DNA of 50,676 nucleotides from Girardia tigrina (taxonomy: Eukaryota): assembly GCA_001938485.1 (NCBI GenBank), contig MQRK01228241.1, positions 1-50,676 of the forward strand. Reading direction: 5' to 3'. Positions 1-50,676 of this stretch are shown here, piece after piece. A program made the position numbers and the translations under genes. Below the pieces are notes generated by a model. The model did not search any database and had not been told where the DNA came from. It was given only the letters and a program-made list of their open reading frames with translations. Within the stretch, counting starts at the first letter, position 1. Each line of letters starts with the position of its first letter.

Positions 1-263
1 GCGACCGTTGCTAGGGAACCAAGGAACCAATCAGAAGCGTTTCTAAGGTGATCGCGACCGTTGCTAGGGAACCGTGGACCAATCAGAAGCGTTTCTAAGG
101 TGATCGCGACCGTTGCTAAAGTGATCGCGACCGTTGCTAGGGAACCGCGCGGCCAATCGGAAGCGTTGTCAAGGTGATCGCGACCGTTGCCATGGTAACC
201 GCGACCGTTGCTATGGTGATCGCGACCGTTGCCATGGTAACCGCGACCGTTGCCATGGCAACC
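1..263. repeat. GC-rich tandem array of a 21-bp unit (GCGACCGTTGCYAWGGTRAYC) with ~52-bp higher-order units; contains RFX X-box-like palindromes and CCAAT boxes
   Basis: GCGACCGTTGC starts at 1, 54, 106, 127, 180, 201, 222 and 243. Perfect palindrome GTTGCCATGGCAAC at 249-262; CCAATC three times. Truncated by the window start. Confidence 0.9.
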
Positions 264-275
264 ACGGTAGTTAGT

Positions 276-305
276 AACACCCCCCCCAGGGGGGGGGTTG
301 TGTAG
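276..305. other. C8-A-G9 hairpin closing the GC-rich array; probable terminus of a mobile element
   Basis: AACACCCCCCCC-A-GGGGGGGGGTT followed by GTGTAG, then an abrupt switch to AT-rich DNA. Confidence 0.5.
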
Positions 306-974
306 AGAACATACATTTTTCCCCTACTTAATCACCTGCAATATCAATTAAATTGAGTAATTATTTCTTGTGGAATATGAGTACTTATTGGGCGCAGAAC
401 GCAAATACTCACACCATATTCCATATTTATTTAAATGTGTAAAGACATTTCCAAGTTTAAAAGAAAATCAGATTTTTCAAGCAGAATTTTATTGAAAGTA
501 ACAAACTACATGTACACGAAAAGCGTAGTATAAAACCGAATTGTTTATCGCTAAATCTATTGGATATTTTATTCTAAGTTTATTATTTTATTTATCATAT
601 ATTTTTGTATTTTTCTTGAATTTCTAGTTTTAAAATTGTTTTACAGTATTTTTTTAGACGGCTTTCTTAATAAATTTACTAATTTTGTCAACAAAAACTT
701 ACCATAAAGTGTTGTGAGAATATTTTTTATCCAAAAACTCTTTGTTAGTAGCGACATTTACTCTTCTTATTTTGCGAAATAACTATTATCCACAAAGTAT
801 ATAGTTATTCTTGTTTGCTAAACAGTTCTCAGAAGTTAATTTGTATAACATTACATGACTATATCTACTTTCATTCATAAAAGGTATCATAAATAGTTAT
901 AAAAAATTAAAAATTTTAAATTAAATATTTGGATATCTTACTTTTACATGTTATATATTTGAATACACACATAC

Positions 975-1100
975 CTATCTATCTATATATATATATATAT
1001 ATATCTATATATATATATATCTATNNNNNNNNNNNNNNNNNNNNNNNNNNNNNNNNNNNNNNNNNNNNNNNNNNATATATATATATATATATATATATAT
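975..1100. repeat. (AT)n microsatellite spanning an assembly gap
   Basis: AT runs on both sides of an N run. Confidence 0.95.
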
Positions 1101-1390
1101 GGAATTTAGAAACAGTTTTTAAAGGCCTTTTACTCAGTCAATTTTCTTCAATCTTTGCACACGTACTCATTCTCGATAACAATAAATGATTATATAAAAA
1201 ATTGGTCGAAAAACCTTTTTAAGGTCTCAAAATTTAAACAAAACGGTCCAATTGGAGTTCATGAATAATATTAGCATAAAAAATCTACTTATATATTATA
1301 AGTAGTTTATATTAGGCAAGCAAATAAATTGAAAAATAAATAAAGTCTAGTAAACCGATTTAAAGTCTAAAAAAAATATTTTTTTATAAC

Positions 1391-1763
1391 CATGCTTTAT
1401 GCGAGTAGAACACTGCTTTGCCAAGAGATTTTTTTAATTTTTTATTGTGGTTTTTTTAATTATTTTTTAATTAAAATTTCTATAAATTAAACAAAAAAGC
1501 AATAAAAAACATTATTTAATTGAAAAAAAATTTTTCCCGTGAAATAATTCGAACGCCTAACTATCACCTTCACATTAGAAAATTTTTTTGTGAAAACACT
1601 AACACATACACCTCTCGTCCATTGTAAAATGTATAGAGAATTAAAAATTGAAATTTAGTTAACTTATTTCAAAAATTAATTTTAATAAAAATTTTAATTA
1701 AAAAACAATAAAAAATTAAAAAAATTCTGTTGGCCAAGCAGAGTTCTGTCTGCATAAAGAATG
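1391..1763. mobile_element. MITE with long imperfect terminal inverted repeats
   Basis: CATGCTTTATGCGAGTAGAACACTGCTTTGCCAAGAGATTTTT matches the reverse complement of AAAAATTCTGTTGGCCAAGCAGAGTTCTGTCTGCATAAAGAATG; the AT-rich arms continue inward; non-coding. Confidence 0.75.
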
Positions 1764-2080
1764 TATATATAACAAATTTATTATGGCTAAACATTAAGCA
1801 TTACTTCCCATGTACTCTTCTGATTCTGAATTGAGTTAATTGAAGAATGTTTAATGAAAAAAGTTTTAGTAATTATCACCACAAAGAGTTAAAGTGATGT
1901 TGGTTTTAATTTATTTAAAACTGGAAGAATTTTCAGATATATTAATCTCAATAAGAACAAAATATCTAAGCTGAAATACCAATGTACTTTACATCGAAAA
2001 TAATTTGTAGTCAACATAGTATTGGGATTTATATTATATATGATATATAAATGATGCTATTGATAAATATAAAAACTCAC

Positions 2081-2260
2081 TAGCGATACACATTTTCCCA
2101 TCCTCATCGAATCCGTCGGGACAGTCAGACTCCCCATCGCAGACAAAGTCTAATGACAAACAGTATCCATACCATTTGCAGGGCCACGGGGTTTTCTCAG
2201 GACAGTGATTTCCTAACAAAAAGTATTTGTCGTTGTCTCTCGGCAAGTTTCTCAATGCAG
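2081..2260 (-). CDS. Prohormone-4/IDLSRF-like precursor, LDLa-domain exon (third identified coding exon)
   Basis: Encodes (P)ALRNLPRDNDKYFLLGNHCPEKTPWPCKWYGYCLSLDFVCDGESDCPDGFDEDGKMCIA: six Cys plus the acidic CDGxxDCxDGxDE LDLa motif. Ends in CIA before a GTGAGT donor, resembling the CTA-KRPP junction of prohormone-4. Acceptor ...ATGAAG at 2261-2262; alternative in-phase acceptor TTTTTGTTAG near 2213. Confidence 0.8.
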
Positions 2261-2993
2261 CTTCATTAAAAACTCATAAAAAAATTATTTTTAATAATAT
2301 TAAATAAAAGAAAGAGTACATAAATCAGTTTTATTTCAAGAAAAAGATAGGAAAAAATGATTATATTTTTTGTTTGATTTTTTCATTATTGATAAATTTA
2401 TATTTTTCAACCCAGAGAAAAAAAACAAGAAAGATGTAATAATTCATTTATTTAATTACCGTCATTTAGAATTAGAATTTAGAAAATTAAATGAAACATG
2501 TTGATGATATTTTAATTTCCATTTTGGTAAATATGAACGACTCTTGAAAAAACATCTGTGGTTTTCTTTTGCACGAGATTCGGCTTGAAGATGAGCGATT
2601 ATCGCGAAATGCACTCGTTTTAAGAAAAAGAAATTAAAATCACTTTTACCTGAGAATGCTTTAATATATTCAAATAGAACTTCATTTCGGGATAAACTAT
2701 TATGTATGTTTTATATTTATTTACAACATTGATAATTTTAAAAAGTAATTGGAATGCGAATGTAATAAGAATAAACGACAGACTAAGAAGGGTTCACCTT
2801 TGTGAATCAAGTTGAATCAAGTTTTTCAAATCTTAAAATCGATTTTAAGTTTACATTCTTAGAAAGTTAAATCCTTTTTTACATCTTCTTTTGTAAAAAC
2901 ATATTTACTGAATCTTCAGAAGTCTATCATGAATAAACTATTGTTTTGGTAAGGATATTCTTTTTTCAAAACATTTTGTCATTGCCATTGTAA

Positions 2994-3761
2994 TTAGGTT
3001 GTCCTAAAAGTTCCCGGTCAATAATGAAAATACAAAATTTTTTTCGAATTTCTTTTTGGTATTATTTATTTGATATTGATATATAGATTTATTTATAGCA
3101 TAATATGGACTACGAGATTACAAAGCTTGAATCCGTGTGTTGCTGCGTCACTAATGGAATGAAGGCAATTTGCAAAGTTGATGGTACACAAACGATCGAA
3201 AAAAGTACGGCAATTGATTGGTTCAAGCATTTCCATAAAGAAATCTTTGACTTGAATGACCGTCCTTGTTCTGGGCGACCAACAAAATTGGATAACGATG
3301 ACTGGCAAGCAGAGTTGGACATGAAGCCTTCGTCAAGCACTCGCGATTTGTCATTTAAACTTGGAGTTGGCAAGTCAACCATACATTGGCATTTGAAGCA
3401 GCTCAACTGTGTGCACAAGAAACCGCGTCAAGATCCACATAAACTCACCAAAGCACAGGTCGATAAAAGAGTTCAAATTTGCCGACAACTGCTACAGAAT
3501 CCACGAGATGACCGCTTTTGGAAACGAATTGTGATTTCAGACGAGAAGTAGGTCTACTTGGTCAACCACAACCGAGACAAGCGACGAGTTCCACCGTGTC
3601 AAGCAACACCGTTAGTTCCAAAACAAGATCGATTTGGCTTGAAAATCATGTTGTGCGTCTGGTGGAACTTTGAGGGAGTCGTGCACTTTGAGTCGATTCA
3701 GAACGGCCAAACAATCACTGCAGAGCTCTATTGTCAACAGCTGAACCGTGTCTACGAGAAG
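2994..3761 (+). mobile_element. Mariner transposon, 3'-truncated pseudogene
   Basis: TIR-like TTAGGTTGTCCTAAAAGTTCCCGG; ORF with WFKHF...DRPCSGRP HTH, IVISDEK*VY (W to stop), KIMLCVWWNFEGVVHFE and ITAELYCQQL; ends before the second catalytic Asp. Confidence 0.9.
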
Positions 3762-4075
3762 CGCAAATATGCGAGAACGTACTGCTGAAGGTTTGCCTAG
3801 AATTAATAACTCAGTTGAGGGTTGGTATAATACGTTTCAGTCATCTGTTTCTTGTCATCATCCTACCATTTACACATTGGTTGATCATTTCTACTGTGAA
3901 CAAGACTTGACAGAGAAAGCTATAAGTTGTATATTTAATGGAATTTCTGGTAAAACAGCCAGAAAATCTAAGTAATTTCAATTATAAAAAAACGTCTTGA
4001 TGAAATTATTTCTACTTATAAAGGACGCGAATTTAAAGATTATTTGCACTCAGTGGTTTTTAATATTGATATTAG
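3762..4075 (+). mobile_element. MULE/Mutator transposase C-terminal remnant abutting the mariner
   Basis: EGLPRINNSVEGWYNTFQSSVSCHHPTIYTLVD matches the MULE PRTNNxxEGWH...HPxIW motif. Confidence 0.75.
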
Positions 4076-4520
4076 GATTGTGTCTTTTGGATGATTGTTA
4101 AATCGTTAATTGATAATATATTTTTGTGATATTTTAATTTTTTTGTTAAAATATATTAAATTTTTTAAGAATTGTATGATTCATTTTTGAGCATTTATCG
4201 GGTCCCAAAATAAAATAGACATGACTGAATTATATGTTTGTATGATATCAAAAACTTAAGTAATTTTCAAATGTCTCTCAACAAATGTTTTATGCAAATA
4301 AAAGTAATATTTTCTAATTTATATAAAATTCATAATTAATGCACAAAAAGCAAATGTTTCTCTTATTGAAGATTTCGACTTTTGAGGAATAATCTGATTA
4401 AGATTAGAATATGGTGGTACTCGAAAGTCATGCGTTCAAAAATTCCTGCACTGATTAAGTAAGGCGCTCAAAGGGATTCGAAGCAACATATCATACTTAT
4501 GGTCACTTCTATTTTGTCAC

Positions 4521-4939
4521 GTGTCCGGCAATTTCTACGAAAACATTTATACGAACAGAAATTTATACGAATAAAAGTAATAAAAAGTTTTGTAGAACAC
4601 AAATTAATATTTCTATGAAATTTATACGACTAAAAAATGGAAATTTATAAGAACGGAAATTGACCCAATGACAATATTTACGTGGAGTCGCTCAAAACAT
4701 TAAATTCTAAATTGGCTTATTTCTTAGTTTTAATTATTAATATATATCTAAATTGAGACTATTCTTTTTTAATGTATTGTAAAAATATTCTAAAATCAAA
4801 ATAAATTTGTATTCTATTATTTCTTAATTTTATTCGTATAAATTTCTCTTTTTTAGTAGTTGAAATTTCCGTTCGAATAAATATCCATTCGTATAAATTT
4901 CCTTCTGATAAATGTTTTCGTATAAATTTCCTAGAATCA
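4521..4939. mobile_element. Fold-back/MITE with subterminal ~15-bp repeats (GAAATTTATACGAA)
   Basis: Tandem TTTATACGAA motifs on the left are mirrored by TTCGTATAAA motifs on the right; TACGAAAACATTT / AAATGTTTTCGTA near the termini. Confidence 0.65.
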
Positions 4940-4984
4940 TTTTTTCATCACTATTGGGTTCAAAACCCTGGATTATATATGTAT

Positions 4985-5574
4985 CAGTGACCTGCACGGG
5001 CCTTAATATATCAGCCCGACCCTACTCGAACCCGACGATTGAAACAATATGATAACTTTACCCGACCCGATCGACTTTTCTTTACACCAAAACCCGACAT
5101 TTACCCTACAAAAAAAATTATAGGTAGTTTATAACATATTGTAATCAATAAATAAAAAAAAGAAAAAAATATTTTGAACAGAATTCATTTCCACGAACCT
5201 CATGAGGCTCATCCACAGATTCAGTATAACTTCAATAATAAAAATCATTTCAAATGATTATGTAAAAACAAAATTGCGCCAACACTGCCGCTACTGAAAT
5301 TTGTTCTTCTTTCTTGTCTTACTTGCCCAGCAGCGCTGAAATTTCTGCCAGAAATTTTTAAAATATCCAATATTTATATATTGTTGGTTGAGTTCAAAAT
5401 CCACATATTTTAATAATTAAGACTTAAAACAATAATTTTTTTGCTTCTGTTGGACTTGGTGAGCTTACCCAAACCGAAACCCGAAAATAAACATAACACC
5501 GGACTCAAGCCCGAACCTCAAGCCGGGCTCGGGCCTAGGCTCCAGGGCTTTACCCGAGCCCGTGCATGTCTCTG
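4985..5574 (-). mobile_element. Non-autonomous hAT element (internal deletion derivative)
   Basis: TIRs CAGTGACCTGCACGGGC / GCCCGTGCATGTCTCTG; 8-bp TSD ATATGTAT (4977-4984) / GTATGTAT (5575-5582); CCCGA subterminal repeats; residual RNFSAAGQVRQERRTN hAT dimerisation motif on the minus strand near 5300-5345. Confidence 0.85.
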
Positions 5575-7464
5575 GTATGTATAAAAAACATTTCGGAAGT
5601 AGTTTGTGATGACCCTGCAATTTAACACTAATTATTTTGACCTCGCTTTGCTTTAAACAGATCGTTGACTAAAACTTCAGCCAAGCACACAATTAATTCA
5701 TACAAAAACTGCTAACAATTCAATGTAGATATTCATAAATTTAGCTATTCTTGAAACTTCGAATAATTGTCAAAATATGAACATCAGACTGACTAATTCT
5801 GTCTTGTTGTAATAACAGTTAAATGACCGAAGTTATTTAATATTTTCAAGTTGAATTAACGATTGACCCTAAATAATTTCAGATAATGATAATTAAAATA
5901 TATTAATCCGCCATCCGAGTAGGCCAGACACCCCTCTAAAACAAAATATTACGTTAAAAAAATATTTCTCACTCATGTAAATCCAATATTCTTAATTCAG
6001 ATTGAAAATATATTTAAACATATATTAAGGTCATTAAAACAAAATAAGAAAGCTTAAATATAATCTTAAAACAATTCTTCATATTACGTCTAGAAAATAA
6101 ATTAAAAGAATGATCATTTTCATTTAAACAAATTATTCATTAGTAATTTTAAACAAAAAATTAAATTATCAAAATTTTTATATTAAAATCAAACTTCATT
6201 TAAAATTAAATAAATTTATTGATTATTTAATTGTATTTTATTAAAATATTTTTTTCATTTTATTTCTCCCAAAGATTTATTCGTATAGAAATTTATATTA
6301 CAAAACAATTTTCTAAAAAAAACTATTATTTAAATTTATTTTAATTTAATAATGAAAAATAATTCAGTTGTAAAATAGAATAACGAGGGTCTGGGAAGAG
6401 TTTATTTAATCTATATTTGCCCCAAGAAGTAGGGGAAATTATTCTTTTAGTCAAATAAATATTTTTTTCTAATTTCTTTTTAAAAAAAACATTTAGTATT
6501 TTATATAGGAAATATGTTTTTTATTTATATCAATTTCTTTATTATTTTGTCGTTATTTTTTTCGTTTGTATTTATTATAAGTATTAACAAAGTTTATGCT
6601 GTCTTTTATTAAAGCATATTTCTACTCAAACAATTATTCCCAAGAAGAATATTGAATAAAGACGTCTAAAGATAAAAACCGCTTCAATAAAATGTATTAA
6701 AAAGTCGATATAAGTTAAAAAACTTTTAATGGGTTTTTTTCAGTTAATTTCCTCGTCAATTCTCTTTTTGATTTAAATAGGGACAAAATCGTAATAAATA
6801 TCTAGCATAGACAAAACATCCTTCCTTTCAGTCTCATAAAAAGTACCTTCGTAATTCAACTATAGATTTCCTTAGTTCTTCGATTGATCACTAAATCTTG
6901 TTCAGAAGTATCATCTGTATTAACAACATCAATATGAGGTTTACAACATTTATTAGTATTACAAGCGCATTCACTATTTGACATCTCTCTTGATCAATTT
7001 ATTTCTGAGTTCAAACTAATTATTTTCAATAAATGAAAATCTGCTAATAAAAATTATTAATTATGAAGAATGTAATTGGTTGAAATGAAATCTAAACATT
7101 TTTAAAAAAGAACATATTAAATTAATATATTAAAATTTTAAATTACATTAAAGAATAAATAATACATTCAAAAATTATTTTAAATCTTTTTACTTTAAAA
7201 TTAAATTAAATTATTTTTAATTAGTAAGAATCAAAGAAAATATCAATCATCCATCTATGCAGGAGAGGCACAATCCGAATCAACATACAACACGCACAAT
7301 ATCAACACACAATTCAAAACATTCCTCACAATCTGTATCCTTTCCTAAATAATTTTCAGGTTAGAGTTGTGGTATAAAATTTATCTAACCACATTAAAAT
7401 GATCCAAAAAGGAATTTATTTAATTCAAGCATAACTTAAATTATACATTTTAATATTTTGTAAA

Positions 7465-7870
7465 TTTGCCTATAGCTTTCAATAGAACTACAAATCAGCG
7501 TGGCATCAAAGTGACCCGTGCTTAAAAATATGATATAAAAATTTAGTGGCTCCAGACTTTAATAATTTTGTCAACCAAATCATAATCCTATGTTTGTCTG
7601 AGATTATAAAGTTATTTTTTGAGTACATGCCAACAATACTCAATGAAATCGAAGCCTATGGAGTTTCTAAGACCTTATTACTACTACATCAATCCTCTCT
7701 TATTCACTCTTTTGAACACAGACCTAGTTGTATGACACCTGGTTCCATTTTGCTGAAATATGGTACACACTTTGGTAAAAACCATAATCCAATCTTTCCA
7801 TGGGCTGATATACCTTCCTAAATTATGAGCTGGTGTGGCTGAAATTTGGAATTGTTAACAGGGTATGTTG
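7465..7870 (-). mobile_element. Degenerate Tc1-like transposase fragment
   Basis: Frameshifted EGISAHGKIGLWFLPK, IEYCWHVLKK and LMPR motifs on the minus strand. Confidence 0.55.
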
Positions 7871-8159
7871 AACTTTTACTATTACTTTAGGTAGCGATTT
7901 TAAATTGCACTGTTACATAACTTTTTCATTTTTGATTTCAATTTTTTAGGGATGACGATCATAAGAGAGTTTTATTCAGAACTTTTTTTAATTTTTGAAA
8001 AAAAAACAATACATAAAAATGTGTTATTTAAAATTTTAAAGTCATATTAAAATTTAAGAATAAATATGCATCAAATATCGCAAATTATAATTATTTAAAA
8101 CAAATAAACATAAAAAATAAAAAAAAACAATAAAGTCATTCTAATTTAAAATTTTGATT

Positions 8160-9090
8160 GGAAAACATGTTTCACCACTTCTGTGGCATCGTTAGTTCTG
8201 TAAGAAAGTAAATCGCTGTTGTATTTATAGTCGGAAGACCATTACATCACCATATCTTATATCAGAATACTCTAATATGATTGGCCGAATCACTTTGCAT
8301 GTTTAAACAAGTTTTATGAAACTTTATTGGCAGTGCTTCAGTAATAATCCTTTCATAGTTACATTCATAATTTCTAATCAACATGTTTTCCTATACAAAT
8401 TTGAAATTAAAATGGCTTTATTGTTTTTTTATTTTTATGTATAATAAAAATGCCATTAGACAAATTGAATTTGTTCATAAAAAATAAAAAAAGAAAATTT
8501 GTTAAACAAATTTTTACCTTATGGATTTTTAAAAGAATTCTTGAAAATAATAATATATTTTGATTTAGAAAGTGGAAATGAATACGCAATGTGACACTAC
8601 CAACTGCACTTTCCTATTGCTATGTATTCTTATATTTGATTATACCATGTTTCTTTAAAAATATAACATTTCTTTTTTTTTGTTTACACAACAAAAAATA
8701 ACCTCATTCACAATCAAAGTCTGATAAAATACATTAGCACTGAAAATGGCAAGAGCGGCTCTAAACCTAAAAGTAAGACTTTACATTAATTTCCTAGAGT
8801 GATTTTGAACGGTAAGCCTTACGACTCACATACGACAGTGATATGGTTTTTTGACAGCCATAAAGACGTCCACAGTCTCGTATGTAGCTCAAACCTTCAC
8901 AGTGCGAAAAGGAATTTTCCTTGTCCCGTGAACTAACTTTTCCTTGAACTAATGACTAAACAAAGGTATTTTTGTCAGTACTTTTGTAAATAACTGTACC
9001 TTGTTACTGCAATGAGTTTTAAAGTTTTTAGTGTAATTTGAAGACTGACATTTACAACAGTTGACCGATGTTTTCTTTTCAACTACTTTT
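8160..9090 (-). mobile_element. Degenerate MULE element (FLYWCH-like N-terminus plus MULE domain)
   Basis: SSRDKENSFSHCEGLSY (~8880-8930), a GCxFH-like CVFISTF segment (~8570-8595) and RTNDATE (~8180-8200), in the expected order. Confidence 0.4.
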
Positions 9091-9454
9091 AAATTATATT
9101 TACTTTAAATAATATTCACATTGTCATTGTGGACAGATGTGAATTATTATTAAGTATGTTATTCTTCAACCCATATTATCTATTTATTGCATAAAATAAA
9201 AATATTAAGAAAATATTTTGCGGATAAAAAAAATTTAACTGTATTTTGCTACAAAATTGACTTGTATTAAAAGACATTTGATATTAATTTTCCAATAAAA
9301 TTTTATTTTTTAGTTATTTATATATTATTTTTTTTTAAATTCATGAAAATTTTATATTTCCAATTTGATATCCATTAACGGATTGATTATTGTAGAGAAA
9401 AGAGGTCACAGAAGTGACCTCCCGGTTTGGATGGCTCATACCATAGTTAATAAA

Positions 9455-9503
9455 ATAATAATAATTATGATAATAATAATAGTAATAATAATAATAATAA
9501 TAA
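9455..9503. repeat. (AAT)n microsatellite
   Basis: Visible AAT runs. Confidence 0.85.
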
Positions 9504-9737
9504 AAATCAACACCATCATCAATCAAATAATTAAACAATAAATAAATAAGCTTAGCTGAATGAATAAGGAAATCAATTAATTGGGAAATAAAATTTAGTT
9601 CTAAAAAAGTAATTTTTTTTAATAATAATTCAAAATAAATTATTCAATAATCCCTTTATTATTATTATTTTCAACAATTTTAGTACTCTTTATTTTATTA
9701 CTTTATAAACTTTGCAATCAGATTCGTGAACACTTAC

Positions 9738-9791
9738 GATTTAGGCGGTCTTTAATTTCCATTTCCTTAAACCGCTTCGATGGTTTTCCCA
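9738..9791 (-). CDS. Prohormone-4-like precursor, 54-nt internal exon with dibasic site
   Basis: TTATTATAG acceptor and GTAAGTG donor; phase 1-1; encodes (V)GKPSKRFKEMEIKDRLN(P) and joins both neighbouring exons in frame. Confidence 0.7.
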
Positions 9792-10829
9792 CTATAATAA
9801 TAAATAATTAATAAATTCATTTTAAATTGAACAATAATTTATAATTAAAACTACGAACAGTAAGTTAATATTATTAAAAACTTATTATTTTCAATTTTAT
9901 GCTTACGTTTTTGTATAGAGTTTCACTCAAAAAATTGCTTGAACTTTTAGCAAGAAATAAAATTGTTTTACAAGGTTATGTATTGTAAAAAAAACTGCAA
10001 CTATAAACGAGAATCCGATAGGATAAGAAGTGAAAGATTTTATTTGTTAAGAACACTGACACAATTATTTTGACAACATTTATTATTACAACTTTGAGAT
10101 TTGTCTCCGCGTCTGTTCTCAGATTATCGTTCACAAGTCTGCATTCTAGTTGGTGAGCTTTTAATTATATTTTCTGATTTTTTTAATCATAATTATTTGA
10201 ACATATTTTCTTTACTTCTTAATTTTGAAATCTTTGAAAAGAGTTAATAATTTTATAGTTTTTTTATTTAACTTTATTTATTTTTCATTTAAACGTCATT
10301 AAAAACATTTAATAAATTTTGCTATAGAGAAATATTTAAAATTTCATCTTTTTAAATTTTAACTTTCGAAATTTATTTTATTTGTGTTAAGATAATTCAC
10401 ACATTTGATAGAATATTTATTACATTCTCAATCTCTATGACGATCAACATTATTGCTCTCACTTAAATTCATCACTCAATGTTTAATACTTCTCATTCCA
10501 ATCTGAACTAAGTTGAAAAAAATTATTTTATTTAAAATATTTAATTTAAATTTTATTGGCTAAAATAAAATTACTTTTTATAATGATTTTTAAACATTAA
10601 TTTGATTTTAATTATTTAAAAATTTACAAAAACAAAATGAATAAATTTATTTAAAATTAATTATTAAATTAATAATTAAAATATTGAATATATCAAACTT
10701 TTTAGAAATCATTTATCTTTAAAATTTAGCCTACTTATTATTTCATAAATTTGACTTTTATCAGATTATTAATTACATTAACTTATCAAAAATTTAATTA
10801 TGCCCGAATAATCAATAAACACAAATTTA

Positions 10830-11290
10830 ATTAACTTCCATCTGGGTAGGAGAATCATAAGTTCTGCATACAAAAATCAATATACCTTATGTATAAACAT
10901 TTTACATATTCCGCACAGTATTGATAACCGAACGTGCACTATTTATACAAAATTGGAAACCCGTTTGAATATGTACAATACAGACATAAGAAATTTAGAT
11001 TTATTTTATCTTTAAAGGCACTTTCAAGTGCGTCCATTGTGGTTCTGATAACAGAGATTAAAACACCGAAGTCTTACCAGTAAACTCAACTCATAGTATA
11101 CTTTATTTATAAATGGGCCAACATTAATATATTTTATTTATTCCTGGAAGTAACCTGTTAAACTATAGGATCTCTGGACAATTTAAAGAACCGAATGCGA
11201 GAAACCATACTATTTATTAAAGATATCCCACCTTTTTCTGACATTGACTTCTTATCAAATAAGAGTTTCCTTGATTGACACCCTTGTATT
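10830..11290 (-). mobile_element. Possible Merlin/ISXO2-like transposase remnant
   Basis: Weak, stop-riddled WFLAFGSLNC...QVTSRNKNILM and QYCAEYV segments. Confidence 0.25.
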
Positions 11291-12928
11291 TTTACATATT
11301 ACACAATTTTTACCTCTTAGTTTATACTCAACTGATTTATATATACTTTAGAAGATGCATTTTTTTACGAAAAAAAGATAAAAAGAGAATTAAATCGCAT
11401 AAATATAAATAAATAATCGACCATAAATCATTGTCAATTTTATAAAGTAAAACTTTAATTAAAAATATTTGCTTTTATGAAGGGTAATTCATGCCCGGGG
11501 GCCTCTAGAATATGCCAATCAGTATAAATCTGATTCATGTTTTGTAAGGAAGTCTTGCAACAAAACTCTTGTTTTCAGTCGAACTTGAAACCCAATTTTA
11601 AATTTACATATATTTATACTTTAAGAATATTTTCCCCATCATTCTTTTGTCAAACAAATGACAAATTACAAATCACAAGAAGCCAAATTTTGGTTCTACA
11701 GAGGTTTATAAGACAATTTCGACAATTAATTTTACAATTTAATTCATATAAGTGTAAGTTCAGTGAATTAGTTGAACTGATTCTTTACTTAGAAACTTGT
11801 AAAAACATGAACTATAAATATATTTTACAATATGCAATGTACTTTTAAATGGCTAAATAAGAGTGAAATAAAAATTAAATAATTATTAAAATACTGGCGC
11901 TTAGTGTAAGTCTAATGTTAATGGATAACGAATTATACTTGATGACAAGAGGGGAATTCGTTTTATTTTCTATATGACAGTTCTCCTTTCTCTTTTGGTT
12001 TCCAAAATAATTTTTTAAGATACAATTTCTGTCTAGTTTTATGTATCTTTGAAATCTCAAACATTACAAATGATGCAACAAACTTAATTTATTAATATAC
12101 TAATTTCAGGAAAAGAAATCAGTCTTTTTATTTATCTTTACTTGATTATGATAAATGTCTTCGTTTTGTTATATATACAATTTTAACAATGATTTCCTCA
12201 AATTTATGAAGGTTATTTCTGGCCGGTAAAAAAGAACTAAATAACTTACCTAGTGCTTTTTTGTGAGATCGATTACTCTTTTCGCAATTCAGTTGCAACT
12301 AGTGTTGCTGTAGCAGCCATTGCTTCCGTTAAACCAGTTTTGTTGATCCCTTTCATCTTCTTCTTGACTTTGAACTTGTTAATCATTTTTTATTTAAAGG
12401 GGACATTGAATTAAGAAAATATAGTTTTCTGTACAATGTCTTAATTACACGATGTTGTAATTGATTGTAACAGTGATCTTATTGACTAAAATCACGACGC
12501 AGTAGATTAAAAATCACTAAACATAATCACTGAATAATAAAGGAACTAGGGGGATTATAAAAAAGTAGCTCAAAGGCCCACATGAATACCTGACAATGCA
12601 CTATAAAATATTGACCGTAGATGTTGTTTAAACAGGAATTTGAAGCTACAGTAGACCAGTAATAATTGTTAATAAGTGATAGTCCGTGTAAAAGTGCACT
12701 TGTATTTCTTGATTTGGTAACATAACATTGAGTATAGTAATTTAGGAAATTAAAGATCTCTTAATAATCTTTTAATCATTTTCTTTCAAAATGATTTTCT
12801 ATCGTTTTTAATACCGGAAATGATAGAAAATTGGACATAATAATAAAAAGTTAAATAAATAACACTAAATTTTTGTAATCAATTTATTCGTGATCTTATT
12901 ATTATAAATATTATTATACTAGAGAGTT

Positions 12929-13060
12929 TTAGCCCTCGTGCCAGTCTTTGCTGGTTGCCACAATTTTCATTAGTTTCAATAATTTCTCTAAATTATTTTG
13001 TTCATAACTTCTAGACTCACTACCTATTCTATACCTTGTAATAAATGTTTCTTCGCTGGA
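12929..13060 (-). mobile_element. RTE-clade LINE 3' remnant
   Basis: RIGSESRSYEQNNLEKLLKLMKIVATSKDW resembles the RTE ORF2 C-terminus. Confidence 0.35.
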
Positions 13061-14099
13061 CTTTTGACGATTGATTATGAAATTTAAATAACCTTTGTAT
13101 GGTTCCAAATATTGAGTCTCCACTTGCTATATAAAACTTTATTAATGTTTCTTCTTACGTACAATTCAATGAAGAGACAGCATGCAAAGTTTAGCCAGAA
13201 TCGGTTCGTTATTCAATGCTGAAAAATAATAATTTAGAATCAGCAAGATTGCAACTGTTGGTCGGTTGAAAATTTTCGATGCAACACTCCAAAAATGATA
13301 TTGAATCAAAAAGATTTTGCCGTTTAAATATTTTTTACCTTTTAATTGGTTGCTATAATTTTTTATGATTTGCATACTACTGCCCAGTATAATATAATTG
13401 CAGTGCATTCACAAACAGAAAAAAATTTCCGCATAATTATGTGAACTGTAACTACTATAACTGGAGCTGTTCAATGCATCGATTCAACAGAAATTTGAAA
13501 AAAATTTCAAGAATTTGTATGGTTTCGAAATGAATTTAGCCATTTTTATGATGCTATATTATTATTGAATTAAATTAATTTAATTTTTTTATATTTAATA
13601 TCTACTTACAATTGTAAATAAATAATGAAAGCGTTACGCGACAGAAAAACACATGACCACTGGTTGTTTATATATATATATATATATAATTTTATTATAG
13701 GAGAATTTTTTAGCATTGTTAGGAATTCAGAAATTTTATTAAATATTATTGAAATGTAAAATTAAATATTCCGATTAAAATGTAGAAAATTTAAAAAATA
13801 TGTAATTATTTGATCATTGCATAGCATTGCAACTCATTGGTAAAATATAAGATTTAATCTATAATTTTAATATTATTTTAGCTATAATATTCTCCGTTTT
13901 GTATGAAAAAAATAATAAAACGTTGTTGAAGTTCCTCGGCCTGGGTATTCTGATCTTTGTCATTATATGTTTTTGTTTGATTGCTGCACTTACGACAGAA
14001 TCTTCTTAGATCTTATTGCATTATTTATTTATATGGAAATTATAAAAAATAATTGATGTATTAAAACTAAATAATGAAACCTTTAATAAAGTATCTTAC

Positions 14100-14250
14100 C
14101 GATATATATATGATCCGATTGATAGGACATAGACTGAATGATTTCTATCCCATTAATTGATAGCCATATCAGCAGAACTGAATATATAAATAAAATACTT
14201 TTACAAATCACGAATAAAACAAGGGTAATTAAAAAGGATTTTAAAGTCAT
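14100..14250 (-). CDS. Prohormone-4-like precursor, first coding exon (signal peptide)
   Basis: ATG at 14250; MTLKSFLITLVLFVICKSILFIYSVLLIWLSINGIEIIQSMSYQSDHIYI; G|GTAAGA donor in phase 1; hydrophobic N-terminus. A possible internal 27-nt intron lies at 14178-14204. Confidence 0.65.
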
Positions 14251-15774
14251 AATTAAAAGTTCTATGAATGTTTGATTATTTTTGTTAATTCGTACATTCT
14301 TTCTATATCAAAGCAATCAAAGCAGGTACATATTTCATTAAATAATTACCTTAAAGACTTGATTAAAAAATTAAAAAAAAGTTACGATGCTAATTTTTTG
14401 CTTTCAAATATGATATAAACAGTATAATTCACGTTTACCATGTTTTTCTTCATCTTAACCATTTTGACTCATTTTATCATATTATTTATTCGAAAATTTC
14501 TCATTCATCTGTTTCTATTTACCTCAATCTTCCTTTCTATCAATTATTCTTTGAATATTTAGTTACTCGAAAACGTATATCTTGAGCATAATCGTTGATG
14601 AAAGTTTTCTTTCCTGTTGAGTCTTTAACTATTGAGCCTTCATAAAAAAAGAATTCATTGTAAAAGGTCATGGGGATCCTTTAAACCCTAAGAAGTACTA
14701 ATGATCTTCTTTTCTGGTGTTATTTTTAGATCTTACATTTGGTGATTCTGCATAATTTACAATGATATTTCCACAGATTTGAAAACCAAAAGGATAAAAC
14801 TCGAATAACTAGTCAGGGATATCAAAAAGTTGAACACCCTAAACCTTTAGGGTTTTACAATCCATCATCTTCATAATTTTTTTTAATCTCATCCCAAAAC
14901 TTTTAACTTAAAATCATCAAACATTTAAATTAAAAAAAATTCAAAACTTTTTTAAAATATTAATAATTCCTAATTAATAAAAATAATAATTCAATTAATT
15001 TAAATCAAATATAAATGATAAAATAAATAAAAATATTAAATTCCTACAACAACTGAAAGGGATTCTAGTAAAAGTTTTATTAAAATAATAAATTAATATT
15101 TTTAATAAAATTAATTAAAATTCAAACCGTAAAAGAAAATCATTAAATCCTTTATTTCGATGACAGAAATAAATTCATTGTTTAAATAACTTCATTTTCA
15201 TTGGTTAATTTATCAATCATTTAAAAATTAATAATTTTTATATCATTTTATTTGCATTTTTAATTAGAAAAAGATTTTTCGAAATATTTTCAAAATATTT
15301 ATTTTGTATAATAATTTGTAAATTATATAAATATTTTGCAAATTGTCTGTGAAAGAGACTTTTTGTTTATTTAATACTACTTTTTTAGTTAGGAAACGTA
15401 AGAAAAATTTTGATATTTTTTATATATTTTTCTTATAAAAATATAATGATTTATAAAAAAAACGTTATTATATTAGTTTTATTATTTATAATTTTTTTAA
15501 ATTAAACAAAAATATAAAATATAATAAGTTGGTTATTAAATAAGAACAATTGTGTTTTAAGTCGTTATTATTTTATGGTATGATAAATTAAAATTTATTG
15601 ATTTTTATAACCGGTATTGTTTTTGTAGATATGATTCATCTTTAAATAGTTCATTAATAGATTTTGTTTCGGAATTTAAATTATACATTATCTTTATTAT
15701 ATTATCCTCTCTCTCCTTGCCCTAAGACGATTCAAATCAACATTTTATATGTATGATAAGTATAAATAAATATA

Positions 15775-16690
15775 CAGGTTTGATTCAAAAGTTTCTGCTG
15801 ATGAATAAAGCTTTCTAAAATTAGTTCTATGCATTCGCGGTTAATGAAATTTTAACCATGTACTCTTTGTAGTTTTAACAATATATGTTAAAATCTTCAC
15901 AATTTGAACAAAACTTGTATAATAAAATACTTAATTTGTATGAAATTAAACATTGTTTAAATCTATTATGAATGTTTTTCATTTTTCTAGAGAGTATTCG
16001 TACTGAAAATGCAGTTTTCTCGAGAATATATTAGAAAAATCATTTATTACAACTGAAAGAGAGGACTGTCAACTGCCAATAATCATAAAGAAATCAACTG
16101 CATCCTTGGTGAAGGCACAGTTGGCCTCAGAACATGCTCCGACTGGGTAGCAAAATTCAATAGTGGAAACTTTGTCTGTGAGGATGAGCCACGCAGTGGA
16201 CGGCCGTCATACAATTTGGAAGAGGAGATACTAACTATTCTCAAAGAAGATCTACAAGCTACATCAAGAAAAATTTCTTAGTGCATTGAGAGTGACAAGG
16301 AGACTGTAAGAAGACGATTGATTCAAATGGGAAAGCGCTATTTGTGCCACGTGTGGATACCAATGTGCTGACTGCTGCAGCAAAGACAAAAAGAGTTACA
16401 ATCTGTGAGCCATTACTTCGACAGCTCTACCACAACAATTTTCTATATCGCCTTATTACAGCTGATGAAACCTAGGTTTATTGGCAAAACAGTGGTCAAC
16501 AATGAAACAAGTCTTGGCGAGGCGCTGGAGATAAACCAGTAACGGAATCAAAAACCCTCCTTACCAAAAAAGAAATTCATGCTAAGTCTATTCTGGGACT
16601 CACAAGGGATTATTTGTCACCTAATGAGAGTATCACTGCCCAATATTATTGTGACCTGTTGGAAAAATTGAACTTCTCTAACTTCTCCAA
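15775..16690 (+). mobile_element. Second mariner transposon pseudogene, 3'-truncated
   Basis: TA|CAGGTTTGATTCAAAAGTTTC TIR. From ATG 16009: MQFSREYIRKIIYYN*KRG...DWVAKFNSGNFVCEDEPRSGRP...VWIP...LITADET*VYW...FMLSLFWDSQGII...ITAQYYCDLLEKL, with stops and frameshifts. Confidence 0.9.
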
Positions 16691-19023
16691 ACGTAGTTAC
16701 CAAAAAACGTAAATATTTGCTAGATTTTCAGAAAAAAATACAAAAAACGTCTCCAAATTATATAGCATGAATATTATCATTTTGGCTAGGGGTGGTTCAA
16801 TAAAATATTAATTTTAGTATAAAATAAAATAAAAAAATATTAAAACAATTGTAAGTGTTTACTAATTGTGTTTTTGTTTTTTTTCTTGAGTTCATTATAA
16901 AGTATAATATCATGTATTTTTGTAATTTGATGTCCAGCATGGTACAGTTAATTTATAAAATATCAAATTTTGTGAATTTTGCAAAAGAAATCCATATAAA
17001 ATCTGTTTAACAAAACATAGAATGTTAAATTTTTTTAATATCAAACAAAATTATAATTTTCCTGTCTTAAAACGCCATCCCTAAAATCTCACAAAGTTTT
17101 GAATAAATTTATGTCATAAGAGCTTTAAAACATACTTTTGTATATTACGAAATTATTTTTTTAATAATTAATTTAATGAATTATAAATTATTAAAAAACA
17201 ATTTCGAAAAAAATGAATGAAGAACAACTGTATGAAAAAATTCGAAATACTTTATATAATATGAAACATTTATAATTATATTTTACAGTAATAAAATTAA
17301 TAATAGTAAATTATTTTTAAAATAATTTTTTTTATGCATTTATTTTTTATAAAATTTGTTTCTCAAATAAAAAGTTAATCTAATAAAAAATATAAAAAAT
17401 TATCACATTTAATTTTCATTTTATTTTTACAAATACATTTTTTCATATACGATTATAGTTTTATTTTGAACAAACTCCTCTCAAATATTTATACAAAACA
17501 AACTAAATTACAATTTCAGAAGTGAGAATTTTGCCAAGAAAATTTCATATTTCTGAATTTTTAATGATTTTTGGAAATATTCTATCTACTCCAAAAAAGG
17601 AAGAATATTTTATCAAAAAATTATGCTTAATAAAACATTAATTTAAAAATATTTTAATTTTTCAACTGAATTACATTTTTTGTTTTTATTTTATTATTTT
17701 CATATAATAAATATTTAATATTATTGATTTTAATAATAATTTTGGTATAAAAATTATATATAACTTGATTATAAACTTTATTATTAAAATAATAATAATA
17801 AAAATTATAAAGATTTATATATATATATATATTTATACCTCATATTATTAATTTTAATATTCATTTTGGCATCAAAAAATAATAAATAATTTCATTATTT
17901 ATTTACTTATTTTATAAAAAATATACAACAACAAGACTTTGTCTATGTAATTTTTATTTATATTTTTCATGCCAAAAAATTACTGATGTAAATGTTCGTT
18001 TCCTGCAGGATATTTATTCATATATGATAAAGTACAATTTTTGTTTTATGAATAACTGATGTTTTGAAATACAAATTGCGTGTTTCATTCATTAAAATTA
18101 TGATGACTTCTAAAAGTCGCAAAGTAATTTCAGTATTATTGATATGGAAAACTACAAAGAAACCGCAAAAATAATAAATTTGGATATTAAACATATTTGA
18201 TGAAGCCTAAAGTCAGCATTTAGCCAGAATGATATTTATATAAATTATAATTAATACTTTTCTAATAAGTATCATTCGAATAATCATTTATTAAATCATT
18301 AAAATCCTCTCCATGTTTCGTTTTTGAAAAAAACATAATTACAATTGTAAAAATCTAAAATTTATTTTCATTTTACGTTTCAAGTTAAACACATTTACAA
18401 CATCTTGGTACGTTCTTCATAGAATTTCTAGTACAAATAGGGCCAAAAAATGTCTTAGTGACTTTTTAAAATAAGTTTTTACAATAAATTTAATCAAACT
18501 TGTAAGAACTGCACTCTATAAAGAAGGTGTCGGTCAAGAGAGGCGCAGAAACATATGTTTGCTGTGTTTTCTGACTTATAAATAAATAAAATAAAACATA
18601 ACAAATAAATAGTAAAAAATTAATTTGTCTAAGTTTTTTCAGAGTAGGATTTTTATAAGTAGGGCTAAATATTAGTTCGAAGTGGTCTTGAACATATTAA
18701 ATGTGTAGTATAAATAAATATCAGATTTAGAAATATAAAGTATTAATATAAAATCTAAATGTAGAAAATATTTCTAATTTTTAAAAAAATTTCAAGGAAT
18801 ATTTTTTTTAAAATGAAAGTTGCATTGAAAATAATTTTGTTAATCGATTTAAATAAATATATTTAATTTTTAGAGTGTTAATATATATATTTTGTATACC
18901 ACTATAAAAGTTGATTATTTGATATTTTACGAATGCTTAAAAAAGTATCAATTTAATTAAAAAGGATTGCTATAAAATATCAAAATTTTTTGAAAATCAG
19001 GTTTAAAACCCTACAAATATAAT

Positions 19024-19080
19024 CTTCTTCTTGTGGTACCTTGTCCCTTCAGGACATTGGCACTCATTGACCTCCCCAAC
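19024..19080 (-). mobile_element. RTE-type LINE 3' tail
   Basis: (GAA)n tail on the minus strand next to the stem-loop TGTCC-CTTCA-GGACA. Confidence 0.4.
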
Positions 19081-20180
19081 AAATAAAAAGTAATTATATA
19101 AAATTATTGGATTAGAAAAATATGGCCATGAGTATTGATTGTTAATAGAATAATATAATACAACAAAACATATGTCGTCATAACGCCATCATTAGTTGTG
19201 AAAGAATTTCAGATTAAAAATCATTTTTATGGCACATTGATTATTACACAATCCATCTTTTTTTATTTTAATTATAATAATTAATTTATAGTTATAAGTG
19301 AGAATTTTTTTTATGTATAAAGTTGTAATTAAATGCAAACCAACGTTAGTAAAGTATCTTTTCATTTCATTTTCTACATTTTAATTGCTTATTTAATTAT
19401 ATATTCTGATTTTTAACATGGAATTTTCGAATGAAAGTCCAATTTTTTATTAACTGAAAGCAACTGTATTTATTCTCGGAACCCGCTTTCCTTCTCGATT
19501 CATCTTCCTTACATTTTATGATTGTTATCAGTGGAATTTTTTTTATTTGATACATAAATTTAATTTAATTTATTTTTGTATTAAATATATTTGTAGTTAT
19601 ATTTATTTATTTTGAAATATTTAATACATTTTAATTTAGATATGTTGAGGTTATATTTTAAAATCTATAGTTTAGTGTATTTTATTAATAAATATTGAAA
19701 AATATTTATGTTTCATCGGTGGAATACTTATGTTTAATAAAATTAAAATCATATTTTTGCATAAACAGTTAAAGAAAATAATAAAAACAAGATATCAGAA
19801 GAAAGATAAAAGTCAAGAAATGATAAACAAAAGAATTTAAATAATTTAAATAATTAAAAAGTTGATTATTATTTATTATTTTAAAAATTAATTAAGAAGT
19901 ATAAAAATTATTAAACTATTTGTCCTTAAAGGGGAACAGAGGTCATTTTTGTTTATCGTAGTTATTCGAGGCAGTTTGGCATTTGCGGACTGTATTATTT
20001 TAAATGCAAGCCTCATGAAAGACGATGTGAAGAAGTGAACTGACATTTAAATCAGTAAAGTCGATCAGAGAAATCGACTATAAAAATTGAAAAAAAATTA
20101 TAAAATACATTTTTTTTAGATATAAAAAATATATCTATTTAAATCTAAATATTGAACAAACTGCTATATTGAAAATATAT

Positions 20181-20384
20181 TGTACAATCGAGAAAATATA
20201 TAAATTCTTGATTAAAACTGAGTAACTGTGAAAGGTTCTCAGTAAGTATAAAATCGACCAGGAGCCTCAACGTTGTAATAAAACTTTTTCTGTTATTTAT
20301 TTTGTAAATTTATATAAATATAAATAAAGATTTTATATTATTTGTTTTTTTATAAGAATATAAAAATACCAGAAATCCTCAACA
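20181..20384 (+). mobile_element. Putative 5' LTR of a Ty3/Gypsy element
   Basis: TG...CA ends (left end approximate), TATAAAA at ~20248 and AATAAA at ~20277, immediately upstream of the PBS. Confidence 0.55.
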
Positions 20385-20388
20385 AATT

Positions 20389-20406
20389 TGGCGCCCAACG
20401 TGGGGC
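20389..20406 (+). promoter_or_regulatory. Primer binding site complementary to the tRNA-Lys(CTT) 3' end
   Basis: TGGCGCCCAACGTGGGGC, the 18-nt tRNA-Lys1,2 PBS. Confidence 0.9.
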
Positions 20407-20586
20407 AATACACGTTTTAATAATCCATAAAGGATCTCTTAAATATCAGTCATCTTGTTGAGTTTTCTCGTATTTATTTTTTTTCTTTCTTTTACATACA
20501 GTTTAAAGTTAAAAGTATAAATAAAATACATAAACACAACGGAGTTAAGAAGTAGAACAATAAAAACAGAGGTTACACCAAACACA

Positions 20587-21494
20587 ATGAGTAAAAAGGC
20601 TGGGTAAACAAGAATACAAAAATCATTAGATTTTCTCCCTTTAGATAAATTTTCAGGTAAACAGGAAGACTTTGACACATATTTTACAGAAAAAAAAACT
20701 ATGCCATAGCATGTGGTTGGGAAGAATCAGATATGATTAAAAGGTTCCCATTATATTTACAAGGTTACACTTTGCAAGCATTTGAAACTATAAATAAAGA
20801 ATTAACAGAAATTGATAAAGTAATAAAACAATTAAGAGAAATAGTAGTAATAGATTCAGAATTAAATAAAATATACACTATAGCATTCAGAAATTGTAAA
20901 CAGAAATCTAAAGAAACAATAACAGAATATAGTTTTGCACTCAGTAAATTAGCAAATAAAGTCTTCGGAGAAAAGGCTAGAATAGGATCAATTGTTCAAG
21001 ATCAGTTTTTATAGGGTATACATGAGTATATAGGAAATGCATTGACATTAATTGATTACACAGACTATAATGATTTAGTTATCGATAGAAATAATATTGA
21101 AATTTGTACCCCAGATTCACAACCTATCTTTAAGAAAAATGTAGATTCGGGAAACAGTCACCCTTCCGAAAAGAGGGGAGGTGGTGGTTTCTCGGATCAA
21201 TTTAATAATAATAATGGAAATGTAAGAAATGATGATGGGGTGGAGCACAATAATTTTAACAGAGGCCGAGTAAATAATTATAGAGGAAATTATACAGGCC
21301 AAAATAATAACAGAGGGGGTAATAATTATAATAATAATAATAACAGAGGCAATATAAATAATAAGGTCTCAGATATAAATGAAGAAGATATAACGGATAA
21401 CTTTAGAGATTATCGCTCAAACAATTACATGTCGTATTCGGAAGAACATGGAAATTACTCACATGTTTTTGTCTTTTCTTTGCTTAATATTTAA
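20587..21494 (+). pseudogene. Ty3/Gypsy gag pseudogene
   Basis: LDKFSGKQEDFDTYF...ACGW...FPLYLQG...FRNCKQKSKETITEYSFALSKLA...DQFL*G, with stops and a frameshift; N/G/R-rich tail; no recognisable pol follows. Confidence 0.8.
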
Positions 21495-24400
21495 TAACAA
21501 CTAAGCATAATAATTATATAAAAACTTTAATAAAACAAAAACATCAAACCACAAAAATCTTAATGGAGGAAGACCCATACACTAGAAATGAATGAACATA
21601 CACAAAAAATAAATTCAGAATATGATCATAGTCCAATACTTCAATATCTGGATGAAAAAGACGGAGCTTATAAGATACCAAAACAGACATTAAGTGAAAT
21701 ACAAAAAAGTCAAATTAAACCATTTTCATTTAATAGAGAAGAAGAAGAAGTGTATAATGACAACAATAAACGCATGATAGTGATGAAAGTACATGATGCA
21801 CACCAATTCAAGATATCCGATATTATGGGGGTATATCGAGAAGATATTCAAACTACGTCGAATTACCCTCATTTTCAGGTATTAGGCAGTTTCATTAAAA
21901 CATTAATTGCGTGGAACCATATAAAACAAACATAAACAAAAAATACAGGTTTTGATATGAAAAATTAAATATACTGAAAAAAAGATTTTAAAGCTAAAAA
22001 TAAGAATTTGGCAATTTTTCAGTAATTTGTTACAGCCTGTCCATTTAAAAGTTTGTGATTTTTTGTGGTTCTTTCAATAGATGAAATACTCAAAGATATT
22101 TTGATTAGAACAAAACACATTGTGGATTTAACTTAAATCATTTAAGTGAATTAATAGGAAAATATTTCAATGATATTTTTTAATATTCCTTCTTTTTTAA
22201 AAATTATTATTCAATAATCAGCTTTTATAAAGTACTTGTGAGGCTTTCGTTGGTTTTGTAAGGGAAATTTATAACAATTTAGCACAATTTAAAAAAATAG
22301 ACCGCACTTTAAAGTTAGAAATAATTGCTTTTGATGTAAAAAAATCAATTATGAGGGTTACTTTACAATAAGTATTTGAAATTCTATTGGTAAAACAAAG
22401 CTTGACTTGCTATTTAGTATCCTTTAATTTTCTAATTCTGTAAATATCTGAATAATTAAGGAATTAATCGGAATAAGTCAAATAGTTTTTAAAAATATAT
22501 AGGAAGCAGTATTTATTATTTTTCATTTCTTAAGTAGATGTTTGATATAAAAAGACAGCTACAGGAAATCATTGGTCAAAAACAAAACGTGCATTTTCTA
22601 TTTCATGAGTGAACAGTATTTCAAAATATGTAATTTATTTTTACTTATAATTTCAAGGGGATATATATAAATATTTATAAATTTTACCATGTTTTGATAT
22701 AAAATGTATTTATTTCTAAATTTAATATTCTTTTGCATTTCATTGAAATAATGTAATTCTCGAGAGTGAAATATTCATTTCCCAATTAAAATCATTCGAC
22801 GAAAAACGTCTATCCATAACCTAATGGTTCTAGTTTTCGTTTCTTAATGATTTAATTTTTCTATCCACTCATTTTTTGTCATTTAATTATTCGAAATTTC
22901 TTTTAAATAATATATTGTAATTTAAAATAGTATTTTTTTATTTCATCAACAACATTGACAATTAATACAAATATTTTATAAAAAATAAAACAATTCATAA
23001 AAATTGTCAATTTAAAAAAATTAAAACATTATTAATTTTTAAATTATCAAAATGAAAATGAATTAAAATACGATTTACATACAGAAACTAAATTGTGATT
23101 TATTTGAACCGTTTGTTTTAATATTACCGTTTACATTAACTAATTAACCGTCAATTTAAAATTCAAGGTTATTCAGTTTTTGACAATTCTTACTTATTTA
23201 TCGTTTCGGTTATTCTGCAAATAAAAATTGGTAATTTTTAAAATGTTTAAAATTTTTAAAATTTATTATTTAAAAAATATTTTTTTCTATATTTTTTTCA
23301 AAAATTTTAAAAATTTAATTTATTTTTTTTGTTTATTATATACAGAAATTAGAAATTGATTTTATATTTTTGAAAAATATGATTTTAATAAAACCGATGT
23401 TTTTTCTTGCATGAATTAAAAATGAGTTTCTTTTATGATAGAATAAAAGAGTCGTATAATGAATGTATTTGTTGTAATTATTACTGTTTACTGTTGCGTA
23501 ATAACAAGCTGTGATAGTCAATACCAGTAGTAAATTTAATTTATAAATATTTATGTATATATCTGAATTAAACTTCAAATAATACAAAGAAATTTATTGA
23601 ATAACATTTTTAAGAAATTAAATTTTGTGTGAATTTACTATTACTTATTTATAATTATTATTTCTTAAGATGTTCATTTAAAATTTTTGTAAATCGTGGA
23701 AAATAAAGCTGGTAGAAGTACATTAGTTGTTAGTAAAATAAGTCGATTTTATTTTTTGTTTAAATGTCATCATGTTTACTAAATTCTAAAATATATTTTA
23801 TTTTTGATAATTTTTTTACAGTACTCTATGTTCTTTATACAATAAATATGTTATCCTTATTTATATTTTATGTATATTTTATATTTTTCTATGGTATGTT
23901 GGAATTCAAATGCTTTAGTATAATATTTTTTTGTTTTGCTAAATTGACTTTTGGTTTGATAGAAAAAGAATAAGTTCAAGCAGATTATAACTGAAAAGTT
24001 GCAAAATTATTAGGTGCTAATACTGAAATGAAAAAAGACAGGGCTTATCTAAATTTTCAATACAAGAAATAAAGAATTTGAAAATAAAAATTATCTAACA
24101 TATTGTGTCCTGTTGAATAGTTCCTCAAAACATAAAGCTGCACCAAGAAAAATCATTGTCTAAATCAATCCGAATTAAATTTTATAATTTATGAGAATTT
24201 TGAGTCAATTCAAAGTATAGTGGAATATTGAAATAGACAAATTTTAAAATAAAGAATAGGTTTCAGAGAAGTTCAGAATAATTTAATTATATATTATAAT
24301 TATGATTGCTTTGAATTGGCAATAACCATAAAAATATGAATATCAATAATGTATTATGATGAATTGCGAATTGACAATTTTAGTTGTGGAAAAGGTTAAA

Positions 24401-26859
24401 TTAGAAATTTTATAAATTAACAAATTATCACAAGCGACTTCAGTGATTATTTTTTATCATCAAAATAGTTAATTATTTACCATCAAAGTTTTAATTTTAT
24501 ATCGTCTTTATGTAAATTTTCATTTTTGGATCCTGTATTAATACTTAGTTACATTTTATATTATTAGTTTAACGTTGTCCTTATCTTAAATTTTGATAAA
24601 TAATAAATATTATAAAATATTTTTTTATTTTTTTTTCTATTGGTTTTATTTATAATTAAAAGAGAAATTAAATCATCAAATATTGTTCTAAACTTTCTTT
24701 TTTAAGTACTATAAAAAGTTATAATACCAAAATGTAAAATATAACAAATTTCATATAAAAGTTATTTTTGGGTTCCATATTATCAAATATTATTAATAAT
24801 TATAACAATAAAATTATATTTTTCAGATAAATATAAAATAGCATAAATAAATAATATTTAAATTGACAGATTATGTTATATAGTAGCATTTAATGTGTTA
24901 ACCCTTTCGGTAGCTCTCTTTGACCGGAGATATAATCGATGATTACTCATTTTCTTTGATAATATTACGTGAAATAAGAAGTTTATATTTTTATGAGGTC
25001 ATGATAACTCAAAGTAAATTCGAATTGCAAATACAAGCTCACTTTTTAAGTGCATTTATGCCCATTTAATAATAAACGAGTTAAGAATATTTTCAAAAAT
25101 ATTATGAAATTTTCATAAAAAAGTATGAATTTATATTCCGAAGATAAAACGTCACTGGTATTATACAAATTTATAAAGGTGGTTTCTCAAAACTTTTATT
25201 TTTCAAAGTTTAAACTAAAAATAATATTCTCAACTTAAGATTTTCATACATATATTAATAACGAATAGAAAGAAAAATAAACTAAAAATGATTAACACAT
25301 TTTATGTAATGGATTATTTCTCCGGAAGTTCCTAATCCTCTAATAGACAAGATTTTTTATAGAATATGACAAATAATTGTTGCAAATTTAACTAATTTTA
25401 ATTTGAAGTTAAACGTAAAATTAATTAATATCTTTTGAGAAACATATAAACTTTTATACTAAAATAAGTGCAATAGATTTTTTACATAATTATTTTAATT
25501 AAATTTGATTAAATATTGTTAAAATAAATTAATTTAAATAATATAAGCATAAATAAATTTCTTCAAACTCTTTTTTCAATTAAAATATTATTAATAATAT
25601 TCCATTTCCTTAATTATAAAATGATTTTTTTTCTATTTTTAAAAAATCATTTCAAATATTTTTTGAATGAATTTAAAATATAATTTGTTTCTGTAATTAA
25701 ATGTTAATTACATTCTCGTTTCTCTGCATTATAAATATTTTGCATTTAAACAAACAAATCTAATTCCGAGAAAATAAACGTTTAAATATATAATCGATGC
25801 AAATATATTCGTTTATTTATTTCTATTATATTATGAAAAATAATAAATAAATTATATATTAAAGTACCTTTATTTTTATTTTATTTCAGTTCTTCTCATG
25901 ATCAAAGATGTAATTAATATAATAAAGTGTTTTTGTTATATATTGTTAATGTTTTATTGTTTTATGTATAGAAAAATGCTTTTAATATTATATTTTTAAT
26001 GTTTCTCGATAGGTATAAGTTTACTAAGACACAAATTAAAAAAATAATATTATTAAACTGATTTTATTATTTTGTATTTTTGTAAAAAAAACGTTGTATA
26101 ATTAAATAATATTCGTTTAAATTTATTTTTCCAATAAAATTTGACATTTTCTTAGATATTTATTTGTATATTTATTTGTATATCGAAATAAACATTTATT
26201 ATTCTAATTTTATAAATTTTTCAGTTTGACCAAATGAAGAATATTTAATTATTTATAATATCGACCAAACAAACACGAATCGACGGTTAAATAAGTTCGT
26301 GGTTTAAAAGTTTATAAACCTTTAAAACATTTTGTAATTATCATGATGTTTGAGTCATTATAGGAAACTATTATAGGAAATTTTATACTATTAATATTTC
26401 TATAACAAGAAGGATGTTCGAGACGAGTATGAAGGGTTGATGCTTCACTACTCATGGGTTGCTTTAGAATGCCTTTTTTATGAGCACTAGCTGAATTAAA
26501 TTATTTAAAATTCAACAAATCATCCAAAAAGGATTTTCTAAACTATTATTACATTTTTATTTTATTATTAATATTAAAAATACTTCTCTTCGTTGACATG
26601 AGATTTATGTGAAGTAAATTCCGTTGCAGACATGCGAAAATGTCGATTCAACGTGATAATTCATGCATCAGTCGTCTTGTCACAGACGGAATAATAATTT
26701 CAATTTATAAATAAATTTTGTAGAGAATAAATATAAAATTTATAAATGAAGTCTATATGTAAAAATTATACAGTAAATATTTTACCAGTCAGTATTATGT
26801 ATAAATTAAAAAATCTAGTTCAAACTTTAAGATCTACATTATGGATTTTATTAAGTTTA

Positions 26860-27680
26860 TGAGTACGTATCCTCCAAAAATTACTAATATAACTGGTGCG
26901 AATCGTAGTTAAAGTTATTGATCAGTTCTCTGATAAATGGTGCGGGAAAGTAGACAAAAATATATGTAATATTTTGAAGGGCAAAAGACGTCATAGTTTG
27001 AGATGATCCCAACACTGATAGTACTTGTAAAAAAAAAGGATTGAACCAAACAAATGAATTTAAGGCAGAAAATGGGACAGATCTGGGAGTTGATAAATTT
27101 TATTTGTTTGATACAATAATACGAACATTTGACATTTAAATCAACGGAAAATAAAACCATATCTGAATAATGTATATTTTTTTGATAAAGCGAAGTTCTC
27201 ATTGTATCCTTCCTTAAACAAACAAAAAAATCGTATAAACCGACAACTAAATGTGAGATCTGATGTATAAGATGAAGAATTGTGTACGAAATACAATAAG
27301 TTACATCTATCGGATGATGTTATTGTTATGCTAGTGTTACATGACATTGAAAAGCGGACTTGAAATTTGTTGAAGGAGAATATTGTATTCACCAAAAAAC
27401 AAAAGATGTTAAGTAATATGAAGATGTTTTGAGCAAATTAAAATTCACAGATAGGAACCAATTCAAATACTCACGTAAATTACAGCTAACTTTATTGAGC
27501 CTGAAGTCTGACTTTCGAGACTTCTCTGAAAACTAAAATGTAAAGGAATACTGTCTGAACCTTTTTTATTACTAGAGATACATAGAATCAATATTAAAAT
27601 AACGAGTATTAATGAATTGAAACACTTCTTAATTAATTACAGAAATTAAATGTAAAATGCAACATCAATAATATTTTTAG
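26860..27680 (+). mobile_element. Highly degenerate Tc1/mariner-superfamily transposase
   Basis: CIFFDKAKFSLYPSLNKQKNRI resembles FSDExxFxL..NKQNxR; NELKHFL near the end. Confidence 0.4.
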
Positions 27681-28314
27681 GGTTACAATCTTTATCTGGT
27701 ATGAAACAAATTTAGATGAACTACCGTGTTTTACCAATAATGAGAAATTTTAAGAGGCTTCTTTTCCGGATTGGTCTTGTTGAAGAACCAAAAAATTCAA
27801 AAAAATTTATTTTACCATACTTTTTGTATATGTTCACCGTTTTGTTGTCCGTTTGGGTGGAATTTGTCTATCGATTTCAAAGTATCCTACTTTTTAGCTA
27901 GTGCTTAAAATTTTTGAACACTGCCAAGTTTCGATTAGTGTTGGTTTTTGTTTACAAAGTTTTCTTACAAACCAATAAAACTACTTTTTATTTTGTAAGT
28001 AGATGATTCTTTTTTAATAAATATTATATTATTTAATTCTAATTTAGAAGTTTGTTTACATTTATTATTTTCAAAAAATTTATTACAGAAAAAATAATTT
28101 GGTAAAATTTTACTGATTATAGTAATTTTTGGAAAATAAAATATTTTAAAAAAGTGAAAAAAAGTTTCAGTTTAGATTCGAGCGGAAGAAAAAAGCAAAT
28201 AATAAAGTAATAAGTAAACGATAAAATGTGGTAAAATAAAAGCTATTTTTATACTTGTGACTATTATATACTGTTAGGGCTAACCAACTTATAATTTAAA
28301 TATTTTAAAATAGC

Positions 28315-28346
<32 letters not shown>

Positions 28347-28519
28347 TAAAGAGATTAATGTTTAACAGTGTTAATAACGACTAACACAATTTATTAAAAT
28401 AGATTATAATCTAATAAATTGTTAATAAATTTTAAAAAATATAACGTTATAATATCGAACCTAACATATACCACTAAGAAATGTACATAAAATAAATCAC
28501 AAATAAACATTTTTTATCC

Positions 28520-29330
28520 AAACACTTCTCTATTAACTAGTTCTGCTAGATCCTCAAAGTCATTTATGTATTATTTTCAGAAATAATATCTTTTAATTTT
28601 AATTCGAGTTGACCTACACTTTCGTGTATTGCAATGTGACCTTCCTTAACTGATACTGCTTTAATTATACAACCTGTCTTTAAAACATTCAAAAGACAAC
28701 TATCAGTAATTTTACTCCATGTATTCTTGACTAAAAATATAAATTATTGTACTTTATGTTTCACATTTTGTTTTATTCGTTTCTCCATATAATCATTTAT
28801 TTCCTGTTTTGAATAATTATAAAAAAAAGTTTTTTTTAAAAATATCTTACGTTTGAAGATAAGGTATCATTCCTTTGCTTCATTTTTCTTGCAGAATCCA
28901 AAGTAATAAAATTTTTTTTTAATTCACAGTAAAATTTATATAACATAATATTTATCCATTTTTTAAAAACAGATTGCGTATTTCAGGCCTTTTCAAATTC
29001 TAATGTAAAAACCCAACACAATATTATGTTTTTTCCTCTTGTATTAATAATAAGTAATGGAGACACTTTTTTTACCATCTAAGTGTATTCTAATAATAAA
29101 TGTAATACAAAGGTTTTCATAACCAGTTGAAGGGAAATAAATTGATAATTATCTTAAAATATAAACGACTCTTTGTGTTTCGTGACCCAAAAACAGCTAG
29201 CAGCTTCATTCATCGTAGTCATATTTGAGACCTGATATCCTGATAAATCAAAGTCATCAATAAATTATGTAATCTTTAATTCTCTAGCAGCAGCTTCATA
29301 ACCTTAAAGCTTTAATTTAGTTTTCAATAT
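28520..29330 (-). mobile_element. pogo/Tigger (DDE_1) transposase remnant
   Basis: QVSNM, STGYE, DGKKVSPLLII, A*NTQSVFKKWI, ITLDSAR and KNTWSKITDSCLLNVFK, in order on the minus strand. Confidence 0.7.
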
Positions 29331-29506
29331 TACTAAAGAAAATTCTTATCATAAAAAAAGTAAAGTGTCTCCATGAATCATTGTATAACCGAGATCTAAT
29401 GATCAGATACAGATTCATTAAGGGATATATTTTTTTTAAACATTGTTTAATATCGAAGGATTGTTTACCTATTCATTGTGTAATCACTAAAACCATTGAA
29501 TATTCT

Positions 29507-29828
29507 CAATAAAGTAGAAGAGGATGGTGTTTTAACGTAGATTTTTGGATCAAGAGCCTTAATCATCAATTAAATGTAATGGGTGTTGCCTCACATACAT
29601 TAGAGAGACATGTTGTAAACGAAACCAGAAGCAAGATCGAAAAGAGGATGACAGTTACATTGCTCAACATAGAAAGAAATGTTTAGATATAGTAGTACAT
29701 TTAAACAATTTTAATATTTTGTGTTCACAATTTTCTAATTACTGGGAGAGGTGATGTGTGAAGCACTGATGATTAAGGCTCTTCATTCAAAAATCAACGT
29801 GCAAACACCATCCTCTTCTACTTTATTG
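29507..29828. mobile_element. MITE with ~60-bp TIRs
   Basis: CAATAAAGTAGAAGAGGATGGTGTTT...AAGAGCCTTAATCATCA is mirrored by TGATGATTAAGGCTCTT...AAACACCATCCTCTTCTACTTTATTG. Confidence 0.85.
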
Positions 29829-31259
29829 TTTAAAATATTTCGTTTAATTAATACTATTTGCCTAAAAACGGAAATAACAATATTTAGTCACAATTTGACA
29901 TTTATAACCAATAAGTAATAATAGGTGCCACTAATAATTACGTTATTTAAAGATGAAATCATCATTATTTAAAACACTTATGGCTATTAAAAGAATGATT
30001 TACATTAAAAGATTGTCTTCTTTATTTAGATGGATATCAATTGAAATTCTAACGAAAGGAAAACGTTTCTCTTAAAATAGATTTACTGATTAATTTTCAA
30101 ATTTAATTAATTTAATATAAAATATGGGATGTACTTTATTTATATTTCTCCAAGTTTAAATCTAAATTTATATTCAATTATAATTGAAAAGAAAATATAT
30201 TTAAAATTTGATTAAAACAATTTTGATGTATTTCTTTAAAGTTAATTACGAATGTCATCAAATATTCCTGAATATTTCCCAAATATTTGCCATATTTCTT
30301 CAGGTTCACATAAGCGATGTTCCTAAGTAAACTTGATTAATTTCCTTCTTTTATGTTATTTAGTAATTCAATAACTATATATATATATATATTTATATAC
30401 ACGTATAAATAATTTTGTTAATGTTTTTTAAGAAATTGATAATTGTACTTGTTTTGGTAATTATTTTTCTATCATCAGCAATTATATTTGTTAGTTACTT
30501 TTTTTGAATAAAAATTCAAAATGGATAAACTATTCGTAGTGCTGTATAGACCAAACCAAGGATTTTAAACGAATTTTACAAAAAAGGGCCCCAGAGTAAC
30601 TATGATCACAATTATGAAAGGACAATTACTGAAACACTGTTAATAAACTTTTATAAACCTAGTTTAAATGTGCAAAATATATCGTCCAATCATATTAAAG
30701 TATTTTGATGTAACCCATTGTGACATAATGATCATATTACAATATAAACAATAACTTTTTACTTAAATACAGAACAGAAGTTGCCATAAAAATGGCAAAA
30801 CAAGTTTTCAAATAGAATTTAACATTGAAATGGTGTTATTTTAATCTACTTGCAAATTAGTCATTTGACTTAAGTATTAATGTAAAAAAATATATATAAT
30901 TTTTGAACAAACCGATTTGGGGCCCCTGTGTCCAAGTTGCTTTATTTTCAAAATTTGCGTTATTAAATTTCACTCGATTTTCGTATTTAATATATACCGA
31001 GAAAACAAAACTTTGAATCCAAAACAACCATAAATAATTATTCCTTCTATACTCATATATCCCTTCTTTTTCTAATGACTCCTTCTTAATGTTTCCAAAG
31101 TTCCTTTCATTTTAATTTGTTAACACTATATAATTTCTTCGACTTCTATGCAGACCTCTCAGGTACACGATAAACAGTTTAGTTTTATCCAAATGTTCAC
31201 TAAAACAAATAATCAAGATACAAAATATTATATTTATTTTATAGTTATATTTATGTGTA

Positions 31260-31530
31260 TTTTGATAGTTATTGGGAGATATTGTCGCATGAAACATTGT
31301 TAATTAGGTTACGTTGACCTAAAATCAATGTGCAATCGGTAGTCTCAACCTGCTTATTGAGAATTTTTGATTAGCGTAATTTAAGAAATCGATGACATAA
31401 TCACAATTTTGGTATTTATATACCTGTATTACAGGTAAATTAAATTAATTATCAGTGAACTGAAGATGACGGTTGATCCGTCGAAATATGCTGTCTATAA
31501 GCTTATTTTTAAATGGATAAATTTTGTTTT
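31260..31530 (+). mobile_element. Penelope-like element 3' end (GIY-YIG C-terminus plus pLTR)
   Basis: FDSYWEILSHETLLIRLR*PKINVQ is homologous to FKNYWERATCEVLYIRSLDPKINVQ at 44.7 kb; followed by a hammerhead core. Confidence 0.7.
31450..31500 (+). ncRNA. Minimal hammerhead ribozyme (degenerate stems I and III)
   Basis: CTGAAGA-T-GACGG-TTGAT-CCGTC-GAAA. Confidence 0.65.
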
Positions 31531-31889
31531 TAATTTTCATTGGAATTGAAGTCTATCAATTATATTTATATTTTTAAGATTATTTCATATTGACGATCTA
31601 TCATCAACATTTTTGAAGAATTTAATTTTTGAATGTCAACAATTTGCGGTTGGATTTCATATTTTTTTTCATTTATTCTTGGAAATTTGAATTGAAATCG
31701 CAAACGAAATTTGAATAAATGATCCTAAATTGTAAAAATGATAAAAAATGTTAAAGAAAATTATAAGCTAGCAAAAAGTCTTGTAAAATTAGTTTGCTTA
31801 AGTAGTTGCGATTTAATTTACATCACAAGTCACAAATGGCAGCTGTTATCAGCGCGTGGCCAAATTTGATTAATTATCCTTACATAAAA

Positions 31890-32980
31890 ATTAATTATCT
31901 AACAAAAAATAAAACGAAATCATTAAATTTATAATTAATTTTTTTTATTATTATTAAAATAAAAAATATATATTTTACATAAAAAAATATTTTATTGGTT
32001 GAAACAGTTTCCCAATAAATTTGTAAGAAATATTTTCTAATATTATTAAAAACAAAATGAAAATAAATTTTAAAAAAATATTAAAAAAATATATCTTTTT
32101 TCACCACAATAAAATAAAAATATTAAAATTTTTAATTAATTGTTTTGAACAAATTATTTTTTTTCAAAAAGAAAATATTATTTTCAAAAATTAGGAAAAC
32201 TGAAAAAAATATTTATATTTCATCCAACTAAAAAATTAAATGAGAGAGAATATTCTGATTAAAAATGTTATAATAATAAAATTATAATTATTTATCTAAC
32301 AGAAAACAAAATCATTTAATTTATGATTTTGTAATATTATAATTATTAAATAAAAAAAATTATACCTAAAAAATTATATTATTAGTCAACATGGTTTTCT
32401 AGAGTCAATAAGTTATTAAAAATTTTAATTTTTTGGAAAATAAATAAAATATTAAAAAATAATTTTTATAATAATATTAATTTTTTTCTTTCCTCACTAA
32501 AAATATTAAAATTCTTTAATTAATATTTTTAAAGAAAAATAATTTTTTTTGCAAATAAAATAATTTTTTCAAAACAATTATATTTCATCCCACTAAAATT
32601 CATTATGATTAAAATTATTACAATTAAAAAATCATAATTATTTATCACTACAAAAAATAAAACATAATTTATAATTAATTATTATTTTAATTATTAAAAT
32701 ACAAAAATACATCTAAATTATTTTATTGGTTGACACTGTTTCCTAAAGAATCATTAATAATTATTTTCTAAAATTATTTGAAATAAAATAATGAAAAATA
32801 ATTTTTTAAATATTATTGATTTTCTTTCCACATTAAAATAAAAATCCTAAAAATTTTTAATTTATATTTTTGAATAAATTATTTTTTTGGTAAACGAAGC
32901 ATATTTTTCAAAAAAAATTGGGAAAAGAGGAAATAATTATTTTTATTTCGTCCCACTAAAAATTATGAGAGAATATTAAT
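31890..32980. repeat. Three diverged ~350-400-bp AT-rich tandem units
   Basis: Landmarks TTATC(T/A)..., TTGGTTGA(A/C)AC.GTTTCC and CATCC(C/A)ACTAAAA recur in the same order three times. Confidence 0.7.
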
Positions 32981-33099
32981 GTGCAATGAATAAATATTGC
33001 ACCCAATTTTATCACAGTGCTTTTTTGTAATAAACAGCGGATAAATCAATAAATATATATATTTATCAACCCGGATTTATTGTGGGTAAGCTCCATCAC

Positions 33100-33307
33100 C
33101 TGAATGAAGTGTATCGTGCAGCTTGAGTGTGTGTGTTCGTGTGTGTATTGATGTGTGTGTCTGTGTGTGCGATGGTGTTTGACAAATACACTTCAAACAA
33201 TTTATTGACTCATTGATTTTCTACTGGTCGAATTTCGCTGGGTTTAATTTCGATAAAATATAATTGATTATATTTTTTATATTTGGAATTTATATATTAA
33301 TATTTCG
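33100..33307 (+). other. Putative talin 5'-UTR exon/promoter with an imperfect (TG)n tract
   Basis: Relatively GC-richer segment, TG tract at 33126-33170, donor CG|GTAAGA at 33308; the next acceptor TTTTTAG is at 33564-33565. Start coordinate approximate. Confidence 0.45.
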
Positions 33308-33576
33308 GTAAGAAATAATATATTTGGAATTATATTTAACAATAATAATTTTAAAAATAATTGATAAATAAAAATAATGACAATTTGAAAATTTAATTAT
33401 CAAAACAAATGATTTAAATAACAAAATAATAATAAAATGTACAAAATAATTAATAAATAAAAAAATAATGAAGTAACTTAAAATAATTTTTTTTTAATTA
33501 TTTTGCTTTTTTTAAAAAAAATATCATAATTTATAAAAATAAAATTTATGATTTATTGTTTTTAGTTATATCTGAA

Positions 33577-33739
33577 ATGAAAACGCTTTTATCTTCGAGC
33601 TCTATTGTTTTGAAAATTCATATTGTACACGCTGGGGCCACCAAATCGATCCCCTTGGATTTGAATGCTCCCATTTATGCGGTCTGTGAACATATTCGAT
33701 CAATGATCCGAGAAGCTGAACCAGAAACCGGGAAAGAAA
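33577..33739 (+). CDS. TLN: Talin, coding exon 1 (FERM F0)
   Basis: MKTLLSSSSIVLKIHIVHAGATKSIPLDLNAPIYAVCEHIRSMIREAEPETGKE aligns with talin LSLKISI..VVKTMQFEPSTMVYDACRIIRERIPEA; GTAAAC donor, phase 1. Confidence 0.9.
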
Positions 33740-34759
33740 GTAAACTGAAATTTGTTTTCTTTATAATAAACCATTGCCTGATCAAGTAAATTTTAAATAA
33801 TTTTCTATAAAAAACTTGTAAAATGTCCTTATTATTTTAAGAAAAAATATTTTGTGTCATAATTAATTGATGTTTGGTTATTTAATATATTTTTTAGAAT
33901 TTATTATTAGTCCTATTATTACTATTATTATTATTATTATTATTATTATGGGAATCTGTAACTACTATAGGAGATTCATAAATGGTTACTCCAAAAAAGC
34001 CAGGGCGTTAGAAGGTTATGCTGATCGAATAAACTAGTGTGGACAGACTCATTTGGATAAATAAACTGGAAGATAAAGAGAAAAACAAATAGTAAGAAAT
34101 GTCGAAAAGTTCAAAAAATTTAAAGAAAAGGGGGAATGTTAACAATTAAAAATGCTATGAAAATTTTGAAAGAAGATTATATTAAATATGTACAAATTAA
34201 AATTTTTATATAATTAAACATGCAACGTTTGAAAAAATAAAATTACTAAAATTAAGAAGATCAATTAAATTGCTAATAAAAAAATTTTTTTGAGAGTTTT
34301 AATATAATATAAAAAGTAAAATGTATAATTTTTATATGTGGAGCGATTTTAAAAAAAATTAATAAAATTAAACGAAATGATTAAATATTTAATAATGTTA
34401 TCATAATTTCAAATTGATTTATAAAAGTAATGAAAAAAATCAAGTAATCAAATATATATAAAATTTTATCACTACCTTTAATTATTTTTATTTCAATCGT
34501 TAAAAGTGAGTTAAAGGATTTTGGAATATAATATTTGACCTTTCAACTCCTTTCTACAGTTTATAGAAGTAATGTGGGTTTAGAGATGGTGTATTTTTAT
34601 TTATATCGGTTTAAGCTTTATAAAACAAATTGTTTCTCGAAGAAAATAATAAGTTTGTTTAAATATTAGAATTAAACATTTTTTTGTATGGTATAATAAC
34701 ATTTTTTATGTCAGAAATATCTATTAGTAATAATTCCGACGATGTTCCAAGAACCTCTA

Positions 34760-34772
34760 ATAATTATTATTA

Positions 34773-34826
<54 letters not shown>
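34760..34826. repeat. (ATT)n microsatellite (similar tracts at 33915-33949 and 45064-45112)
   Basis: Visible trinucleotide runs. Confidence 0.9.
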
Positions 34827-34827
<1 letters not shown>

Positions 34828-36849
34828 AGAGAGAAATTTTAACTGAGTAAATTATAAAATTGTATTTAAATAATAATTCTGAAATTTATTCCCGGAACTC
34901 TCATTTTAATTATTTTTGATTAAATATAGATTAGATATTATTCTCTTTCGTCTGTGAAATAATTATGTGTTTCCCAATTGAAAAATGATAACAAGGACAA
35001 AAAAGTTACAAGAAAAAAAGGAACAAAAACCAAACAAAAATGGCATATTTAATTAAGCTAATTTGTAAAACAATTGCAATTATTTTATAAAATTTTAAAA
35101 GAAGAAAACGGATTACCTAAATAAATTCAATTGGCAAAATAAATATCGTTTAAAAAAAACAAAAATACAAAAGACAAAGAAAAGGAAATGAAAATTTATT
35201 CGCATTTATATGTAATATCATTAATAAAATTTGATCGTCTTGAATTCTAGTTCGAATATTGGAAAACATTATAAGCGCAACTACCAAATTTTAAAAGGTT
35301 CTATTGTCTTATTTGGTTTACTTCACGAAGGCAGAACGATATACCTTCGATGATTTTTATATTACTTATTTTTTATTGATCGTATCTATTAAGAGGAAAA
35401 TAAGAAATGCCTTTATCTTTTCATTCACAAAATTATAATTTCAAAATTATTTTTTAATATTCATTTTTTTGCGTAATTCGAAAATCAAAAACCTCTCTAA
35501 ATCTAAATAAATACGAGGACTTTATAATTAACACTTGCCCACCCTACTGAGACGAATACCCCTTCTAATTTACATCTGTATTTCACGTAACAGTCTTCCG
35601 AAAACTATTAATTATTTCCATTTATCAAGATATAATAAATTCCTTAATCATAAATTCTAACAGCCAACAGAAATTTAATCCGAAGTTATTTTATTTCGTT
35701 GACTAAGCAACTTACATCTTTGCTTTTTAAAATTAGATTTATCGTGTTTAATAAAATTATAATTTTATAATAATAATAATAATAATAATAAAATTAATAG
35801 TAATAATAATTTTTCTTAAACAAAATTCTTTATTCTAAAATGATAGGTTTTTAATTATATTTTTTATTCAAAAAAATTTAGTATTTTAATAAATTAATTA
35901 TTATTTGAGAATGTGACATAAAATAATTTATATATATATTTTTCAGAAAAAAATTTTGAAAATAAATATTGAGAATATTGATTAAATATTTTTTTATCGA
36001 AACCAAAATTTGATATAAATATTTTTTAAATTTATTTTCCAAATTATAATATATTTTTGTTTTCATTATGATTAATTTTAAATATTATCTTTTTTCATGA
36101 TTTTCTTGTAAAAATGATATTTCAAAATAATGATCATAATACTATTAATAATAACTAAGGATAATCTATAATTATATGTTTATTTAAGTTTTCCAGAACA
36201 TCAAAAACTTTCTTCTCTTTTTTATTCTTTGAGAAGAACAAGTTGTTAAATAACATTTTTTTAAAGGAAATTTAAAAAATATTAAAAAATCTATGAATTA
36301 TATCTTACAAATAATTGTATACAATTGTATCGAAATGTCAGTGAAACTGTTTATTAAATCATTACGTTTCTATAATTTTATATTCTAAACTTTATTAATT
36401 CATATTATTTAGGAAAAAAATCTATAAAAAAATGAAGAAACTGATTTTCTCCTATTTTAATATTAATAATTAAATTTATTTTAATTAATTAACTAAATGA
36501 TTTGTTTTTATTATTAGTCAAAGAAATATTTAAATATTATTATAATAATATTATAATAATAATATTTTAATAATATAATATAATAATATTATATTATTAT
36601 AATAATAATAATTATTATTATTATATTATAAAATGTTTAATTTTGCAATTGTGTCAATTGTAAAATATTCTTTTTTTGTGATGTAAAAAAATAAAAATAA
36701 AATAAATTATCCTAATTTCTTAAAATATATCTCGGCGGTGATGAGTAAATAAAAATATCTCAAAAGAATAGAAAAACAATTAAAACAAAACAAACAATTT
36801 CAGTATTATATTTCCGTTTATGTCAGAATTTTGGATAATAAAAGTCTGG

Positions 36850-37619
36850 CAATCAGACAGGGAGCAAGAATGTTTTGATAAACTTGACATTAAGGATCAT
36901 TTTGTGATCCTCTTTCTTTAGAAGGGTTTTATACCTTTTCTTTGAGATTCTTTTTATATATTATGTATAAAATTTGAGTTTTCGAACTAGGTAAGCTTCT
37001 TCTGCATTTTTCAATATCGATAATCGCTTGTTTCCCGTAATAAACTGGTTCGAAGATAACTTTATTAGAAGACCTCGTCTAAATGTTTCAAGAGTTAATC
37101 CAAAATTTAATCCGAAAATTTAATTAGTATTTTCTGAAACACTAAATTGAGATGATCGAACTAACAATTTTCTTGAAGCGGCACATAGACGTCTTCAGTC
37201 GCAATTTGCAATGGATTATCCTTCAATTTGGAGATTTATTTCTGGATTGACAAATGTTCAAAAAACAAAAAATCAGCTTCACTTGTAGTTTATTTCTGGT
37301 GATGGATCGATGGAAAGACGAACCAAATGTAAACTTTAAACAATATAATTCATATTGTAATGTCAAAGTATCGAAGCTGAGACAGAATGGAATATATGCG
37401 ACGGATTGCGTCGAATTTTACATTTAATTAAGTTTCTGTATTTTAATGATTAATAAACTTTATTATCTGTCTTTAAATTTTAAAAAAATTTATTTATAGC
37501 AATTTTGAATTATTAAATTTTTATTGAATAAAACAATTTAAATAAATTTAAATCAAAAAATGAAATAAAAATAGAAATTTGATTGGCCAAAAGATCCGGA
37601 GCCAAAAGGTCGCGTACCC
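36850..37619 (+). mobile_element. MULE transposase 3' remnant with right terminus
   Basis: NWFEDNFIRR...DRTNNFLEAAHRRLQSQFAMDYPSIWRFISGL; terminal GGCCAAAAGATCCGGAGCCAAAAGGTCGCGTACCC. Confidence 0.8.
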
Positions 37620-38179
37620 AACATTGATTTTAGGGCAACGTGATCTAATTAACTATGCTTCACACGACACCCTCTGCAAATAACTATTAAAATGTACACA
37701 TTGAATCTTGAAATTATCAATTTTAATATTACATTTACAATTTTTCATTTACATTGTTTCTGCAATATTGGTCTTAAGACCCTTTCGACGATGTTCTTGA
37801 ATTCGTTTACAGAGATGAGGGGCAGTCTCTCCAATGAATGTGGCATAGTACCCATTACATATACATTCATAAACAATATCAGAACAAATTGTTAAAGGAG
37901 TAAGGAGATTTAATATTGAAAATATTTTGAATTAATATTATATAATACAATATAAAATTTAATTTATGGCTATATAGTTTGTTATAATAATGCATTTTAA
38001 AGTTTTTAAATCCTTCAAAATAAGGTACAATTAAACAATATTTAGGCATATTATTAATATCTAATGATACTTCGATTTATTTCTAAGTTTATGGCATGAT
38101 ATTGTCATAATAGGCACAAAATTTCATATCTTTAGAAACATCAGTGTAAAAGTTTAAAAAAAAAGAAACATCAGTTGTA

Positions 38180-38640
38180 CAGTTTATTCCGGGGATGGAT
38201 GTTTAAAATCTGTTTTCGTTTTACTTCATCAATCTTGAAAATCTTATATTATACATATTCCATAATTTTATCTTCTTCGTTTATGTTGCTTTCTTTTTTC
38301 TTTTAAAATCAATGAAGTGCTTGTTTTGATTCTGTATTTTCAGGATGAATAAAATATTAGCGTTTTCGTCGAATAACGTTGAAGTATTACTTATCTTACG
38401 CATTTGATCTCGTAAAGGTTAGGCTGGAGTTAGCTATTAGTTTAGTACTTGGCGTTTATAGTCCATAAAAATTCAATAATTTGGTCTATTTCATTTAAAG
38501 CTTTAGATGTGACTATCTTGTCCATGGTCTCATTGAATGGAACTCTTTATGTCAATATTTTGTTATTTTTCATTCCGGGAATCGGAAATATTATACGTTA
38601 ACTAGAGCATTTTCCGACACATTTCCCTATGTAGCTAAAT
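38180..38640 (-). mobile_element. Possible degenerate Gypsy pol (RT-RNase H connection) fragment
   Basis: Weak MDKIV, LNFMDY and PLRDQMRK segments. Confidence 0.3.
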
Positions 38641-39704
38641 TACGAGATTCTTATAATCAATCATTTATAAAATATAATATAAATGCACAGTAACAATATG
38701 CAAATGTTTGATTCTTTCTCCTACTTATTTCTGTAGCAAAACAACAGACGCATTGAAATTTATAATTTTATTTTTCAATATTTTGAATTTATAATTAATA
38801 ACCGTATTTATTCGTTTTCGAAAATTATTTTTATATATAATATTTAATAAATTTTCATTTAGTTATTTATATAATTTAATTTTTCTTATATTTTATTTAT
38901 ATTTAATATTATTATCATATATTTATTTCAGTATTATTCCAATTTAAAACTTATTATTTTGATTAATTTTTCTTTTAATAAATATAAATTTATCGTTAAA
39001 CATAATAATATATAATATAATATAATATTTGTTTTAATTATTTTTTTTCAATAGATTTAAGATAATAAAACATTTGACAACTTTTTCAATAATGGTGTAA
39101 ATAATCATTATTGTGTAGATCAAACTTGATGAGAATTTTTATAGATATTTTAATGATTTTTCTACATTAAAATTATCATCATAAATCGTAATACGGGCCT
39201 AGATTGAATATTTATATTTTATTTCATTGTCTTCTTTTATTTTGTTAAAGAGATGTTGTGATTATGATTTTTATTTTAATAAAACAGGGTGGACCAAGGG
39301 TTACGGACAAAATTTATATTGGCAAAATATGAGTTAAACGATTGAAAGATATTGTATTTAATAACTTAATAAATTATAAGTACCGTTATATAATCATTGT
39401 TAAAGATAATTTTTACGTATATATATTTATTAACTGGGAATTGTAAATATATATCTTTTAAATTTTTAACTATATATCTTTTAAGTTTATAAGATTATAT
39501 AAAAATTTTTTTCAATTACTTGATGATTTTCTTCTGACTCCTTAACTCTATTGATCGATATCCTTTTCGATTCCTGTGACAAGAATAATACCAAAGTATT
39601 ATTTTAAGATATCCCAATAATATGTAAGTGCCATGTAAAAATGTTCCAATCATCTCTCGAACAAAAGGAGTTATTGCAAGATTGATGTAATATAATTTAT
39701 AAGA

Positions 39705-39912
39705 AAACAAGCACTAGCAAAGGTTATGATTGAGGGAAGAGTGGAAGGAGAAAGACCAAGAGAAAGATCAAAGAGGCAATGGATAGTCGATTTAAAAGAA
39801 TGGAGTGGATTGAGTATGGAATGTCTGAGAAAAGTAGCTACAAATAGAGAGATGTGAACAAGGATTGGTTATAATTGATGCACGGCCCAACGGCTAAGGT
39901 CAAAAAGAAGAA
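39705..39912 (+). mobile_element. RTE-clade LINE 3' end
   Basis: LAKVMIEGRVEGERPRERSKRQWIVDLKEWSGLSMECLRKVATNREM*, then CGGCCCAACGGCTAAGG and an AAG tail. Confidence 0.85.
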
Positions 39913-40837
39913 TTTATATAATTATGTTGTCTCTGAAATCTCTTTTCCTGGTTACTAATCTATTTTAATTTTCTTTCTTCTGTTTTATTGTTTATTTTTG
40001 ATGTCTTTGTATGTTAACACATTAAATTTTTATTGTCCTTTTGTAAGACGGTTATCTTAAACATCTTAAAATAATTATTTAAATAATTATTACTATCATA
40101 AAAGTATACCCTAGTAGCTATAATGCTTAATTGATTATTTTTTATCGGTTAACTCTTAATTATTCAAACGCATATTTACTATATTATTATCACTAATTAT
40201 CTCAAAGTTATAATTATCTATATTATTTTATAAAAATATTAAAATTATAAAAATATTACAAACAAAATAAAATTCTGACTGAATAATCTGAGTATTTAAA
40301 ATATTACAAACACCAATCCACTATCCTAATAGAAGAGGTCCCACTGTAAATCCATATGCAAAACACAGAAAAACACTCAATATTAAAATAATATTCGACA
40401 AAATAATAAATATTCTTGTGAATAACTTTAGGAAGACTGTCATATTACCATTTTATAGAAAAGTGTGGTACATATATGCAGGAAATTATCTCGGTAAATA
40501 TTTTCTCAAACATAAAGTATATTTTATAAATAAATATTGTCGATTTTGTGAGAAACTCTTCAAAAATTGATGCTGGAAATAACATAAATGTTAATTCATC
40601 CGTACTGGAAATGGTAGAAATAAATATTCTTTTTTTTTAAATTATCAAATTTTTTATAATATACATATATTAATTTTTTTATTTATATTTCTACCATATA
40701 ATATATTTTTTTAAATTAACATTTTTTTGTCTTTCATTTGGAAGTTTCTTTCAAATTATGTTTTTATTTGATGTATTTTTTTAGTAGATTTTTACAAAAA
40801 AATGAATAAAAGTAAAAAAAATTATTTCCATTTTTAG

Positions 40838-40935
40838 GTAAAGATTATGGATTATTTTTGCCCCACGAGATGAGCAAGAATGGATTGTGGTTGGACAACA
40901 TGAAGAATCTCGTGCAATATATTCTCAAACCCGGT
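40838..40935 (+). CDS. TLN: Talin, coding exon 2 (98 nt)
   Basis: (S)KDYGLFLPHEMSKNGLWLDNMKNLVQYILKPG versus talin SDFGLFLSDDDPKKGIWLEAGKALDYYMLRNG; TTTTTAG acceptor, GTTAGT donor, phase 1 to 0. Confidence 0.93.
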
Positions 40936-41468
40936 GTTAGTTTTGTTTCGTTCGTACAATATATCATAAAATATATAATACATTAAAATATTTTATACAA
41001 TATAAAATAAACGTTCGTGCAGTATATAATATAATATTTTGTTTTGATGTTTTTAATATTTACTTTGCGAGTTCGAGTTTTTCATTGTGTATAATAAAAC
41101 ATTGTGACTTATGAATCTTATATATTCAATAGAATGTTTTAATTTAAAATAATACAAATTATTATTAACTTTATCATTATAAATTATTTTGCCTCCAGCA
41201 TTCTTCGTATTAAATGTCGCTTTTTATTAATAAATTAGGAGTTTTCTTAATATTTCAGTTTTTGTAATTTCTCTTATTATTACATTTAATATATAAAACT
41301 TAACAAAACATTATTTAGCTATATAACTATTTATTAAAAATTCTTACACAGAGTATCCTAAATATATACTGAAATTAAGCTCTATTTATTATTTCGTATT
41401 GAAGAGGAAACAGTGACCCTAGAGGTTTTCAACTTAGATTAATTTACCATTAACATTAATCAAGGTTT

Positions 41469-41724
41469 TTTGTGGTATAGTAGCCGTTGAGCCTTCAATT
41501 ATGCACTAGCATTATGGCTTGGTTTTTGTATATTTTTGAGTGTCTCAGAGTCAAGGAACCTAGTGGCGCCTATCTACTCTCCAGGTATGGATGACCGTTG
41601 ACTCCAAGGAGCTCCTCCGCCCTTTGCTAGGTTTTTGTTTTTCATCCTGTTAGGTGTCCACAGGACCTCTTCAACCAGGTTGCTCTGGGTGAGGGAGTCG
41701 GTTTAGTCGCCAACCATTCGACCA
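41469..41724 (-). mobile_element. 256-bp SINE-like retroposon (probably a bipartite non-autonomous RTE derivative)
   Basis: Flanked by the 11-bp direct repeat AATCAAGGTTT (41458-41468 and 41725-41735); GC-rich, non-coding, short A tail. Its 3' GGCTCAACGGCTA resembles the RTE tail at 39.9 kb. Confidence 0.75.
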
Positions 41725-42235
41725 AATCAAGGTTTGGAAGTCACAAAATGAACAATATAGAAAGAATAATAAGTCCATTGGAATAAATATCAGTACTAGA
41801 TAAGACATATATTGAGAAAAAATTAAACATGTTTGTTTTCGAAGTTAAAGAAAAATATTAGAAGATAAAAATCACTTTGAATTCATTGTTCGGAAACGCA
41901 TCGTTTTGACATTGGTAAAAGAATCAAAACTAATTTGCTCGATCGTAGAAAAAAATAACACAATCCTGTTTTAACTGGCCACATTTTTTTTAAATTGAGT
42001 TGTCAAAGAAGTTTACATTTTGCTCATTATATGCCTTTAGCATTTTACACACAAGAGACAAACTTGGGGAGAGCTCTTGAAAATAATTCCATTAGCTAAG
42101 ATTAAAAGATAAAGACGAGAAAGTGGTAAATTATAGGTCTATAAAATTATAGATATATACAAATTAAAATTTAGATTTATTTAAAAATGTAAAGTTTGAA
42201 AAAGAAATTTTTGAGATAGTTTAAAATATAATATA

Positions 42236-43178
42236 CACCCCTGGACAAATTATTCTGAACACTGTCCTATTTAATGAAAAAATCAAGTATATTTATAACA
42301 CAGTAACAAAATAAAAAAATTGAGTAAAAGTTAATATTTAATGAGTGTCCTTCTGGCTTTTAAGGATAATTCGTTACGCCTTGGCATTGATTCCATCAAC
42401 CTTTGACAATTATCTTTGATTTTTGTATCATTGTGGCAGACATCGAAAACTGCTTTTGAAACTTTCTCTAAGGTGGTGCAATCCACTTACCTCATTCATG
42501 TTTTACAAATTGACCATAAATTCTCTATAGGGTTGATGTCAGGTGAATTACCGGGCCAGTCTAAACAATTAACTCCACTGTCAGCAAAAAATTTACTCAC
42601 TGTCTTAGAAGAATGACATGGAACAAGGTGTTGCTGGAAAAATGGATTTTACACTTGTATTCTCAACAACTCTGGAATCATTGCATCATGCAAAACTTTA
42701 ATATATGTTAGACTGTTCATTATCCCCTGGACAAGAACTATTGGTCCGGGACCAGAAAATGAGAAGCAACCCCAAAACATTTGCATTGCAGGAAATTTTA
42801 CTGACTGCTGGATGTGAGCAGGAAAAAGTGGCTTTCCATCTGTTCTGCGGACAAACTTAAATATACAAATTTAGAGATATACCACATTATTTAGAAGTCT
42901 GTCGTTGACCCATACTTGTATGCTTAGATAATGTGATAACCTTAAGACGAGTTACCAATATCGACAATTTAACCTAAAATGAACAAAAATACAATTGAAT
43001 ATTTAGAATTCAAACAATCAAAAAATAGATCAATTAAACCATTGATTCTGTTAAGTTAACAAGTACTTATATAGCATACTTATTCTGAATTTTTAAATAA
43101 AGTATTGGTACCAATAGACATTCAATTACACAAATTAGAAAAAAATTAAGAATGTTCAGATTAATTTGCACAAAAGTG
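42236..43178 (-). mobile_element. Internally deleted Tc1 transposon
   Basis: TA|CACCCCTGGACAAATTATTCTGAACA and TGTTCAGATTAATTTGCACAAAAGTG|TA TIRs; minus-strand MFWGCFS, FQQHLVPCHSS, PGNSPDINPIENLWS and ESMPRR. Confidence 0.9.
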
Positions 43179-43216
43179 TATTGTCTTGTCAGATATTAAA
43201 CTTAAAACGTGAATTG

Positions 43217-43509
43217 ATAGAGAATTCATGGTCCATTTGTAAAACACGGATGATGTAAGTGGATTGCACCACCTTAGAGAAAGTTTCAAAAGCAGTTTTC
43301 GATGTCTGCCACAATGATACAAAAATCAAAGATAATTGTCAAAAGTTGGTGGAATCAATGCCAATGCGTATCAAATTACCCTTAAAAGCCAGAGGGACAC
43401 TCATTAAATATTAACATTTACTCAAATTTTTTATTTTGTTACTGCGTTATAAATATACTTGATTTTTTCATTAAATAGGACAGTGTTCAGATTAATTTGC
43501 GCAAGGGTG
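43217..43509 (+). mobile_element. Inverted 3' fragment of the same Tc1 family
   Basis: Near-identical reverse complement of 42236-42528, ending GCAAGGGTG|TA. Confidence 0.9.
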
Positions 43510-43789
43510 TATAGTGTTTTATGCAATAATGGAAAAGGGCGCTTCGTTTAAACAATCTGAATATCGAACCGCAAAACTAAAAACAATTTAGAATATTTTG
43601 TATTTCCTTACATCGTGATTTTGTTGTTCAAATATTATTTCTTAATTTATTTTACTTTTTTAAAAATATTTATTTCGACATAATCAGTAAAATAACTGTA
43701 TTTTTGTTACGATATTTGCATCTAAACTGGTTTAATAATAACTAACAATTTATATCACAAAATACATATTATTGTATAAAATGATTTAG

Positions 43790-43919
43790 GACACGTTAGA
43801 GTATCGATACAGGTTTCGATGGTTGACCATAAGAACTCAAGACGATATCAAGAAGACCCTTCTAGTCGATGATAGTTGGACGGTGGCTGAATTAATGATA
43901 TTATTATGCGCTAAAATGG
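43790..43919 (+). CDS. TLN: Talin, coding exon 3 (130 nt; F0 end and F1)
   Basis: DTLEYRYRFRWLTIRTQDDIKKTLLVDDSWTVAELMILLCAKM(G) versus DTMEYRKKQRPLKIRMLDGTVKTIMVDDSKTVTDMLMTICARIG; GTAATG donor. The next exon was not found in the window. Confidence 0.95.
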
Positions 43920-44532
43920 GTAATGTTTAACAATATTAATGAATTAAACAAATTTTTTTACCAATTATTTGATGATAATAAATTCCAGTTTTTCAAGTTG
44001 TCCTCTAAAACAATCAACATTTTGAACCTCAAAAAAACAGTTAATTTATTCTGAGATTGAAAAAAAGTTGTTATTGTTAATCCAATTCTAATTGAATTAG
44101 TTTCGTCCTTCGTCGACAGAAAACGTCTCACGTCGTTCTGCCTTTGACCGCTACAAAATGCAAATAAAACGAAATAAATTCCGAAATTTATTGTTTGAAA
44201 ATCATTTTAATAATTTCTGAGATATAAAAAAATTTTAATTAGTTTTTTTCTAAAATTATAAATTTCGTTTTCAATGAGTGAAATGTAAAACTTTAACGTA
44301 AAATGTGAAATTTAAACATAATATTCAAAATAAATATATCATTTATTGATTATTTTTTTTAGAAAAATTAAAAATAAAATTATTAATTAAGAATAATTAT
44401 TGTTTCCATGGGGACGCTTTAATTGAAATTAATCTCTACTTTTTACTCTATTTAATTCTGTACCCCTACTCCTTTTCCCGTTTAAGAGCAAAATTAATGT
44501 ATTTATTATTTTAAATATACAAATTATAATTA

Positions 44533-44973
44533 TTTAAAAACAAAAACACGCCATTTGTTAAATTTATTTTTTGTAAGAGAATCTTTTTTTAAGAGAATCC
44601 AAGAACATGGTCGGAATGTAGGTGGGAGTAATATTGGAGAACACAGAAAGGGTTGTAAGTCGAATGAAAACATAAACATAAATGATTTTCAAATTCTGTG
44701 TTCTTGTTTTAAAAACTATTGGGAGAGGGCGACCTGTGAAGTACTTTATATCAGATCTTTAGATCCTAAGATTAATGTGCAAACGGGTCTCTCGAAAACC
44801 CTATTGAGCGTGTTTAGATGACACAATAATCCACTGATTACATAATCACTGCTTGCCTATATAAGCAGATTTAAAATTCATTTCTTTCTTGAGACCTGAC
44901 GATGACGATTATACCGTCGAAATTAATTGTCGTAAAAAATAAATTTAACAAATGGCGTGTTTTTGTTTTTAAA
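44533..44973 (+). mobile_element. 5'-truncated Penelope-like element with inverted pLTR end
   Basis: RIQEH...IGEH...CEVLYIRSLDPKINVQ GIY-YIG C-terminus; 40-bp perfect inverted repeat at 44533-44572 / 44934-44973; hammerhead in the 3' part. Confidence 0.85.
44886..44939 (+). ncRNA. Minimal type-I hammerhead ribozyme
   Basis: GAC-CTGACGA-T-GACG..CGTC-GAAA-TTAA-TT-GTC; palindromic stem III AATTAATT; stem I GAC/GTC plus imperfect extension. Confidence 0.8.
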
Positions 44974-45060
44974 CATAATTTGCCATCATTTTTTTAATTT
45001 TTATAATTATTTAAATTTTTGTTTTTTATTGATTTTAAGTTATGTTGAACTTTACTGTTG

Positions 45061-45113
<53 letters not shown>

Positions 45114-46199
45114 CTGCCCAAGAGACTAACCGGTCGTAGCAGTTGTTGAGTTCTTGATCAAGATTAAGATTCATTAATACCAAAATTTTATTTCTAAAAC
45201 AAATAAAAATTATTCAAACAGGTTTTCGTCGAGGAACTTTTCTTCGTTTTCTTTTTGACCAGATTTTTATATAAAATTATGGGATTATAAATACTGATAA
45301 GCTATTTTAAAATTGAAATTTTTTTATTCTCTTTATTTTGAAAAATTACATTCCACTATTTTATGCAATTTAATTTAAATTAAAACCAACATAATTGATT
45401 GTAGTCATATCTTTACTAAATTAACAAAAATGATTTTTTATTATTTTAGAATTAGTTTAATGTTATTTTCTTTTATTTGTGAAAATGTTTTTAAGTAATA
45501 AAAGATTTTAACGTTTTATTTTTATCAATATTTCAGTTTAAAAGCATTTTATTATCAACAATTATTTTAAATACAATTTAAATACAAAAAAATAATTTAC
45601 AGTATTCAAATTTATATTATTATTACGATACATTAATGATAAAAGTTTTAATTTTTATTTTTTTACAAAAACTGGTTAGATTTAAGTATTTGTCAAATCT
45701 TTAATTTGCAGATTTTCAAACTGATTTTAAAATTTAAAATTATCTGTTTTTTTAATTTACATCTCTGGTAACAAAGTTCATTATTGTATTTTTTAAAATT
45801 AGTACAAACATAATTATCCTTGTCTTTATATATTTCTTGTAAATCAATTATTTAAAAAAAATCCATTATTTCCCAATTAATTTCATTTTAAGTTTTTACT
45901 CTACAATTAAAATTCGATTATTTCCGAAAATAACTTTTTAAAATTAATTAAGATATATTTTTTAATTATAATTGCTTAGAAAACCTTGGATTTTAAATAT
46001 TTCCTTATTTTAGAAATTCTTTATAAAAATTAATTGTTTCAAAAATTTTAAGAGTGAGCCTGTCCTTCATAGCAGTGTTTTTGCGCTTGATTTGCCGCAG
46101 TCCGTGCTAGGCCCATTTAAAAATTTTTAAATTGATTTTTCATTTAAAATTTATTTTATCATTGTTTATAAAATTCATCAAAACACAAATAAAAATTAT

Positions 46200-47050
46200 A
46201 TTATTTCGTTGTGACACCTGACATATCAACCAGCTACATTATTTGGAATTACAGAAATACATAAAGCAGGTCATTCACTTCGCCCTGTATTATCATGATT
46301 GAGACAGTACAGTAGAATGTCGAAAATGTTCTTGATTTATTAATGTGTCTCCTGATCTCTAATGAATTCGAGATCAGGGATAGCTTTGAATTCAAAGATT
46401 TCATTTTGGATCAGATACCTAAAGGCGATTCTGAACATATAGTTTCATTGGGTGTATCCAGTTTATTTAAGAATGTTACGATAGACGAAACAATTGATTT
46501 ATGTTAAAAATTTTACGGTGATAATTTTGACTTTGTGAATTAAGTAATCAACAAAAACGCAATGAAAGAACTTCTAAAATTTTCTGCAAAAAATGTACTA
46601 TTTTTTAATGATGAATAAGTCCATTGGAATAAATATCAGTACTAGATAAGACATATATTGAGAAAAAATTAAACACGTTTGTTTTCGAAGTTCAGAAAAA
46701 TTAAGTCGCAATGGGTTTCCCTTTAGAACCAACGTTGGCATCAATTTTACGAAGTTTTCTGAGGATAAACTGGATACATACTCTGAAGAAAAACCTTGGT
46801 TTTACAAGGACATGTAGATTATATCTTTCTTGCTTTCAGAAACCAATCCCTTATATTAACATTCTTAAAATTTTTAAATGGTCTACATCTTAATATTAAA
46901 TTCACTACAGAATTTGATGTTAATAACAAACTTCCATTTCTTGATATTATTATCACTAAAATGAATAAGAAATATCGAAATTATACAGAAAGACAACTAA
47001 TACAGGTCTCTACACAACACCACAGAGCTTTTGTAAGGAAAATATAGATA
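46200..47050 (+). mobile_element. Penelope-like reverse transcriptase pseudogene
   Basis: QPATLFGITEIHKAGHSLRPVLS, IVSLGVSSLFKNVTIDETI, VAMGFPLEPTLA, HVDYIF and NIKFTTE...LPFLD. Confidence 0.9.
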
Positions 47051-47094
47051 GGGTATGACAAAGGTTTTAGTTCACAGCCTGACTCGAAAAATTC

Positions 47095-47782
47095 ACACAC
47101 CGACAAATATAAATATGAGATTTACCAGTGAAATCGAATCAGGGGCCAAGATTTCATTTTTAGATGTATTAATTGAAAGAAACTCGAAGGGCTATGAAAC
47201 TGAAGTATTTCGAAAGAGTACTGACACAGGTTTATACAATAATCCTATGAGTTTCTGTGATCCCAAGTACAATAAAAATATGGTGAAAGGATTAATTCAC
47301 AGAATATGGAATTTATCTTCTACGTATTGTGGTGTTTATCTTAAAAGTAGATTAGAAAATAATGGGTACAATAAAAGTTATTTAAATAATTTTATAAAAA
47401 ATACAATTGACTCAATTCATGAAAAATCTAATAATAAAATGAAAACATTATAAATAATGATAGTAGTAATGTATTAAAAACAATAAATTTAAAATTACGA
47501 TTTTCTGAAGTCTGATTTGAGGAAAGGCCTAATGAAAAAGGTTCCTTCGGGTTTTAATTTGCGGGTGATCTTTATAACTTATAAACTATCGAGATATTTC
47601 TCAAATAAATCAAAAACTCCATCGGGTGTCCAAGCTAATCTAGTATATCAATTTAAATGTCACAAGTGTGAATCCTTGTACATTGGAGAAACAAATCGTC
47701 ATCTCCGCACTAGAATAGCTGAACACACCCAATTGAGTAGGAATTGCTCGATTCTAGATCACATTAAAAAATGCAGAAATAG
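47095..47782 (+). mobile_element. Second Penelope-like copy: RT thumb plus GIY-YIG endonuclease
   Basis: MRFTSEIESGAKISFLDVLIER...VFRKSTDTGLY...NLVYQFKCHKCESLYIGETNRHLRTRIAEH; interrupted by an N gap. Confidence 0.92.
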
Positions 47783-47995
47783 ANNNNNNNNNNNNNNNNN
47801 NNNNNNNNNNNNNNNNNNNNNNNNNNNNNNNNNNNNNNNNNNNNNNNNNNNNNNNNNNNNNNNNNNNNNNNNNNNNNNNNNNNNNNNATGTTCAAAGTGA
47901 ATTATCCAATCATATTAAAATCTTTTAATATTAATTAAAAAAAAGATTAATTGCGTAATAGTCAATGTGCCATATAAATGACTTGTAATTTGAAA

Positions 47996-48048
47996 TTTAC
48001 TTCACAGCTGATGATGCCGTAATGGCGAAACATGTTTTGAGAAATAAA
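47996..48048 (+). ncRNA. Minimal type-I hammerhead ribozyme
   Basis: TTTACTTCACAG-CTGATGA-T-GCCG-TAA-TGGC-GAAA-CATG-TT-TTGAGAAATAAA; palindromic stem III AACATGTT; stem I pairs at 10 of 12 positions counting G-U. Confidence 0.85.
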
Positions 48049-48112
48049 AAACTTTTTAAATGGCGTTTGTTATTCATTTTCTTTACAAATAAATTGCCAT
48101 TAAATCTAAATG

Positions 48113-48157
<45 letters not shown>

Positions 48158-48207
48158 NNNNNNNNNNNNNNNNNNNNNNNNNNNNNNNNNNNNNNNNNNN
48201 NNNNNNN

Positions 48208-48238
<31 letters not shown>
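48113..48238. repeat. (AT)n microsatellite spanning an assembly gap
   Basis: AT runs on both sides of an N run. Confidence 0.95.
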
Positions 48239-48242
<4 letters not shown>

Positions 48243-48579
48243 TCGTAATGATTTTTTATCTTTATAACATTTTATTAGGAGTTCTATTTTCTTATTTTAA
48301 TATTAGGCCACCAACGTATGATTATGACACTTTGCAAACCACTTAGATGATAATAAGTTTACCCTATTATTTTCATAAGGAAATAAATATCTTTTACGGT
48401 ACATGCATAAGGGAGGGTAATCCAAGCATTTGTTACGGACTGTTACAGAGAGGTACCGGGGTGTCTAAAAAGTCATTTTTCGCGTTACGTATAATGCAAA
48501 CGAACTCTTGGACAAATTATGTACACAAACACGGGTTAAGAAAGAATTAAATGAAGAAGAAATTGAAGAGCACTAACAA

Positions 48580-48985
48580 ATAATCAAAACATCATATTTC
48601 GAAGAATTTAAAGCATTTAAGAAAACTATTTGCAAGAATAAAAATTAGTTTCAAAGTAGTTTTAATAACATCGAAACTTTAAAACTCTCCCTCGGATAAA
48701 TCGAAAACAACTTGTACATTGCAAGCTAATCTGGTTTATAATTTTGATTGTCACGGGTGTAAAGACTCTTGCATTGGAGAAGACAAATCGTCATCTCAAA
48801 ACCCAGATTATTGAGCATTCACAAAAGTCAATCAAGTAAGGTTCTTGATCATTGGTTACACTGTAAAAATAGAATATTTTTTGTTTTAAAGGAGGAGTTT
48901 TATGTTTTATTGAAAGGCTTTGATTCACATTATGAGCGGCAATTTTGTGAATCATTATTAATAAGACACTGCAACCTATAAAATT
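48580..48985 (+). mobile_element. Third Penelope-like GIY-YIG fragment
   Basis: LQANLVYNFDCHGCKDSCIGE, then after a frameshift RHLKTQIIEH...ERQFCESLLIR. Confidence 0.8.
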
Positions 48986-49073
48986 AAAATTTTGGGTTTC
49001 AGATCCAGATTATTATTTGTATTTTTGTATGTTAGAAGTATAGCTTTTGAACTTAGCTTTCTCTATCTCTCTC

Positions 49074-49111
<38 letters not shown>

Positions 49112-50676
49112 GCAGATGTAGATCCGTGTCACCATTCCTTTCTAAAACAGTTATCAAAATTATTTTAACTCAGCACGTGAACTTTTCCTCAGCTTAATTA
49201 ATCTTTAAAGCATTATCACAAGTAAATTTCAATAAGGTGCTCATTTTTTATCATATATTTTATATATAATCATAATTTATAACCTTCTCAGAAGTGACCT
49301 ATGTGACCGCCATGGAACAGCACGATATAAGAAGCAATGAGTTAATATCATGTAAAAAAAATAATATTCCCATCAAAATTACTTTTTGTTAAATATTATA
49401 ATATTATTTTTAAAATAAAAATATTTGCAGATTACCATTTTTACAAAAAAAATAAAATATCACAAACGATATAAAATGTTAATTTAATTTCTTTTTATTA
49501 TTTGAAAATGTTGTCAATTTATTTTTTGAAAATTTATTTTACACAATAAACATGTGTTTCGTTTAAAATTCGAATTATTTCTTTTATTTTCGTATTTAAA
49601 TATTTATTGCTATTTTCTCATGAAAATCTTTTGTTGTTTTAATCGGGGTGTAAGTGCACCCGGTGAATAATCGGTTTGGTGTGCTGCACCGTCTGATGTG
49701 CACCGGCGGAACGATTAAAGCGTAACAAGTGGAGTTTGTCGAAATTTCTTTTGCCGGAAATAATGTATGTTTTTTGTATTAAAAGAAGCATTTATAACAT
49801 AAAAAGGGACATCAATTTTCGCTATTAACACTCCATATGTTAATTATTTTTTGTCATTTATTTAATGTGATTATAAAATCTATTTGAAATAAAATTGGTA
49901 TTTAAATGATTTATTTGTGTTATAAAAATTATTTATGTTTTATTCAAAAATGATTATTTATTTTTTAAAAAAGGATAAAGTGGCGCATTAAATCGTGAGA
50001 CATCAAATGATTTCAGTTATTTATAGTCGTACTACAATTATAATATTTTAGTAATTTTATATTTATATTTTGTCGAATTAATTTATTATATTCATAAAAA
50101 TTAAATTTAATTTCTTGATTTATGACAATGCTACAAGTTTTAGGTGATTTATCGACCCGTAATCTCTTTATGTTAGAAAAAACCTGTCCTAATTTTTTGT
50201 TGATTCTTAAGAAAAAGGTTCTATTTCGACACGTTTTTAGGTTACCGATGTAAATTGAGTGTTAAATTAAATTACTATAATATTTTTTAAGTCAATGTTT
50301 TGAAAATCTTAGTAACATAATAATATTCAGTATAAAATCGTTAGGATTTCCCTTCCTTATATTTGTAGGGGGAAAAGAACGCAATATATATTTTGCTATT
50401 GTCAATCTGTGCCTTAAAATATGTCTTTGGTAAATATTCAAAAGAAAAAAAAGAATAAAAAAAGCATTTAATAATATTATAAAATAAACATTTAATAGTA
50501 TTATAATAAATAGATAAATATCCTTTTACAAATAAAAATCCTGAACGATTTCTTAACTATTAGGTGTATAACTTAGTTTTTTGGATTTTTTTGCAGAACA
50601 GACAAGTTCATTTATATGACATAATAAGTTTTATTCTAATCAAAATATTTTCCATCGTTAATTATGACTTTCGACC

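Follow-up and report, generated by a model that had tools for sequence, protein, structure and literature searches.

The DNA analysed here (the window, 50,676 nucleotides) is an entire contig, and its most conspicuous feature occupies the first 328 bases (Table 1), where a tandem array of palindromic units is cut at base 1 by the contig start. Window 1-328 has a GC content of 56%, compared with 24% in the remaining window, and a CpG observed/expected ratio of about 1.2, compared with 1.03. Thus, of the CpG-rich island described in the initial annotation, the GC richness stands, and the segment is GC-rich more than a classical CpG island. Tandem Repeats Finder reported periods of 21, 42, 52 and 74. 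With the X-box consensus GTNRCC N0-3 RGYAAC (as printed in the available part of bioRxiv 2022.11.11.515474), three exact sites (186, 228 and 249) and seven sites with at most one mismatch were found, compared with means of 0.01 and 0.21 in 500 dinucleotide shuffles of the array, and with none and four, respectively, in the remaining 50 kb; among 20,000 random 21-base units drawn with the array composition, 0.04% contained an exact X-box. The palindromic box at 249-262 is identical to the RFX site printed in PMC11344851, and the X-box at 7-19 agrees, on the minus strand, with nine of ten letters of the RFX5/7-type site in the same source. The three CCAAT motifs (at 27, 79 and 153) all fit the NF-Y context consensus YYRRCCAATCAG (PMC3507159). 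An X-box/CCAAT array of 21-bp units in AT-rich DNA, as first annotated, is therefore confirmed by consensus matches and shuffles alike.

Table 1. Features of the window around the array
Feature	Position	Strand	Remark
Right-hand TIR of a Polinton/Maverick family, outer portion, truncated at the contig start	1..328	+	
13-base X-box, 1 mismatch	7..19	.	
CCAAT box, NF-Y-type context RRCCAATCAG	23..34	+	
13-base X-box, 1 mismatch	60..72	.	
CCAAT box, NF-Y-type context	75..86	+	
13-base X-box, 1 mismatch	133..145	.	
CCAAT box, NF-Y-type context	149..160	+	
Tandem 21-base units	164..263	.	exact X-boxes 186-199, 228-241, 249-262; one-mismatch box 207-220
C8-A-G9 subterminal inverted repeat (hairpin)	280..297	.	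common, not universal in the family; not the terminus
Terminal motif, ends CTACT (AGTAG from the element's own 5' end)	314..328	+	
Likely 6-bp target-site duplication	329..334	+	same six bases flank the likely partner end, G000:C195520 (L340)
Host LDLa exon, GT donor facing the element	2079..2204	-	context only

Half-sites in the window array follow one another at 32, 21, 31, 21, 21, 32, 21, 21, 21 and 21 bases. Across the ends of the family described below, 516 of 672 such spacings are in phase, 402 of them at exactly 21 bases; the helical phasing proposed initially is thus real, but it is largely a consequence of the tandem copying of a single 21-base unit. Elsewhere in the window, a broken mariner-type transposase lies at 3099-3790, and an exon with a weak match to the talin F0 domain at 33487-33789 (plus strand) indicates that a second host gene starts in the window.

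Copies of the sequence agree up to position 328 and diverge beyond it. The array had been thought to end sharply at the C8/G9 hairpin, but the element continues past it to 328, and the hairpin lies about 30 bases inside the element end. Its stability is ordinary (z -0.81), and it is present in 85 of 103 ends and missing from one TIR subtype, so that it was discarded as a special terminal structure; an Rfam scan yielded no score close to a gathering threshold. Exact matches to the last 15 bases number 10,884 genome-wide, compared with one for the control, which would correspond to at least 5,400 elements, assuming two ends per element. A genome search with the array gave 56 matches among the 40 scored of 3,373 candidates. 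The array is also very deep in an independent-looking contig set, which may be the source sample; a second DNA run, which is of another organism, gave no coverage of the stretch.

Window 1-328 is almost certainly the TIR of a Polinton/Maverick family, so that the mobile-element terminus of the initial annotation is borne out in its Polinton option by TIRs and 6-bp duplications. The hallmarks were compared with those given in the accessible parts of PMC8097293 and bioRxiv 2023.08.22.554363. A scan of the sampled loci for ends gave five end pairs, the fifth of which belongs to another family; all four two-ended family copies (L097, L140, L195 and L339) are flanked by exact 6-bp duplications, and in a virion-gene element (C223974) five of the six target bases agree. 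The TIR measures 244 bases in L097, more than 850 bases in L134 and about 2.1 kb in L195, compared with a published range of 100-1500 (bioRxiv 2023.08.22.554363, as far as available). The family ends in AGT...ACT, and AGTAG represents five of the six letters of the (AGT)2 given in PMC8097293. The L097 copy, which sits within a mariner, is 2,980 bases long, has inverted ends flanked by an exact 6-base duplication, and encodes a Pox_A32 ATPase that scores above the cut-off. A miniature copy of 86 bases (L339:585-670) consists of two TIR tips and an exact 6-base duplication, and at two loci (L085 and L086) an apparent non-LTR retrotransposon fragment, recognised by eye, lies directly inside the TIR.

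The gene content of the copies agrees with this assignment. A protein-primed family B polymerase (PF03175, DNA_pol_B_2) lies between TIRs at four loci (L134, L136, L140 and L195), and an rve integrase scores above the cut-off at two others (L109 and L117). The gene run by the TIR comprises ATPase, integrase, penton-like, PW-like, capsid and protease-like frames. The penton-like and PW-like genes, putatively named from their position and characteristic motifs, gave no Pfam hit, and the protease-like frame matched Peptidase_C5 below the cut-off (E 0.041). Pfam, a PDB sequence search and the Atlas gave no identity for the capsid frame. However, a database protein (P0001) is 95% identical to this frame at L178, and its predicted fold (pLDDT 85) matches the capsids of iridovirus, PBCV-1, Sputnik and mavirus; by way of this model, the capsid is of the double jelly-roll type. 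The family's polymerase also carries an Endonuclease_7 (HNH-type) domain (L136:6459-7799 and L140:5142-6683). Among the pPolB2 examined in bioRxiv 2023.08.22.554363, such an insertion is called unique to nematodes and oomycetes in the part available, and a flatworm-type host with an HNH-bearing polymerase would widen this range.

The genes are distributed over two kinds of element with the same TIR, one organised as TIR-polymerase-TIR and the other as TIR-ATPase-integrase-capsid-protease-TIR, a division in which we have high confidence. None of 26 polymerase loci and none of 44 virion-gene loci carries both polymerase and virion genes. Sequence 3' of the protease runs into the TIR at 11 of 13 loci and into the polymerase at none; sequence 3' of the polymerase runs into the TIR at 7 of 13 and into a virion gene at none. 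Junctions were followed at 28 additional loci of each kind. All of those with at least 300 bases (22 of 22 and 22 of 22) enter their own conserved junction and none the other's, and with at least 1,200 bases the TIR is reached in 10 of 14 and 6 of 13. One gap-free TIR-polymerase-TIR element (L134) and one virion element of 9,045 bases (C223974), in which both tips are present and a single 50-N gap separates integrase from ATPase, exemplify the two halves, which measure 6-8 kb (polymerase) and 9-10 kb (virion). In both, the first gene (polymerase or ATPase) begins about 2 kb from the TIR tip and is oriented inward, and both ends of both halves carry X-boxes. The inner TIR is as similar between the halves (identity 0.88) as within them (0.88-0.89; 20 and 12 copies). 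This survey covered top-scoring hits in stretches of up to 10 kb from a fragmented assembly, a setting in which rare undivided copies are possible. The core genes of the family are thus not assembled in one 13-25 kb element, and because polymerase and virion genes lie in separate elements, the family is filed as a two-part variant rather than as a canonical Polinton.

Both halves have been under purifying selection, as judged from changes shared by at least three copies. For these the pN/pS ratio is 0.08 for the polymerase, 0.28 for the capsid, 0.42 for the ATPase, 0.20 for the integrase and 0.00 for the protease, counts being small (seven synonymous and 14 non-synonymous changes for the ATPase, five and none for the protease); singletons gave 0.69-0.83 (13-26 copies per gene). 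Since shared changes are mostly synonymous and singletons near neutral, we infer that both halves were functional while multiplying.

The copy in the window probably has its other end at the start of contig C195520. That end is the best match among 100 ends, has the same six flanking bases and is the only one of the 100 to share the subterminal variant of the window. These six bases occur at three ends, no more often than by chance, so that the case for the partner rests on the subterminal variant. An inner 19-base repeat of the window copy is present at 11 of 114 ends; it adjoins 2 of 45 polymerase loci and none of 58 virion loci. With its interior unassembled, the window copy may be of the polymerase or the virion kind. 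On the host side, the LDLa exon (Pfam PF00057) is oriented toward the element and terminates in a GT donor, in line with the proposed location in an intron downstream of that exon, but no clear next host exon was recognised in the likely partner contig. A homologue search with the exon found nothing and so did not confirm the label "neuropeptide-like", and the link between the array and the gene of the LDLa exon is positional only.

Selection on the motifs has to be considered separately for inserted copies and for inherited variants. Post-insertion mutations were scored across 95 ends (712 units). Of the private mutations, 104 hit the 14-base core and 67 the 7-base spacer, compared with an expectation of 2:1 (p=0.11). 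CpG decay as the source of spacer variation was dismissed, as no excess was observed (p=0.72), and a search of the genome for a DNA methylase domain, weak owing to introns, found none. Judged from these counts, inserted copies decay neutrally, with no sign of host selection on them: the cores are no better conserved than the spacers, which the initial annotation had itself named as evidence against its reading, and its ready-made enhancer for the host gene is not supported.

Variants inherited within the element behave differently. The GTTGCY half-site is kept in 22 of the 24 common unit types, while the second half-site varies much. Among 11 common Y-unit types collected without CCAAT as an anchor, CCAATC is invariant (11 of 11) and the two bases 5' of it are always purines (22 of 22), while the four bases before those vary and include transversions. 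RRCCAATC is thus present in all 11 common types, in agreement with the consensus in PMC3507159, and CCAAT is intact in 105 of 113 units. Likewise, a diverged TIR subtype retains X-boxes with different spacers. This pattern is suggestive of selection on the replicating element rather than on host insertions, and the motifs kept in its lineages support the RFX and NF-Y identity assigned initially. It should be noted that the unit types are related by descent and represent few independent events, and that the tolerated changes (C/T and A/G) are also the commonest mutations, which counts against a reading as motif selection.

On balance we lean towards the reading that window 1-328 is the TIR of a high-copy split Polinton whose X-box/CCAAT array is the element's own RFX/NF-Y enhancer. 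Its parts differ in strength: judged from the motifs, the element probably makes use of host RFX and NF-Y, and a role as transcriptional enhancer is a slightly favoured account of that use, while a timing to the germ line, drawn by analogy, is rather doubtful. The host genome encodes RFX domains and NF-YA domains, and these factors would read the TIR array as the enhancer of the element. Such use of host RFX has a precedent in RFX1/3, which bind the AAV ITR as well as viral enhancers (PMC5760533). Transcription of both halves would then start at promoters some 2 kb in from the ends and proceed inward, and a single shared array would activate the two in the same host cells; such co-activation in one cell, which we infer from the shared array, is what a split element needs. 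Any DNA with family ends, gene-less copies included, would be a substrate in trans for polymerase and integrase. Once inserted, copies then decay neutrally. The expressing cells might be male germ-line or stem cells. This is the least certain step, a guess from precedents: in planarians, the spermatogonial stem cells are maintained by NF-YB (PMC4909293), and RFX2 drives mouse spermiogenesis (PMC4498915), each as described in the available parts of these sources. Still more tentatively than the enhancer itself, the family could be seen as a segmented Polinton, an endogenous dsDNA virus with polymerase and virion genes on separately integrating segments, which would be joined by identical ends with an RFX/NF-Y enhancer, timed by it to the same germ-line or stem cells, and would have spread tens of thousands of RFX sites. 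Against an enhancer speak the distance of about 2 kb between the array and the first genes, and the other Polinton families of the same host, which showed no X-box clusters adjoining their genes and multiplied nonetheless.

An alternative, which we hold to be unlikely but not negligible, is that the palindromic units are sites for the element's integrase or terminal protein, or a neutral minisatellite, and resemble RFX and NF-Y sites by coincidence. Long TIRs commonly contain subterminal repeats, private mutations are neutral, and similar minisatellites are widespread. However, two unrelated host motifs would both have to be matched closely by accident, only 0.12% of random 14-base palindromes drawn are exact X-boxes, and CCAATC stays invariant while its 5' neighbours change, including by transversion. 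About as unlikely is a role of host RFX and NF-Y at the same TIR in protein-primed replication, packaging or chromatin opening instead of transcription. Host factors act in this way at adenovirus ends; the best X-boxes are no more than 150 bases from the tip and about 2 kb from the genes, and X-boxes are found at both ends of both halves. Nevertheless, the pairing of CCAAT/NF-Y with RFX is of the promoter type (PMC8287911 and PMC11344851, as far as available), and the effect of RFX in AAV was on expression (PMC5760533).

Co-option by the host, with the window copy as an enhancer of the LDLa-exon gene or with the family having rewired the host's RFX targets, is improbable. The window copy does lie 1.75 kb past the LDLa exon, and about 41,000 strand matches to the strict X-box were counted genome-wide (palindromes counting twice), compared with seven in the control. 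Yet the cores show no excess of conservation after insertion at the 95 ends, the window copy is an ordinary family member, and no exon link was found in the partner contig. Helitrons and Helentrons have neither a long TIR nor a target duplication, insert before T and end in CTRR. A Helitron-like 3' end, the other terminus considered initially, a contaminant or a misassembly has practically no probability, in spite of the subterminal hairpin: two-ended copies have TIRs and exact 6-bp duplications, Polinton genes lie inside copies, insertion has no preference for T (after the end in 30 of 114 flanks), and the many genome copies have thousands of different flanks.

The enhancer reading has also to be seen beside similar arrays and other Polintons. 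X-box minisatellites with a period of about 20 bases were found in 119 metagenome stretches from other organisms, and Polinton gene hits in none of these (80 + 39, the latter mostly short). At six metagenome loci (L226, L236, L255, L261, L267 and L275) X-box minisatellites lie in unrelated animal-type contigs, one of which (L267) has 25 X-boxes mixed with ATTGG. The array alone is thus a recurrent feature of animal repeats and stands out less than the split genome, and the X-box motif may owe its spread to something other than enhancer function in an element. Scans of viral and metagenome sequences with the family ATPase gave none or four distant loci, all without X-box clusters, and a tandem X-box pattern was found in no viral contig.

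The host genome contains at least three other Polinton families, with polymerases at most 35% identical (L130, L133, L142 and L154-L171); a first look gave 2,257 candidates for PF03175 and 1,335 for PF21738. The array family inserts into these families, inside or beside which its ends lie. In one of them, 41-base tandem palindromic repeats follow the integrase (L160:6750-7200), and a 333-base inverted repeat has AGTAGT ends (L160:8159-8491), both without X-boxes. As a further observation on this genome, 31 COX1 matches (G000:C162626, C127535, C228904 and others), many with stops, are likely nuclear copies of mitochondrial DNA, best read with table 9, on the basis of few codons, which fits a flatworm host.

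Polintons have been described as single, self-contained and mostly low-copy elements. A split family with a shared, readable host-factor array is a direct test case for Polinton activation, and also a case of genome segmentation in the double jelly-roll lineage. In addition, the mover of a very abundant repeat that supplies many strict RFX sites now has a name; the abundance of strict X-boxes matters for the prediction of RFX targets in this genome. For the host gene beside the window copy, the consequence is probably little.

The family shares with Polintons/Mavericks, as characterised in the accessible parts of PMC8097293 and bioRxiv 2023.08.22.554363, the TIRs, the 6-bp target duplications, the AGT...ACT ends, the protein-primed polymerase, rve integrase, A32 ATPase and double jelly-roll capsid, and purifying selection on the core genes; with vertebrate Mavericks it probably also shares the order integrase-penton-PW-capsid-protease, the penton, PW and protease here being putative. 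In contrast, described Polintons are single all-gene units of 13-25 kb, whereas here elements of 6-8 kb and 9-10 kb are separate and the ATPase travels with the virion genes. In copy number the family greatly exceeds vertebrate elements, for which the reported maximum is about 290 (PMC8097293). The available parts of the two sources make no mention of an X-box array, and a literature search for RFX together with Polinton TIRs found nothing relevant.

The AAV ITR D sequence and the EF-C/EP sites of hepatitis B virus and polyomavirus are similar in that RFX sites lie in a terminal repeat or enhancer and host RFX is used for expression (PMC5760533, in part). Those are single sites in vertebrate viruses with binding shown, whereas up to 17 predicted sites are present here together with CCAAT boxes in an integrated invertebrate element. 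The X-Y module of MHC class II (RFX5-RFX7) likewise places an X-box at a constant distance from an adjacent NF-Y CCAAT box (PMC7753138, PMC2278383, PMC8287911 and PMC11344851, as far as available). Its X-to-Y distance is given as 17-18 (PMC7753138), with X-box limits unstated in the part available, which makes the comparison with the 28 bases from half-site end to ATTGG (minus strand) in our array uncalibrated. In the Polinton family, the next half-site follows CCAAT by 33 bases in 96 of 125 cases, and unlike in MHC class II the module is repeated many times. The RFX5/CIITA machinery is also vertebrate. Bidnaviruses, although ssDNA insect viruses with parvovirus-type capsids, without an integrase and not endogenous at high copy number, resemble the split family in their two segments, their common terminal sequences and their Polinton-type polymerase.
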